A DNA stretch of 55,309 nt from the NCBI GenBank assembly GCA_964423265.1, contig CAYREF010000007.1, positions 1-55,309 on the forward strand. The letters are read 5' to 3'. The DNA is from an uncultured Actinomycetota bacterium (GTDB lineage: Bacteria > Actinomycetota > Humimicrobiia > Humimicrobiales > Humimicrobiaceae). The notes under the pieces are model-generated. The model was not told the DNA's origin and did no database searches. It was given only the letters and a program-made list of their open reading frames with translations. The translations under genes and the position numbers were made by a program. Shown here piece after piece: positions 1 to 55,309 of the stretch (positions are counted from its first letter, which is position 1; every line of letters begins with the position of its first letter).

Positions 1-112
1 TATATATTATGTCAACTTGTTTATTTAAAACAATTTTCTCTCTTTTTAACCCCTTTTAGCATTCCCTTCCCCCTCTATCGTAAAAGGTAAAAACCCACTT
101 AGGAAACACCCA

Positions 113-333
113 TTATAAGAATGTAGGATATAAAAAGTAAAATATTTCAGGCATCATAATAAATTTAAACTCTATACTTTTTAATCCAAGGTATATCGTT
201 GTTTCTAGCTCACCTTCACCATTAAAGGTTTTACCCAGCTTTACTATATCCCTTGCCATCCAGGCAGGTTTTAGCCTTAGGATGCCGTTTAACTTTTCTA
301 TTGCTTTTTCTACAATTTTTTTGTGTTTGGCAT
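113..333 (-). pseudogene. Frameshifted, truncated remnant of a conserved sugar-cluster protein (possibly cupin/phosphosugar-isomerase-like)
   Basis: ATG at 333 reads MPNTKK then hits TAG. One extra A in the A7 run gives MPNTKKIVEKAIEKLNGILRLKPAWMARD, which resembles the N-terminus (GILRLxPxWVxR) of a family I recall from sugar clusters. That frame closes at 113 after about 73 codons. Confidence 0.45.
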
Positions 334-358
334 GTTGCCCGTCTCTTTTAATATGTTT

Positions 359-2170
359 TTAATATTGTATATATAGAGGCCCAAAATTCCTACATGCCCT
401 GTAGTCTGCGCCTTCTGGATCATTGGTTCCAAATGCAGCCCATGCGCTTGGCCTAAATATCCTCTCTTCTCCAACATTATGCAGTCCAACCGGTATCCTA
501 AGCATTGAAGCAAGAGTTATAAGCTTATCTCCTATATGGCCATAACTTATTACTGCATGGTTTGCTCCCCAGTTGTTCATTAAGGTATATGTATCCCTGA
601 AAGCTCCTTTACCTGTAATTACTGGAGCAAACCAGGTGGTAGGCCAGGTGGGATCAGTTCTATCATTTAGGGTGTTATGAACTTTCTCCGGTAAACTTAT
701 GCTATATCCTTCTGCAATTTGTAGTGTCGGTCCTAGTCCCTTTATTATGTTTACCCTGGATATAGTTACAGCCATTCCTCCCCTGGTTAGAAAGTTTGCT
801 GAAAAGCCTCCACCCCTGAAGTACTCAACAGATGCAGGCCTGAACTGGGAATGTTCTATACATTTTGTAGCCTCATCATCGGTTATCTCCCAGAAGGGCT
901 TCATGGCAGGCTCACCATCTATTTCCTGCTGCCCTGTTCCATCCAGAGTGGCAGATCCTGAGTTTATAAGGTGTATTATGCCTTGTTCAGCATGGCCGGA
1001 TAAGCTGTAGCCCGTTACTCTTTTTACTGCCTCAGGGCTCCAGTAAGTCCTTACATCTGCAAATATCTGGGCAGTATCTGTTAGGAGATGGCCAAATACC
1101 ATAGGAACTGCATTTAAGCTGTCATTCTCAGTTGCAAGTATATATGGCTGCCTTATACCATTCCAGTCAAAAGAGGTATTAAGGATAGTTTCTGCAAAGT
1201 CTCCATTGGGAAAATGATCTGTCCACTGCCTTTGCCCCTGAAAGCCAGCTGCAAGGGCGTTATGGCCTAATGCTTCTTCGCCGTAGTCTAAATCAGCGAG
1301 CCTTGGATTTCCCACCATAAGGTCCCTGGCAATTAAGGTCATCTTTACCACAAATCCCCAGTCCTTATCTTTCTGTGCTCTTGAGCGCTGTATGTCCTTG
1401 GGGTTGTTATCTTTTCCCTCTTTTAAGTTATTTTTGACCCAGTCCATGGCATAATCATACTCTTTTTTGTCATAGATTTCCTCATCTATCCTTCTAATAA
1501 ACTCACTCATATCCACATATTCACATCTCATACCCAGATAGCTTTCAAAAAAGCCTGGATCCACAATAGAACCTCCAATGCCCATAGAAACATTTCCCAT
1601 GGAAAGGTAGGATTTTCCCTTCATGGTGGCTACTGCAAGGCCGGCCTTGGCAAACTGCAGTAGCTTTTCTTTAACATCTTCGGGGATGGAAGTATCTCCT
1701 GCATCCTGTACATCCCTTCCGTATATGCCGAATGCGGGAAGACCTTTTTGGTCATGGGCTGCCAAAACTGCTGCAAGATATACTGCCCCTGGTCTTTCTG
1801 TACCATTAAAGCCCCAGATAGCTTTAGGACGATGGGGATTCATATCCATGGTCTCAGACCCGTAGCACCAGCAGGGTGTAGCTGTTATGGTAAGACCTAC
1901 CCCTTCCCTTTCAAATTTTTCTTCTGCTGCTGTAGCTTCTGCCACCCCTCCTATAGTTGTATCTGCTATTACGCACTCTACAGGTAGGCCATTAGAGTGT
2001 TTTAGGTTGCTTGATAGAAGGTCGGCTGCTTGCTTTGCCATGTTCATGGTCTGCTCTTCAAGAGACTCTCTTACCCCTTTTCTTCTTCCGTCAATGGTTG
2101 GGCGTATTCCTATTTTTGGGAGGTTCCCGTGGAGTCTTTTTTTAGGCTGTGGTTTTTTAAATTCGATCAT
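359..2170 (-). CDS. fucI: L-fucose isomerase (also D-arabinose isomerase)
   Basis: [14 protein letters not shown]-terminus, [19 protein letters not shown], catalytic/metal motifs [17 protein letters not shown] and WGANH; 603 aa. Confidence 0.97.
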
Positions 2171-2197
2171 GTTTTTACTTCTCCTTTGATGGTTAAA

Positions 2198-3445
2198 TTA
2201 ATATTTTCCGAAATTATAAGCTGTATCAAGCATTGAAATAACATTTTCGGGGGGTACATCAGCCAAGATATTATGTATCTGGTTAAATACCAGTCCCCCT
2301 CCTTCGCCTAGTATTTCTATCCTTTTTTTGACATCTTCTGTTACTTTTTCCGGACTTTCTTTTGCTAGTATATCCCTGGTATTGCAACATCCGCCCCAGA
2401 ATACCAAATCTTTTCCAAATTCTTTCTTTAACTTATTGGGTTCCATATCCTTGGCAGTAGTTTGTACAGGGTTTAGCACATCCAAGCCAGCATCTATTAA
2501 ATGAGGCAAGAGTTCATATATTGAGCCGCAGGAATGTAAAAATACCTTGCAATTACTGTTCTCATGCACGAAATCCCACATTTTCTTATGCCGGGGCTGG
2601 AATACCTCTTTATAAATTCCGGGCGACATAAATGGTCCGTCTTGGCCACCCAGGTCATCGCCAAACTGCAACAAATCTACATAACCCCCTACCCCATCGA
2701 TTACCTTTTCCAATTTTTCTAAATTCCTTTCAACCAGCCTATCTAGAAGTTTTTTAGTTTTTTCTTTGTCTGCATACATGTCCATCATAAAATTAGCCAT
2801 TCCCCTAAGGAATGTTCCTGTTTCAAACATGTTACAACCTACAGCCAGGACAATGGAATAATCAGTATTTTCATACAAGTTTTTAATGCCCTCTACGAAT
2901 TGCTTGAATTGATTTTTATCAAATATATCCAAATGCCATGGAGGTGAAGGGACTGCCCAAACATGCCTATCCAGGTCTTCATCCTTAAAATTATCAGGTA
3001 TGAATGCCAAATCCTGGTAAACCCAATAGCATTGGTCTACATACAGTGAAGATTTTGGCTTTTTCCCCACCTTTATCCCCTCATTATCCATAAGATATAC
3101 AGTTCCATTATCATCAATTTCAATATTTAAAATTTTTGGTATCAGACATTTTGAGCCATCGTTTAATTCCCACTTTCTCCACTTGTCTTCAGCCGGTAAA
3201 AACCCCTGCCCTGCATCTATTGCATCTATATGGAACATCTCCATAACCTCTTCTTCAGGATAAGCCAGCTGTTGGATAAAATCATACATTCTTGGAAGTT
3301 TGTCCTTATTAAGATTTAATTTTTCCCTTAACTTATTATAGGCAATTGTAGCAATACCAGAAGAACGCATGCTGCCTAAATCTATAGGGATTCTATCAGG
3401 TTCCTGGTGTTGTAAAACTTTCCTTACTCTTTCCCTTGATTTCAT
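2198..3445 (-). CDS. Uroporphyrinogen decarboxylase/MtaA-CmuA methyltransferase superfamily protein
   Basis: EPDRIPIDLG N-terminus, GDDLG, LHSCG (HxC), LNPVQ, FWGG and HNI...VPPEN; lacks the HemE RQAGR motif. Confidence 0.85.
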   Translation of the reverse strand: MKSRERVRKVLQHQEPDRIPIDLGSMRSSGIATIAYNKLREKLNLNKDKLPRMYDFIQQLAYPEEEVMEMFHIDAIDAGQGFLPAEDKWRKWELNDGSKCLIPKILNIEIDDNGTVYLMDNEGIKVGKKPKSSLYVDQCYWVYQDLAFIPDNFKDEDLDRHVWAVPSPPWHLDIFDKNQFKQFVEGIKNLYENTDYSIVLAVGCNMFETGTFLRGMANFMMDMYADKEKTKKLLDRLVERNLEKLEKVIDGVGGYVDLLQFGDDLGGQDGPFMSPGIYKEVFQPRHKKMWDFVHENSNCKVFLHSCGSIYELLPHLIDAGLDVLNPVQTTAKDMEPNKLKKEFGKDLVFWGGCCNTRDILAKESPEKVTEDVKKRIEILGEGGGLVFNQIHNILADVPPENVISMLDTAYNFGKY

Positions 3446-3457
3446 TTATACCCCCAA

Positions 3458-4618
3458 TTAATATTTTCCATATTTTTGTAAAATCTCCCACCAGGCCATG
3501 ATATTTTCGGGCGGGACTGAACTTTGTATTATATGTATAGGTGCAAACACAAAACCTCCGCCCGGGGCCAGGTCAGAAATTCTTTTTTTGGTTTCTTCCC
3601 TAACTTCTTCAGGAGTCCCAAAAGACAAAATATTATTATCACAGCTTCCTCCCCAGAAAGTTAGGTCATTGCCAAATTCCTTTTTTAATTTTTTTGTATT
3701 CATCCCCCTGCAATTTACCTGAAGGGGGTTAAGTATATCTACTCCCGCTTCAATAAGCAGGGGCATGGCTTCTTTTATAGCACCATCACAATGGAAAAAA
3801 ATATAAACTTTAGATTTTGCCTTTTCTTTTATAAAATTAAATAATTTTTTATGGTATGGCCAAATAAGTTCTTTATATAAGCTTAAAGATACCAGTAAAC
3901 CTTCTTTAGTACCCAAATCATCAGCTGTAGATACAACTAGCACATTGTTACCCACAGTTTCCAGCGCTTTCTCCCAATACTTGCATTTTATTTCCAAAAA
4001 TTTATCCATAATAGCATGGACTAATTTTTTATTTATAATCATATCAGTAAAAAATTTTTCATAACCGGTCATCCACATGGCGTTTTCCCACATTCCCGCG
4101 CTCATTCTCTCGAGAAAATATGCCTTTTTATCTTCAAATATAACTTTATCTGCTTTTGCTTTTAAGTTTTTGAACCTTTGCTGGTCTAACGGGTCTGGCC
4201 AGGGATAATTATTAATGTCTTCTACAGAATCTGCATCACTTAACGGACTTTTATAAATATCATAAAAATGACCTCCCTCAACAGGCATACGGTACTCTAT
4301 GCCGAATTCATCCATAAGCTTCAGGTAATCACCTTCCCTGCCCAGGTCTCTTGCCCAGCCCGGCCTGGATGGTGGGTTTGGGGCTACATTTATTATGTCG
4401 ATTTTCAATCTGTCTATAACATCGTTAGTTACCTCACCTATCTGGGTAATCTTATCAAAAACTTTTGTCTCAGAGTTTAACCCCAGGTGCTCCTTTAGCC
4501 TTTTTAAAGCAATAACATTAATCCCGCAAACTAAAGCCCCTCCGAGATCAAATGGTATTTTATCAGGTTGTTTATGATTTAGTGTTTCAGATAACCTTTT
4601 TTGGCTATTATTACCCAT
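3458..4618 (-). CDS. Uroporphyrinogen decarboxylase/MtaA-CmuA methyltransferase superfamily protein (second paralogue)
   Basis: QPDKIPFDLG, YPWPDP, ADDLG, FHCDG, LNPLQ, FWGG and APIHIIQ..VPPEN; lacks RQAGR. Confidence 0.85.
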   Translation of the reverse strand: MGNNSQKRLSETLNHKQPDKIPFDLGGALVCGINVIALKRLKEHLGLNSETKVFDKITQIGEVTNDVIDRLKIDIINVAPNPPSRPGWARDLGREGDYLKLMDEFGIEYRMPVEGGHFYDIYKSPLSDADSVEDINNYPWPDPLDQQRFKNLKAKADKVIFEDKKAYFLERMSAGMWENAMWMTGYEKFFTDMIINKKLVHAIMDKFLEIKCKYWEKALETVGNNVLVVSTADDLGTKEGLLVSLSLYKELIWPYHKKLFNFIKEKAKSKVYIFFHCDGAIKEAMPLLIEAGVDILNPLQVNCRGMNTKKLKKEFGNDLTFWGGSCDNNILSFGTPEEVREETKKRISDLAPGGGFVFAPIHIIQSSVPPENIMAWWEILQKYGKY

Positions 4619-4646
4619 TATTTTTCTATTTTTACTATATATTTTT

Positions 4647-6527
4647 TTATTCTATAAATTCCAGTAAATCCAGCTCAAGCAGTTTAGGATAAGATGGGAT
4701 TCCCTTACTATCCCAGCCAGCTAGTTTGTAATATGTATCCCTTGCCTTTATGAATTCGTCCTTATTTATGGTCATCCCCTTTTTGGGGCCGCTTTCAATT
4801 GGATTAAATAATCTATCCGGAAGAATATCATCTTCTGCGCTGAATCCTTCCCTGGCAGCAAAAAGCTTATACATATTTATCCTTTTTTCACCCAATTTCC
4901 ATATTTCAAACAAAGAACTCTCCCAGCCTGTTGCTGCATTTATTATTTCAACCAAATGTTCAAAGTTAAAAAACCTAACTGGAGAAAAAGCAAAAATACA
5001 CCCACATACCGCATCTAGCATTGAAAAGGCAGGCTGAATTAAATAAAACATCCTGACTTTTTTATCATTTAAGGTTTCTGCAAAAAGTCTTTCGTAAACT
5101 GTTAAAGGTGCTACTTTATCCATAAATAGTTGTTCAGCATCAAAATCAAAATCTGTATCATGCTCTACAACTGTATAGTAGGGGCCAATGGGTGATACCG
5201 CATAACCTAGCCCTAGCATTTGCTTTACCCTGGGCTCATGTACAGGGATCTCCATTCCTTTTACGTGCATTGCATATTTTACTGAGCCTTTTATTTTCTC
5301 AGTTGCCCTTTTTACGCCTTCAGCTAGCAGGTCACCTAGATCTTTCCTATAAGTAATTTTTTTAATAGTTTCGATAATGCTTTTATGATTACCCCATTTA
5401 AGTTCAGAGCCTGAAGTTACCTCCTTTGTAATAAGTCCGTTTTCAAAACATTCAATGGCATAAGAGAGAGTAATTCCTAAAGATGTCCCATCCAGGCCAT
5501 ATTCACAAATAAGGTTCCAGATTTTTAATGCTGAATTTAAATCATCAATCAATAAATTGTATACCGAGGCTGACAGGCTTTCTAATTCTATTAGGCCAAA
5601 TCTATTATCAACATTTATTTTATCTGTTCCTTCCAATATTTTTTTACAGCCACCATAGCAGTTGTAACAGTCTATATTTTCCGGTTTATATTTTTCAGTA
5701 ATAAGAAACCCGTCAATATCATCAGCTTCTGAGAAAGTAGATGTGTGAAAATTTTTAGCAGACAGCATTCCTCCATCAGACATCAGCTTTAAATATCCAG
5801 CATTACCGGCAGGACCATGCTGGCTTTTATTGAGGGGATTGGTTAGGAAATTATCCTTAAAATATTTAGATAAAGAAGCAAGCTTTTTTTCATGTTTAAC
5901 CTTTATATTTCCAGTTCCCCTAATACATATAGCTTTAAGGTTTTTTGAGCCCATGACAGCGCCAACACCACATCTAGAGCTAATAAAAAGGTTATCATTT
6001 ACAATAGAAGCATACCGTATTAAATTCTCACCGGCAGGGCCAATTAATGCTATACGCGATTCTGTATCCTCATTTTTTAAAATATCATAAGCTCTAGAGG
6101 TTAGCTTACCCCAAACATGTGAAGCACCCCTTATTTCTACTTGGCCGTCTTTTATATAAATATAGCTTGGGTTTTCTGCTTTTCCTCTAATTACTACCGC
6201 ATCATAACCTGCTTTTTTTATCTCAGGTCCAAAAAATCCAGGGGTAGTGCTTTCGCCTACCAGATTTGTTAAAGGAGATTTTGTAACAACATTATGCATA
6301 GCTGTTCCAGGGCAATTAACTCCAGTTATCGGCGAGGTTGAAAAAATGAGAAGATTATTTTCAGAGAACGGATCTAAACCCTTGGGTAGTTCTTTTAAAA
6401 GGTAATAAGCGGCCAGGCAAGACCCGCCATAATATTTTTTATAAAAAAGCTTATCTTTCTTCTCAACATTAATTTTCCCAGCAGTTAAATCTATCCTTAA
6501 TATTTTACCAGTAAATCCATAATTCAT
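4647..6527 (-). CDS. aor: Tungsten/molybdopterin aldehyde:ferredoxin oxidoreductase family protein
   Basis: GKILRIDLT N-terminus, KSPLT, IGPAGEN, GAVMGSKNLKAI, CxxCxxxC (CYNCYGGC), LAEGV, HVKGME, DDILPDR and YYKLAGWD. Confidence 0.93.
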   Translation of the reverse strand: MNYGFTGKILRIDLTAGKINVEKKDKLFYKKYYGGSCLAAYYLLKELPKGLDPFSENNLLIFSTSPITGVNCPGTAMHNVVTKSPLTNLVGESTTPGFFGPEIKKAGYDAVVIRGKAENPSYIYIKDGQVEIRGASHVWGKLTSRAYDILKNEDTESRIALIGPAGENLIRYASIVNDNLFISSRCGVGAVMGSKNLKAICIRGTGNIKVKHEKKLASLSKYFKDNFLTNPLNKSQHGPAGNAGYLKLMSDGGMLSAKNFHTSTFSEADDIDGFLITEKYKPENIDCYNCYGGCKKILEGTDKINVDNRFGLIELESLSASVYNLLIDDLNSALKIWNLICEYGLDGTSLGITLSYAIECFENGLITKEVTSGSELKWGNHKSIIETIKKITYRKDLGDLLAEGVKRATEKIKGSVKYAMHVKGMEIPVHEPRVKQMLGLGYAVSPIGPYYTVVEHDTDFDFDAEQLFMDKVAPLTVYERLFAETLNDKKVRMFYLIQPAFSMLDAVCGCIFAFSPVRFFNFEHLVEIINAATGWESSLFEIWKLGEKRINMYKLFAAREGFSAEDDILPDRLFNPIESGPKKGMTINKDEFIKARDTYYKLAGWDSKGIPSYPKLLELDLLEFIE

Positions 6528-6533
6528 ATTAAT

Positions 6534-8039
6534 TTATACATAGTAACTTGCAATCTGGTTAGAGACTATCTTATAGCTTTCTTCGTCTTTGTTTACTTCC
6601 TCTATTTCCCCTATTATTTTTTTCTCCCTGAATATATAAATTCTGTTGGCTAGCTTAATTATTTCTGGCATATCAGAGGATATAAGGATTATTGATTTAT
6701 CCTCCTCATGAGCAAGGTTGTATATCAACTTGTGGATATACTCTTTTGCTCCCACGTCTACCCCAATAGTAGGCTCATCAAATATTATGATATCGCAGTC
6801 TGCTACCAGCCACTTGGAGATGGAAAGCTTTTGCTGGTTTCCACCGCTTAACTTCTGCGCAAGCTGATTTATGGAAGTTGCCCTTATGTCAAGATTCTCT
6901 ACCATATTTTCAGCATTTTCTATTTCCTTGCCTCCACTTACAAACCTTAGAATACGGGAGGCAATTCTGGGCCAGATTGTTATATTTACATTGGTTTTTA
7001 TGCTGGAGTTTAGAAGAAGCCCTTCTTCTTTCCTGTTTTCTGTTACATAGCCTATCCTGTATTCGTACAGGCTGTCTGCAATGGAGCGGGGATTTATTTC
7101 TTTACCCCCCACATAGACTTTTCCTGACTGTTTTCTGTCCTCTCCTATCATAAGTCTTGCAAGCTCGGTCCTTCCTGCACCCACCAGGCCATAAAATCCC
7201 AGTATCTCTCCCTTAAATAGCTTAAAGGAAGATCCTTCTGCTTTATATTCTTTGTAGATATCCTTTGCTTCTAATACTATGTTTTGCTTATCCTGGGCCT
7301 CAGACCTAAATGCCTCTATTTTTTCTTCCCTTCCTATCATCATCTTAACCAGGTCTTTTCTGTCCACTTCAGCTATCTCTTTGGTACCTATTTTTTTTCC
7401 ATCACGTAAAACCGTTACCTTATCACAAACTCTAAATACCTCTTCTAGCTTGTGGGTTACAAATAATATTACAATGCCTTTTTCTCTTAGCTCCTTTAAT
7501 ATGGAAAAAAGGGTTTTAATCTCTGTCTCTGTAATTGCAGATGTAGGCTCATCCAGCAAAAGTATTTTTGAGTTTGAGGCTAGGGCTTTAGCAATTTCAA
7601 CCATTTGCTTTTGGGCAACAGAAAGCTCACCAATAGGCTTTGTAGGGGGTATGTCAAGGCCTACCATATCCAGATAGCGCTTAGAGGTTTTATTTATAGC
7701 TTTCCAGTCAAGCACAAATCCTGCCCTTTTTTTCATCTTATCCAGCATTATATTTTCTGCTACACTGTATCTGGAAAGAACCTGAAGTTCCTGGTTTACA
7801 ACGCTTATCTCTTTTTTAAGGGCATCAATGAAGTTTTCTACTACCAGCTCATTTCCATTTACATACATCTTCCCTGTATCAGGTTTATGCACACCGCATA
7901 TTACTTTAATCAGGGTAGATTTTCCTGCCCCGTTTTCCCCAAGCAATGCATGTATCTCTCCTTGGGAAAACTCTGCTGATACCTTGTCCAGAGCTTTAAT
8001 TCCTGGAAAGGATTTAGATATATTTTCAACTCTTAACAT
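6534..8039 (-). CDS. Monosaccharide ABC transporter ATP-binding protein (RbsA/MglA type, two NBDs)
   Basis: GENGAGKST Walker A, LLDEPT, LSGGNQQK and DEPTIGVDVGAK. Confidence 0.95.
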   Translation of the reverse strand: MLRVENISKSFPGIKALDKVSAEFSQGEIHALLGENGAGKSTLIKVICGVHKPDTGKMYVNGNELVVENFIDALKKEISVVNQELQVLSRYSVAENIMLDKMKKRAGFVLDWKAINKTSKRYLDMVGLDIPPTKPIGELSVAQKQMVEIAKALASNSKILLLDEPTSAITETEIKTLFSILKELREKGIVILFVTHKLEEVFRVCDKVTVLRDGKKIGTKEIAEVDRKDLVKMMIGREEKIEAFRSEAQDKQNIVLEAKDIYKEYKAEGSSFKLFKGEILGFYGLVGAGRTELARLMIGEDRKQSGKVYVGGKEINPRSIADSLYEYRIGYVTENRKEEGLLLNSSIKTNVNITIWPRIASRILRFVSGGKEIENAENMVENLDIRATSINQLAQKLSGGNQQKLSISKWLVADCDIIIFDEPTIGVDVGAKEYIHKLIYNLAHEEDKSIILISSDMPEIIKLANRIYIFREKKIIGEIEEVNKDEESYKIVSNQIASYYV

Positions 8040-8068
8040 ATATACCCCCTACTTTTTTACCTTATTCT

Positions 8069-9145
8069 TTATTTAAAGTATTCTTCTTTTGCACTGTCTG
8101 CTAGATCTGTTGCAGCATCCCACAATTCCTGTTCAAAAGTATCTATATTATCTTCAGTTATTAGAACACCGAAGGTATCTATAAATACATGATCCTCTTT
8201 TGGCTCTAGACCATCTATCAGATACTCAAGCAGAAGTGGGGTCACATAACCCTGGCAATATGGGTTTTGGCCAAATGTTCCAGTTATATAGCCCTGTTCT
8301 ATTGCCTTTAGCACTGCAGGATCATCGTCAATTCCTACAAAAGCAATCCTATCATTTTGCTCCTCGGTAAGTATCTGAGCTGTAGCAACTGTAGGATTAT
8401 ATCCTGTGGTAACTATTCCGTCTATGTCGTCTCCCCGTGCTGCTAGAGCATTTGATACTTTCTCGGTACATTCTTCTATAGCTGTCATATCACCTATGGT
8501 CTGTACTATCTCAACATCTTCATATTGCGCAACTACTTCCTCAACACCTTCTTTTCTCAATATGGTGTTAGGATCTGTTACTACTTCAAGCACGTTTAGT
8601 ATGCCTCCACTGTAGTCCATGGCCTCGCAAACTTTTTCTGTTGCAGCCTTGGCAGCAGCTTTTACGTCAGTTGCAACTGTAAATGAAGCAGGTGTAGGTT
8701 CCTGGGTTTGTGCTCCGTAGTTGCATACATGAACACCTTCGGCCACTACTTCTTCATACAGGGCATTTGCACCTGATGCATCCAGAGGAAATACCATTAT
8801 TCCCTGATACCCCTGTGCAACAAGCGCTTCAACCTGCTCATTTTCCGTAGGCTGAGTCCAGTCTGTTCCAATTTGGGAATGAACTTCTACACCAAAGTCT
8901 TCTTTGTGTTTTTCAAGTCCTTTTTTAACAGACTCATAATAAGGGTGTACTGCCGGCCAGTACGAAGCTATCTTATATTCTTTTGCTGCAGGTTCTTCTG
9001 CTTCTGCAGGTTCTTCTGCTTCTTCAGCTGGAGCTTCTTCTTCAGCAACTGGCTCTGCTTGTTGAGCGCATCCAGCTAGTGGTAGTACAGTAAATATGGA
9101 TAGCGCTAACAGTGCCACTAATATTTTTGTTATATTGCTTTTCAT
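8069..9145 (-). CDS. Sugar ABC transporter substrate-binding lipoprotein (RbsB-like)
   Basis: Signal peptide with LAGC lipobox, Ala/Glu/Pro-rich linker, periplasmic-binding fold motifs (VGIDD, GQNPY); lies between the permease and the ATPase. Confidence 0.9.
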   Translation of the reverse strand: MKSNITKILVALLALSIFTVLPLAGCAQQAEPVAEEEAPAEEAEEPAEAEEPAAKEYKIASYWPAVHPYYESVKKGLEKHKEDFGVEVHSQIGTDWTQPTENEQVEALVAQGYQGIMVFPLDASGANALYEEVVAEGVHVCNYGAQTQEPTPASFTVATDVKAAAKAATEKVCEAMDYSGGILNVLEVVTDPNTILRKEGVEEVVAQYEDVEIVQTIGDMTAIEECTEKVSNALAARGDDIDGIVTTGYNPTVATAQILTEEQNDRIAFVGIDDDPAVLKAIEQGYITGTFGQNPYCQGYVTPLLLEYLIDGLEPKEDHVFIDTFGVLITEDNIDTFEQELWDAATDLADSAKEEYFK

Positions 9146-9232
9146 TTAAATCACCTTTCTTTTTGGATTTACAATAATTTTTCTTAACAAATCGAGCATA
9201 ACTACATTTTAATCACCTCCAAAGTCAAATTA

Positions 9233-10204
9233 TTATTCAAGCAATCTTCTCTGATTGTATATATTTCTAACCCTATCAATTCCTACAGCTACAAGGATAA
9301 GCATTCCTAAAAATGCTTGTTCCCAGTATACATTGGTGCCAAGCATAACCAGGCCATTTTTTATCATTACCATAATCCCTGCGCCCAACATAAGTCCAAA
9401 GGCAGTAATAAGGCCTCCATTTAGAGAAGTTCCACCTAGTATTGCCACTGCAAAAGAGATAATAAGCCAGTCCTGCCCAGTTACAGGAGGAGCTGTTCCC
9501 ATCCTGGATACATAAAGTACTGCTGCAAGAGCTGCTACAAATCCTGAAAGGACATGGCTTAAAATTTTTATATTAGAAGAATTGATGCCTGAAAACTTGG
9601 CAGCTTCCAGGTTTTCTCCAACTGCAAGTATCCTTCTTCCTGCTATAGTGAATTTAAAAAACAAAAATAGGACTATAAAGGCTAATACTGTAAATATTAT
9701 AAGGAAAGGTATTCCTGCTATCCTTCCCTTGCCTATAGTGGTAAAAGATAAGGGTATATTTACAAATGAATACCCTTGAGTTAAACCAAAATTTATGCCT
9801 GTAAACACAAACATATTAGCAAGGGTTACTATAAATGCATTTATGCCAAACTTGGCTGTAATTACTCCGTTTATAGCGCCACAGGCAATGCCTACTACAA
9901 GAGCTGCTGCCACTGCCACTGTCCCGTTTATCTCATGTATATCCATAAGATAGCCAGCAGTAATAGTAGCGAGCCCCCCTATTGCTCCCACCGAGAGGTT
10001 CATATCTCCCACTACCAATACTATTCCCTGGGCTAGCCCTATAAAGGCATAAAGAGATAAGGTTCTTCCCAGAGTATACATGTTATAAGCGCTAAGAAAG
10101 TTTTCAGAGGCAAAGGTCAAGACTAAAAAAAGTGCCAGTGCCGCAATAAATAAACCAAAGTTTCCGGTAGTCAGAATAGATCTAAAATAGTCTTTTTTGG
10201 CCAA
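9233..10204 (-). CDS. Monosaccharide ABC transporter permease (RbsC type)
   Basis: Multi-TM protein with MNLSVGA, GRRILAVGENLEAAKFSGI and AILGGTSLNGG; TTG start preceded by AGGAG. Confidence 0.93.
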   Translation of the reverse strand: MAKKDYFRSILTTGNFGLFIAALALFLVLTFASENFLSAYNMYTLGRTLSLYAFIGLAQGIVLVVGDMNLSVGAIGGLATITAGYLMDIHEINGTVAVAAALVVGIACGAINGVITAKFGINAFIVTLANMFVFTGINFGLTQGYSFVNIPLSFTTIGKGRIAGIPFLIIFTVLAFIVLFLFFKFTIAGRRILAVGENLEAAKFSGINSSNIKILSHVLSGFVAALAAVLYVSRMGTAPPVTGQDWLIISFAVAILGGTSLNGGLITAFGLMLGAGIMVMIKNGLVMLGTNVYWEQAFLGMLILVAVGIDRVRNIYNQRRLLE

Positions 10205-10233
10205 TTTAAACTCCTTTTTTTCTTTTTTAAAAA

Positions 10234-10956
10234 TTAATTTTTGTTTTGAATTTTATTTTTTGAAATTAAGTTAAAGTTCCTCTTAACAAAATTAATATGG
10301 TCTTTTAAGCTTCCCACAGCCTTTTTTTTATCTCTGTTTTTTATACCTTCAAATATTTTTTTGTGGTCATTATAAGTATCTACCATAACTCCTGGTATTT
10401 CAGTAGTGTCAATTAAAATTTCAGAAATACTATATTTTAATAAAGGAAAAATTACATCAAAATAATTTTTTATAACTTCATTGTTAGTAGATTCTGCTAG
10501 CTTATTATGGAATTCATAATCCAGTTTTACAAATTGTTTTTTGTTTTCTTTTTCTACATAAAATTTCGTCAGTTCCAAATTTTCCCTTAAATTATCTATA
10601 TCCTCCGGTGTAGCATTGTCTATTGCTATATTAACCACAATAGTCTCAAAAATTTCTCTAAATTCTAACAAGTCTGGAATTAGCTTATCATCTGGCCTAT
10701 ATATTAACCTGGCTGGATTAAAAAAAGAACTTAGTGAAAAGTCCTTTATAAAAGTTCCAATTCCAGGTTTTACCTCAAGAATATCAACCAACTCTAACGC
10801 TTGCAATGCCTCCCTGACACTTCCCCTTCCCGTATTATATTTTTTACAAAGTTCCTTTTGGGATGGAAGTGCCTGACCTGAGGTTAGGTTGCCTTCTTTA
10901 ATATCTTCTAATATGTTGTCTATAATTACTCTTGGAGTTTTTTCTCTTTTAGACAT
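10234..10956 (-). CDS. FadR/GntR family transcriptional regulator
   Basis: wHTH (LPSQKEL...GRGSVREALQAL...PGIGTF) plus FCD domain (D.EFH). Start moved to ATG 10956 (10968 also possible) because the ORF-track TTG at 11016 is the -35 box of a promoter. Confidence 0.9.
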   Translation of the reverse strand: MSKREKTPRVIIDNILEDIKEGNLTSGQALPSQKELCKKYNTGRGSVREALQALELVDILEVKPGIGTFIKDFSLSSFFNPARLIYRPDDKLIPDLLEFREIFETIVVNIAIDNATPEDIDNLRENLELTKFYVEKENKKQFVKLDYEFHNKLAESTNNEVIKNYFDVIFPLLKYSISEILIDTTEIPGVMVDTYNDHKKIFEGIKNRDKKKAVGSLKDHINFVKRNFNLISKNKIQNKN

Positions 10957-10987
10957 AATACCTATCATACCTGTAAAACTTCTTTCC

Positions 10988-11016
10988 AATATAATTAATA
11001 ATGAGGTTTTTGTCAA
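10988..11016 (-). promoter_or_regulatory. Sigma70/SigA-type promoter for the fadR-ABC-aor-uroD-like-fucI operon
   Basis: Minus strand TTGACA (11016-11011), 17 bp spacer, TATATT (10993-10988). Confidence 0.75.
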
Positions 11017-11022
11017 ACCTAT

Positions 11023-12024
11023 TTATGCCATCCCGGAAGAACCTCTTATTATTAACTCTGTTTTCAAAACTATGTTTTGAAAATTTGTTACCTTATCTTT
11101 TTTATCAATTCTTTCTATTAACAACTCTGTAGCAGTTTTACCTAAGTTATAAGTGGGCTGGCGTACACAAGTTACCGGAGGTTCGGCTATTCCACTCCAT
11201 TCGGGGTCATCAAAACCCACTATTGCTATATCCTCAGGAATTTTTAAACCCAACTGCTTTATAGTTTTTATAGCCCCCATAGTTATATCTAAATTAGCAG
11301 TAAATATTGCCTCAGGCCTGTTTCTTTCAATAAGTTCTTTGGATAGCTCCAATCCGCTCTTTTTTTTGAAAGTCCCGATTTTTATAAGATCATTATTTAC
11401 TTTTAAGCCAGCATCTTTTAAAGCACGCAAGTAGCCCTCTAACCTTTGTTTACCTGTGGTTCTGTCTACATAGCCGTTAATGATTGCAATTTTTTCATAC
11501 CCATTATCTATAAGATGCTTAACTGCCTCATAAGCTCCGTTAAAATTATCAACTATTACTGAATCACACTCAACAGAGTCAATTACCCTATCTATTAATA
11601 CTAAATTTGTTCCCGTTTTTAAAATATGGTTTATGTAATCTACAACTTTTCCAGTGGGGGTCAAAATTATTCCATCTACTCTATTGGAATTTAAGATTTT
11701 CAAATATTTTAATTCCTCACTGGAGTCATCATCCCCATTACATAAAATTATATTGTAGCCATATTTTTTTGCTGTATCTTCTACCGACTTTGCAATAACT
11801 GAATAAAAATAAGATAATACATTACCGACTATTACCCCGATAGTGTAAGTCTTTTGGCTTTTAAGGCTTCTAGCAATTGAATTAACTTCATAATTAAGGT
11901 CTTCAATTGCCTGTAGAACTTTTTCCCTTAATTTAGGGCTAACAAATTTATTATTATTTACAACAGCTGATACAGTTGCGCTAGAGACTCCAGCCTGTTT
12001 TGCTACATCTTTTTGTGTTACCAT
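11023..12024 (-). CDS. LacI family transcriptional regulator
   Basis: TQKDVAKQAGVSSATVS HTH, ARSLK hinge, IPEDIAIVGFDD and PVTCVRQP. Confidence 0.96.
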   Translation of the reverse strand: MVTQKDVAKQAGVSSATVSAVVNNNKFVSPKLREKVLQAIEDLNYEVNSIARSLKSQKTYTIGVIVGNVLSYFYSVIAKSVEDTAKKYGYNIILCNGDDDSSEELKYLKILNSNRVDGIILTPTGKVVDYINHILKTGTNLVLIDRVIDSVECDSVIVDNFNGAYEAVKHLIDNGYEKIAIINGYVDRTTGKQRLEGYLRALKDAGLKVNNDLIKIGTFKKKSGLELSKELIERNRPEAIFTANLDITMGAIKTIKQLGLKIPEDIAIVGFDDPEWSGIAEPPVTCVRQPTYNLGKTATELLIERIDKKDKVTNFQNIVLKTELIIRGSSGMA

Positions 12025-12034
12025 TATGTGCCAT

Positions 12035-12086
12035 CTATACGTTTAACTATACGTATAACTATATACCAATTTTTTTTCCATTGCAA
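12035..12086 (-). promoter_or_regulatory. lacI promoter with tandem CG-centred candidate operators
   Basis: TTGCAA (12086-12081), 17 bp, TATAGT (12063-12058). Immediately downstream are 12-bp tandem repeats CTATACGTTTAA / CTATACGTATAA (12035-12058), the second containing the palindrome TATACGTATA. Confidence 0.6.
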
Positions 12087-12110
12087 AATATTTTTATAAT
12101 TTATTCAAGA

Positions 12111-12671
12111 CTAATTGTTATCTTTTATGACTTTAGCAGGATTGCCCACAGCCAAACAATTCCCTGGAATAGAATCAAGCACCAGTGAATGGGCACCGAT
12201 AGTAGTATTGTTTCCGACCTTAACTGGTCCTAGAATTGTAACATTGGTATATAGATTAACATTGTCTCCAATCCTAGGATAACCTGGTTTCCCATGATGA
12301 AAAATAGAATGGCCCAACCCCCCTAAAACTACATTGGAGAATATACTAACGTTCTCCCCTATTTCTACCCCCCTGCCGATTATAACGCCTGCGGTATGCC
12401 ATATCCTACAGCCAGATCCTATTTTAGAACCAGGATCAATCTCTGCACCTGTAAATAGAAAATTAATTCTTGCACAAATTTCAGCTAGCAGCCTTAACTT
12501 TATTTTATATAATTTATGATAAAAACGGTAAAATAGTAAAGCTTGGACCCCCGGTTTAACTAGCAGCACCCTTATTGCGTCCCAAATACTTGGCCTACCC
12601 TTTATTGTTCCATATTTACTAAAAAGGCGCCTTATATCACCTGTAAGGCTGCCCTGTTTAGTTTTTTCCAT
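12111..12671 (-). CDS. cysE: Serine O-acetyltransferase-like hexapeptide-repeat acyltransferase (CysE/EpsC family)
   Basis: PGVQALLFYRFYH, TGAEIDPGSKIG, left-handed beta-helix repeats and AVGNPAK; the substrate loop is divergent, so specificity is uncertain. Confidence 0.65.
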   Translation of the reverse strand: MEKTKQGSLTGDIRRLFSKYGTIKGRPSIWDAIRVLLVKPGVQALLFYRFYHKLYKIKLRLLAEICARINFLFTGAEIDPGSKIGSGCRIWHTAGVIIGRGVEIGENVSIFSNVVLGGLGHSIFHHGKPGYPRIGDNVNLYTNVTILGPVKVGNNTTIGAHSLVLDSIPGNCLAVGNPAKVIKDNN

Positions 12672-12688
12672 TTTATTAACTATCTCAA

Positions 12689-13084
12689 CTATTTATTTAT
12701 ATATTTGAAAAGTAAGCTATGGAAATCTTTTTTATAAAATAATTTAATATTTATGTCAGGATATATTCTTCTCAAAGCCTTTATTTTTTGGTTTTTTTTA
12801 GTAACCAATTTCTGATTCATAGTGGTTAACTCAATAAAAAGGTCATAATCAGTTAAATAAAAATCAGGAGTAAAGCTTCTAGTGGTATTGTTTTCTTCGC
12901 CCCATTCTATTGGAAAGGTTCTTGGTTCGTATTTCCATTTTATCCTATAGAAATCCAGAATCTTTGCAAATTCCTTTTCGCTCTCATGTGCAAATTTTAT
13001 TTTTTCTGCATTTATAAATTTTGAATCCGGTTTATTAGCTTTATTTATATTATCTTTTATCTCAGGTTTCTTACCTTCTGTCAT
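12689..13084 (-). CDS. Conserved hypothetical protein, probable PD-(D/E)XK nuclease-like fold
   Basis: SE..FA..LD....W.YEP..F followed by FTPDFYL...FIELTT; start overlaps the upstream stop (ATGA). Confidence 0.7.
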   Translation of the reverse strand: MTEGKKPEIKDNINKANKPDSKFINAEKIKFAHESEKEFAKILDFYRIKWKYEPRTFPIEWGEENNTTRSFTPDFYLTDYDLFIELTTMNQKLVTKKNQKIKALRRIYPDINIKLFYKKDFHSLLFKYINK

Positions 13085-13581
13085 TCTTCTTTTTTAAAAT
13101 CCTCCGGATAAATATTATCAAGAAAGTCCTTAAACTTATCTACTTCTTCTTCAATTGACTGAATTTCCAGGCCCGCAGAGTCTAAAACAGATTCATCTGC
13201 ATATATCTCACAATCATTCCTAACCGCCAGTGCTATTGCATCCGATGGCCTGGAATCAATTTTTAATTCTTCTTTACCATTAAGCATTCTAATAATAGCA
13301 TAAAAAGTATTTTCCTTAATTTCTGTTATCTCTATTCTTTCTATCTTACATGCAAGCTTCTTTAACATATTTGTCATCAGATCATGTGTCATAGGTCTCG
13401 GAGTTTTTATATTTGAAACCTCTAAGGCAATAGCAGAAGCTTCAAAAGCTCCAATCCATATAGGCAGATAACGGTTCCCTTCCTCTTCTTTTAAAAGAAT
13501 GATAGGTTTTTGAGAGGGAACTTCTATCCTTACTCCCTCTAGGGACATCTTTATTAAATTTTTATTATTTTTTTTATTCAT
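13081..13581 (-). CDS. Bifunctional nuclease family protein (BFN, DUF151)
   Basis: LPIWIGAFEA, RPMTHDL and IDSRPSDAIALA. Confidence 0.93.
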   Translation of the reverse strand: MNKKNNKNLIKMSLEGVRIEVPSQKPIILLKEEEGNRYLPIWIGAFEASAIALEVSNIKTPRPMTHDLMTNMLKKLACKIERIEITEIKENTFYAIIRMLNGKEELKIDSRPSDAIALAVRNDCEIYADESVLDSAGLEIQSIEEEVDKFKDFLDNIYPEDFKKEE

Positions 13582-13669
13582 GGCAAAATAATGTTTGTCA
13601 ATTTTTAATAATTATAACACTTAATATGCTTTTATTATAGGTGTGCAAACAGCATAAAGCGAAGTTAGG

Positions 13670-14272
13670 TTATTTGGAATTCTGTTTGATGGACTCAATA
13701 TCCCGTTTTACCGCGTCAATTTTAAGCTCATAAATAGAATCAAGGTTTCTGTATTTCTGCTTATAATCAAGACCATAACCAACTATATATTTTTCCCCTA
13801 TATTAAACCCTTTATATTTTATATTAAGATTTGTCATTCTCCTGATATCCCGGTCTAGTAGAGTGCATATTTCAATACTTTTAGGGTACCTTGCTTTTAA
13901 GTTCCTCAGCAAATAACTAATGGTCAATCCCGTATCTATAATGTCTTCTGCGATTAATACATCCTTGTTTTCTATAGTTTCTTCAAGGTCTTTGGTTATC
14001 CTTACCACTCCACCACTAGTATCTGATATTCCATAAGTGGAAATGCCCATAAAATCAATGCTCAGTGGGAGATTGATTGCTCTAACCAAGTCTATCAGGA
14101 AAAAAACTCCTCCCCTTAATATGCTTATCACTAGCAGGTCCTTACCCTGATAATCTTTAGTTATTTCTTGGCCCAACTCCTCTATTTTTTCTTTTATTTG
14201 TGATCTTGAAAAAATAACCTTGCCAATTACTTTTAAATCTTCCGGTTCTTTTTTTAAATCTTTAATTTCCAA
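13670..14272 (-). CDS. hpt: Hypoxanthine phosphoribosyltransferase
   Basis: ILRGG, PRPP-binding VLIAEDIIDTGLT and VGYGLDY...YRNL. Confidence 0.95.
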   Translation of the reverse strand: MEIKDLKKEPEDLKVIGKVIFSRSQIKEKIEELGQEITKDYQGKDLLVISILRGGVFFLIDLVRAINLPLSIDFMGISTYGISDTSGGVVRITKDLEETIENKDVLIAEDIIDTGLTISYLLRNLKARYPKSIEICTLLDRDIRRMTNLNIKYKGFNIGEKYIVGYGLDYKQKYRNLDSIYELKIDAVKRDIESIKQNSK

Positions 14273-14281
14273 TGTTACTAA

Positions 14282-15439
14282 TTAATAAATTATCCTGTCA
14301 ATACTTTGAATCATTGATATCCAAGTAGTTCCCCTATTAAAAAGTATATCATTTCCTTCTAAGTCCTTGTACTCAAATGGCTCTGATATGCTGTTCCTGC
14401 TCCAAGTACCCTCTATTACTTTGCCATCCATGAAAAATAGCGCTTTCCCGCTATTGGTGGTTCTTACAATCATGTGTCCATCAGCATCACCAGAATTTGC
14501 AATATCGGTAACCATTACCACTATATTGTTTGCAGTTAATTGCTCACCTGTTTCCCTGTCCTCGTGGGGTACTCCGCCAAGAAACCTTAGATAAGTATTG
14601 CTTTCTTTGGCGTACTCGTAATCACACTGGTAATTTTCATAAGAAAAGTCTACCGTCACGTTTTCTATAGCTCCTCTCTCTGAGTTGGGTGCATCTAACT
14701 TAAAAATAAAGGGAGATTGACCGCCTTCCAAAGAAAACTCTAATCTCTTTGCATCTTCCTTCAATTGCAAGGTTGACATATACCCATTATGGGGTGCTTC
14801 CCTTGAAGAATCCCGCCAGTAGGATGCTTGGGCTGTAATCGAGCTATTTCCACTCTGGTCGCCTAAAACGCTTAACAGGTCCATATCCATATTTTCAATT
14901 ATCTTATAAGCTTTCGGGTATGTTCCCCAAAAACAATAAACAGGATCAAAACCCCTGGCAATTTCTGCATAATATTGCCTGGCACTCCTTACAGGACCTA
15001 TTGTTTCTGCATCATAAGAAGAATAGATGGCCACGAACCTGGTAACTCCCCCCTCATCAACTACTTCAAATATCACATCTGCAAGGTCTAAACCAGATTG
15101 CGGACGGGATTGGGGGCTATTTTCAACCATAATGGCAATAGGCCTGCTGTCATTTATTTCTTCTGATATCTGCAATCCTGATAAAATATTTATATTTCCA
15201 GTAATTATCTTTTTACTAATTTCACTTTCTTCTTGTTCCTCTTCTTCCTCCCCTTTACTTGGGGGAGCTTGTTCTTTTTCAGTATCGGTCTCTTCTCCTT
15301 CTTCTGTCTCCTGTTCTTCTTGCTTGCTTTCCTCTACAGCTTCCTCACCAGAACAGCTGCTTACTAAAAAGGAAAAAGCAACCATAACCACTAAAAAACT
15401 TATAATTAAAATTTTAACTTTGCTTCTGCCAAACTCCAA
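14282..15439 (-). CDS. DUF3048 (YerB-like) lipoprotein
   Basis: Signal peptide with Cys, acidic linker, RPIAIMVEN, RPQSGL..AD, EGGVTRF, GPVRSAR and APHN. Confidence 0.88.
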   Translation of the reverse strand: MEFGRSKVKILIISFLVVMVAFSFLVSSCSGEEAVEESKQEEQETEEGEETDTEKEQAPPSKGEEEEEQEESEISKKIITGNINILSGLQISEEINDSRPIAIMVENSPQSRPQSGLDLADVIFEVVDEGGVTRFVAIYSSYDAETIGPVRSARQYYAEIARGFDPVYCFWGTYPKAYKIIENMDMDLLSVLGDQSGNSSITAQASYWRDSSREAPHNGYMSTLQLKEDAKRLEFSLEGGQSPFIFKLDAPNSERGAIENVTVDFSYENYQCDYEYAKESNTYLRFLGGVPHEDRETGEQLTANNIVVMVTDIANSGDADGHMIVRTTNSGKALFFMDGKVIEGTWSRNSISEPFEYKDLEGNDILFNRGTTWISMIQSIDRIIY

Positions 15440-15461
15440 TTTTTAGAACCTCCACTTCATC

Positions 15462-16703
15462 TTATAAATAATATCTTTTCCTAAAAAAGAAATTTTTAAC
15501 CATTATAAATGCAAATATAAAAAAGTAAAACGATAATATAAAAATTAAGATTTTTTCTGTCTTTTCTTCTTTTTTGTCGGTAATCTTCTGTTCCATATAA
15601 GGGCTACTTACTGAATATCCAGAAATCAAAGGAATTTCTTCCACCTTACTGTCATTAATATATATTCCCATTTTACCCAGTTCCTTGCCTGCCGGTATGG
15701 GTAAATCAACACCTTCACTAACTTCATACTCATATACTATTTCATCTTTATTAGCATTAATTAAATCTGTATAACTTGCGCCCGTATACAAGCTAATGCC
15801 AACTGTATTTATTTCACCAACACTTATTTCTTTTGCCACTTTGCCCTCATCAACAATTTTTACATAACCATAATTTTCACTAATGTAATTTATAAGGTTT
15901 AGAGCATCCTGTTCCCTTTCCTTATAATCACTATTTAAAATTACCGATATAACCTCGATACTGTTTTTATCAGAATAGGTTACCAGGCAAAAACCCGCAT
16001 TATTAGTCAACCCTGTTTTTATTCCTTTAACAAAGCCAAGGGAAAGCAATTTATTAGTAGATTTTATTTCCACCTCTTTGTCGTTTATCTTGATAATGTC
16101 TTCTTTTGTATTTACAATATTCCTAAACATTTCATTTCCCATGCAATATTTAGCTATTATTGCCAAATCTTTAGCAGTTGACTTATGGTAAAGATAATTG
16201 GCATCCAGTCCGTTTGTGTTTTGAAAATAAGTGCTTTTTGCTCCAATTTCCTTTGCTTTCTTATTCATTAATTCTACAAATTTTTCTTCGCTTCCCGAAA
16301 TATGCTCAGCTAAAGCTATAGTAGCATTATTGTGTGAACATATTAGGGCTGCTTTCAGTAAATCTTTAAAGCTTATTGTGTCCCCTTCCTCAAAACCGAA
16401 AGCAGAGTGGTTCCTGCCAGCAGCATTTTTAGAAATCTCTACCATCTCATTATAATTTTTTACTTGCTCTATGGCTATAATAGCAGTAAGCATTTTAGTA
16501 GTACTGGCAGGATACATTCTCTTCTCTGCATTCTTCTCCCACAGTATTTCGCCACTGGTTGCTTCTATTGCTATTGCAGATTTTCCAATTATTTCCGGTT
16601 CACTTATTTCCTGTGAGTAGATGTTTGAGGGAAAGGAAAAAAATACAAAAAATGCAAAAAGAAATATTGCTAGGGAAATTTTTAGCGATTTATTTCTTAT
16701 CAT
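15462..16703 (-). CDS. D-alanyl-D-alanine carboxypeptidase (peptidase S11)
   Basis: PASTTK (SxxK), SHN (SxN), KTG; signal peptide and C-terminal TM anchor. Confidence 0.93.
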   Translation of the reverse strand: MIRNKSLKISLAIFLFAFFVFFSFPSNIYSQEISEPEIIGKSAIAIEATSGEILWEKNAEKRMYPASTTKMLTAIIAIEQVKNYNEMVEISKNAAGRNHSAFGFEEGDTISFKDLLKAALICSHNNATIALAEHISGSEEKFVELMNKKAKEIGAKSTYFQNTNGLDANYLYHKSTAKDLAIIAKYCMGNEMFRNIVNTKEDIIKINDKEVEIKSTNKLLSLGFVKGIKTGLTNNAGFCLVTYSDKNSIEVISVILNSDYKEREQDALNLINYISENYGYVKIVDEGKVAKEISVGEINTVGISLYTGASYTDLINANKDEIVYEYEVSEGVDLPIPAGKELGKMGIYINDSKVEEIPLISGYSVSSPYMEQKITDKKEEKTEKILIFILSFYFFIFAFIMVKNFFFRKRYYL

Positions 16704-17413
16704 TTATGCTTTTTAAGAAATTTTTTGTTCTTTTTTTTGACAAGTATTGAATGGAAATCTTTCAAAAAACTTTCTAAACTCTCAAGTACTTTTTTAGCTT
16801 TTTTATGTGAGCCTTTATTTGCAGACAATAACAAGGGAAGGACAATTTGTTGTATAAAAGATGCATGTCTGCTTGCAAAGTTATCAAATAATTTTAGGTG
16901 CCTGGCATGTATTCCATAATTCTCTAACTCTTTTATTATTTTAATTAGTTCAATATCCTCGCCACTTATAATTTTTTGCTCACCTTCTTCTTTTACCTCA
17001 ACTATATTGTATTCTATAAGCTCATTAATATAAGAAGATGGCAGCTTAAATTTTTCAACTACTTCTTCCAAAGTCAAGGATTTAGGCTTAAAATCTTTAA
17101 ACTCTTCGCCTAATTTTAACTGTATATCCTGTAACGCATTATTTTTTTCATCAATTTTCTTAAAATCTACTGTAGACAATTTTTCTTTTATAACCTCTAA
17201 AGGCATAAAGTATTCTTTTTGCATTTTTAGTATAAAATTAATCTTTTCCACATCTTCCCTGCTATAAATTCTATACTTATTGGAAGCCCTATCAGGATTT
17301 ATCAGTCCTTTAGATTCTAAAAACCTTAATTTACTTGAACTTATATCAGGGTATAAGGATTTTAGCTTTTTTACTAATTCTCCAATTGTTAGATAATTTT
17401 TTTCCGGACACAT
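16700..17413 (-). CDS. MerR family regulator (actinobacterial FtsR/Rv1828-like)
   Basis: LTIGELV..L...YPDISSSKLRFLE.KGL..P.R...YR.Y, a second HTH-like region and YGI.ARHLK; directly follows the FHA gene. Confidence 0.85.
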   Translation of the reverse strand: MCPEKNYLTIGELVKKLKSLYPDISSSKLRFLESKGLINPDRASNKYRIYSREDVEKINFILKMQKEYFMPLEVIKEKLSTVDFKKIDEKNNALQDIQLKLGEEFKDFKPKSLTLEEVVEKFKLPSSYINELIEYNIVEVKEEGEQKIISGEDIELIKIIKELENYGIHARHLKLFDNFASRHASFIQQIVLPLLLSANKGSHKKAKKVLESLESFLKDFHSILVKKKNKKFLKKHK

Positions 17414-17417
17414 ATTT

Positions 17418-17816
17418 TTAAGTCGTGAAATATAAAAAGATATATTTTCCTATTTGTATTTTATCGCCATTATTTAATGGAGAACTTTCAACCCTTTTGC
17501 CATTCACGTAACTCCCGTTTAAGCTCCCCTCATCCACCAGCTTTAGGTTGCCGCCTTCCTCTTTTATGGAGGCATGTTCTCTTGAAACAGTTATATCGTC
17601 TAAAAAAATATCCGAATTTGCATCCCGTCCTACTGTAACTGGTGGTTTTCCCAATATAAATTTCTCTCCTATATTGGGACCCTTAATTATCAAAAATCCC
17701 CTTGATCCTTTCGGGACATCCTTAATACTTTCTAGAATATTGCTAGAAACCTCTCCGCCAATTTCTACCTGGAGTTCTTTTATTGATTCTGTTTTTTCTT
17801 TTTTTTCTTTATCCAT
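17418..17816 (-). CDS. FHA domain protein (GarA/OdhI-like)
   Basis: GR...DIFLDDITVSR.HA, GSLNGSYVN and GDKIQIGKY. Confidence 0.92.
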   Translation of the reverse strand: MDKEKKEKTESIKELQVEIGGEVSSNILESIKDVPKGSRGFLIIKGPNIGEKFILGKPPVTVGRDANSDIFLDDITVSREHASIKEEGGNLKLVDEGSLNGSYVNGKRVESSPLNNGDKIQIGKYIFLYFTT

Positions 17817-17817
17817 T

Positions 17818-19275
17818 TTAATTATTTTCTAATGCTATTATATTATTTATTTTTTCTTTTACATAGTTTTTTAATAAATTAAAGAAACTTTTACTTACTG
17901 TTTCTATATAACATCTTATTAAAGGCTCAGTACCGGAAGGCCTAACTAGTAGCCAGGCTTTTTCTTTTTCAAATAATAATTTTACACCATCCTTAGAGTT
18001 AATGTCTAAAACTTTATTTTGGCCGATCTTTTTACCCTTCTGAGTGCTAAAATAGTCCATTATTTTCTGTTTCTTGTCCCCTGGTACTTCTATATCCAAG
18101 CGAATATTATAAAAAGTGCCAAACTTATTATATAGATCCTCCAGATAATCAGATAGATATTTTCCATTATATTCCCTGTTAAGAAATGACTGAATTTCAA
18201 TCATAAGCAAAATTGCAAGCAGTCCATCCTTTTCAGGTATATGTCCCTTTATGCTCAAGCCCCCGCTTTCTTCTCCGCCAATTAAAACATTTCCCTCAAG
18301 CATAGCTTTGCCGATATATTTAAAACCTACCGGGGTTTCCTTTATTTTAATTCCCTTTTCCCGGCAAATCTCATCAATTAAATGAGTGGTGGCTACAGTC
18401 CTCACTACCCTATCACCTTTTTCATACCTTCCTTTTTCAGCAAGGTAAAATAGTATGATAGCAATTGCATTATTTGGGCTTATATATACCCCTTTTCCAT
18501 CTATTATACCAAACCTGTCTGCATCACCGTCTAGGGCAACACCTATATCCAAACCGCTTTTTTTAATATTTTCTAACAATTTTTCCAAATTTTCTTCGGA
18601 AGGGTCAGGAAGCCTTTGGCCAAATAAAGGATCTCTCCAGTTATTTATAATCATAGAGTTTAGATTTAACTTTTCATTCAATATTAAGGGTAGAATTTTG
18701 CTTCCCGCCCCAAACATGGTATCAGCTGCAACCTTAGGCTTAGCTTGAATAATTAAATCCTTATCTATCATTTCCAATAATTTATTGATATAAGAAGAAT
18801 AATCCGAAATATGCTTTATTATTCCTTTAGTAGAGGGTTTTGGTCGCTTTTTAGCCTCTATTACTTTCTTCAGCTCCTGCTCAATTTTTCCTGTTACCGA
18901 AGTGTCTGCGGGACCGCCATAATCCGGTATAAATTTTATACCATTGTATTTCGGAGGGTTATGGCTAGCAGTAAACATTAATGCCCCGTCTAAGTCCATT
19001 TCTCTAACCATAAAGGCAGTAACTGGAGTGGGTACAGATACGCTGGAAATAAATACTTTCAACCCACATGAAGAAAGTATATCTGCTGAATGTTCTGCAA
19101 ATTCATCAGATAGGAACCTGTTGTCATAACCAATAAAAACTCCTCTTTTATCTAATGAATTTTTCACTAAATATTCTGCTATAGCCCTAGTTACAAAACC
19201 AACGTTTTTAAAAGTAAAATCGTCGGCAATTATAGATCTCCAGCCATCAGTTCCAAATTTAATATTGTTAGACAT
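17818..19275 (-). CDS. Phosphoglucomutase/phosphomannomutase family protein
   Basis: IKFGTDGWR, TASHNP, DGDADR, GEESGG and RPSGTEP. Start set at ATG 19275 (GGTGA upstream) because the longer ORF runs into the tRNA. Confidence 0.93.
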   Translation of the reverse strand: MSNNIKFGTDGWRSIIADDFTFKNVGFVTRAIAEYLVKNSLDKRGVFIGYDNRFLSDEFAEHSADILSSCGLKVFISSVSVPTPVTAFMVREMDLDGALMFTASHNPPKYNGIKFIPDYGGPADTSVTGKIEQELKKVIEAKKRPKPSTKGIIKHISDYSSYINKLLEMIDKDLIIQAKPKVAADTMFGAGSKILPLILNEKLNLNSMIINNWRDPLFGQRLPDPSEENLEKLLENIKKSGLDIGVALDGDADRFGIIDGKGVYISPNNAIAIILFYLAEKGRYEKGDRVVRTVATTHLIDEICREKGIKIKETPVGFKYIGKAMLEGNVLIGGEESGGLSIKGHIPEKDGLLAILLMIEIQSFLNREYNGKYLSDYLEDLYNKFGTFYNIRLDIEVPGDKKQKIMDYFSTQKGKKIGQNKVLDINSKDGVKLLFEKEKAWLLVRPSGTEPLIRCYIETVSKSFFNLLKNYVKEKINNIIALENN

Positions 19276-19299
19276 AAAATTCACCAAATTCATTAATAA

Positions 19300-19377
19300 T
19301 GGTCGGGACGAGAGGATTTGAACCTCCGACCCCCAGTACCCCATACTGGTGCGCTAGCCAAGCTGCGCCACGTCCCG
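19300..19377 (-). tRNA. tRNA-Pro (GGG), CCA encoded
   Basis: Reverse complement CGGGACGTGGCGCAGCTTGGCTAGCGCACCAGTATGGGGTACTGGGGGTCGGAGGTTCAAATCCTCTCGTCCCGACCA folds as a cloverleaf with anticodon loop ATGGGGT. Confidence 0.97.
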
Positions 19378-19390
19378 AAAACTAACCATT

Positions 19391-19419
19391 ATTTTAAATT
19401 AATAGGTATTTTTAGTAAA
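19391..19419 (-). promoter_or_regulatory. Candidate promoter for tRNA-Pro
   Basis: TTTACT, 17 bp, TAAAAT, ending 13 nt upstream of the tRNA 5' end. Confidence 0.55.
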
Positions 19420-19432
19420 GTATAAGGTTTTT

Positions 19433-20473
19433 TTAATAACTTTCAACTTCTGATTTAAACTTTCTATTCATTAGTTTCTTTACAGAAGCCATAGGCTCCA
19501 TGTCATTATATATAATATCATAAACACACTCTGTTATGGGCATTTCTACATTAAAATTTCCTGAAATTTCGAATACTGATTTTGAGGTGTTTATTCCCTC
19601 TGCAACCATATACATATCTTTCATAATTTCTTTAGGTTTTTTACCTATGCCTATTTTTTCACCAAAATTCCTATTCCTGCTATGCCTGCTAAAACAAGTG
19701 GTGATAAGGTCCCCCATTCCCGAAATTCCAGCAAAAGTCTGAGGTCTTGCCCCTAATTTTAAGCCAAATCTTGTTATTTCTGATAACCCCCTGGTTACCA
19801 GTGAAGCTTTTGTATTGGTGCCATAGCCTAATCCATCAGATATCCCCGCGGCTATAGCTATTATGTTTTTTACGGAACCACCAATTTCTACTCCAACCAT
19901 GTCCCTGTTTGTGTAAACCCTAAAATAATCAGTAGAAAGTATTGGTTGTATATATTTAAGAAGTTTTAAATTAGTTGAAGATATTGCTGACACACTAGGT
20001 AATTTTTTGGCAATCTCTGAGGATATGTTTGGCCCTGAAATTACTGCTATTCTATCCCTTAATTTTTCAGGCAAACACTCACCCATCACTTCAGAAAGCC
20101 TTAGGTTTGTACCTGTTTCAAAGCCTTTAGCAACATTTACTATAATCTCAACCTTATTATTCTCCAGGGACTGCTTAAATGTTTTTAATACTTCCCTTAA
20201 GGCATGGGAAGGAACAGCAAATATTACAATAGTTCTTTGGTTATCAAATCTAAATTTCTTTTCCCTGAAAGGAATCACATTTAAAGGGATGGATAAACCC
20301 CTAGTGTATTTTGTATTTTTCCTATTGGTTTTAATATCCTTAAAGACATCCTTGCTCCTAGTCCAGATATCTGTACGGTAACCTTTCTCAGCTAGCAGCA
20401 CAGCCAGAGTTGTACCCCAGCTTCCAGCTCCAATTATAATAATTCTAAAACTGTTTTTTTTATCTACCATCAA
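19433..20473 (-). CDS. gpsA: NAD(P)H-dependent glycerol-3-phosphate dehydrogenase
   Basis: GAGSWGT, SGPN, KNIIAIAAG, GMGDLITTC and SRN; follows der. Confidence 0.96.
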   Translation of the reverse strand: MMVDKKNSFRIIIIGAGSWGTTLAVLLAEKGYRTDIWTRSKDVFKDIKTNRKNTKYTRGLSIPLNVIPFREKKFRFDNQRTIVIFAVPSHALREVLKTFKQSLENNKVEIIVNVAKGFETGTNLRLSEVMGECLPEKLRDRIAVISGPNISSEIAKKLPSVSAISSTNLKLLKYIQPILSTDYFRVYTNRDMVGVEIGGSVKNIIAIAAGISDGLGYGTNTKASLVTRGLSEITRFGLKLGARPQTFAGISGMGDLITTCFSRHSRNRNFGEKIGIGKKPKEIMKDMYMVAEGINTSKSVFEISGNFNVEMPITECVYDIIYNDMEPMASVKKLMNRKFKSEVESY

Positions 20474-21789
20474 TACTTTACCCTGAATATAATGGGGGTT
20501 CCAATAAAACCAAATTGCCTTCTTATGTGGTTTTCCATAAATTTTTTTATATTATTTTTCCGCCTTATATTCATGTTTGCAAATACATAAAAAATTGGCG
20601 GAGACGTTTTAACCTGTTTAATAAATTTTATCCTAAATTTCTTTCCTTTCCAGTAAACGGCACTTTCCGGATCTATTTCTTTAAACAGCTTCATTAACTT
20701 TTTTTCTGGTACTTGTTTATTTCTTTCTCTGGCCAGGATGTCTATAGTATCTATAACTTCTCCTATTCCTTTCTTTTTCAAAGCGCTAATTTTTAAAAAA
20801 GGAATATAAGCTGCAAAATCAAGCCTGCGGTCCAGCCTGTCTATAAGTCTTTTTAGTGTCTCTTCTTCTACTAAGTCTATTTTATTAAGCACAACACAAA
20901 TACTTACCCCATTTTCTATGCAAGTATCCACTATTTTGATATCTTGTTTAGTTATACCTTTTGTGCAATCTATTAGAACCAGGCAGATATCTGAAATTTT
21001 AATCGACTCAATAGTCCTTAGCTTTGAGTAATACTCAAGGTCTTCCTCCCTGACCCTCTTCTTTCTTATTCCTGCTGTATCAATAAACTTATACTGACAA
21101 TCATTGATGATAACTACGCTGTCTATGCTATCCCTTGTAGTACCTTCAACTTCATCTACTATAGCTCTTTCCTCCTGAATAATACTATTAAATAATGTGG
21201 ATTTGCCCACATTCGGCTTGCCCAATATGGCAATTTTGGGGATATTTTGTTCATCTAAAACTTCTGCTTTTTTTTCGAATACCTTATCAATGCTATCGAC
21301 AACTTCGTCCAGCAAATCCCCTATATTCATTCCATGCATTGCTGAGATTTTTATAGGATAACCAAATCCCAGTGTCAAAAAATCTTCGGTATAATAGCTA
21401 CCTTCCGGGTTATCCCATTTGTTTCCGGCTAAAATTATAGGTTTACTGGATTTCCTCAGGATATCCGCTATTTCATAGTCAAGTGGGGATATGGGGTTTT
21501 TTAAGTCAACTAAGAATATTATGATATCCGCTTCTTCTATTGCTTTTGTCGCCTGCAAATATATTTGCAGGGATAATTTTTCCTTGGATTTTAAGTCTAT
21601 ACCGCCTGTATCCAATAAATAAAAGCTGGTTCCATTCCAATCAGTGGTATAATATTTTCTATCCCTGGTGATCATGGGCTGATGATGTACTATAGCCTCC
21701 CTTTTTTTACATATTCTGTTTATAAGGGTGGACTTACCCACATTTGGCCTTCCCACCACTGCTATTTTTGGGATTCTTGCGTCTATCAT
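20470..21789 (-). CDS. der: Ribosome biogenesis GTPase Der
   Basis: Two GTPase domains (GRPNVGKST, GKPNVGKST; DTGG, DTAG) and a C-terminal FGF.GTPI. Confidence 0.97.
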   Translation of the reverse strand: MIDARIPKIAVVGRPNVGKSTLINRICKKREAIVHHQPMITRDRKYYTTDWNGTSFYLLDTGGIDLKSKEKLSLQIYLQATKAIEEADIIIFLVDLKNPISPLDYEIADILRKSSKPIILAGNKWDNPEGSYYTEDFLTLGFGYPIKISAMHGMNIGDLLDEVVDSIDKVFEKKAEVLDEQNIPKIAILGKPNVGKSTLFNSIIQEERAIVDEVEGTTRDSIDSVVIINDCQYKFIDTAGIRKKRVREEDLEYYSKLRTIESIKISDICLVLIDCTKGITKQDIKIVDTCIENGVSICVVLNKIDLVEEETLKRLIDRLDRRLDFAAYIPFLKISALKKKGIGEVIDTIDILARERNKQVPEKKLMKLFKEIDPESAVYWKGKKFRIKFIKQVKTSPPIFYVFANMNIRRKNNIKKFMENHIRRQFGFIGTPIIFRVKY

Positions 21790-22826
21790 AATTCCTTAAC
21801 TAAACTTTCTGCATCTTCAGGTATAATTTTTATGCTTTTACTTATTTTTTTTATATCCTGTTCATTGTAATTGTCTAAGGTTAAACCATTTTTGTTAAAA
21901 ATTGAACCAGGTATTAGTATTTTATCAAAATCTTTATGGATTGTATTTAACCTATCAGTTAAATCCTTACCAGATATCAAACCAGTCACTTTAACATTTC
22001 CCCCCAGAAATTCATTCTTTATTTTAATTACCTTAAAATTATAGTCAATATTTGAATACCTGAATATATTTTTTACTTTTTTAAAGATTTGAAAGCCATA
22101 TTCAGAAGTAGCCACCGCTATTTTTTTCCCGGCAAGCCAACTTTTTTCCTTTCTTATGCTTTTTCTTATATTCTCAAGGAAATCAACACTTTTGCCAATC
22201 CCATTCTCAATCTGGGAGAAATTATGGTAATAACTGTATTCAGGGAAACCTGTTTCTGCAATCAGGTAAAATTCATCAGATAAAAAAATCTTATTCTTTC
22301 TTCCTAATTCCCTGTTAATTCTTTCTGCTAAGCTGATAACTTCCCTGGCTTTACTTTTTTCAACCGGTTTCAATCTAGGCTCCCTGTTATATTTGGTTAT
22401 ACCTACAGGAACTATTCCAATTGATTTTATATTATTATAATCCATCAACAACCCTTTTAAAGTACTTTCTAAATTTACGCCATCATTTATGTTAGGGCAT
22501 AAAACAATTTGTATATGAGTCCTTATGTTGCTATGGTCGAGTATCTTGAAATTCTCTAACCCTTTCCTGTGGTTATCAGAACCAAAAATTATTTTCCTGG
22601 CCCTGCTATCCAGGCTATGCATGGAAACATAAAGGGGCTCGATCTTTGATTTTATAATTCTTCCTATATCATCCTGTTCCAGATTAGTTAAAGTAACAAA
22701 ATTTCCATACATAAAAGATAACAGGTAATCATCATCTCTAACATATAAAGACGGTCTTAGATTTTTGGGAAGCTGTTTTATGAAGCAAAATATGCAATTA
22801 TTATTACAACTTTTAATCTTGGCCAA
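21786..22826 (-). CDS. DUF512 putative Fe-S/radical-SAM-like protein
   Basis: CNNNCIFCF..QLP..LR.SLY..DDDY.LSF..GNFVTLTN, VPVGITKY and QIENGIG; typical position upstream of der. Confidence 0.88.
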   Translation of the reverse strand: MAKIKSCNNNCIFCFIKQLPKNLRPSLYVRDDDYLLSFMYGNFVTLTNLEQDDIGRIIKSKIEPLYVSMHSLDSRARKIIFGSDNHRKGLENFKILDHSNIRTHIQIVLCPNINDGVNLESTLKGLLMDYNNIKSIGIVPVGITKYNREPRLKPVEKSKAREVISLAERINRELGRKNKIFLSDEFYLIAETGFPEYSYYHNFSQIENGIGKSVDFLENIRKSIRKEKSWLAGKKIAVATSEYGFQIFKKVKNIFRYSNIDYNFKVIKIKNEFLGGNVKVTGLISGKDLTDRLNTIHKDFDKILIPGSIFNKNGLTLDNYNEQDIKKISKSIKIIPEDAESLVKEL

Positions 22827-23673
22827 TTGATTCTATATATTCCTTAACATTATCTATATCTTTTTTTGGAGTTGAGGCTCCACCGCTTATGCCAACCTGC
22901 CTGGCACCCTCAATCCACTTTCTATCTATCTCTTTATAACCTTCAATATGGTAAGTGTTTTTGTTCATTTTTCTGGATATTTCAGCCAGATGTGTTGTAT
23001 TTGCGCTATTTTTGCCTCCTACTATAAGCATTGCGTCAACCTTTGCTGCTAAATTTTTAGTGGCTTTTTGCCTTTGCTTGGTAGTATTACAAATGGTATT
23101 AATAATTTTAATTTCCTTTACTGTCTCCAGCATTTCGGATACTATATCTTTTAATTTATCAATGGTCTGGGTGGTTTGTATAATAACTCCAACCTTTTTC
23201 TGGTTAATTTTTTTAGCTTCTTTGCTGTCACTAATTACTCTAATATTTCCGTTTTGCACCTGTTCTTTTATCCCGACCACTTCAGGGTGTTTCCTGTCAC
23301 CAATTACTACAACAAAATAGCCTTGTTTGCTAAGCCTGCTTGCATTTGTTTGGGCTTTTTTTACAAATGGGCAAGTAGCATCAACTATTTTTACCCCTTT
23401 TTTTCTTAACCTTCTTATGGATGCTGGCGGCATTCCGTGTGACCGGATTACTACTATACTTTCCCTTTTTATTTTATTCTCTTCTTTAGCAGAATAGATG
23501 CCCTTTCTTTCCAGGTCTTCTACCACACCAGGGTTATGGATAATATCACCTAAAGTAAAAATTTTTTTGCCTTTATTTTCTTCTAGTATTTTTAAGGCCA
23601 TATCTAATGCCCTTTTTACACCAAAACAGTAGCCTGAATGCTCTGCAACCTCTACTTCCATCTTTTCCCTCAA
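22813..23673 (-). CDS. ispH: 4-hydroxy-3-methylbut-2-enyl diphosphate reductase
   Basis: GYCFGVKRA, IIHN, DATCPFV, HPEV, TICNTT, SANT and GASTP; the start may be ATG 23661. Confidence 0.96.
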   Translation of the reverse strand: MREKMEVEVAEHSGYCFGVKRALDMALKILEENKGKKIFTLGDIIHNPGVVEDLERKGIYSAKEENKIKRESIVVIRSHGMPPASIRRLRKKGVKIVDATCPFVKKAQTNASRLSKQGYFVVVIGDRKHPEVVGIKEQVQNGNIRVISDSKEAKKINQKKVGVIIQTTQTIDKLKDIVSEMLETVKEIKIINTICNTTKQRQKATKNLAAKVDAMLIVGGKNSANTTHLAEISRKMNKNTYHIEGYKEIDRKWIEGARQVGISGGASTPKKDIDNVKEYIESIGQD

Positions 23674-24317
23674 CTTATTTTGTTATGCAATTTTTTTATC
23701 TCATCCATTACCTTTGAAACAATTATGGCTGTTGCCTTTTTTTTTGGATATTTTTCTATTATTTCATCCACCTCTATCAGGCTGCCAGCCATCATTTTTA
23801 CCTTTGGAAAAAACAGCCTTTTTTTCGGTTTTTGCACTATTTTATTGGTATTTTTTATGGCTACTGGCATTATGGGAGCCTTTGACATTACCGAGATCAG
23901 GCCAACCCCTTTCTTTCCTTCCCTGATTATGCCATTTACCGACCTGGTACCTTCAGGAAAAAGGGCTAGCATCTGCCCTTCTTTTAAAACCTCTACTGCT
24001 GTCCTTATGGAACTCCGGTCTGTAGCAGTCCTGTTTACGGGGAATGCATTTAAAAAAGTAACCACTGCAGATAAAAGTCTGTTTTCAAATAGCTCAACTT
24101 TTGCCATAAAATATATGTATCTGTTAATAAAAGCACCAATCATTACCGGGTCAATATAACTTACATGGTTAGAACATAATATAAGCTTTCCCTGCGAAGG
24201 GATATTTTCAAAATTATAGGTTTTAACTCTAAAAAGAAGCTTAAATATTGACCTGAGAATAAATACCAATGACAGGTAGAAGACTCGGTATATATTATTA
24301 TGTTTTGTGTAGACCAT
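23670..24317 (-). CDS. plsC: 1-acyl-sn-glycerol-3-phosphate acyltransferase
   Basis: NHVSYID (HxxxxD), FMAK.ELF and FPEGTRS. Confidence 0.93.
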   Translation of the reverse strand: MVYTKHNNIYRVFYLSLVFILRSIFKLLFRVKTYNFENIPSQGKLILCSNHVSYIDPVMIGAFINRYIYFMAKVELFENRLLSAVVTFLNAFPVNRTATDRSSIRTAVEVLKEGQMLALFPEGTRSVNGIIREGKKGVGLISVMSKAPIMPVAIKNTNKIVQKPKKRLFFPKVKMMAGSLIEVDEIIEKYPKKKATAIIVSKVMDEIKKLHNKIS

Positions 24318-25002
24318 TTATCCTTTCTTTGTACATATCCTTTATTTTAATAACTACCTCATTTATTTCCATTGTGGTAGTGTCCACTTCCACACCATCT
24401 TCTGGTACAATTAGGGGGCTGTCTTTTCTCCCGCTGTCAATTTTATCCCTATCCATTATTTCTTTTCTTATGCTATGACTCTCAATTTTTTGCCCCTTCG
24501 ATTTAAGCTGTAGTTTTCTCCTTTTTATTCTTTCTTCAACGGAAGCAGTTAAAAAAATTTTTAAAATAGCATGGGGGCAAACCACACTGCCTGTATCTCT
24601 GCCCTCCAGCACCGCATTACCTTTCCGGGCAAGTTTTCTTTGAAGCTCTACCAGGTATTTCCTTACCCCGGATAATTTTGAAACAATAGAAACAGCAGTT
24701 CCCACCTCCTTACCCCTTATCTCATGGGTTACATCCCTTCCATTTAATTTTACAGCAGTATACCTAGTCTCATCTACAGCCGTGCTCTCAAGTTGGATAT
24801 CTATCTTTTTTACTTTTTCTAGTATCTTTTTTTCATCTTCAAGACCTATATTATTCTCAATGGCTATCAGTGTAACAGCCCTATACATGGCACCCGTGTC
24901 TATATATTTCATATTTAAATCCCTTGCCAGTATTTTGGCAATAGTACTTTTCCCACTTCCAGCTGGGCCATCAATTGTAATTATTTTCTCTTTATTATCC
25001 AT
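24298..25002 (-). CDS. cmk: Cytidylate kinase
   Basis: IDGPAGSGKST, DTGAMYRA, EGRD.G and RD..DS.R..SPL. Confidence 0.97.
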   Translation of the reverse strand: MDNKEKIITIDGPAGSGKSTIAKILARDLNMKYIDTGAMYRAVTLIAIENNIGLEDEKKILEKVKKIDIQLESTAVDETRYTAVKLNGRDVTHEIRGKEVGTAVSIVSKLSGVRKYLVELQRKLARKGNAVLEGRDTGSVVCPHAILKIFLTASVEERIKRRKLQLKSKGQKIESHSIRKEIMDRDKIDSGRKDSPLIVPEDGVEVDTTTMEINEVVIKIKDMYKERINGLHKT

Positions 25003-26287
25003 ATGATAAATGCCTTTCCAATTGTTTAAAGAAATCGGGAAAAGAAGTACGGATACAATCTGAATTTAAAATATTTACCTTTTTCTTGTTCAATAATCCA
25101 ATAACTGCCAACGACATTGCCATCCTGTGATCGCCAAAACTATCCAGGGTTGCTCCTTTCATTTCTAAATTTTTCTCTCCATAAATATCTAAGCCATCCT
25201 CATTTTCCTCTATCTTTATCCCTAGTTTCTTAAATTGGGTATATATTCCCCTTATTCTGTCACTTTCCTTGTACCTTAATTCCTTTGCCCCCCTTATTTC
25301 AGTCAATCCCTTTGCCCTAACCGCGGCAACACAAAGTATTGGGATCTCATCAATAATATTTGGAACAATATCACCTGTAATTTTTATTGCTTTTAAATTG
25401 CTGCTATGGCTTTCAATATCAGCGATTTCTTCATTATTCATTTGTCTGATATTCTTTATTTCGATATTAGCGCCCATTTTTTTTAATAGGCCTAGAATAA
25501 AGCTTCTGGTCTTGTTTATGCCCACATCTTTTAAAACTACATGAGAGTCTTTTAAAATCAAACTTGCAACAATAAAAAAAATTGCAGAAGATATATCTCT
25601 TGGCACATATATATCTTTTCCATTTAATCTTTCGCCTGGAATAATTTTTGTATATTTACCGTCATATTCAATGTTAGCCCCAAAATACTGCAGCATCCTT
25701 TCAGTATGATCCCTGGATATCTGGGGCTGTATTATCTCAGTTATTCCCCTGGCAGATAATGCTGCAAGGGTGAGGCAAGATTTTACTTGCGCGCTGGAGA
25801 CATTTATGTAGAGCCTTTTCCCTGCTAGGTTTTCTTTTCCCAAAATAACCAGTGGAGCTTTCCTGTTATTTTCCCTTCCATAAATTTCTGCCCCCATTTC
25901 AGATAAAGGTTTAATTATCCTATCCATGGGCCGGTTATTAATAGAACTATCGCCGGTTAATACTGATAAAAAATTAGTGGTTGAAAGCAACCCTGCCATG
26001 ATTCTAATAGTAGTACCGGAATTACCCACATCAAGCACAGTATTAGGTTCCTTTAATTGTTTAATATTTTTTCCATGTATGGTTACCTTTGTGCCTTTCC
26101 TGTTAACTTTAACTCCTAATTTCTCTAAAACTTTTAAGGTGTTAAGACAATCATCAGCATTTAGAAAATTTGTTATTTCAACCTTATTATTTGATATTGA
26201 GGAGATAATTGCACTCCGGTGTGAAATTGACTTATCACCAGGCACTTCAATGGAACCATTAATACTTTTTGCGCCTCTTATTTCCAT
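24995..26287 (-). CDS. aroA: 3-phosphoshikimate 1-carboxyvinyltransferase (EPSP synthase, class II)
   Basis: PGDKSISHRS, GNSGTT, SAQVKS, RDHTERML, KESDRI and DHRMAM. Confidence 0.97.
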   Translation of the reverse strand: MEIRGAKSINGSIEVPGDKSISHRSAIISSISNNKVEITNFLNADDCLNTLKVLEKLGVKVNRKGTKVTIHGKNIKQLKEPNTVLDVGNSGTTIRIMAGLLSTTNFLSVLTGDSSINNRPMDRIIKPLSEMGAEIYGRENNRKAPLVILGKENLAGKRLYINVSSAQVKSCLTLAALSARGITEIIQPQISRDHTERMLQYFGANIEYDGKYTKIIPGERLNGKDIYVPRDISSAIFFIVASLILKDSHVVLKDVGINKTRSFILGLLKKMGANIEIKNIRQMNNEEIADIESHSSNLKAIKITGDIVPNIIDEIPILCVAAVRAKGLTEIRGAKELRYKESDRIRGIYTQFKKLGIKIEENEDGLDIYGEKNLEMKGATLDSFGDHRMAMSLAVIGLLNKKKVNILNSDCIRTSFPDFFKQLERHLSYG

Positions 26288-26292
26288 GTTTT

Positions 26293-27411
26293 TTAACCTG
26301 TTACCTTTTTTACCCTTGCCTCATACCCTTTATTCTGGATAGCCCCTTTGGCAATATTTCCTGCATTTTCTCCTTGCACTAATATCTTTAAAATTCCTCC
26401 TCCGCTGTATTCTGTAGAATGGAAGATAGAAATATCTTCAATGTTTATGCCACTTGAGCTAATAGCAAGGGTAATATCACTTAAAACCCCCGGCTTGTCA
26501 GGAATGCCAATCCTAATTTCATATAATTTTGAAATATCCTTATCTACATATTTTGGTAAATTCATTCTGGCCTGTTTTGCGTTAAGGTAATGCTCTTTTA
26601 TATATTCGTAATCATTTTTCCCCAGGCTATCCTTAAATTTATTCAGGTGAGCTATATATTCTCCCAAAACCTCAATTATTTCTTTCTTGTTTTCCAAACT
26701 AATGTCAAACCACATTTTAGGATTAGAAGCTGCAATTCTCGTCATATCCCTAAAACCACCAGCGCATAATTTAAATAGGTTTTTTATTTCTTTCTGCTCA
26801 TAATCGATAAGCTCCACCAGAGTAGTAGATAAAACATGGGGCAGATGGCTAATTAAGGCTACAATCTTATCATGCTCTTTAGGGGAGATAGTAATTACCT
26901 TAGCCCCGATTTTTGTAAACAAAGAATGCAATGCCATCAAAGGCTTGGTAATGGTATTGCTGGTAGGAGTTAAAATATAGAAGGCATTCCTGAATAAGTC
27001 TGGTGTAGCACTGAGAACACCTTCATTTTCTGAACCTGCCATGGGGTGCCCACCAATAAATACAACATTTTCAGGAAAAATTCTATTAATCTCGTTTACT
27101 ATGTTTTCCTTGGCACTCCCTACATCCGTAACTATGGCCCCATCTTTTAAATCATCTTTTATTTTATTTGCAACTTTTACTATTTCGCTAACGGGGGTTG
27201 CAATTATAACTAAGTCTGCATCATCAACAGCCTTTTTATAATCATCTGCAATCTCATCTATAATTTTCCTGTATTTGGCAATATTTAAAGAATCTAAATT
27301 TGCGTCATACCCTGATATTAAAAACTCTTTATTTACACCTTTTAAGGATAGAGCTAATGAGCCCCCTATAAGACCCAACCCTATAACAGTAATTTTTTTA
27401 ATGTCTTTCAT
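26293..27411 (-). CDS. tyrA: Prephenate dehydrogenase with C-terminal ACT domain
   Basis: GLGLIGGS, DVGSAK, HPMAGSE, SHLPH, RDMTRIA and ACT motif PDKPGVL. Confidence 0.95.
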   Translation of the reverse strand: MKDIKKITVIGLGLIGGSLALSLKGVNKEFLISGYDANLDSLNIAKYRKIIDEIADDYKKAVDDADLVIIATPVSEIVKVANKIKDDLKDGAIVTDVGSAKENIVNEINRIFPENVVFIGGHPMAGSENEGVLSATPDLFRNAFYILTPTSNTITKPLMALHSLFTKIGAKVITISPKEHDKIVALISHLPHVLSTTLVELIDYEQKEIKNLFKLCAGGFRDMTRIAASNPKMWFDISLENKKEIIEVLGEYIAHLNKFKDSLGKNDYEYIKEHYLNAKQARMNLPKYVDKDISKLYEIRIGIPDKPGVLSDITLAISSSGINIEDISIFHSTEYSGGGILKILVQGENAGNIAKGAIQNKGYEARVKKVTG

Positions 27412-27512
27412 TTTATTAACCCTGGGTAATTAATTGATTCGTAAACAATCATTATACTTATTCACAATAAAAAAATAAACACCGATATAGGACAAAAAAA
27501 CAAAAATTCTTA

Positions 27513-27541
27513 TTGACAATTGTCAAGCATTCTGGTACTTT
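27513..27541 (+). promoter_or_regulatory. Sigma70-type promoter pointing into the gene-free intergenic region
   Basis: TTGACA (27513-27518), 17 bp, TACTTT (27536-27541); the -35 is half of a perfect 14-bp palindrome TTGACAATTGTCAA. Confidence 0.6.
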
Positions 27542-27547
27542 AAAATT

Positions 27548-27715
27548 ACTCTTAAGGCAGGAGGCAACGCTTGGGAGAAACTGGAAGTTATATTTTAAAG
27601 AATATAAGGAGTAAGTTAACATCCTGATTAGATCCTAAGAAAAGCCTTAAGAAGAGCCCCAAGATGTTGAGTAGCCTACGGTTAAGCTAAGGCGAAAGAT
27701 AACTTGGGGTTTTTT
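27548..27715 (+). ncRNA. Candidate ~170-nt structured small RNA (possibly carrying an 18-codon sORF); family not recognised
   Basis: Bounded by a promoter and a hairpin plus T-tract. Pairings: TCTTAAGGC/GCCTTAAGA, CAGGA/TCCTG, TTATATT/AATATAA, and CCCCAAG/CTTGGGG enclosing a GAGTA/GAAA internal loop. Confidence 0.5.
27657..27715 (+). terminator. Intrinsic terminator-like 3' hairpin
   Basis: CCCCAAG...CTTGGGG followed by TTTTTT on the + strand only. Confidence 0.6.
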
Positions 27716-29801
27716 ATTGCCCTAACAATTCTAACATTTTCTTGTAATCTGTAGTTGGAGTTTTGCATTCAAAATTAGTGCACACGTAAGCAGTGGGCTT
27801 ATCCTCAAAACACTTGTAGTTTTTAGTAAACCCAGTTATTTTATCCAGTTCTGAATTATCTTGTTCACTTGGCTTTAAAACCACAATCTTATTTGGTATA
27901 TAATGCTTGTATAAATAATGAAGCATCTCTTCTGTTTTATCAGAATATTTATCACCGCATATTATAATTTCATAAGAATCGTGATGCATTAACATCATCG
28001 CTGCGAGCATGGCAGTATGAGATTCTAGAGATTGTTTTATATAACGGGAAAAAGCTTTAGGTATTTTTTCTGCTTTTTCCAATAGGCTTTCATTACTGCT
28101 TAACTTAGCAAGCTTTACCAAATTGAATAAAGCAATCGAATTACCTGAGGGTATTGCTCCGTCATTGCTCTCTTTCTGCCTGTATATTATAGGTTTCCTG
28201 TTTTTAGGTGTATAAAAAAATCCGCCATTTTTTTCATCCCAAAAGAGGTTAATTAAAGTTTCATTTAACTTTAGCGCTTCCTTTAAATATCTTAAATTAA
28301 AAGAGGATTGATACAATTCTATAAGGCCTAATATAAAGAAGGCATAATCTTCAATATTGCCTTCACCCCTTATCTCCCCTTCACAATAACTGTGGTATAA
28401 AATTCCCCCCTTAACCATGTTCTTTAGTATAAAATCTGCTGCATTTTTCGCATTTTCCATAAATATTTGCCTCTGCAATACCCTGGCCCCTTTTGCCATA
28501 GAAGCAATCATTAGACCATTCCAGTCAGTTAATATTTTTTTATCAATTAAGGGATGGATTCTTTTTTTTCTTTCCAGATATAATTTCTCCAGTATTTCTC
28601 TTGCTTGTTCTTTTAATTCCCACTCTGGAATTTTTAAATCTTTAGATAAGTCTTTTAGACCCTTATTTTTATAAAATATATTTTTGCCGTTAAATTCATT
28701 ACTGATCTCATCAACAAAATTGCCATTCTTCCTTATATCAAACATTTTTATTATAAGCTCAGCATCTTCTTTATCTAACAGGTTAATAATTTCATTATAA
28801 TCCCAGAGATAGTACTTGCCTTCTTGGCCTTCACTATCAGCATCGATGGCAGAATAAAAGCCCCCTCCGTCTGAAGTCATATCCCTTAATATAAATACAA
28901 ATATATCCTGGACTATATCCCGGTATTCTTCGTTTTCAGTTGCCAGAAAGCCTTCCAGATAAGCCTCTGATAGCAATGCCTGGTCATATAACATCTTTTC
29001 AAAATGGGGCACCTTCCATTTCCTGTCAGTAGAATACCTGTGAAAGCCATATCCTACATGGTCCCATATTCCCCCCTCCATCATTGCATTTAAAGTAGAT
29101 TCAGCTATTTTTAGTGCCTCTGTCTCATTGCTATAATACCAGTACTGCAACATGAACATTAAATTTTTTGGCGTAGGAAATTTAGGCTTTTTCCCAAATC
29201 CACCAAATTCAGGGTCAAATAGTTCTGATAGTCTTTCAAATGTTTTTTTAAAAATATCCTTGTCAATATCTTCTTTATGGCTATATTTTGAGGCCTTTAT
29301 TAAAGCAGAACATAACTTATCTGCAGATTTATTGACTTCCTCTCTTTTTTCATTCCATATTTTGTTTATATGAGGAAGCAGTTTTTTTAAGCCAATCCTT
29401 CCATACCTGTCTTCCTTGGGGATATAAGTAGAGGCAAAAAAGGGTTTTCTATCCGGACTCATTACTATATTCAGTGGCCATCCTGAAGTGTTTGATAATA
29501 TAGCTGCGACTGACATGTATGTATTATCAATATCAGGCCTTTCTTCCCTATCCACTTTGATGGACACAAAATATTTATTTAACAAACCTGCAATTTCCTC
29601 ATCTTCAAATGATTCCTCCTCCATTACATGACACCAGTGGCATGTTGAATAGCCAATGGATAGAAAAATAGGCTTGTCTTCTTCTTTAGCTTTTTTAAAA
29701 GCCTGGCTACACCAGGGAAACCAGTTCACAGGATTTGTTGCATGTTGTCTCAGATAAGGACTTTTTTCATTTTTCAACGCATTAAATTTTCCTTGGTCCA
29801 T
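27714..29801 (-). CDS. Thioredoxin-domain protein, YyaL/SSP411 (DUF255) family
   Basis: [51 protein letters not shown] and DGAIPSGNS. Confidence 0.94.
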
Positions 29802-31781
29802 TTATTTACTGCCTCCTTTTTTATACCTTAAAAACCTCGAATTAATAGCTACAATTACAGTGCTTATAGACATTAGAACAGCGCCTACTGCAGGGCTGAG
29901 CAAAATACCAAGGGGATACAAAACCCCGGCAGCAATGGGAATTGCAAAAGCATTATAGCCAGTCGCCCATCCTAAGTTTTGGAGCATTTTCCTGTAAGTG
30001 GCTTTTGACAGGTCCAGCAGTGAAACTATATCCTCAGGATTGCTTTTAACTAAAATAATGCCAGCTGTTTCAATAGCCACATCTGTGCCAGCACCAACTG
30101 CTATTCCTATATCAGCCTGGGCCAATGCAGGGGCATCATTTACTCCATCTCCAGTCATTGCTACCACAAAACCCCTTTTTTGAACTTCAATTATTTTATC
30201 TGCTTTTTCTTCAGGAAGGACTTCAGCAAAATATTCCTCCAGACCTAATTCGCTTGCAACCCATTTGGCAACCTTTTCATTATCCCCGGTTAGCATCATC
30301 GGCTTTATTCCCATTTCTTTTATTTTTTTTATTGCAGATCTAGATTCTTCCCTTATTATATCTGCAAGAGCAATAGCTCCAACTAAATCACCTTCTATAA
30401 TTACAAAAATCACAGTTTTTCCTTCAGAAGTAAGTGCATCTATCTCCGGTTTTTGTTTTAAATCTATATTATTTTCCCTGAGATACCCCGGGCTTACAAC
30501 CATTACCTGCTTGCCCCCCACCTTTGCCTTTGCGCCTTTTCCAGTTATGGATTCAAAATCTTTTACCTCAAGTTTATTTTCCACCTCTTTTGCTATCCCT
30601 TTGGCAATTGAATGCTCTGAATTTTTTTCCAATGAGGCAGCATATTTAATTATATCTTCTTCAGTAAATTCACTGTTAAATGATAAGGTATCTGTTACTC
30701 CAAACTCGCCTTTGGTTAAAGTCCCGGTCTTGTCAAAAATAATTGCATCAGCATTTCTGGCCATCTCAAATGCTGTCCTATCCCTAATAATTAAGCCATT
30801 TTTTGCTGATATGGCAGTAGAAACTGCAACTACTAAAGGTATGGCAAGCCCCAATGCATGGGGGCAGGTGATAACCATTACCGTAACAGATCTTTCCAGA
30901 GAAAAGCTTAAATCCCTCTGGATTAAAAATATCCACACCATAAAAGTAATAAAGCCTACCGAAATAGCAATAATGGTTAACCAGAAGGCAGCTTTATTTG
31001 CCAAATCCTGGGTTTTTGATTTACTTTCCTGGGCTTCTTTTACTCTCTTTATAATCTGGGATAGAAATGATTGTTCGCCCGCTTTTTTAATTTCAACTTT
31101 AACTGAGCCTTCCCCGTTAATTGAGCCCCCAATTACTTCATCATCTTGCCTTTTTCCAACGGGTTTTGATTCTCCTGTTAGCATAGCCTCATTAACACTA
31201 GTTTGCCCTTCATATACAATACCATCAACTGGGATTTTCTCTCCCGGCTTTATAAGCACCTTATCTCCTACCTCTAACTCATTTAAGGGGATGTCTTCAG
31301 TTTTTCCATCTTTTATCCGGTGAGCTTGCTTGGGCATGAGCTTGGCCAGCTCCTGCAAAGCCCTTGAAGCACCCATTATTGATTTCATTTCAATCCAGTG
31401 TCCCAGAAGCATAATATCAATCAAGGTAGCCAACTCCCAGAAAAAGTATTTTCCCTCTATACCAAATACCACTGCTGAACTGTAAACATAAGCAATGGTT
31501 ATTGCCAGTCCAATCAAGGTCATCATTCCAGGTTGCTTTGTCTTTAACTCATTATAGGTCCCTTTGAGAAAAGGCCATCCGCCATAAAAGAAAATAAATG
31601 TGGAAAGGGTGAAAATTACATAACCACTGCCCCTGAATTGTAAGAGGCTTTCTATGTTTAACAGCTGCTGGATTATAGGGGAAAGCAGCAAAACAGGAAT
31701 AGTTACAATAATAGAAATTATAAATCTTTTTCTAAAATCAGCTACCATCATTTCATGGTGGCCGTGTCCTTTCTTTTCCAT
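29802..31781 (-). CDS. copB: Copper-translocating P1B-type ATPase (CopB, P1B-3)
   Basis: CPHALGL, DKTGT, TGES, GDGVNDAPALA, YN and MS.S TM motifs; short His-containing N-terminus. Confidence 0.92.
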   Translation of the reverse strand: MEKKGHGHHEMMVADFRKRFIISIIVTIPVLLLSPIIQQLLNIESLLQFRGSGYVIFTLSTFIFFYGGWPFLKGTYNELKTKQPGMMTLIGLAITIAYVYSSAVVFGIEGKYFFWELATLIDIMLLGHWIEMKSIMGASRALQELAKLMPKQAHRIKDGKTEDIPLNELEVGDKVLIKPGEKIPVDGIVYEGQTSVNEAMLTGESKPVGKRQDDEVIGGSINGEGSVKVEIKKAGEQSFLSQIIKRVKEAQESKSKTQDLANKAAFWLTIIAISVGFITFMVWIFLIQRDLSFSLERSVTVMVITCPHALGLAIPLVVAVSTAISAKNGLIIRDRTAFEMARNADAIIFDKTGTLTKGEFGVTDTLSFNSEFTEEDIIKYAASLEKNSEHSIAKGIAKEVENKLEVKDFESITGKGAKAKVGGKQVMVVSPGYLRENNIDLKQKPEIDALTSEGKTVIFVIIEGDLVGAIALADIIREESRSAIKKIKEMGIKPMMLTGDNEKVAKWVASELGLEEYFAEVLPEEKADKIIEVQKRGFVVAMTGDGVNDAPALAQADIGIAVGAGTDVAIETAGIILVKSNPEDIVSLLDLSKATYRKMLQNLGWATGYNAFAIPIAAGVLYPLGILLSPAVGAVLMSISTVIVAINSRFLRYKKGGSK

Positions 31782-31862
31782 TTTCGCCTCAATAATTTAT
31801 ATTTGTTTATAATGATAACTATTTGTATAGTTTTTGTAGAGTATTTAAAAATTACCATTAAT

Positions 31863-33200
31863 ATGAAAGTAAATCAAAAAAGAATTCGCACTCTTAAAGA
31901 AGAAAAAATTAAAAATGGGCCCATAGCTTATTGGATTAGCAGGGACCAGAGGGTAAATGATAACTGGGCTCTTTTATATACTATTCAATTGGCCCAAAAA
32001 TATAATAGAGAGGCCATTTGCATATTTTGCTTAACCAAAAAATTCCTGGAATCCAGCCAAATGCATTATGCATTCATGCTGAAGGGGCTTAAACAGCTAG
32101 AAAAAAACCTAAAATCTATAAATATACCATTCTATCTAATAATTGGTCAGCCTAAACATGCTATACCAGAGCTGGTCAAAAAAATGGACATAAGCATAAT
32201 GGTTACTGATTTTGACCCCTTGAAAATCAAAAGGAGATGGAAAGATGACATTTTAAATAATACTAGCATACCTTTTTATGAAGTAGATACCCACAATATT
32301 GTCCCTTGCTGGGTGGCATCAGAGAAGCAGGAATATGCAGCATATACTTTCAGGCCGAAGATAAATGAAAAAAAAGCAAAATTTTTAGAAAATTTCCCCA
32401 AATTAGTAAAACAGCAAAAACTTTCTTACCACAAAATTGAATGGAATAGTATATATAAGAGGCTAAATATAAAGGGGTCAGTTCTGGATGATTTTTGGTT
32501 ACAGCCAGGAGAAGAAAATGCATTTAAGAAACTGGATACTTTTTTAAACAGAAAAATAAAAGGCTATAATAGTTTTAGAAATGATCCTAGCAGAGATATT
32601 CAATCTAACCTTTCTCCTTATCTTCACTTCGGCCATATATCATCCCAAAGGATTGCACTTGAAGCATTAAGCAGAGAACCTGATTCAAATATAGATGCTT
32701 TTTTAGAAGAGTTAATTGTTAGAAAAGAATTATCTGATAACTTCTGTTACTACAATAAAGATTACGATAACTTCAACGGTTTCCCTGACTGGGCTAAAAA
32801 AACTTTAAACATACACCAGCATGACAGCCGGGAATATAATTATTCCCTGGATGAGCTGGAAAATGCACAAACCCATGACCCGGTTTGGAATGCAGCACAA
32901 AATGAGATGAAAAATAAGTATAAAATGCATGGTTATATGAGAATGTATTGGGCTAAAAAAATACTGGAGTGGACAGATCACCCCGGCCAGGCCCAGAAAT
33001 TTGCCATATATCTAAATAATAAATATGAATTAGACGGAAGGGATCCTAACGGGTATGCAGGAATTGCCTGGTCTATCGGGGGTGTCCATGACCGGGCGTG
33101 GCAGGAAAGAGAAATATTTGGAAAAATAAGGTATATGAGCCAGAATAGCCTAAAAAGGAAGTTTAACCTTAGAAAATATACCAGCACTTTTTTAAGTTGA
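31863..33200 (+). CDS. phrB: Class II CPD deoxyribodipyrimidine photolyase
   Basis: YWISRDQRVNDNWAL, SNLSPYLHFG, EELIVRKELSDNFC, MHGYMRMYWAKKILEW and ELDGRDPNGY; start moved to ATG 31863 to avoid overlap with copB. Confidence 0.94.
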   Translation: MKVNQKRIRTLKEEKIKNGPIAYWISRDQRVNDNWALLYTIQLAQKYNREAICIFCLTKKFLESSQMHYAFMLKGLKQLEKNLKSINIPFYLIIGQPKHAIPELVKKMDISIMVTDFDPLKIKRRWKDDILNNTSIPFYEVDTHNIVPCWVASEKQEYAAYTFRPKINEKKAKFLENFPKLVKQQKLSYHKIEWNSIYKRLNIKGSVLDDFWLQPGEENAFKKLDTFLNRKIKGYNSFRNDPSRDIQSNLSPYLHFGHISSQRIALEALSREPDSNIDAFLEELIVRKELSDNFCYYNKDYDNFNGFPDWAKKTLNIHQHDSREYNYSLDELENAQTHDPVWNAAQNEMKNKYKMHGYMRMYWAKKILEWTDHPGQAQKFAIYLNNKYELDGRDPNGYAGIAWSIGGVHDRAWQEREIFGKIRYMSQNSLKRKFNLRKYTSTFLS

Positions 33201-35582
33201 TTGCTGTGAGTATTCCTTTAATTTTTGCAGGTAGTTATACATCCTTTCATTAACTTTGTAATTAACAGAATCCTTTTCAAAATTATTGCCTTCCACTTTT
33301 TTACCAGCTTTTACTCCTGTAAGTATTTCAATTCCTTCATCAATTGTGTCCACAGAATAAATATGGAATTTATCCTCACCAACAGCCTTTACAATTCCCT
33401 CTTTAAGCATTAAATTTTTTTCATTGCTCCTGGGGATTATTACCCCCTGGCTACCGTCTAACCCTTTAATTTTGCATATTTCAAAAAAACCTTCTATCTT
33501 TTCATTTACTCCTCCAATTGCCTGAACTTCACCTTTTTGGTTAACTGACCCCGTTACAGCAATGTTCTGCTTTAAAGGTAATCCTGACAGTGAAGAAATT
33601 AAGGCATACAATTCAGCACTTGAAGCGCTGTCACCTTCCACTCCGCTATAGCTTTGCTCAAAAACTAGCCTTGCTGATAAATTGAATGGTTTATCCTGGG
33701 CATACTTGTTAATCATATAACCGCTTAAGATCATAACTCCCTTGCTGTGAATCGGCCCCCCTAACTTTGTTTCTCTTTCAATATCCACTATTCCTTCTTT
33801 TCCTATTCCCACATTCGCGGTAACCCTTGAAGGCTTACCAAAAGAATAATTACCTACAGTGGTAATCGAAAGGCCGTTAACTTGACCAACAACCTCTCCA
33901 CTAATATCTATTAAAATGGTGCTTCTCTCAATCATCTCCTGAATTTTTTCCTGCATCAGGTTTGACCTGTAAATTTTTTCATTTATAGCTTTCTGAATAT
34001 GTCCAGAATTTATGTATTCTGAGTCTTCTTCTTGGGCATAATAATTTGCCTCATAAATTATATCCCCTATTTCTGAAAATTTAGTGGACAGTTTTTCCTT
34101 ATCAGAAGAAATTCTTAAACCATGTTCAATTATTTTAGCAACAGCTGAAGCATGGAGGTGTTTTAGGTTTTCTTTGTTACAAAAAGTGCAAACAAAAGAG
34201 GCATACTTTTTAACATTATCCTTATTTTTATCCATAACCCAGTCAAAATCAGCCCTAACTTTAAAAAGTTTTTTAAAATCATTGTCGTAATTAAATAGGA
34301 GATTATAAAAGAGTGGTCTTCCGATTAATATAATTTTTAAATCAAGGGGTATAGGTTCAGGCTTTAATCCCTTGGTAGTAACCAGTCCAAACTTTTCTCC
34401 TGCTTCCTCTATGTCAATTTTTTTATCCCTTAAAGCAATTTTTAGACTATCCCATGAAAAGGGATTCTTTAGTAGCTCTTCTACAGGCAATATTAAAAAT
34501 CCCCCATTTGCCTTATGCAGGGCTCCATTTCTGACCATGGTAAAATCGGTAGTTAAAATACCAAATTGAGCCTCTTTTTCTAATTTCCCGAAAAGGTTCT
34601 TGTAATTTGGATTGTGCTCTACTATTACCGGTGCACCCTTTTTTTCAGAGTTATCAATAACTACATTCACTTCATATTTCCGGAATTTGGCTTCCTTAAT
34701 CCAGGGCATAGAAAAAGGTGAGCCCTTTTTTTGTTCGTCTTGTTTTAAAAAAGTCTTTATATTTTCTAATATATCTTTTTGGACTGCATCAATGTATTCC
34801 TGCACTTTTTCATTATCTTTATACTTCTCTTTAATCTCATCCACTAGCGGCCCCATGGTATATAAAGCAACATTTTTATCCAATTTCTTAGTGTCTTCTT
34901 CTATTTCTTTATCCAGCTTTTTTACTTTATCCATTGTACTTTTTAGGTCTTCGTTTAGCTCTTTTCTTTTCTTTTTAAGCTCTTCGCGTTTCCCTTTTTC
35001 AAGAGACATAAATTGTTCCTCGTTTAAGGCTTTACCGTCTACCACTGGAAGGATAAATAGCCCAAAAGCAGTTTGTTTTAATACGAAGCCTTCTTTTTTT
35101 GCTCTCTCTTTTAAATCTGTTATCAGCTTATTTCTTTCTTCCTCAACTTTTTTGGTAATAGAGTCTTTTTTTTCTAAATAATCTTTGTCAGAAAATACTT
35201 TTGGCAGGGAATTTTTTAATTTTTCTATAAAATTTTTCATATCATTTTTAAATTTATTACCCAACCCTGCCCTCAGTTCTATGGCTTTAGGTTCATAGGA
35301 ATTGTCAAAATTGTTAACATAACACCAGTCGCTTGGTCTTGGTTTTTCCTTTGCAATTTCATTTACAAAACTTTTCACCCCAGTAGTTCTGCCAGTACCG
35401 GGAATTCCAGATACAAAAATATTAAAACCTTTATTATTTATATTAAGCCCAAACTTTAAGGCTTTTACAGCCCTGTCCTGGCCAACTATGCTGTCTAATG
35501 AATCGAGCTGCTCAGTGGTCTCACAATCAATTTCATTTTCTTTTATAATAATTCTTAAATCTTTAGAATTTAATTCACCCAT
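33192..35582 (-). CDS. Lon-like protease, LonC/AAA_32 type
   Basis: GQDRA, degenerate Walker A GIPGTGRTT, long coiled coil, GALHKANGG, FEQSY.GVEGDSASS, TGSVNQ and GGVNEKIEGF (Ser-Lys dyad). Confidence 0.92.
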   Translation of the reverse strand: MGELNSKDLRIIIKENEIDCETTEQLDSLDSIVGQDRAVKALKFGLNINNKGFNIFVSGIPGTGRTTGVKSFVNEIAKEKPRPSDWCYVNNFDNSYEPKAIELRAGLGNKFKNDMKNFIEKLKNSLPKVFSDKDYLEKKDSITKKVEEERNKLITDLKERAKKEGFVLKQTAFGLFILPVVDGKALNEEQFMSLEKGKREELKKKRKELNEDLKSTMDKVKKLDKEIEEDTKKLDKNVALYTMGPLVDEIKEKYKDNEKVQEYIDAVQKDILENIKTFLKQDEQKKGSPFSMPWIKEAKFRKYEVNVVIDNSEKKGAPVIVEHNPNYKNLFGKLEKEAQFGILTTDFTMVRNGALHKANGGFLILPVEELLKNPFSWDSLKIALRDKKIDIEEAGEKFGLVTTKGLKPEPIPLDLKIILIGRPLFYNLLFNYDNDFKKLFKVRADFDWVMDKNKDNVKKYASFVCTFCNKENLKHLHASAVAKIIEHGLRISSDKEKLSTKFSEIGDIIYEANYYAQEEDSEYINSGHIQKAINEKIYRSNLMQEKIQEMIERSTILIDISGEVVGQVNGLSITTVGNYSFGKPSRVTANVGIGKEGIVDIERETKLGGPIHSKGVMILSGYMINKYAQDKPFNLSARLVFEQSYSGVEGDSASSAELYALISSLSGLPLKQNIAVTGSVNQKGEVQAIGGVNEKIEGFFEICKIKGLDGSQGVIIPRSNEKNLMLKEGIVKAVGEDKFHIYSVDTIDEGIEILTGVKAGKKVEGNNFEKDSVNYKVNERMYNYLQKLKEYSQQST

Positions 35583-35800
35583 CTACTTTCCCCTTTACAA
35601 TTGATTAATTATTGTATTTATAATAGTAATTGAATTAAGGATAGATTTAAATAAATTTATTATTAGCAGAAAACCCTCAGCTTACCTAACAAGCCTATGC
35701 CAGTATCAGGCCATCATTTCCTTAAAACTTATTTTGTTCTATAAGACTAGATTAGCCTGCTTCTAGGTGACAATATTATTTAAAAAACTCTGTTACTAAC

Positions 35801-36925
35801 CTAATTTTTACCAAAATATTTCGGTATTAGACTTATCTTACTATAACCCCATTCATGAGATGGCTCTATTGCGCTGCCCTCCTGGTTTTCATTAAAAGTA
35901 GCAATGGTAACCTGGTCAAGATTTTTATTACCGTTTACTGGGTCCAGGTAAGTTGATACCATCTCCAGCATATACTTAAAATCCTTTATTTCTCCAGAAA
36001 GTACCGGGATAGACTCTCTTTCTTCCTTAAAACAGGTATCATCATATTCAAATATTGCTCCTGGGATAAAGTCAACCCCGTTTATGTATGCTGCAGTCTT
36101 CCATACCATGTATAATAATTTAAGCCGGTCTGCAAAATCTGCCGTATTTTGGGGATACCCTGCATAAGCATGGTAAAGGGAGACAGCATCAAATAGATTG
36201 GTTCCGCTAAAATCATAATTCCAGAAAACCTGGTCCCCAACAATGTAAACTCCATAACCCTTATTTTTAAAATTTTTCCTAATCTCACTTATTGCACCGC
36301 TAAAATTTCCGGTTATATCCCTGGCAACATAAATCCATAAAACAGGCTTGCCGTTTAAATGGAAATAATTCTTATTACCAAAATAAGTCTCTGCAATATG
36401 GTCCATATCTTTAATAAAAAGATTGTAGATGCCTTCATTATCAAAGTCATAAGGCGGGTTGCCGTATGTCCCGGAAAACCTTAGCATGGTATCATACATA
36501 AGACAAAATTTTGCCCCGCCCAAATCATGGCTTGCTATTCCTTCTTGGATACTTTCATCTAAATCTGGAATATATTCAACTTTGAATACATCAATTCCAT
36601 ATTTATTTGCCCAATTCCGGTGACTTTCCAACACTTCAGGATCTAGGCTATTATAAAATCCAAGGCAGGGCTTGTTTGATGCCCCCCGTTGCCAGTTTTT
36701 TTCATCCCACCATGTGTAATAGTCGCTGTAGACTACGGTATCGCTGATTTTGCCTTGGTCTAGAAAGTCAATTGAATTTTTAGTTTTTTCATATAAAAAA
36801 TAACTGGAATTGCCCAGTAAGAAATAATTTTTTTCAAGGAAATATAATATGCCCAAGCTGCAAACCAGCAGTACAGCGGCTAAAAATATGCAAACAAGGA
36901 CTTTTTTCCATTTTTTTAATTCCAT
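35801..36925 (-). CDS. Membrane-anchored glycoside hydrolase family 99/71-like protein
   Basis: N-terminal TM, YYTWW, P.LG.YNS.DP.V...H..WA..YGID.F, GKPVLWIY and C-terminal TFNENQEG (ExxE). Confidence 0.75.
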   Translation of the reverse strand: MELKKWKKVLVCIFLAAVLLVCSLGILYFLEKNYFLLGNSSYFLYEKTKNSIDFLDQGKISDTVVYSDYYTWWDEKNWQRGASNKPCLGFYNSLDPEVLESHRNWANKYGIDVFKVEYIPDLDESIQEGIASHDLGGAKFCLMYDTMLRFSGTYGNPPYDFDNEGIYNLFIKDMDHIAETYFGNKNYFHLNGKPVLWIYVARDITGNFSGAISEIRKNFKNKGYGVYIVGDQVFWNYDFSGTNLFDAVSLYHAYAGYPQNTADFADRLKLLYMVWKTAAYINGVDFIPGAIFEYDDTCFKEERESIPVLSGEIKDFKYMLEMVSTYLDPVNGNKNLDQVTIATFNENQEGSAIEPSHEWGYSKISLIPKYFGKN

Positions 36926-37007
36926 TTTATTTTTATTAGCCTGATTATGGGCACTGGAAATGGATTTAACCCTGTTAAGTGTTTATCCTATTGAATATTA
37001 GAAAGGA

Positions 37008-37568
37008 TTACCCTTTAATCTGGAAATATATTAAAATTGCTGTAAGTATTGCTATCGCCACTATAAAAATAATGCAACCGGGGCTTTTAAACATTGCTCC
37101 GTATGCTTCCTGGGGAGAGGGGGTTTCTGGCATTTTTTTTCCTGGTTCTTCAAAATCTTCATTTAGCTTATACCCGCAATAAGGGCAAAGGTTAAAATCT
37201 TCTTTTATTGGCTTGTAACATTTCGGGCAAAGTTCCTTGCCCAGTTTGCTGGTTTCTTCAATTTTTTTATCTATTTCCCTTTCATCCAGGTTTAACTGCT
37301 TTTTTAATTTATCTAAAACTTTTTTTTCGTTTTCATTAATTCCGTTCTGGCTAAAATTATGATAAACATAGGCGTAAAGTTCGACCAGGTCTTCATCATC
37401 AAATTTTTTTAAGACTTCTAACTCTTCATCAGTAATTTCCTTAAAAACAATTATATTGTCTTCTATCTTGTCAAACTCCTTATCCAGCTTTTCATCACAT
37501 TCTTCACAATACAGTGAATCTGAATCTTCGGGCAGTTCCTTTCCGCATTCTTCGCATTTATCAACCAT
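37008..37568 (-). CDS. Double zinc-ribbon protein with C-terminal membrane anchor
   Basis: CEEC...CEEC, acidic helical middle, CPKC...CPYC and a hydrophobic C-terminus. Confidence 0.8.
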   Translation of the reverse strand: MVDKCEECGKELPEDSDSLYCEECDEKLDKEFDKIEDNIIVFKEITDEELEVLKKFDDEDLVELYAYVYHNFSQNGINENEKKVLDKLKKQLNLDEREIDKKIEETSKLGKELCPKCYKPIKEDFNLCPYCGYKLNEDFEEPGKKMPETPSPQEAYGAMFKSPGCIIFIVAIAILTAILIYFQIKG

Positions 37569-37608
37569 GGTTTCATTACCTTCCTCTCTTTGCTATTTTT
37601 TGTATATT

Positions 37609-39855
37609 TTAAAGCAAATTATTTAATTCATCCAATATTATTTTACTGGCCTCCTTGTCTAGCGGCTTATTTTCATTTCCACATTTAGGTGAGTAAATGC
37701 AGGATGGACATCCCGAGCTGCAGTTGCAGTCCCGCATAAGCTCATTGGTAATTTTAACTAGCTTGGAGAAAAGATAAAAAGCTTTCTCAGACAACCCTAT
37801 CCCCCCTTCATAAGAGTCATATATAAATACAGCTGCCTTTCTATTAAAGGGATGCGATGAATAAGATACTCCCCCAATATCCCACCGGTCACATATTACT
37901 ATTAAGGGCATCATGGCAATCATTGCGTGCTCTATTCCATGTATACCACCTTCAAAATCTAGATTTCTGTTCAAAACTTTGGACTTTATTGGTTCCGGTA
38001 TGGTAAACCATAATCCCGCTGTATTAAATTCTAATGGGGGGAGTTCCAGGTTTTCAGAGGCCAGGACTTTATCATATTTTTTTATTTTGTAGGCAAAAAA
38101 ATCCTCTTCTACCTTCAGGCTTCCATAATTTAATTCCCACCCCTTTATGTTTTTAGTTCTTTCTTTTTCCAACACTTTTACTTCCACCGTTTTTAAGGCA
38201 TCAGTGTAGTAGCCCACCTCTTTTTTCTCCAAATGTATTAAAAGGTTAACCAGATCCATATCCTTAACCACATATTTTTCTCCCCTATGCAATAAAACAG
38301 CACCCTTATGTGCTTCCCTGTATGCCTGGACTTTGCTCAGGGTTTCTAAAACTCTACCATTTTCAAGTATCTTAAAGGTTTCTCCCGCTATATTTTCTAA
38401 ATTTACTATTTGGCTGGGCTTTTTTTCGCCAAAATAAATCCAGCCCTTGCCAGTTTTTTTCATTAAATTATTGCCAGCAAAATCATTAATATACTCCTCT
38501 ATTTTCTTCCCAAAAAATTTACTGTCCCTGCCAGTATCTACGGGCAGTTCAGAAGAAGCGCACATTAGATGCCCTGCGACAATATAGGGGTTGGACAAGT
38601 CTATTACCGCATTTTCACTAGGGGTAGTAAAGATATAGTTTGAATGCTTCATCAGGTATTGATCCAGAGCATTTTGGAAGCCAACAAAAACAACCAAGGA
38701 ATCATTGGTTCCCCTCCCTGCTCTTCCTGCTTGCTGCCATGTGGAAATTAAAGTACCGGGATAACCGGAAATAAGGACGGCATCCAGTGCCCCGATATCT
38801 ATTCCCAGCTCTAAGGCATTAGTTGAGACTAGCCCTGAAATTTTACCGGATTTTAAGCCACTTTCTATTTCCCTTCTCTCTTCCGGCAAATAGCCGGCTC
38901 TGTAGCATGTAATCTTTGCAGCTAATTTGCCAAGTTCCTCTTTAGCCCAGTTAACTATAAGCTCTGCCAATTTCCTGGATATGGTAAAACACAGAACCTG
39001 TAAACTCTTCTTCACCATAACAGTAAACAAATCCCTGGTTTCTTGGTGGGTAGAATAGTATCCAACCCCGTCAAAATAAGGGTTGTAGAGGATAAAATAC
39101 TTTCTTCCTCCTGGAGAATAATCCTTTTTTATAATATCAAAGTCCTTGCCTACCAGTTTTTTACCAAACTCAGCTGGATTTGCAAGAGTAGCCGTAGAAA
39201 GCACATACTGTGGATTTGCATTATAAAAGTTAAGTATTCTCTCCATTCTCCTGAAAAGCATGGCAATATTAGAGCCGAATACTCCTCTGTAATGGTGGGC
39301 TTCATCTATTACTATAAACTTTAAGTTGCCAAAAAAGTTATTCCACTTAAAATGCCATGATAGAATATGGTGTATTTCATAGGGATTGCTTACTATGATT
39401 CTTGAATTATTTCTTATCCTTGGCCTCCTGGAGCTAGGAGTATCTCCATCATAAATATCAGCATTAACCTTGATTTTAGTTATATTTTCTACTTCCCTTA
39501 TTTTCTTAAGTTGATCATTAGCTAATGCCTTAGTAGGATAAAGGTAAAGAGCAGTATAATTATTATTTAGCCCTAAGGCTTCAAATACAGGCAGGTTAAA
39601 AGCAAGGGTTTTGCCTGATGCCGTGGGAGTGGTTATGATTACATTCCTGCCTTCCCTTATTTTTTTAATGCACTGGGTCTGGTGCTTATATAGTCTAATA
39701 TTTTTTTGGTTTAAATATTTTCTTATTCCTTCTGAAATGCCACCTAAATTACCATAGGCGCCTTGTTTTTTTTCAATGGTTTCAATATGCTCAATCCTGG
39801 AGCTAAACCTGGAACTTTCTTTTAATATTTTTATTATCTCTATAATGTTTCCCAT
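37609..39855 (-). CDS. DEAH-box SF2 helicase with DUF1998 Zn-binding C-terminus (YprA/MrfA/SftH/Hrq1 family)
   Basis: TPTASGKT, YPTKALANDQ, DEAH, TAT, TNALELGIDIG, QQAGRAGR, YD...GG.G and C.C..GCPSC. Confidence 0.94.
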   Translation of the reverse strand: MGNIIEIIKILKESSRFSSRIEHIETIEKKQGAYGNLGGISEGIRKYLNQKNIRLYKHQTQCIKKIREGRNVIITTPTASGKTLAFNLPVFEALGLNNNYTALYLYPTKALANDQLKKIREVENITKIKVNADIYDGDTPSSRRPRIRNNSRIIVSNPYEIHHILSWHFKWNNFFGNLKFIVIDEAHHYRGVFGSNIAMLFRRMERILNFYNANPQYVLSTATLANPAEFGKKLVGKDFDIIKKDYSPGGRKYFILYNPYFDGVGYYSTHQETRDLFTVMVKKSLQVLCFTISRKLAELIVNWAKEELGKLAAKITCYRAGYLPEERREIESGLKSGKISGLVSTNALELGIDIGALDAVLISGYPGTLISTWQQAGRAGRGTNDSLVVFVGFQNALDQYLMKHSNYIFTTPSENAVIDLSNPYIVAGHLMCASSELPVDTGRDSKFFGKKIEEYINDFAGNNLMKKTGKGWIYFGEKKPSQIVNLENIAGETFKILENGRVLETLSKVQAYREAHKGAVLLHRGEKYVVKDMDLVNLLIHLEKKEVGYYTDALKTVEVKVLEKERTKNIKGWELNYGSLKVEEDFFAYKIKKYDKVLASENLELPPLEFNTAGLWFTIPEPIKSKVLNRNLDFEGGIHGIEHAMIAMMPLIVICDRWDIGGVSYSSHPFNRKAAVFIYDSYEGGIGLSEKAFYLFSKLVKITNELMRDCNCSSGCPSCIYSPKCGNENKPLDKEASKIILDELNNLL

Positions 39856-40916
39856 TCTTCGCTTATTTTAGCAAAAAGATTGGCTAATGAAATAATATCT
39901 TGCTTGTTATGCTCAATTATGGGGATAAGCGGACCGATGTTTTTAGTGGATAAATAAGACCTGTAAAAATCAGGAACATATGTGCTTGGTAAATCCATCT
40001 TCCTGTTTACTCCTAATAGCAAATTCTCCAGAGCTCCCAGCTTATAGTTTTCAAATTTTTGTTTCCACATCCTCCTGGAGAAATGCAGAATATCGTAATT
40101 CAGCCTGCTCAAATTAAAAGGTATGCCATAAAAATAGAGGCGTTCCTGGAGAAAGGGTATATCAAACATAAGGCCGTTAAAAGTAATAAAAGCATTGTTT
40201 TTTTTAATATTTGTTATGAAATGGCTCAAGATAGCAGCTTCTTCTTCCAAATCTCTTATTAAATACTGCCTGGTATGTATATAACCATTCTCTATTTTGC
40301 CCATTCCTATAAGTATTATAGGCTTATTATATAATCCCAAGGTTTCAATATCTAAAATAATATAATCCTGGATATTGCTAAAGGCAGAGCAGCAAAAAAC
40401 CAAGGGATGAGACTTTGGTACCCACCTGCAAATCCAGCTTGCTAACTTATCCCCGCTCAGGCTGTCAAGCAATTTTGCCAATTCAGCTGCGTCTTTTCCG
40501 AATCTGGGATGGGCTTTTAACTGGTAAATATTGGAGTAGCCTTCCTTTTTTAGCTTGGTTTCAGTAATCTTGCCTATGCCATAAATTAACTTTAAATCTG
40601 AAGCAATTTTACTTTTAGCACTGCCTGCATCGATTTTTTTTAAACTAATAGCCTTTTTATCTTCTATTATAAAGCAATTTCCCTGGCTATTTTTTACTTC
40701 CTTTCCTTTAATTATTTCTTTAAAATCTTTTCCGCAATACTCTTCTAGTAGTTTTTGCTTTAAATTCTCAACAGAATCAAATTGGCCAGGAGGATTAGGG
40801 CTTTGACTGGTATTCCATCTTTTGACAATCCTACTATATCCATGCACAAGTTCTCCGCAATGCTGGCAATAATTATCTAATTTAGAAACCTCAGTACCAC
40901 AATTAGTGCAAAACAT
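39840..40916 (-). CDS. RNase H-like DEDD exonuclease (YprB/MrfB-like) with N-terminal Zn ribbon and HhH motif
   Basis: CTNC...CQHC, LIYGIGKITE..L, LDIETLG, TFNG..FDIPFL and HNKQDI. Confidence 0.87.
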   Translation of the reverse strand: MFCTNCGTEVSKLDNYCQHCGELVHGYSRIVKRWNTSQSPNPPGQFDSVENLKQKLLEEYCGKDFKEIIKGKEVKNSQGNCFIIEDKKAISLKKIDAGSAKSKIASDLKLIYGIGKITETKLKKEGYSNIYQLKAHPRFGKDAAELAKLLDSLSGDKLASWICRWVPKSHPLVFCCSAFSNIQDYIILDIETLGLYNKPIILIGMGKIENGYIHTRQYLIRDLEEEAAILSHFITNIKKNNAFITFNGLMFDIPFLQERLYFYGIPFNLSRLNYDILHFSRRMWKQKFENYKLGALENLLLGVNRKMDLPSTYVPDFYRSYLSTKNIGPLIPIIEHNKQDIISLANLFAKISEEWETL

Positions 40917-40922
40917 ATCAAG

Positions 40923-41750
40923 CTAGTTACTTCTTAATAAATTTTCATATTCTTCTACAACATCATCAGTAAAATTTTTAATTCCTTCAACCGTTTTATG
41001 ATGGTATAAAAGGCTTTTTATTACTTTATAGGGCACTGTAGCAATATCAGCCCCCGCTAGGGCTGCCTCCCTTACCTGCCTGGGGTTCCTTATGCTGGCT
41101 GCAAGCACTTCAGTTTCCAAACCATAATATCTAAATATTTCTGTAATTTGGCCTACCAGATCAATGCCAGACAATATACCGTTATCATCTAATGTTTGGC
41201 TGCCTTTTTTTAACCCGTACTCAGGAAAATAATCCCCTTTGTTGAATTCAATATCGCTCATTTGCCTTATGTAATCATCCACACGCCCCGCAAAAGGGCT
41301 CACAAATGCTGCACCAGCTTTTGATGCCAGCAATGCCTGTTCAGGGGTAAATACCAATGTGCAATTTATAGGTATTCTCTCTGAGGATAATTTTTTTATG
41401 GCTCTTATTCCATCAAATGAATTTCCCCCTTTCTTTTTAAAAGAAGGATTTACTGGAACTTTAATATAAACGTTTTCCGCTACCGGATTAAACTTGTCAA
41501 AAATCTTTTTTCCTTCCTTTACCATTTCCTCATATGAGGTTCCGATAACCTCCAGGCTAACCGGGCACCCGGAAACCGTTTTTAAAATTTCCTTAATATA
41601 GCTTTCCATATTAACCTTTTTGCCTTTGTCCTTTAAATTGTCTACAGCCTTTTTTATCAGGCTGGGATTTAAGGTAACTCCATCTAAAATTCCATAAGAG
41701 TTTATTTCCTTTATCTCTTCCAGTATTCCAGTGTCTATAAACAGTCTCAT
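40923..41750 (-). CDS. tal: Transaldolase (short TalC/FSA family, with insertion)
   Basis: LFIDT, T.NPSLI, SLEV, VYIKVP (Schiff-base Lys), NCTLVF, SPFAGR and LAASIR. Confidence 0.9.
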   Translation of the reverse strand: MRLFIDTGILEEIKEINSYGILDGVTLNPSLIKKAVDNLKDKGKKVNMESYIKEILKTVSGCPVSLEVIGTSYEEMVKEGKKIFDKFNPVAENVYIKVPVNPSFKKKGGNSFDGIRAIKKLSSERIPINCTLVFTPEQALLASKAGAAFVSPFAGRVDDYIRQMSDIEFNKGDYFPEYGLKKGSQTLDDNGILSGIDLVGQITEIFRYYGLETEVLAASIRNPRQVREAALAGADIATVPYKVIKSLLYHHKTVEGIKNFTDDVVEEYENLLRSN

Positions 41751-41753
41751 AAA

Positions 41754-43592
41754 TTAACCTCCTTCAATTATTTCCCTAACCTTTTTCACAATTGCTTCCG
41801 AAGATATATTTTCGTATTCTAAAAGTTCTTCCGGCTCGCCGCTTCTGGGAGTTTTTCCAACCGCCATTAGATAAATAGGGATGCCCTCTTGGCTAAGAGC
41901 ATTACAAACAGTTTCACCCAATCCTCCTTCCGCGTAATGGTCTTCCACCGTTATTATAGCCTGAGTTTCCCTTTTAGCCTTAAGTAATGTGACATAATCC
42001 ACAGGCTTTATGCTATACAAATCTATAACCCTCAGGTATACATTTTCTTCCTTCAGTTTCTCATAAGCTTTTAAAGCCTCGTGCAGAGTTATCCCCGCAG
42101 CGCAAACCGTTACCTTGTCCTTAGAGCTATGTTTTAGAGTTTTACTTCCACCGATTTCAAAATCATCAGTAAAATTATAAATAATTGGCAGATCCATCCG
42201 TGTAGTCCTTATATATACATTTCCTTTATAGCTGGCCACCTTTTTTATTAGCTTTATGGTAGAAATTGCATCTGAGGGATATAGCACAACCCCACCTATA
42301 AGGGTTCTAAACATAGCAATATCTTCAAGGCCCATCTGGGAAGGCCCGTCTGCTCCTATAGATACTCCAGCATGAGATCCCACAAATTTTATATTCGTAT
42401 CCGAATACTGGCTCATTCTTGCCTGGTCAAATGCCCTGGTAAGAAATGCAGCAAACGATGAGACAAAGGGTATTTTTCCCCTAAGGGTTAAGCCTAATGC
42501 CGCTCCCACCATATTTTGTTCAGCAATGTACATTTCAAAAAAATTATTGGGGTAATTTTCCTTGAAAATTTCTGAATATGTAGAATTACTTACCTCCCCA
42601 TCTAGGGCAACAATTTCAGGAAACCTGCTGAATGCTTCTACCAATCCATTTCCATAAGCTTTTCTGGTGGCATATTTTCCCTTGGGTAATGTTATTTTTT
42701 TTGCTTCCATTTCCATGCTTATATGTGGCTTCAAATTTTCTGGCTCCAATATCTCTCCCTTAAGGCCCTTATTTACCTCTCCTATATCCTTTAAAGCATT
42801 ATCAAGTTTATCTTCTGGAATGGGTTTTCCATGGAAACCCTGTTTATCCTCTAGATACCTTACCCCTTTGCCTTTAACTGTTTTAGCTATTATCATCACA
42901 GGTTTTTCTTTAGAATTTAAGGCTGTCTGGTATGCCTGCAATATTTCTTCCAGATTATGGCCATCCACCTCTATTGCCTCCCAACCAAAAGAAGAAATTC
43001 TTTTGCAATACTGGCGAATATCCTTCCGGTACATGGTCCATCCGGTTTGGCCCAAGCCATTAACATCAATTATCCCAATTAAATTATGAAGCTTATAATG
43101 ATTGGACAGCTGTATGGCTTCCCAGGCTGATCCTTCTGCCATTTCGCTATCACCTAATAGGACATATGTCCTGTACGGAAGCATATCTAAATACTTTGCA
43201 TTTAAAGCCATGCCCATTCCTATAGAAAGACCTTGACCCAATGATCCGGTTGCTGCCTCTGCATGTTCAAACCTTTTTGTAGGGTGGCCCTCTAGAGTGC
43301 TGCCAAAATTTCTTAAATTCATAAGTTCTTTTTCTGTTATCTTGCCTGCTACAGCCCATAATGCATAAAGCAAGGGTGAAGCATGGCCCTTGGAGAATAT
43401 TAAGCGGTCATTATTGCAAAAATTAGGGTTTCCTATTCTATACTTAAAAACCCTTCCAAACATCAATGCTACCATCAGTTCAACTGCAGACAAGGATGAT
43501 GTGGGATGTCCTGACCCTGCCTTGGTAGTAGAGGTAATAATATAATATCTGACTAATTTTGAAATTTCTTCCAATTGTTTTAAATCTTTCAT
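41754..43592 (-). CDS. tkt: Transketolase (single-chain, short type)
   Basis: GSGHPTSSLS, SKGHA, TGSLGQG, TPP motif GDSE..EG...D.N, IAEQNM and GADGPSQM. Confidence 0.95.
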   Translation of the reverse strand: MKDLKQLEEISKLVRYYIITSTTKAGSGHPTSSLSAVELMVALMFGRVFKYRIGNPNFCNNDRLIFSKGHASPLLYALWAVAGKITEKELMNLRNFGSTLEGHPTKRFEHAEAATGSLGQGLSIGMGMALNAKYLDMLPYRTYVLLGDSEMAEGSAWEAIQLSNHYKLHNLIGIIDVNGLGQTGWTMYRKDIRQYCKRISSFGWEAIEVDGHNLEEILQAYQTALNSKEKPVMIIAKTVKGKGVRYLEDKQGFHGKPIPEDKLDNALKDIGEVNKGLKGEILEPENLKPHISMEMEAKKITLPKGKYATRKAYGNGLVEAFSRFPEIVALDGEVSNSTYSEIFKENYPNNFFEMYIAEQNMVGAALGLTLRGKIPFVSSFAAFLTRAFDQARMSQYSDTNIKFVGSHAGVSIGADGPSQMGLEDIAMFRTLIGGVVLYPSDAISTIKLIKKVASYKGNVYIRTTRMDLPIIYNFTDDFEIGGSKTLKHSSKDKVTVCAAGITLHEALKAYEKLKEENVYLRVIDLYSIKPVDYVTLLKAKRETQAIITVEDHYAEGGLGETVCNALSQEGIPIYLMAVGKTPRSGEPEELLEYENISSEAIVKKVREIIEGG

Positions 43593-44497
43593 TTTCCCTC
43601 CTGTTTTATTGCTTGATGTCCACCAAACTGTTTCCTCAAAGCCGACAGCACTTTGCCTATATAGCTTGGCTTCTTTTTTGAATTCTTCCTAAAATTTAAA
43701 GATTCTTGCATAACCTTTATATATTCTTTTCCCTCTTCTGCATAATTTATTGTCCACTCTACTTCCCCGCTATGACCTACAGTCCCTGTCACCTCTTTCA
43801 GGTTTTGCCCGTACTGGCGGTATGCCTCACTCAGCCATCCCACAAGTTTTGATTCAATAACGCTTCCGTTATTGAAAAGTTCTGCTATTGCTTTTAAGTC
43901 TAAATCAAAGCTTGAATTTTTAATTAGACTAAACCCTTCTGCTATTGCCTGCATCATCCCATACTCAACTGCATTGTGTATCATTTTTACAAAGTGTCCG
44001 CTTCCGCTGCGCCCCAAATACCTATACCCATTTTCCTTGGCCAAAACTTTAAATAAAGGTTTACACCTTTCATATATTTCAAGCTTGCCCCCTACCATTA
44101 GGCATGCTCCATTTCTAGCTCCGGCAGGTCCTCCGCTTACGCCCACGTCTAAAAAATTAATACTCTTCTTTTTTAGCTCATGGTATAGGTTTATGGAATC
44201 TTTATAAAATGAATTTCCCCCGTCTATTACTATATCGCCTTCAGATAAATATTCTGATATCTCTAAAATTACGCTGGAAGCCGCTTGGTGAGGGACCATC
44301 ACCCAAACCAACCTGGGCCTTTCTATTTTTTCTATATCCTTAAATCCTTTTAGGATAATGGCAGCCTGGCTGAATTTTCGGTTAGATTTTTTATCCTGGT
44401 CATATACATTTAGTCTGTAACCTTTCTCAAGCAACCGTAAAGCCATATTAGAGCCCATTTTTCCCAAGCCTATTAAAGTTATTTCTCCCATAAACAT
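43589..44497 (-). CDS. gnd: 6-phosphogluconate dehydrogenase, decarboxylating (short YqeC type)
   Basis: GLGKMG, IDGGNS, DVGVSGG, GHFVKMIHNAVEYG and ALR.QFGGH. Confidence 0.94.
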   Translation of the reverse strand: MFMGEITLIGLGKMGSNMALRLLEKGYRLNVYDQDKKSNRKFSQAAIILKGFKDIEKIERPRLVWVMVPHQAASSVILEISEYLSEGDIVIDGGNSFYKDSINLYHELKKKSINFLDVGVSGGPAGARNGACLMVGGKLEIYERCKPLFKVLAKENGYRYLGRSGSGHFVKMIHNAVEYGMMQAIAEGFSLIKNSSFDLDLKAIAELFNNGSVIESKLVGWLSEAYRQYGQNLKEVTGTVGHSGEVEWTINYAEEGKEYIKVMQESLNFRKNSKKKPSYIGKVLSALRKQFGGHQAIKQEGK

Positions 44498-44500
44498 TTC

Positions 44501-44965
44501 CTATTCTGAAATTCCACGCTCAAATATCTGTATCTTTTCAACTCTGCCCTTATGCCTGTTTATACCACTAAATGGTGTGTTTAGCCATACATCAATTATC
44601 TCTTTAGAAAGCTCTGGACCCACAAAATCCTGTCCCAGGCATAAAATATTAGAATCATTATGCTTTCTTGATACTTCAGCCAACTTTATATTTGAAGCAT
44701 TTACTGCCCGTATCCCCCTAACCTTATTGGCCGAAATGCAAACCCCAACTCCGGATCCGCAAAACAGTATTCCCATGGTATCTTTTCCCGCAACTTTCTT
44801 GGCCACCTTAAATGCAAAGTCCGGATAGTCATCCCCTTTTTCATAAACTTTATTTCCTAAATCCTTAACTTTATAGCCTGCCTTTTTTAAATATTCAAAT
44901 ATTTCATTTTTTAGGTCAAAACCTGCATGGTCTGAACCAATGTATATAGTTTTTCTTTTATCCAT
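44501..44965 (-). CDS. rpiB: Ribose-5-phosphate isomerase B
   Basis: GSDHAG, DYPD, CGSGVG, ANKVRGIRA, HNDSN and RH..RV.KI. Confidence 0.95.
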   Translation of the reverse strand: MDKRKTIYIGSDHAGFDLKNEIFEYLKKAGYKVKDLGNKVYEKGDDYPDFAFKVAKKVAGKDTMGILFCGSGVGVCISANKVRGIRAVNASNIKLAEVSRKHNDSNILCLGQDFVGPELSKEIIDVWLNTPFSGINRHKGRVEKIQIFERGISE

Positions 44966-45079
44966 TATTTTCCTTTTCCCTAAATTTTACCTAAAACGGG
45001 GTAAATATAAAAATTATTTTAAAAAATATTCTTATTTCAATAATTCTCTGCTACTATTAATTAAAAAGTTTACAGTTAT

Positions 45080-45949
45080 ATGGATAATATAGCCATAGCT
45101 ACAGACAGTTCTTCCGATATACCTAAAGATTTGCTGAAAAGGTACAGTATTAGAATTATTCCCATGTATATTAACTTCGGAGGCCATAATTACAAGGAAG
45201 GCAAAGAAATAACTGTAGAGAAGGTATTTAGTGCACTCAAATCCGGTTTAAAAGTCCGCACTTCCTGCCCTTCAGTTGGGGATTTTATAAAATTTTTTGA
45301 AGAAATATTCAAAGATAAAAAATGGGATAAAATATATTATATTGGCCTGGGGTCAAAACTTTCCAGTTCCATAAATTCTGCCAATATAGCCAAATCTTAT
45401 TTTCCTGAAGGCAGGGTGAAAATAATAGACTCAAATAATACCACTGTCAGCCTAGGCATGCTAGTAGTAGAATTTTCCAAATTGCTTAAAAAAGGAGTGA
45501 GGGGCAAACAGCTTGACAGCTATCTAAACTTTCTTATTAAGAAATATACATTTTTTGCCGCCATTGAAAATTTTGAGTATGTTTTCAGGAGTGGGCGTAC
45601 CCCCTTCCTGGCAAATTTTTTAAGCAAAGCTATAATATTTAAACCTGTTGTTTCGATTAACAGTAAGGGAAAGATATACCTAAAAAAATTTGTAAAGAAT
45701 AAAAACAATTCAATATTAGAACTTTTTAAGCAATCTAGATTAAAAATGGACTATAATCATGAATGGAATGTTGGTATATTCTATGGCCAGGATAAACAAC
45801 CGGCAGATAAATTAATGGATTTATTCAAAAATGACAAAAACATCAAAACAAATCAACTGCTAGTTACCAAGATTACCACCATAATAAGTGCCCATACTGG
45901 CCCCGGTGTCTGGGGTGTAGCATTTGGACCAAGCATAAACCTGGCTTAG
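45080..45949 (+). CDS. DegV family fatty-acid-binding protein (FakB-like)
   Basis: IATDSSSD, TSCPS, SKLSSS, SGR and HTGPG. Confidence 0.93.
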   Translation: MDNIAIATDSSSDIPKDLLKRYSIRIIPMYINFGGHNYKEGKEITVEKVFSALKSGLKVRTSCPSVGDFIKFFEEIFKDKKWDKIYYIGLGSKLSSSINSANIAKSYFPEGRVKIIDSNNTTVSLGMLVVEFSKLLKKGVRGKQLDSYLNFLIKKYTFFAAIENFEYVFRSGRTPFLANFLSKAIIFKPVVSINSKGKIYLKKFVKNKNNSILELFKQSRLKMDYNHEWNVGIFYGQDKQPADKLMDLFKNDKNIKTNQLLVTKITTIISAHTGPGVWGVAFGPSINLA

Positions 45950-46039
45950 GGGTACTTGATGGGCAGAAAATTCTTAACTGGAAAATTATAAAGGATATAT
46001 AAAAGTTATTGAACTCACTCAGCCAAATTTTATCAATAC

Positions 46040-46744
46040 TTAATTTTCCGTCAATAAACATTTAATGTCATTACTATCTAAAGCTTTGTAGTTGCCTTCC
46101 TTTAACCCCTCAAGCCTGTAATTTCCAATTTTTACTCTTTTAAGATCAACTACTTCATATCCTATTTTACTAAACAATCTTCTGAGTATCCTTTTTCTGC
46201 CTTCAACTATTTCTATCTTTACGGAATTTCCATTATCCAGTCTTTGCAATGATTTAACATTAACTTTTCTTTCCCCTACTTTTATGCCTGCTTTTATTTT
46301 CTTTAATTCCGTATCTGTTAGTTGGCTGTTTAAAGTGACTTCATATGTTTTGGGTATTTCAAACTTTGGATGGGTAATCCTGTATGTTAACCGGCCGTCA
46401 TTGGTAATTATTATGAGACCTCTTGAATTGAAATCAAGCCTTCCAACGGGATATAGCCGCCTAGATTTAATGTCTATTAAATCTAAAACAGTCTTGCGGT
46501 TAAAATCATCCTCTACAGTAGACAAATACCCGGCTGGCTTGTTCAGGGCAAGAACAATTTTATCTTCAACCTCTAATATTTTACCCTTGTATTTTACTTC
46601 ATCTTCCTGTGATACCTTAAAAGCCAGGTCCGTTACCACTTTACCGTTTACTTTAACTTTTCCAGATTTTATAATTTCCTCGCATTTACGCCTTGATCCT
46701 ATACCACAGTTTGCAAGAAATTTAGAAATCCTTGTTTTCTTCAC
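46040..46744 (-). CDS. rluB: rRNA pseudouridine synthase (RluB/RsuA family, S4 domain)
   Basis: RISKFLA..G..SRR, LNKP.G, YPVGRLD and EGRKR..RR; follows scpB. Confidence 0.93.
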   Translation of the reverse strand: MKKTRISKFLANCGIGSRRKCEEIIKSGKVKVNGKVVTDLAFKVSQEDEVKYKGKILEVEDKIVLALNKPAGYLSTVEDDFNRKTVLDLIDIKSRRLYPVGRLDFNSRGLIIITNDGRLTYRITHPKFEIPKTYEVTLNSQLTDTELKKIKAGIKVGERKVNVKSLQRLDNGNSVKIEIVEGRKRILRRLFSKIGYEVVDLKRVKIGNYRLEGLKEGNYKALDSNDIKCLLTEN

Positions 46745-47303
46745 TTTCTTCTAGATCTTCCAGTAATGGCAATTCATCTAATTTATTTAAGCCCAGCAGT
46801 TCTAAAAATTTATCAGTAGTTTTATACAATATGGGATTCCCAGGCTCCTTTAACTTTCCAGCTTCTCTTAGCAGCCCCTTATCCACCAAAGTAACTACCA
46901 CGCTATCTGTCCTTACTCCCCTAATCTCAGCAATCTGCGTCCTGGTAACCGGCTGCTTATAAGCAGTTATGGCCAGGGTTTCCAGCGCTGCCTGTGATAG
47001 ATGCGCCCTTACATTTGACTTTACAAATTTTTTAAGTATCTCGCTAATAGAAGGATTGGAATAAAACCTGTACCCACCAGAAACTTTCTTTATTATAAAT
47101 CCCCTGTTTCCATCTATATATTCTTTTTCAAGCTGTTCTAATATTTCTTTTATTTTCCCCTGTGGCTTCCCTATAGCCTGGGCAATATCTCTTACCTTTA
47201 CCGGCTCTTCTGAAATAAATAAAATACCTTCTATTGCTGCTTTTATGGTATTATCATCCTTCTTGAAATAATCAATATTAAATTTTTCAGCTTTGTAATC
47301 CAT
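46722..47303 (-). CDS. scpB: SMC-Scp complex subunit ScpB
   Basis: IEGILF, LSQAALETLAITAYKQPVTR, IRGV and LY.TT..FL. Confidence 0.95.
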   Translation of the reverse strand: MDYKAEKFNIDYFKKDDNTIKAAIEGILFISEEPVKVRDIAQAIGKPQGKIKEILEQLEKEYIDGNRGFIIKKVSGGYRFYSNPSISEILKKFVKSNVRAHLSQAALETLAITAYKQPVTRTQIAEIRGVRTDSVVVTLVDKGLLREAGKLKEPGNPILYKTTDKFLELLGLNKLDELPLLEDLEESEENKDF

Positions 47304-48046
47304 TATCTTTTTTTAATAATAATATTTCCAAAATTTTCAAATTGTAATATATCTATTATTTCATTTTTATACAATTCCAGTATAGATAAAAAGCATATAA
47401 TTTTATCAATTACTTTGTCAAAATTAAGGGATAGTTGTTTAAAGGTTACTTCCTTTTCGTCCTTAATTATATTTTTTATGCGGCCCATTTCCTCATGAAT
47501 GGTCCTTGCATCCCTATGATTGTAAATTTCTTCTACGTTTAATTGGAATTTATCACTTTTTAACAAATTTGCCGCGATCTTGGCTAACTTCCCGGCACTT
47601 ATTCCTTCCAGGAAATTTGGAAACAGGTTAATAAATTTTTTTTCAATAGGAGCTTCCCTTAAATAATATAAATCTTCTATTTCCAGCTTCTTTTCAAAAT
47701 AAAAAGATATTTTTTTAAATATCCTGTATTCCTTCTCCCTTTTTCTTAATATCTCTTCATCAATCTCACCATTATCTTCAGAGTCTTGCTTTTTTGAAGG
47801 AATTAAAGACCTTGATTTTATTTCCAGCAGGACCGAAGCTGTATATAAAAAACTAGACAGGGTTTCTATTAATATATTCTTACGGTCCTTTATGTATTCT
47901 AGAAAACCTTCAATAATAGAATCAATGCTTATTGCATATATATCAACTTTTTTTGACTGCACTAATTCAAGTATAAGCTGAATAGGCCCGCTGTAGCTAC
48001 CATGCTTTATTAAATAATTAGTGCTGCTGTTATTGTGTTTAGTCAA
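47303..48046 (-). CDS. scpA: Segregation/condensation protein A (kleisin)
   Basis: Y.GP..L.L.L, LLEIKSR.L.P and FL.ILEL.K...I...Q...FG.I; immediately upstream of scpB. Confidence 0.9.
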   Translation of the reverse strand: MTKHNNSSTNYLIKHGSYSGPIQLILELVQSKKVDIYAISIDSIIEGFLEYIKDRKNILIETLSSFLYTASVLLEIKSRSLIPSKKQDSEDNGEIDEEILRKREKEYRIFKKISFYFEKKLEIEDLYYLREAPIEKKFINLFPNFLEGISAGKLAKIAANLLKSDKFQLNVEEIYNHRDARTIHEEMGRIKNIIKDEKEVTFKQLSLNFDKVIDKIICFLSILELYKNEIIDILQFENFGNIIIKKR

Positions 48047-49022
48047 TCCCTATCTTTTTCCTTACATCTGCAATGGTTTTTGCCGCAACTTCCTGTACTT
48101 CTTTTTTGCCTTTGCTTAAAATTCCATAAATAATAGATAAATCCTTTTCCAGCTCTTTTCTTTTTTCCTGAAAACCCTTTAATGAGCTGAAAATTATTTC
48201 AGCCAACTCTTCCTTGCATTTTGTGCATCCAATCTCTGCATTCCTGCACCTATTTTCTATTTCCCCTATCCTCTTTTTCTCATATATCTTGTAAAAAGTA
48301 AATATATTACATACTTCAGGATGGCCTGGATCCTTTAATTTTATCCTTTCCGGATCTGTGATAGTTGATCTTACTTTTTCAGTTATAGTATCTAAATCAT
48401 CTGATAAGAATATTGCATTTCCATAGCTTTTAGACATTTTCCTTCCATCTGTTCCCGGAACCCTAGTAGCCTGAGAAAGCATTTCCTGTGGTTCCTTAAA
48501 ATAATCCCCATATAGATGGTTAAAACGCCTTGCTATTTCCCTTGTTATTTCAAGATGTGGAAGCTGGTCTTCTCCAACTGGAATTATATCAGCATTTACT
48601 ATTAAAATGTCTGATGCCATCAGTACAGGATAAGAAAGAAATCCAAGGGTTGAAAGGTCCTTTGCCTTAAGTTCCTTTTTCTGTTCCTTATAGGTGGGGC
48701 ATCTTTCCAGCCAGGATAACGGGGTGATCATGGAAAAATAAAGGTAAAGTTCAGCAATTTCAGGAATATCTGACTGCCTGTACAGATGGGTTATATCGGG
48801 ATCAATGCCTAATGCAACCAGGTCTATTACACAATCAATTAAATTTGATTTTATATTTTTAGGGTCTTTGTATTCAGTAGATAATGCATGCCAGTCGACC
48901 AAAAAGAAATAATTTTCATATTCCTTCTGATGTTCAATCATATTTTGTATATTTCCATGTAAATGGCCTAAATGGAGTTTACCGGTAGGCCTGAACCCGG
49001 TTAACATTTTCTTTTTTCCCAT
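48039..49022 (-). CDS. trpS: Tryptophan--tRNA ligase
   Basis: RPTGKLHLGH, YPVLMASDI, PVGEDQ and KMSKS. Confidence 0.97.
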   Translation of the reverse strand: MGKKKMLTGFRPTGKLHLGHLHGNIQNMIEHQKEYENYFFLVDWHALSTEYKDPKNIKSNLIDCVIDLVALGIDPDITHLYRQSDIPEIAELYLYFSMITPLSWLERCPTYKEQKKELKAKDLSTLGFLSYPVLMASDILIVNADIIPVGEDQLPHLEITREIARRFNHLYGDYFKEPQEMLSQATRVPGTDGRKMSKSYGNAIFLSDDLDTITEKVRSTITDPERIKLKDPGHPEVCNIFTFYKIYEKKRIGEIENRCRNAEIGCTKCKEELAEIIFSSLKGFQEKRKELEKDLSIIYGILSKGKKEVQEVAAKTIADVRKKIGID

Positions 49023-49047
49023 TTTATTTACACTCCCTAATAACTTG

Positions 49048-49731
49048 TCATATTAAAAAACGCCACCACAGGCAAACACTGTATACAGCTGATACTATGG
49101 GGGAAATAATAGGCCACAAGAACCTGCCTCCGATGAATAATATAACAAAGATAAAAATAAAGCCAAACCTTCCCAGGCTTAAATACCTGTACATAACATT
49201 ATCAGGCAAGAATGAAGCCAACACTTTTGAACCATCTAGAGGCGGTATGGGTATAAGGTTAAAAACAGCCAAAAAAATATTAATATAAATAGCAAAAATA
49301 AATATTTGACTTATAAAATCCAGGGCTACAGAGTTTATACTTCTAGTTAACAAAAAATATAATCCGTAAAAAGTCCCTATCCCAAATGCAATTAACAAAT
49401 TAGCCACTATGCCCGAAAGAGATGTATACCTTATACCTTTCCGGAAGTCGGTAAAATTATTTGTGTTTATAGGCACGGGTTTTGCATAGCCGAATACTAT
49501 ATTTGAACCCACCAATATCAGCAGTAAGGGAAGCAATATAGTTCCAAATAAGTCAATATGGGCCATAGGATTGAGGGTTAGCCTTCCCATACTTTTTGCT
49601 GTAGGGTCTCCCTGCCTGTAAGCTATATAGCCATGGGAATACTCATGTAGTATTACTCCCAAAAAAAGTCCTGGACCCCAGGTTATTATTTGTTTTAAAA
49701 AATCTATAATTGCCTGCCCTAAATAATCCAC
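49048..49731 (-). CDS. Site-2 protease family (M50, YwhC-like) membrane metalloprotease
   Basis: HEYSH, GDPTA...GRLTLNP..H and FNLIPIPPLDGS. Confidence 0.93.
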   Translation of the reverse strand: MDYLGQAIIDFLKQIITWGPGLFLGVILHEYSHGYIAYRQGDPTAKSMGRLTLNPMAHIDLFGTILLPLLLILVGSNIVFGYAKPVPINTNNFTDFRKGIRYTSLSGIVANLLIAFGIGTFYGLYFLLTRSINSVALDFISQIFIFAIYINIFLAVFNLIPIPPLDGSKVLASFLPDNVMYRYLSLGRFGFIFIFVILFIGGRFLWPIISPIVSAVYSVCLWWRFLI

Positions 49732-49873
49732 TTTATACCTTAATATTTATTAATATTGACATAACCGTTATTTCTATGACCATATACCATACCAAAATCT
49801 CCCAGATTTGAAAAGATTGCTTTCCCCAAACTATTTATAAATAAACCTTATAACCTTTTCCTCCCTATCTGCT

Positions 49874-50764
49874 TTACTCCCGTGGATGGTATTTAAAATA
49901 GGTTTCCCTTAAATGATTTTTAGTTACCGTAGTATATATTTCAGTGGTAGAAATATTGCTATGCCCCAACAGTTCCTGGACAATCCTTAAATCCGCTCCC
50001 CTTTCCAGCATATGGGTAGCAAAGCTATGCCTGAATATATGTGGGTATAATGGTTTATCCAGCCCCAATTTTTTAGCATATTTTTTCATAATCTTCCAGA
50101 AACCCTGTCTGCTCAGCTTCTTTCCGTTTTTATTGAGAAAAATATATTCAGACCGTGCCTTCTCAATTTTATGTCTGACTTCAAATATGTATTTTTTCAT
50201 GAAGGTCAACGCCTTTTCTCCAACCGGGCAAATCCTTTCCCTGCCACCCTTACCCACAAAAAAAATTATTCCCTCATTTAAATCAATATTTTCCTGTTTT
50301 AAATTAACGATTTCACTAACCCTGAGACCACAGGAGTATAATAATTCAAACATTGCCTTATCCCTCCTCTCTAATTTTGAAGAGGTGGGAATGCTTTCTA
50401 AAAATTTACTAACCTCATCAACGGTTAACACATTTACCAGCCTTCTTGGGGTTTTAGGGTTGCTTACATGCAAAAATGGATTTTTGTCTATTATTTCTTC
50501 TGTAATTAAAAATTTATAGTAATTTCTCAGAGAAGATAATACCCTGGAAACTGACTTACTGCTCTGTGTTTTATAAAGGTTCTGTAAAAACTTTACAATA
50601 TTTTCTTTATTTATATTCTTATAGTTTAGTCCTTCATTTTTTAGAAAATTCCTATACTTATCTAAATCTCTGCTATAAGAATCAATGGTATTTTTGGATA
50701 GCAGTCGCTCAAACCTTAAATAATCCAAAAAACTTTTTCTTGTTTTCTCAAAATTATTTGTCAT
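49874..50764 (-). CDS. xerD: Site-specific tyrosine recombinase XerD
   Basis: RDKAMFELLY.CGLRVSE, GKG..ER, HIFRHSFATH, LLGH and TT.IY; follows nudF. Start placed at ATG 50764. Confidence 0.92.
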   Translation of the reverse strand: MTNNFEKTRKSFLDYLRFERLLSKNTIDSYSRDLDKYRNFLKNEGLNYKNINKENIVKFLQNLYKTQSSKSVSRVLSSLRNYYKFLITEEIIDKNPFLHVSNPKTPRRLVNVLTVDEVSKFLESIPTSSKLERRDKAMFELLYSCGLRVSEIVNLKQENIDLNEGIIFFVGKGGRERICPVGEKALTFMKKYIFEVRHKIEKARSEYIFLNKNGKKLSRQGFWKIMKKYAKKLGLDKPLYPHIFRHSFATHMLERGADLRIVQELLGHSNISTTEIYTTVTKNHLRETYFKYHPRE

Positions 50765-51302
50765 TAAAATAATCTCTTGCCAGCTTAATCCCAATTATTG
50801 TCTTTGCATCCTGTATTTCCCCGCTTCTAATCATTTCATTAGCATGGCTTAATGTAAATTTTTTTATTTTTAAAAATTCATCTTCATCCAAATTATTATC
50901 TTTGATTTGAAAATTAACAGCCAAAAACAATACTAGCAATTCATTGCTGAATCCAGGTGTGGTATAAAAGGATGCCAATTTTATTATATCACCGCTCTCG
51001 GCCCCAACCTCTTCCTTTAATTCTCTTGATGCACATCTTTTTGGGTCTTCACCCTTATCCAATTTCCCTGCCGGTATCTCTAAAAGAATCTTGTTGGGAG
51101 GATACCTGAATTGTTTTACCAAAATTACCTCTCTCTGCCGGTTTACAGGGACAATACCCACTGCGCCCGGGTGGACAACTTTTTCCCTGGTAGAAATATT
51201 ATTATTGGGCAGCCTTACTTTATCAAGATAAAGTCCCAAAATTTTTCCCTTAAAAATTTCCCTTGATTCAATTTGTTCTTCAAATAACTCTTCATCCATC
51301 AT
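50754..51302 (-). CDS. nudF: ADP-ribose pyrophosphatase (NUDIX)
   Basis: HPGAV, QFRYP, EIPAG, Nudix box RELKEEVG, PGFSNE and DAKT. Confidence 0.9.
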   Translation of the reverse strand: MMDEELFEEQIESREIFKGKILGLYLDKVRLPNNNISTREKVVHPGAVGIVPVNRQREVILVKQFRYPPNKILLEIPAGKLDKGEDPKRCASRELKEEVGAESGDIIKLASFYTTPGFSNELLVLFLAVNFQIKDNNLDEDEFLKIKKFTLSHANEMIRSGEIQDAKTIIGIKLARDYFNDK

Positions 51303-51313
51303 AAACCTTTCCC

Positions 51314-52441
51314 CTAAGCTCCGCTATATTTACAAATTTGTATAATTAGTTTCGCAAGCAATTCTACCTGACCAACTTTTACATATTCATCTGCAGTATG
51401 AACTTTTTCCATTCCTGCTGTCAAATTTATGGCTTGCTTCTGTATAGAGTTAAATATATTAACATCACTGCCTCCGCCAGTTTCTTTAAGGACAGGCTTT
51501 ATTCCCAAAGAACTTATTGCTTTTTGGGCAATCTTTACCGGCCACTGATTTTCTGAAATTTCAAAACCATCATACTCCCTTAATAAATTATATTTTATAT
51601 CTCCACCGAATTTATCCTTAATTTTATCTACCCTTTCCAGCATTTTGCCAGTAATATCTTTTAGTTTGCCTAAATCCCTGCTTCTTATTTCCATTTCTAT
51701 TTCAGTTTTTTCAGGAACAATATTTTTTGCCACTCCGCCGTTTATTGTTCCCACATTGGTAGTAGTTTCAAAATCAATTCTTCCAAATTCCAGTCCAGAA
51801 ATATAATCTGATGCCATCTGAATTGAATTGATACCCTCCTCTGGCTCAATTCCTGCATGGGCCGCCTTACCCTTGAAAACCATTTTAATAGTGTTTTGGT
51901 AAGGAGCTTTATTTATGATTGTACCTACATCACCATCCGCATCAAAAGTAAATCCTGCATGAGCTTTTACATCCTCGGCCTTTATGTGCTTGGCTCCAAA
52001 TATTCCAATTTCTTCAGATATCGTAAATACAACATAAATGTCAGGGGTGCTTATATTTTTATCCTTAATAACCTTTAAAGCCTCTAAGATAGCCGCTACA
52101 GCTACCTTATCATCTCCCCCTAATATGCAGTCCTTATTTTTATTTATTATCTTGCCATCTATAATTTCGGGTACCACATCTCCCTTTAGCTTTACAGTGT
52201 CAACATGGGCATTTAAAAATATGGGTTGGGAATCCCGTTTATTTTTATTCTTAAACAATGCAATTATATTGCCGCTATTGCTGCCAAAATGTTTTCCGGC
52301 ATCATCTATTTTTACCACCAGGCCAATTTCTTCAAGCTTCCCTTTTATGTAATCTACTATTTCCTTTTCTTCTTTTGAAGGGCTCTTGATTTTGAGTAGC
52401 TCAAAAAAAGTTTTTAATAGCCTTTCCTTATTTATTTCCAT
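51314..52441 (-). CDS. M20 family metallopeptidase (peptidase T-like, YqjE type)
   Basis: AHVDTV, LGGDDK, SEE.G, AHAG..PE.G, GGGSD and HT.DE. Confidence 0.9.
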   Translation of the reverse strand: MEINKERLLKTFFELLKIKSPSKEEKEIVDYIKGKLEEIGLVVKIDDAGKHFGSNSGNIIALFKNKNKRDSQPIFLNAHVDTVKLKGDVVPEIIDGKIINKNKDCILGGDDKVAVAAILEALKVIKDKNISTPDIYVVFTISEEIGIFGAKHIKAEDVKAHAGFTFDADGDVGTIINKAPYQNTIKMVFKGKAAHAGIEPEEGINSIQMASDYISGLEFGRIDFETTTNVGTINGGVAKNIVPEKTEIEMEIRSRDLGKLKDITGKMLERVDKIKDKFGGDIKYNLLREYDGFEISENQWPVKIAQKAISSLGIKPVLKETGGGSDVNIFNSIQKQAINLTAGMEKVHTADEYVKVGQVELLAKLIIQICKYSGA

Positions 52442-53111
52442 ATATGCCTTTCGAATAATAAAATGATAAAATTCCTGCTGCCAATGCTATAACTGATAAA
52501 ATTCCTGAACTTGCCGCTAACTTAAAAAAGTATCCGTAAAAAAATCCTATTGGAAACAGGGTAATGATTAAAGAGCTAGGGGAAAAAATATAATTACCTT
52601 GGGGAAAAAACACTTTGTGGAAATCCTCAAAAAAAGACCAGAAATCCAAACTTCCCAATACAACCAATAACAACAACACCAATATAACTATCGAAGATGA
52701 ATAAATTAAAGGAAGGCTGAACCTCCTTAAAAACTCTTTTAGACTTTCCCCTGCCATTAATACCGAAAACAAAATAAAAAACACTATAGAAGAATAAAAT
52801 ACAGCCATCAATATATTGGTTAAGTTCCTTACGTCTTTTAAATGGCTGATTTCTGCAGCAGTAAAGGAAGGTGTATCACCCCGGGGGTATATGTCCTTTA
52901 TCTCCTGGTTATTATTAAAAAAACCAATCAGGTTTTCGGTTATATTTATCAATTCTTCCCTTTCGAAATGTTGCACCACTCCATTTTCCCGGTAAAGCCC
53001 CATATAATTTTCCAAGTTGAAAAGAAAGAAAGACAGTGGCGCCAGCAGAATAATAAATAATAGGCAAATAGTATTGGTTATAATTAATGCTTTCTTTATC
53101 TTGTCCTCCAT
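52428..53111 (-). CDS. TIGR01906/DUF1461 membrane protein (lipoprotein intramolecular transacylase Lit-like)
   Basis: Four TM segments with E..HL.DVR.L, F..FH.VFF..GN..F and L..LFP..FF. Confidence 0.78.
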   Translation of the reverse strand: MEDKIKKALIITNTICLLFIILLAPLSFFLFNLENYMGLYRENGVVQHFEREELINITENLIGFFNNNQEIKDIYPRGDTPSFTAAEISHLKDVRNLTNILMAVFYSSIVFFILFSVLMAGESLKEFLRRFSLPLIYSSSIVILVLLLLVVLGSLDFWSFFEDFHKVFFPQGNYIFSPSSLIITLFPIGFFYGYFFKLAASSGILSVIALAAGILSFYYSKGIYGNK

Positions 53112-54724
53112 TATTTATTTTTAGAATATTTGATGGCAGCAGCAATAAATTCCCTAAACAAGGGGTGCGGCAGTTCCGGCCTGGACTTAAATTCAGGATG
53201 GAATTGCACGGCTAAAAACCAAGGATGATTTTTCACTTCAATAATCTCAGCTAGATTTTTATCAGGATATACTCCAGTTACAAGCATGCCTGCTTCCTCC
53301 AACCGCTTCCTGTATGTATTGTTAAGCTCATATCTATGCCTATGCCTCTCATATACCAAATCTTTCTTATAAGCTTTATAAGCTAGGGAACCTTTCTTTA
53401 GCCTGCAGGGGTATTTTCCCAGTCTCATAGTCCCACCCTTCTCACCAATATTTTTTTGCTCAGCCATAAGGTCAATTACAGGATCTTTGGTATTTGGATC
53501 AAATTCCGAACTATTGGCATTCTTAAGGCCCAGAACATTCCGGGCAAATTCAGTTACCGCACATTGCATGCCCAGGCATATCCCCAGATATGGAACCTTG
53601 CTTTCCCTTGCACATCTGATTGCATTAATTTTCCCGTCAGTTCCCCTAACGCCAAATCCCCCCGGAACTAGAATTCCGCCTACATTATCAAGATTTTTGC
53701 TGCATTCGCCGGATTTCTCCAGCCCTTCGGAATTAATCCATTTTATTTCTATATTTTTCTTAAAATAATAACCTGCATGGTTCAAAGCTTCCACAATACT
53801 TATATATGCATCCTTCAAATTGGTATATTTGCCCACCATTCCAATTCTTATCACTCCATCAAAATTATGTATGCATTTTATGACTTTCTTCCAGCTTCTT
53901 AAATCAGACGGCCTTCTCTTTAAGCCTAGTTTAGAAATAACTATGGTATCAAGCTTTTCCTCCTGTAGCATAAGGGGCACTTCATACAGATGCTTAACAT
54001 CTACAGCATTTATAGTTGCTTCTTTTTCAATGTCGCAAAACAGCCCTATTTTTGCCTTTAGGTCATCGGTAAGCTTTATCTCGCTCCTGCATATAATTAT
54101 GTCCGGTTGAATTCCAATACTCCTGAGCTCTTTTACGCTATGCTGGGTGGGTTTTGTCTTTAACTCTTCAGTGGTTTTTAGGTACGGTACGTAGGTAGCG
54201 TGTATGTATAAAACATTTTCCCTGCCCACATCTTTTTTAATCTGCCTTATTGCTTCTAAAAAAGGTAAGCCCTCAATATCCCCTACTGTTCCTCCAATTT
54301 CAGTTATAACGATATCTACTTTTTTTGTCTCCAGGGTTTTTACCACGCTTTTTTTAATTTCATCGGTTATATGGGGTATTACCTGGACAGTAGAACCAAG
54401 GTATTTACCCTTCCTTTCATTATCTATAACCGTTTTATAAATTTTGCCTGAAGTAAAATTATTGTATTTTGATAACTCTTCATCAATAAACCGCTCGTAA
54501 TGTCCCAAATCAAGGTCCGTTTCGCCTCCATCTTCAGTAACAAAAACTTCTCCATGCTGAATAGGGTTCATGGTACCTGGGTCTATATTGATATAAGGGT
54601 CAAACTTTTGAATAGTTACGCTATAACCCCTGGATTTTAGCAGCTTGCCTAAAGATGCTGCGCATATTCCTTTCCCCAGAGATGACAGCACTCCACCAGT
54701 GACAAATATAAATTTTGTATTCAC
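53111..54724 (-). CDS. pyrG: CTP synthase
   Basis: [51 protein letters not shown] and QFHPEF. Confidence 0.98.
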
Positions 54725-55308
54725 TTTAATTCATCCTTCTTTTGTTGGCATTTCTTGATTAATTCTTTTGCGTGCTTTAAGGAAATCTCATTATTGCCCA
54801 TACCGCTTAGCATCCTGGCAACTTCATAATCTCTGCTCTCTCCACCAAGCTCTTTTACCCTTATTTTTGTCCTGCCCCCCTCTGCATATTTCTCAATAAA
54901 ATAATGAGAGTCCGCAAAACTGGCTATCTGGGCTAAATGGGTTATACATATAACCTGGTGACTTTTGCCAATTTTGTATAACTTCTCACCCACAATCACT
55001 GAAGTAGAGCCCCCAATTCCGGTATCTATTTCATCAAAAATCATGGTGGATATAAAATCTGTTGTCCCTATTATTGACTTTAACGCAAGCATAATCCTTG
55101 AAACTTCACCGCCCGAAGCAATTTTTTTAAGGGGTTTGACCTCCTCGCCAATATTTAAAGATATTAAGAATTCAATATTATCTACGCCTTCCCTGGTCAA
55201 TTTTGCTTTCTTGCCATTTAATCTTATTCCATCCCTGCTTTCTAAAATATTGTGGCTAACCCTGAAATTTATATCCTTAAAATTTAGGTCCTTGAGTTCA
55301 TCTGTTAT
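54721..55308 (-). CDS. recN: DNA repair protein RecN (3' part; 5' end lies beyond the window)
   Basis: [28 protein letters not shown] and [12 protein letters not shown]; the frame stays open to the window edge. Confidence 0.95.
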
Positions 55309-55309
55309 G

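Follow-up and report, generated by a model that had tools for sequence, protein, structure and literature searches.

A candidate operon for uptake and corrinoid-linked demethylation of a methylated fucose-type sugar in an uncultured Actinomycetota bacterium

Gene content and transcript limits

The window analysed here is a 55,309-nt stretch of contig C7 from the genome of an uncultured Actinomycetota bacterium (G000). The initial annotation had described a near-consensus promoter followed by eight tightly spaced co-oriented genes, and this description was borne out. The eight genes lie on the minus strand behind a single promoter (11016..10988). From the promoter, they code for a GntR/FCD regulator, a permease, a binding protein, an ATPase, an aldehyde:ferredoxin oxidoreductase (AOR), two URO-D-fold paralogues (P0001 and P0002), and the isomerase FucI. 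The successive gaps from the regulator to fucI are 29, 87, 29, 6, 28, 12, and 27 nt (range 6-87 nt). All eight genes are present at the coordinates first given, and their families were confirmed with Pfam and NCBIfam. The features of the region are as follows:

11023..12024, minus strand: LacI-family regulator (LacI and Peripla_BP_1/3), with promoter-like sites of its own
10998-11009 / 11015-11026: 12-nt inverted repeat, 83% complementary, overlapping the -35 hexamer
10988..11016, minus strand: sigma-70-type promoter, TTGACA-17-TATATT, 11 of 12 positions matching
10234..~10969, minus strand: GntR-family regulator with FCD effector domain (GntR 59.4 bits, FCD 74.7 bits)
9233..10204, minus strand: CUT2-type sugar ABC permease (BPD_transp_2 123 bits), AraH-/RbsC-like, below the cut-offs
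8069..9145, minus strand: lipoprotein sugar-binding protein (Peripla_BP_4 147 bits)
6534..8039, minus strand: sugar ABC ATPase with two fused ATP-binding cassettes (ABC_tran in two stretches)
4647..6527, minus strand: tungsten-type AOR (AFOR_N 237 bits, AFOR_C 311 bits)
3458..4618, minus strand: URO-D-fold protein P0001, 386 aa (URO-D 79.3 bits), candidate methyl-sugar:corrinoid methyltransferase
2198..3445, minus strand: URO-D-fold protein P0002, 415 aa (URO-D 77.9 bits), candidate methyl-sugar:corrinoid methyltransferase
359..2170, minus strand: L-fucose / D-arabinose isomerase FucI (NF008220 1095 bits, equivalog cut-off 775)

Of 43 promoter-like sites in the region 1-12500, this promoter ranks first. 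The number of such sites is not above chance (40.0 ± 7.2 in shuffles), so that only quality and position argue for this one. The LacI-family gene stops 7 nt short of it. The inverted repeat over the -35 hexamer may be an operator. The regulator gene probably starts at ATG 10969 or 10954; TTG 11016, which opens the listed ORF, was rejected because it falls within the -35 hexamer. No convincing minus-strand terminator was found within the eight-gene array. The final gene, fucI, has an AAAGGAG ribosome-binding site 8 nt ahead of its ATG and ends 358 nt from the contig end; in the related genome G156, the gene after fucI is convergent.

The binding protein has a LAGC lipobox and an acidic Pro/Glu/Ala linker. 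Among solved chains it comes closest to 4rs3 and 5hko (E about 6e-16), both CUT2 binding proteins, from which its specificity is not readable. The ATPase is AraG-like (491 bits, cut-off 689). The regulator had been called FadR, which holds for the subfamily (FCD-type GntR) and not for FadR itself: the best NCBIfam matches are NanR, LldR, and PdhR, with GlcC also matched, all below cut-off, and the UxuR and ExuR models are among the matches. The usual ligands of FCD-type regulators are carboxylates, and O-methyl-fucose has no carboxylate, which counts against this sugar as the substrate.

AOR is closely similar to the Pyrococcus furiosus enzyme 1aor (E 7e-107), contains C-x2-C-x3-C (DCYNCYGGC), and is the sole AOR homologue of the genome. 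FucI also matches TIGR01089 (1063 bits, cut-off 850). Neither FucK nor FucA is encoded in the operon or, at equivalog cut-off, in the genome (best fuculokinase score 174 bits vs. 471), where FGGY kinases and class II aldolases are encoded elsewhere. Contig C38 carries a microcompartment locus with BMC shell genes, a class II aldolase, a PduL-like phosphotransacylase, an acylating aldehyde dehydrogenase, an acetate-kinase-like gene, and a DeoR regulator.

The window had been said to lack a corrinoid protein, an activator, a kinase, and an aldolase. Family searches of the genome placed none of these on contig C7, nor a pterin-type methyltransferase (MT-II), and BLASTP with the genome's own copies of the first four likewise gave no match there. 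The proposed search of the rest of the genome yielded the corrinoid and C1 parts, with no FucK or FucA at equivalog cut-off: the genome encodes nine URO-D paralogues, four small corrinoid proteins with D-x-H-x-x-G, the Wood-Ljungdahl enzyme ACS, three pterin-binding proteins (pterin methyltransferases), and two RACo activators. The genes of corrinoid methyltransferase systems that have been characterised mostly lie together, so that the unlinked partners count against a role of this operon in such a system. One published account describes cdmBCA as such a cluster (PMC13222342).

Fold, motifs, and candidate corrinoid partner of P0001 and P0002

We read the operon as a unit that imports a methylated fucose-type sugar and begins its processing, with P0001 and P0002 as corrinoid-linked methyltransferases, and assign this a probability of about one half. 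Most likely, the two URO-D-like enzymes strip methyl groups via a B12 carrier protein encoded elsewhere, in an anaerobic bacterium. This O-methyl-sugar reading is partly supported and unproven.

AlphaFold models of P0002 and P0001 are of high confidence, with pLDDT values of 89.2 and 84.3. The best PDB fold for P0002 is MtaA (4ay7; E 6e-13, TM 0.69), and the best for P0001 are UroD (3cyv) and MtaA (4ay7/4ay8; TM 0.72-0.73 to MtaA). For the paralogues, MtaA (4ay7/4ay8) and UroD rank first and zinc MetE next. An invariant LHSCGS in the P0002 family aligns with LHICGN of MtaA, in which His-x-Cys provides zinc ligands. The P0001 family has the motif FFH-x-DGA ... WGGSCD, and its invariant residues H276, D278, and C326 occupy the matching places. 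Corrinoid-linked homologues from other genomes retain HSC or HCD. Among the nine URO-D paralogues of the genome, His-x-Cys is kept in just two (P0002 and one other). The second Cys of P0002 (C354) is missing from the relatives at loci L097, L229, and L232, which counts against the O-methyl-sugar reading; since C354 is not conserved, it does not define the metal site. According to PMC13222342, zinc is found in some substrate:corrinoid methyltransferases (MT-I) and missing from others. Sequence likeness to the characterised MT-I CdmB is marginal (E 0.0013-0.0056, last 75-80 residues only), a further point against the O-methyl-sugar reading.

Cofactor-free UroD has the same fold, and P0001 and P0002 might instead be cobamide-independent, metal-dependent enzymes (isomerase, epimerase, decarboxylase, or hydrolase) that modify a fucose-/rhamnose-type sugar or sugar acid, with the neighbouring corrinoid proteins of their relatives serving other methyltransferases. 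The FCD regulator and AOR, which hint at carboxylate or aldehyde chemistry, also fit this explanation, which we consider unlikely. The register of His-x-Cys with the zinc ligands of MtaA argues against it, as does the exclusion of a HemE-type function by score (22.9 bits for the HemE model, cut-off 303).

Also against cobamide independence stands a docking model of P0002 on the orphan corrinoid protein of contig C2. It reached an ipSAE of 0.67 (runs 0.68, 0.67, and 0.61) and passes all three controls, the best of which gave 0.00. Of 80 solved complexes, 58 attain the mark applied, as do 2 of 110 mismatched pairs; this calibration holds only roughly because our own alignments were used. The runs share at least 64% of contacts, and the partner has a pLDDT of at least 80. 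In the model, the C-terminal face of the barrel (P0002 residues 216-225 and 269-277) contacts the cap helix and His loop of the corrinoid protein. Such a pass points to likeness to methyltransferase-corrinoid protein pairs, as distinct from binding.

A second, rhamnose-type sugar locus of the same genome (C5:17-43 kb) codes for a LacI regulator, a CUT2 ABC system, rhamnose mutarotase (RhaM), an FGGY kinase, a sugar-isomerase TIM barrel, and a class II aldolase, and additionally for four URO-D paralogues, two corrinoid proteins, and an MttB-family protein. As kinase, isomerase, and aldolase are already present, a plain sugar pathway would have no need of the four URO-D genes, which speaks against cobamide-independent sugar modification. 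In favour of the latter, a corrinoid protein near C5 and at locus L162 is paired with an MttB-family gene and not with a URO-D gene.

Gene neighbourhoods in relatives and the seven-gene cassette

In the initial annotation, an MtaA/CmuA-type corrinoid-linked role had been proposed for the URO-D-like proteins, together with a neighbourhood survey of their homologues. Fold, His-x-Cys motif, genome inventory, several contexts, and docking agree with this role, whereas proximity to corrinoid proteins is rare: one lies within 10 kb of P0002 relatives at 2 of 90 loci in profile searches (2 of 83 outside the operon lineage), and nearby in 2 of 20 Bacillota regions. Linkage to sugar genes was found. 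Linkage to fucI recurs only within this bacterial family, in two arrangements, and among the 83 wider P0002 relatives neither fucI nor AOR was detected nearby at BLAST level (0/83 each). The large neighbours of the wider family (n = 44) include 10 with a GH38 domain, 5 SSF transporters, and 3 sulfatases; the small ones (n = 150) include 6 xylose-isomerase-like TIM barrels, 5 RhaM, and ABC parts. That most of these neighbourhoods contain sugar genes and no corrinoid protein favours cobamide-independent enzymes, as does the company of a creatininase-family gene, KduI, and HpcH aldolase in relatives.

Three sugar loci in unrelated genomes, by contrast, do have a corrinoid protein beside a P0001 or P0002 relative and favour the corrinoid-linked role. 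At L097 (GC 54%), the order is URO-D, RhaM, URO-D, sugar ABC system, corrinoid protein, and a P0002 relative (43% identity). At L221 (Bacillota), LacI, ABC, and P0002-like genes are followed by genes for a corrinoid protein and a pterin methyltransferase, and no MT-I candidate besides the P0002-like gene was recognised there. At L230 (Bacillota), a P0001-like gene is accompanied by genes for AOR, a pterin methyltransferase, and a corrinoid protein, and its further neighbours KduI, HpcH aldolase, and 2-hydroxyacid dehydrogenase mark this as a sugar-acid locus. The corrinoid proteins at these three loci are closest to the orphan C2 protein (48-59% identity). At L221 and L097, a URO-D-like gene is the sole recognisable MT-I beside the corrinoid protein, whether or not a pterin methyltransferase is also there, which argues against cobamide-independent enzymes. 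All 31 Bacillota genomes with a P0002-profile match also have a corrinoid-protein match, vs. 275 of 370 others, kin in this comparison not being independent. The remark that canonical fucose catabolism does not need AOR was a fair one; in 3 of the 20 Bacillota regions, AOR adjoins P0001-like genes, in one case together with an HpcH-type aldolase, and this fits lactaldehyde oxidation, which is probably its role.

P0001 and P0002 could also be corrinoid-linked methyltransferases with a methyl donor other than an O-methyl ether of fucose. The donor might be a methyl ester, a 4-O-methyl uronate, or other methylated sugar acid to which the FCD regulator responds, or possibly another methylated small molecule; alternatively, P0002 with its His-x-Cys might be an MtaA-like MT-II that transfers the methyl group to a thiol, with P0001 as MT-I. 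The carboxylate preference of FCD regulators, the UxuR and ExuR matches, and the sugar-acid setting at L230 point in this direction, and carboxylates are displaced far more readily than alkoxides. The restriction of His-x-Cys to two of nine paralogues and the separability of the cassette from fucI (see below) are consistent with it as well. We nevertheless regard such a donor as doubtful: the transporter is of CUT2 type, with nearest solved relatives that bind neutral sugars or polyols, and the RhaM, FucI, and GH38 contexts indicate neutral deoxy-hexoses and mannose. P0002-like genes without P0001 occur beside a corrinoid protein and a pterin MT-II (L221; L029), where a second MT-II would be redundant. 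Moreover, fucI is translationally close to the cassette (27 nt) and is kept with it in eight family genomes (G000 included), those with AOR at 64% identity or more.

In three closely related genomes (G402, G342, and G403; loci L172, L174, and L176), LacI and fucI are adjacent and the other seven genes are absent. These seven thus form a cassette, which sits between an older LacI-fucI pair, and co-transcription with fucI could be historical. This arrangement, the absence of FucI from the 83 wider neighbourhoods, and the general richness of the organism in C1 methyltransferase parts would suit an ordinary L-fucose/D-arabinose operon in which the cassette simply came to lie upstream of fucI by insertion; its URO-D genes would then have housekeeping or C1 duties unrelated to the sugar, and AOR would scavenge aldehydes in general. 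We hold this to be very improbable. The cassette has its own sugar importer and regulator and runs up to fucI with no terminator. Sugar loci with URO-D paralogues recur in at least three further lineages, a differently built unit (divergent CUT1-ABC and two URO-D genes) adjoins fucI in G129, and the single-copy AOR is bound to the operon.

Proposed pathway and comparison with known systems

In the O-methyl-sugar reading, the promoter at 11016 would drive a single transcript for a methylated fucose-type monosaccharide, which the CUT2 ABC system would bring in. Our best guess for the substrate is O-methyl-L-fucose; a methylated D-arabinose-configured sugar is possible. P0001 and P0002 would act as MT-I, each probably specific to one methyl position, with the ether oxygen probably activated by a metal site based on His and either Cys or Asp. 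The acceptor of the methyl group would be an unlinked corrinoid protein in its Co(I) state (best candidate the orphan G000:C2:10017-10646); from there, the group would pass via a pterin-type MT-II to tetrahydrofolate and into the Wood-Ljungdahl pathway, and a RACo activator would hold the corrinoid reduced. The freed sugar would be isomerised by FucI, and its catabolism completed by an FGGY kinase and by the class II aldolase of the C38 microcompartment locus. AOR would oxidise the resulting aldehyde, most likely L-lactaldehyde, and so yield the acid and reduced ferredoxin, the latter of which could also feed CO2 reduction and corrinoid reactivation. Aryl ethers and methyl halides are easier targets for Co(I) than an aliphatic methyl ether, which counts against this route. 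We know of no demonstration of a B12-linked demethylation of a methylated fucose-like sugar; if true, the reading implies anoxic sugar O-demethylation with the methyl group conserved on a corrinoid.

The vanillate and veratrole O-demethylases are three-component corrinoid systems with an MT-I of the URO-D fold. So is CdmBCA of Acetobacterium, alongside which they are named in its description (PMC13222342). The shared features are a TIM-barrel MT-I of this fold, a genome with a small base-off/His-on corrinoid protein, a pterin-type MT-II, and a RACo-type activator, and the clustered order of MT-I, corrinoid protein, and MT-II in the relatives L221 and L230. Unlike in CdmBCA-type systems, the substrate is probably a sugar with an aliphatic ether and not an aryl methyl ether or methyl halide, and the MT-I genes lie inside a sugar import/isomerase operon with corrinoid protein, MT-II, and activator unlinked. 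The P0002 family has many polar invariant residues, whereas the CdmB cavity is described as hydrophobic and aromatic (PMC13222342).

With the methylcobamide:coenzyme M methyltransferases MtaA and MtbA, the paralogues share the fold, and P0002 the aligned His-x-Cys of MtaA. They differ from MtaA, MtbA, and CmuA in scoring 26-46 bits with NCBIfam models that have cut-offs of 235-600. They also differ from MtaA in N-terminal extensions of 40-70 residues, an extra insertion in P0002, His-Cys-Asp in place of His-x-Cys in P0001, and a bacterial host.

The E. coli-type fucose regulon comprises FucI, FucK, FucA, and FucO/AldA. In common with it are an equivalog-level FucI and the class II aldolases and FGGY kinases elsewhere in the genome; the ABC importer, the lack of FucK/FucA in the operon, the two added URO-D-fold genes, and AOR in the position of AldA or FucO action set the operon apart. 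Microcompartments of the Planctomycetes/Verrucomicrobia type handle fucose and rhamnose, and the C38 BMC locus, on another contig, would similarly give the operon a downstream route. In marine bacteria, 6-O-methyl-galactose is demethylated by a cytochrome P450, which needs O2 and releases formaldehyde. O-demethylation would likewise precede ordinary catabolism in a sugar-utilisation locus here, but the proposed route would be anoxic and would keep the methyl group on the corrinoid.

Anatomy and history of the operon

The assembly that holds the window (1.98 Mb in 107 contigs, 97% complete) carries it as bases 1-55309 of contig C7. The eight tightly spaced, co-oriented genes described in the initial annotation were borne out, with families assigned by Pfam and NCBIfam.

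Features of the operon region (window positions)
359-11016 (-): operon with, in order, a GntR regulator with FCD domain; a CUT2-type ABC permease; a lipoprotein sugar-binding protein; a fused double ATPase; a tungsten-type aldehyde:ferredoxin oxidoreductase (AOR); P0001; P0002; and an L-fucose isomerase (FucI, assigned at equivalog level)
3458-4618 (-): P0001, URO-D-fold protein, 386 aa
2198-3445 (-): P0002, URO-D-fold protein, 415 aa
11016..10988: promoter TTGACA-17-TATATT
11023-12024: LacI-family gene, upstream of the promoter

The intergenic gaps in the operon are 6-87 nt; P0002 and fucI are spaced by 27 nt, and fucI has a good ribosome-binding site. The promoter, which lies 7 nt from the end of the LacI-family gene, is the sole 11-of-12 site of the region, where promoter-like sites are no more numerous than expected by chance. 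A 12-nt inverted repeat overlaps its -35 hexamer. From the end of fucI, 358 nt remain to the end of contig C7, and this stretch (1-358) has short repeats in common with another contig of the genome (C12:30321-31497; 86 nt at 93%, 32 nt at 97%, and 27 nt at 93% identity). As one relative has homologues of the terminal C12 genes in convergent orientation after fucI, C7 probably joins this end of C12.

The comparison of the binding protein with solved structures gave no match informative of its specificity. Its gene codes for a long acidic Ala/Glu/Pro linker after the lipobox (8990-9110). In RNA contigs from related strains, 3 nt are deleted at 9001 and loose ends are numerous between 8986 and 9025, which suggests that the length of the linker varies between strains.

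Of the sampled words, 61-97% are present in DNA runs labelled microbial mat metagenome (X1-X3). Contigs from three metatranscriptome runs (X10-X12), which represent related strains (90-99% identity), cover 24, 17, and 25 of 30 bins; they attest presence only and not transcript ends, DNA carry-over being possible, and uncovered bins say nothing. One RNA contig spans the junction between the ATPase and binding-protein genes (7834-9015).

The closest public loci are from low-GC Actinomycetota MAGs, among them Candidatus Humimicrobium oleiphilum. Eight of the genomes sampled from the family, including the one studied here, have the full operon, counted as those with AOR at a sequence identity of at least 64%; one genome-contig locus (L029) is devoid of P0001. 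Three relatives (G402, G342, and G403; loci L172, L174, and L176) have the same upstream genes, with the LacI gene directly adjoining fucI and the seven other genes absent. A fourth (G407) also has fucI after the same upstream genes, with no LacI match listed. Because LacI and fucI are adjacent in the first three, the regulator, the ABC system, AOR, and the two URO-D genes constitute a cassette between an older LacI-fucI pair. Judged by gene order, these seven genes behave as a cassette, inserted here or lost elsewhere, which has its own promoter and regulator. A ribulokinase-like FGGY kinase follows fucI in G401 and G403.

The two URO-D-fold proteins and the loci of their relatives

P0001 and P0002 are paralogues (33% sequence identity) and match the Pfam URO-D family with 79 and 78 bits, respectively. 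The best 120 homologues share 61-95% sequence identity with P0001 and 62-82% with P0002. The few named ones are annotated as "methyltransferase" or "uroporphyrinogen decarboxylase family protein" and come from MAGs labelled Actinomycetota, Planctomycetota, and Cyanobacteriota. Most of the best 120 homologues of P0002 have no taxon name, and the few names span more than one phylum (Actinomycetota, Cyanobacteriota); among automatically generated look-alike clusters, the commonest taxa are Verrucomicrobiota, Bacillota, and Fidelibacterota. At E <= 1e-30, a search with a P0002-family profile retrieves 1,548 clusters (50% identity level). Each of the two proteins is a member of a large and slowly evolving family.

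Both proteins are modelled as a (beta/alpha)8 barrel of the UroD/MtaA type (pLDDT 84 for P0001 and 89 for P0002). The best fold matches in the PDB are MtaA of Methanosarcina mazei (4ay7/4ay8) and UroD (3cyv), followed by the zinc enzyme MetE. The motif LHSCGS is invariant in the P0002 family and aligns with LHICGN of MtaA (HSC vs. HIC of 4ay7). P0002 has this His-x-Cys zinc motif; P0001 has H-C-D instead, with Asp at the Cys position, and FFH-x-DGA and WGGSCD are invariant in its family. Among the nine URO-D paralogues of the genome, His-x-Cys is kept in two, P0002 and one other. Since some relatives of P0002 lack its second Cys, the metal site was left without assignment.

A HemE function was ruled out (TIGR01464: P0002 22.9 bits vs. 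302.95; P0001 no match). Membership in the MtaA/MtbA/CmuA equivalog was likewise ruled out by score (at best 45.1 bits for P0001 and 45.7 bits for P0002 vs. a cut-off of 244), and the MtaA equivalog model gives 30.7 (P0001) and 45.1 (P0002) vs. a cut-off of 400.

The neighbourhoods of P0002 relatives were surveyed to at most 10 kb in either direction, in 10 loci from genomes and 80 from metagenomes; contigs are often short (at least 8 kb in 50 of the 83 loci outside the operon lineage). Of the neighbours within two genes, 194 of 232 were scanned, namely all 44 that exceed 560 aa and 150 of the 188 shorter ones. The large neighbours include GH38 N-terminal domains (10), SSF transporters (5), and sulfatases (3), and the shorter ones xylose-isomerase-like TIM barrels (6), RhaM (5), and ABC parts; at the level of BLAST detection, RhaM occurs in 7/83 neighbourhoods outside the lineage. 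From this content, the P0002 family is a sugar-locus family, not specifically one for fucose. GH38 alpha-mannosidase domains are found near P0002 relatives of 40-48% sequence identity (L052-L112), and their occurrence in 10 of the 44 large neighbours hints that one subfamily acts on a mannose-type substrate.

As a check, the initial annotation had named recurring linkage of the UroD-like homologues to fucI, AOR, sugar transporters, and B12-binding proteins. Linkage holds for sugar loci and, in a few cases, for a corrinoid protein (profile matches in L097 and L030 only, 2/83 outside the operon lineage). It does not extend to fucI: beside P0002 relatives outside the lineage, both FucI and AOR were found in 0/83 loci by BLASTP against the proteins of the genome (50% coverage), a search that misses distant homologues. 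The zero count for FucI speaks for a chance juxtaposition with fucI. In genome G129, a differently built unit of a CUT1 ABC system and two other URO-D paralogues is located divergently beside fucI, so that the link to fucI is real, if confined to the lineage, and has at least two origins. We regard mere chance as very unlikely.

Sugar loci with URO-D-family genes and corrinoid proteins
G000:C5:17000-43500 (L120, L121), second sugar locus of the same genome: LacI, corrinoid protein, MttB-family methyltransferase, CUT2 ABC system, four URO-D paralogues, isochorismatase-family gene, FGGY kinase, xylose-isomerase-like TIM barrel, rhamnose mutarotase, amidohydrolase_2 gene, second corrinoid protein, 471-aa protein without Pfam match, class II aldolase, second ABC set
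L097, metagenome contig: URO-D, RhaM, URO-D, creatininase-family gene, sugar ABC system, corrinoid protein, P0002 relative (43% identity)
L221, Bacillota: LacI, ABC, P0002-like gene, two genes, corrinoid protein, pterin methyltransferase
L230, Bacillota: SSF transporter, cupin, HpcH aldolase, 2-hydroxyacid dehydrogenase, P0001-like gene, KduI, creatininase-family gene, AOR, MBL-fold gene, Zn-ADH, corrinoid protein, pterin methyltransferase

The locus on contig C5, where one URO-D gene directly adjoins a corrinoid protein, corresponds to the operon but is of the rhamnose type and has its corrinoid parts in cis. Besides its four URO-D genes and its corrinoid proteins, it has a kinase, an isomerase, and an aldolase, and a microcompartment locus on contig C38 likewise includes a class II aldolase; for these reasons, a reading of the URO-D proteins as a replacement for kinase and aldolase (a fuculose-cleaving enzyme) was dropped. 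Contig L097 is unrelated (GC 54%, proteins 25-53% identical to those of the genome). The Bacillota loci are among 20 regions from 16 of the 31 genomes that have a match to the P0002 profile (31 of 401 sampled). Two sugar loci that are unrelated to each other (L097:2227-3003 and L230:11461-12309) both have a gene of the creatininase family (cyclic amidohydrolase-like) next to URO-D-like genes, and the genome has a homologue at C13:2178-3011.

Corrinoid-linked parts of the genome

As the initial annotation had stated for the window, a corrinoid protein, an activator, a kinase, and an aldolase are absent, and family searches of the genome and BLASTP placed none of them on C7. The search of the rest of the genome that it had suggested found the corrinoid system and acetyl-CoA synthase (ACS), all off C7; FucK and FucA were not found at equivalog cut-offs. 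The genome codes for ACS, nine URO-D-family proteins, four small corrinoid proteins with D-x-H-x-x-G, three pterin-binding proteins (Pterin_bind matches), two corrinoid reductive activators (RACo; RACo_C_ter matches), and one MttB-family protein. Pterin-type methyltransferase (MT-II) and activator, both associated with substrate:corrinoid methyltransferases (MT-I), are thus present in the genome and absent from the window. An adjoining corrinoid protein (B12-binding and cap domains) is absent from C7 and present beside relatives in L097, L221, and L230.

One of the corrinoid proteins is an orphan (C2:10017-10646, L125), flanked by genes for riboflavin synthesis and for a uracil-DNA glycosylase. 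Orthologues with 63-97% sequence identity, some of them partial, are found in most genomes sampled from the family. It is also the closest relative in the genome of the corrinoid proteins beside P0001/P0002-like genes in L097, L030, L221, and L230 (48-59% sequence identity for those of L097, L221, and L230). A model of its complex with P0002, computed from alignments that we built ourselves, reached an ipSAE of 0.67 vs. 0.00 for the best of three controls; the passing mark, which 58/80 solved complexes and 2/110 mismatched pairs reach, denotes likeness to methyltransferase-corrinoid protein pairs and not binding. Runs agree in at least 64% of the contacts, with a partner pLDDT of at least 80, and the modelled contacts are between the catalytic face of the P0002 barrel and the cap helix and His loop of the corrinoid protein. 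The model supports the view that P0002 may bind the C2 corrinoid protein.

Corrinoid proteins occur in 37 of 41 genomes sampled from the family. Among genomes present in both family samples, a corrinoid protein occurs in each of the 15 that have a URO-D match (E <= 1e-40 to P0002) and in 3 of the 7 that have none, these genomes being kin and not independent. The corresponding numbers for Bacillota are 31/31 with a P0002-profile match vs. 275/370 others, again for kin that are not independent; with 306 of 401 sampled genomes positive, the protein is too common there, and its co-occurrence was rejected as a discriminating test.

P0001 and P0002 could also be cobamide-independent sugar-modifying enzymes. 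The scarcity of corrinoid proteins around P0002 relatives is compatible with this, as is the pairing of some nearby corrinoid proteins with MttB-family genes, and the attack of Co(I) on an aliphatic ether, which O-demethylation would require, is chemically demanding. The complex model and the corrinoid proteins in the C5 locus, L097, L221, and L230 point the other way, and we consider such enzymes unlikely. About equally improbable, in our view, are corrinoid methyltransferases that use a different methyl donor or divide the steps differently.

A second P0002 paralogue (ca. 61% sequence identity) is found in relatives (L161 and L162 from G115 and G364). Its locus has two CUT1 ABC sets and codes for a 988-aa protein; an MttB-family gene next to it is divergent, with a corrinoid-protein gene following in L162.

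Proposed pathway and comparison with known methyltransferases

FucI has all three domains (Fucose_iso_N1, N2, and C) and scores far above the cut-offs of NF008220 (1095 vs. 775) and TIGR01089 (1063 vs. 850); it is the only FucI of the genome. The window lacks the layout of a canonical fuc regulon, with FucK and FucA both absent. With the fuculokinase model, no protein of the genome scores higher than 174 vs. a cut-off of 471, none of its eleven FGGY matches reaches the fuculokinase or rhamnulokinase cut-off, and its class II aldolases score below the FucA cut-offs. A route downstream of FucI is present elsewhere in the genome, in a microcompartment locus on contig C38 that includes a D-lactate dehydrogenase-like enzyme.

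Microcompartment array
G000:C38:1150-18058 (-) (L127, L129): acetate-kinase-like gene, DeoR, BMC shell genes, RnfC-like gene, class II aldolase, PduL-like gene, acylating aldehyde dehydrogenase, lactate racemase LarA, FAD-linked oxidase with CCG/Fe-S subunit, GcvH, RACo, SBP_bac_3 protein, pterin-binding methyltransferase

This array resembles a microcompartment of the fucose/rhamnose type, after which come genes for lactate use and a methyltransferase unit. The RACo and pterin methyltransferase genes 3' of the microcompartment were dropped as evidence for a link between deoxy-sugar catabolism and methyl transfer, as GcvH and SBP_bac_3 genes lie in between and point to a unit of its own.

AOR has AFOR_N and AFOR_C domains and the C-x2-C-x3-C cluster motif (DCYNCYGGC), is single-copy in the genome, and is closest to AOR from P. 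furiosus (1aor, E 7e-107; FOR 1b25 at E 1e-78). Homologues with 31-38% sequence identity are encoded a few genes from P0001-like genes in 3 of the 20 Bacillota regions, one of which also has an HpcH-type aldolase. Aldolases of this type release lactaldehyde from 2-keto-3-deoxy-6-deoxy-aldonates. A protein with S-Me-THD-like (DUF917-type) domains is encoded between AOR and the P0001-like gene in L229 (12004-13122), and a 379-aa protein has the same position in L232 (11582-12718). The simplest role for AOR would be to oxidise lactaldehyde to the acid and pass the electrons to ferredoxin; for a D-arabinose-like sugar, the substrate would be glycolaldehyde. The low-potential electrons could then serve CO2 reduction and corrinoid reactivation, an electron supply that would fit if each sugar yields one methyl group and one aldehyde.

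The reading that we prefer, with a probability of about one half, is that the operon is a cassette for the import and corrinoid-dependent O-demethylation of a methylated fucose-type sugar. The initial annotation had proposed the same sequence of import, demethylation, and isomerisation. The methylated sugar would be imported and demethylated via a corrinoid, and the freed sugar would be passed to FucI; corrinoid protein, MT-II, and activator would be supplied in trans, and AOR would take the aldehyde end-product.

O-methylated sugars such as 2-O-methyl-fucose, 3-O-methyl-rhamnose, 3-O-methyl-mannose, and 4-O-methyl-glucuronate are common on plant pectin, algal and cyanobacterial polysaccharides, and bacterial glycolipids, and published papers mention that they occur. 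As a more tentative extension, P0001 and P0002 might represent a large and widespread URO-D-superfamily branch of oxygen-independent sugar O-demethylases, with corrinoid proteins as acceptors of the methyl groups that they remove from methylated fucose, rhamnose, mannose, and similar sugars. Methyl groups on polysaccharides would then be a direct source of C1 units and energy, and their use in this operon would be stoichiometrically coupled to AOR, with electrons from lactaldehyde oxidation passing via ferredoxin to the formation of acetyl-CoA from CO2 and the sugar methyl group. If this is true, the family fills a gap in anaerobic methyl-ether removal, methoxydotrophy is extended from aromatic compounds to carbohydrates, and thousands of genes labelled uroporphyrinogen decarboxylase or methyltransferase obtain a function; failing that, the family is in any case a large enzyme group that evolves slowly and is associated with sugar loci. 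A literature search, for which subscription journals were mostly outside the scope, retrieved neither a URO-D-family or corrinoid-dependent sugar demethylase nor a description of anaerobic removal of a sugar methyl ether.

The sole characterised MT-I in the PDB sequence set is the chloromethane enzyme CdmB, which matches weakly (E 0.0013-0.0056) over the C-terminal 75-80 residues. CdmB is described as a TIM barrel resembling URO-D, with a corrinoid protein and a pterin MT-II as its partners (PMC13222342). According to the same paper, some O-demethylase MT-Is have zinc and others do not, and the legend of its Fig. 5 marks clades of the MT-I tree as having "unknown substrates" (PMC13222342). The MT-I tree may already contain the family of P0001 and P0002.
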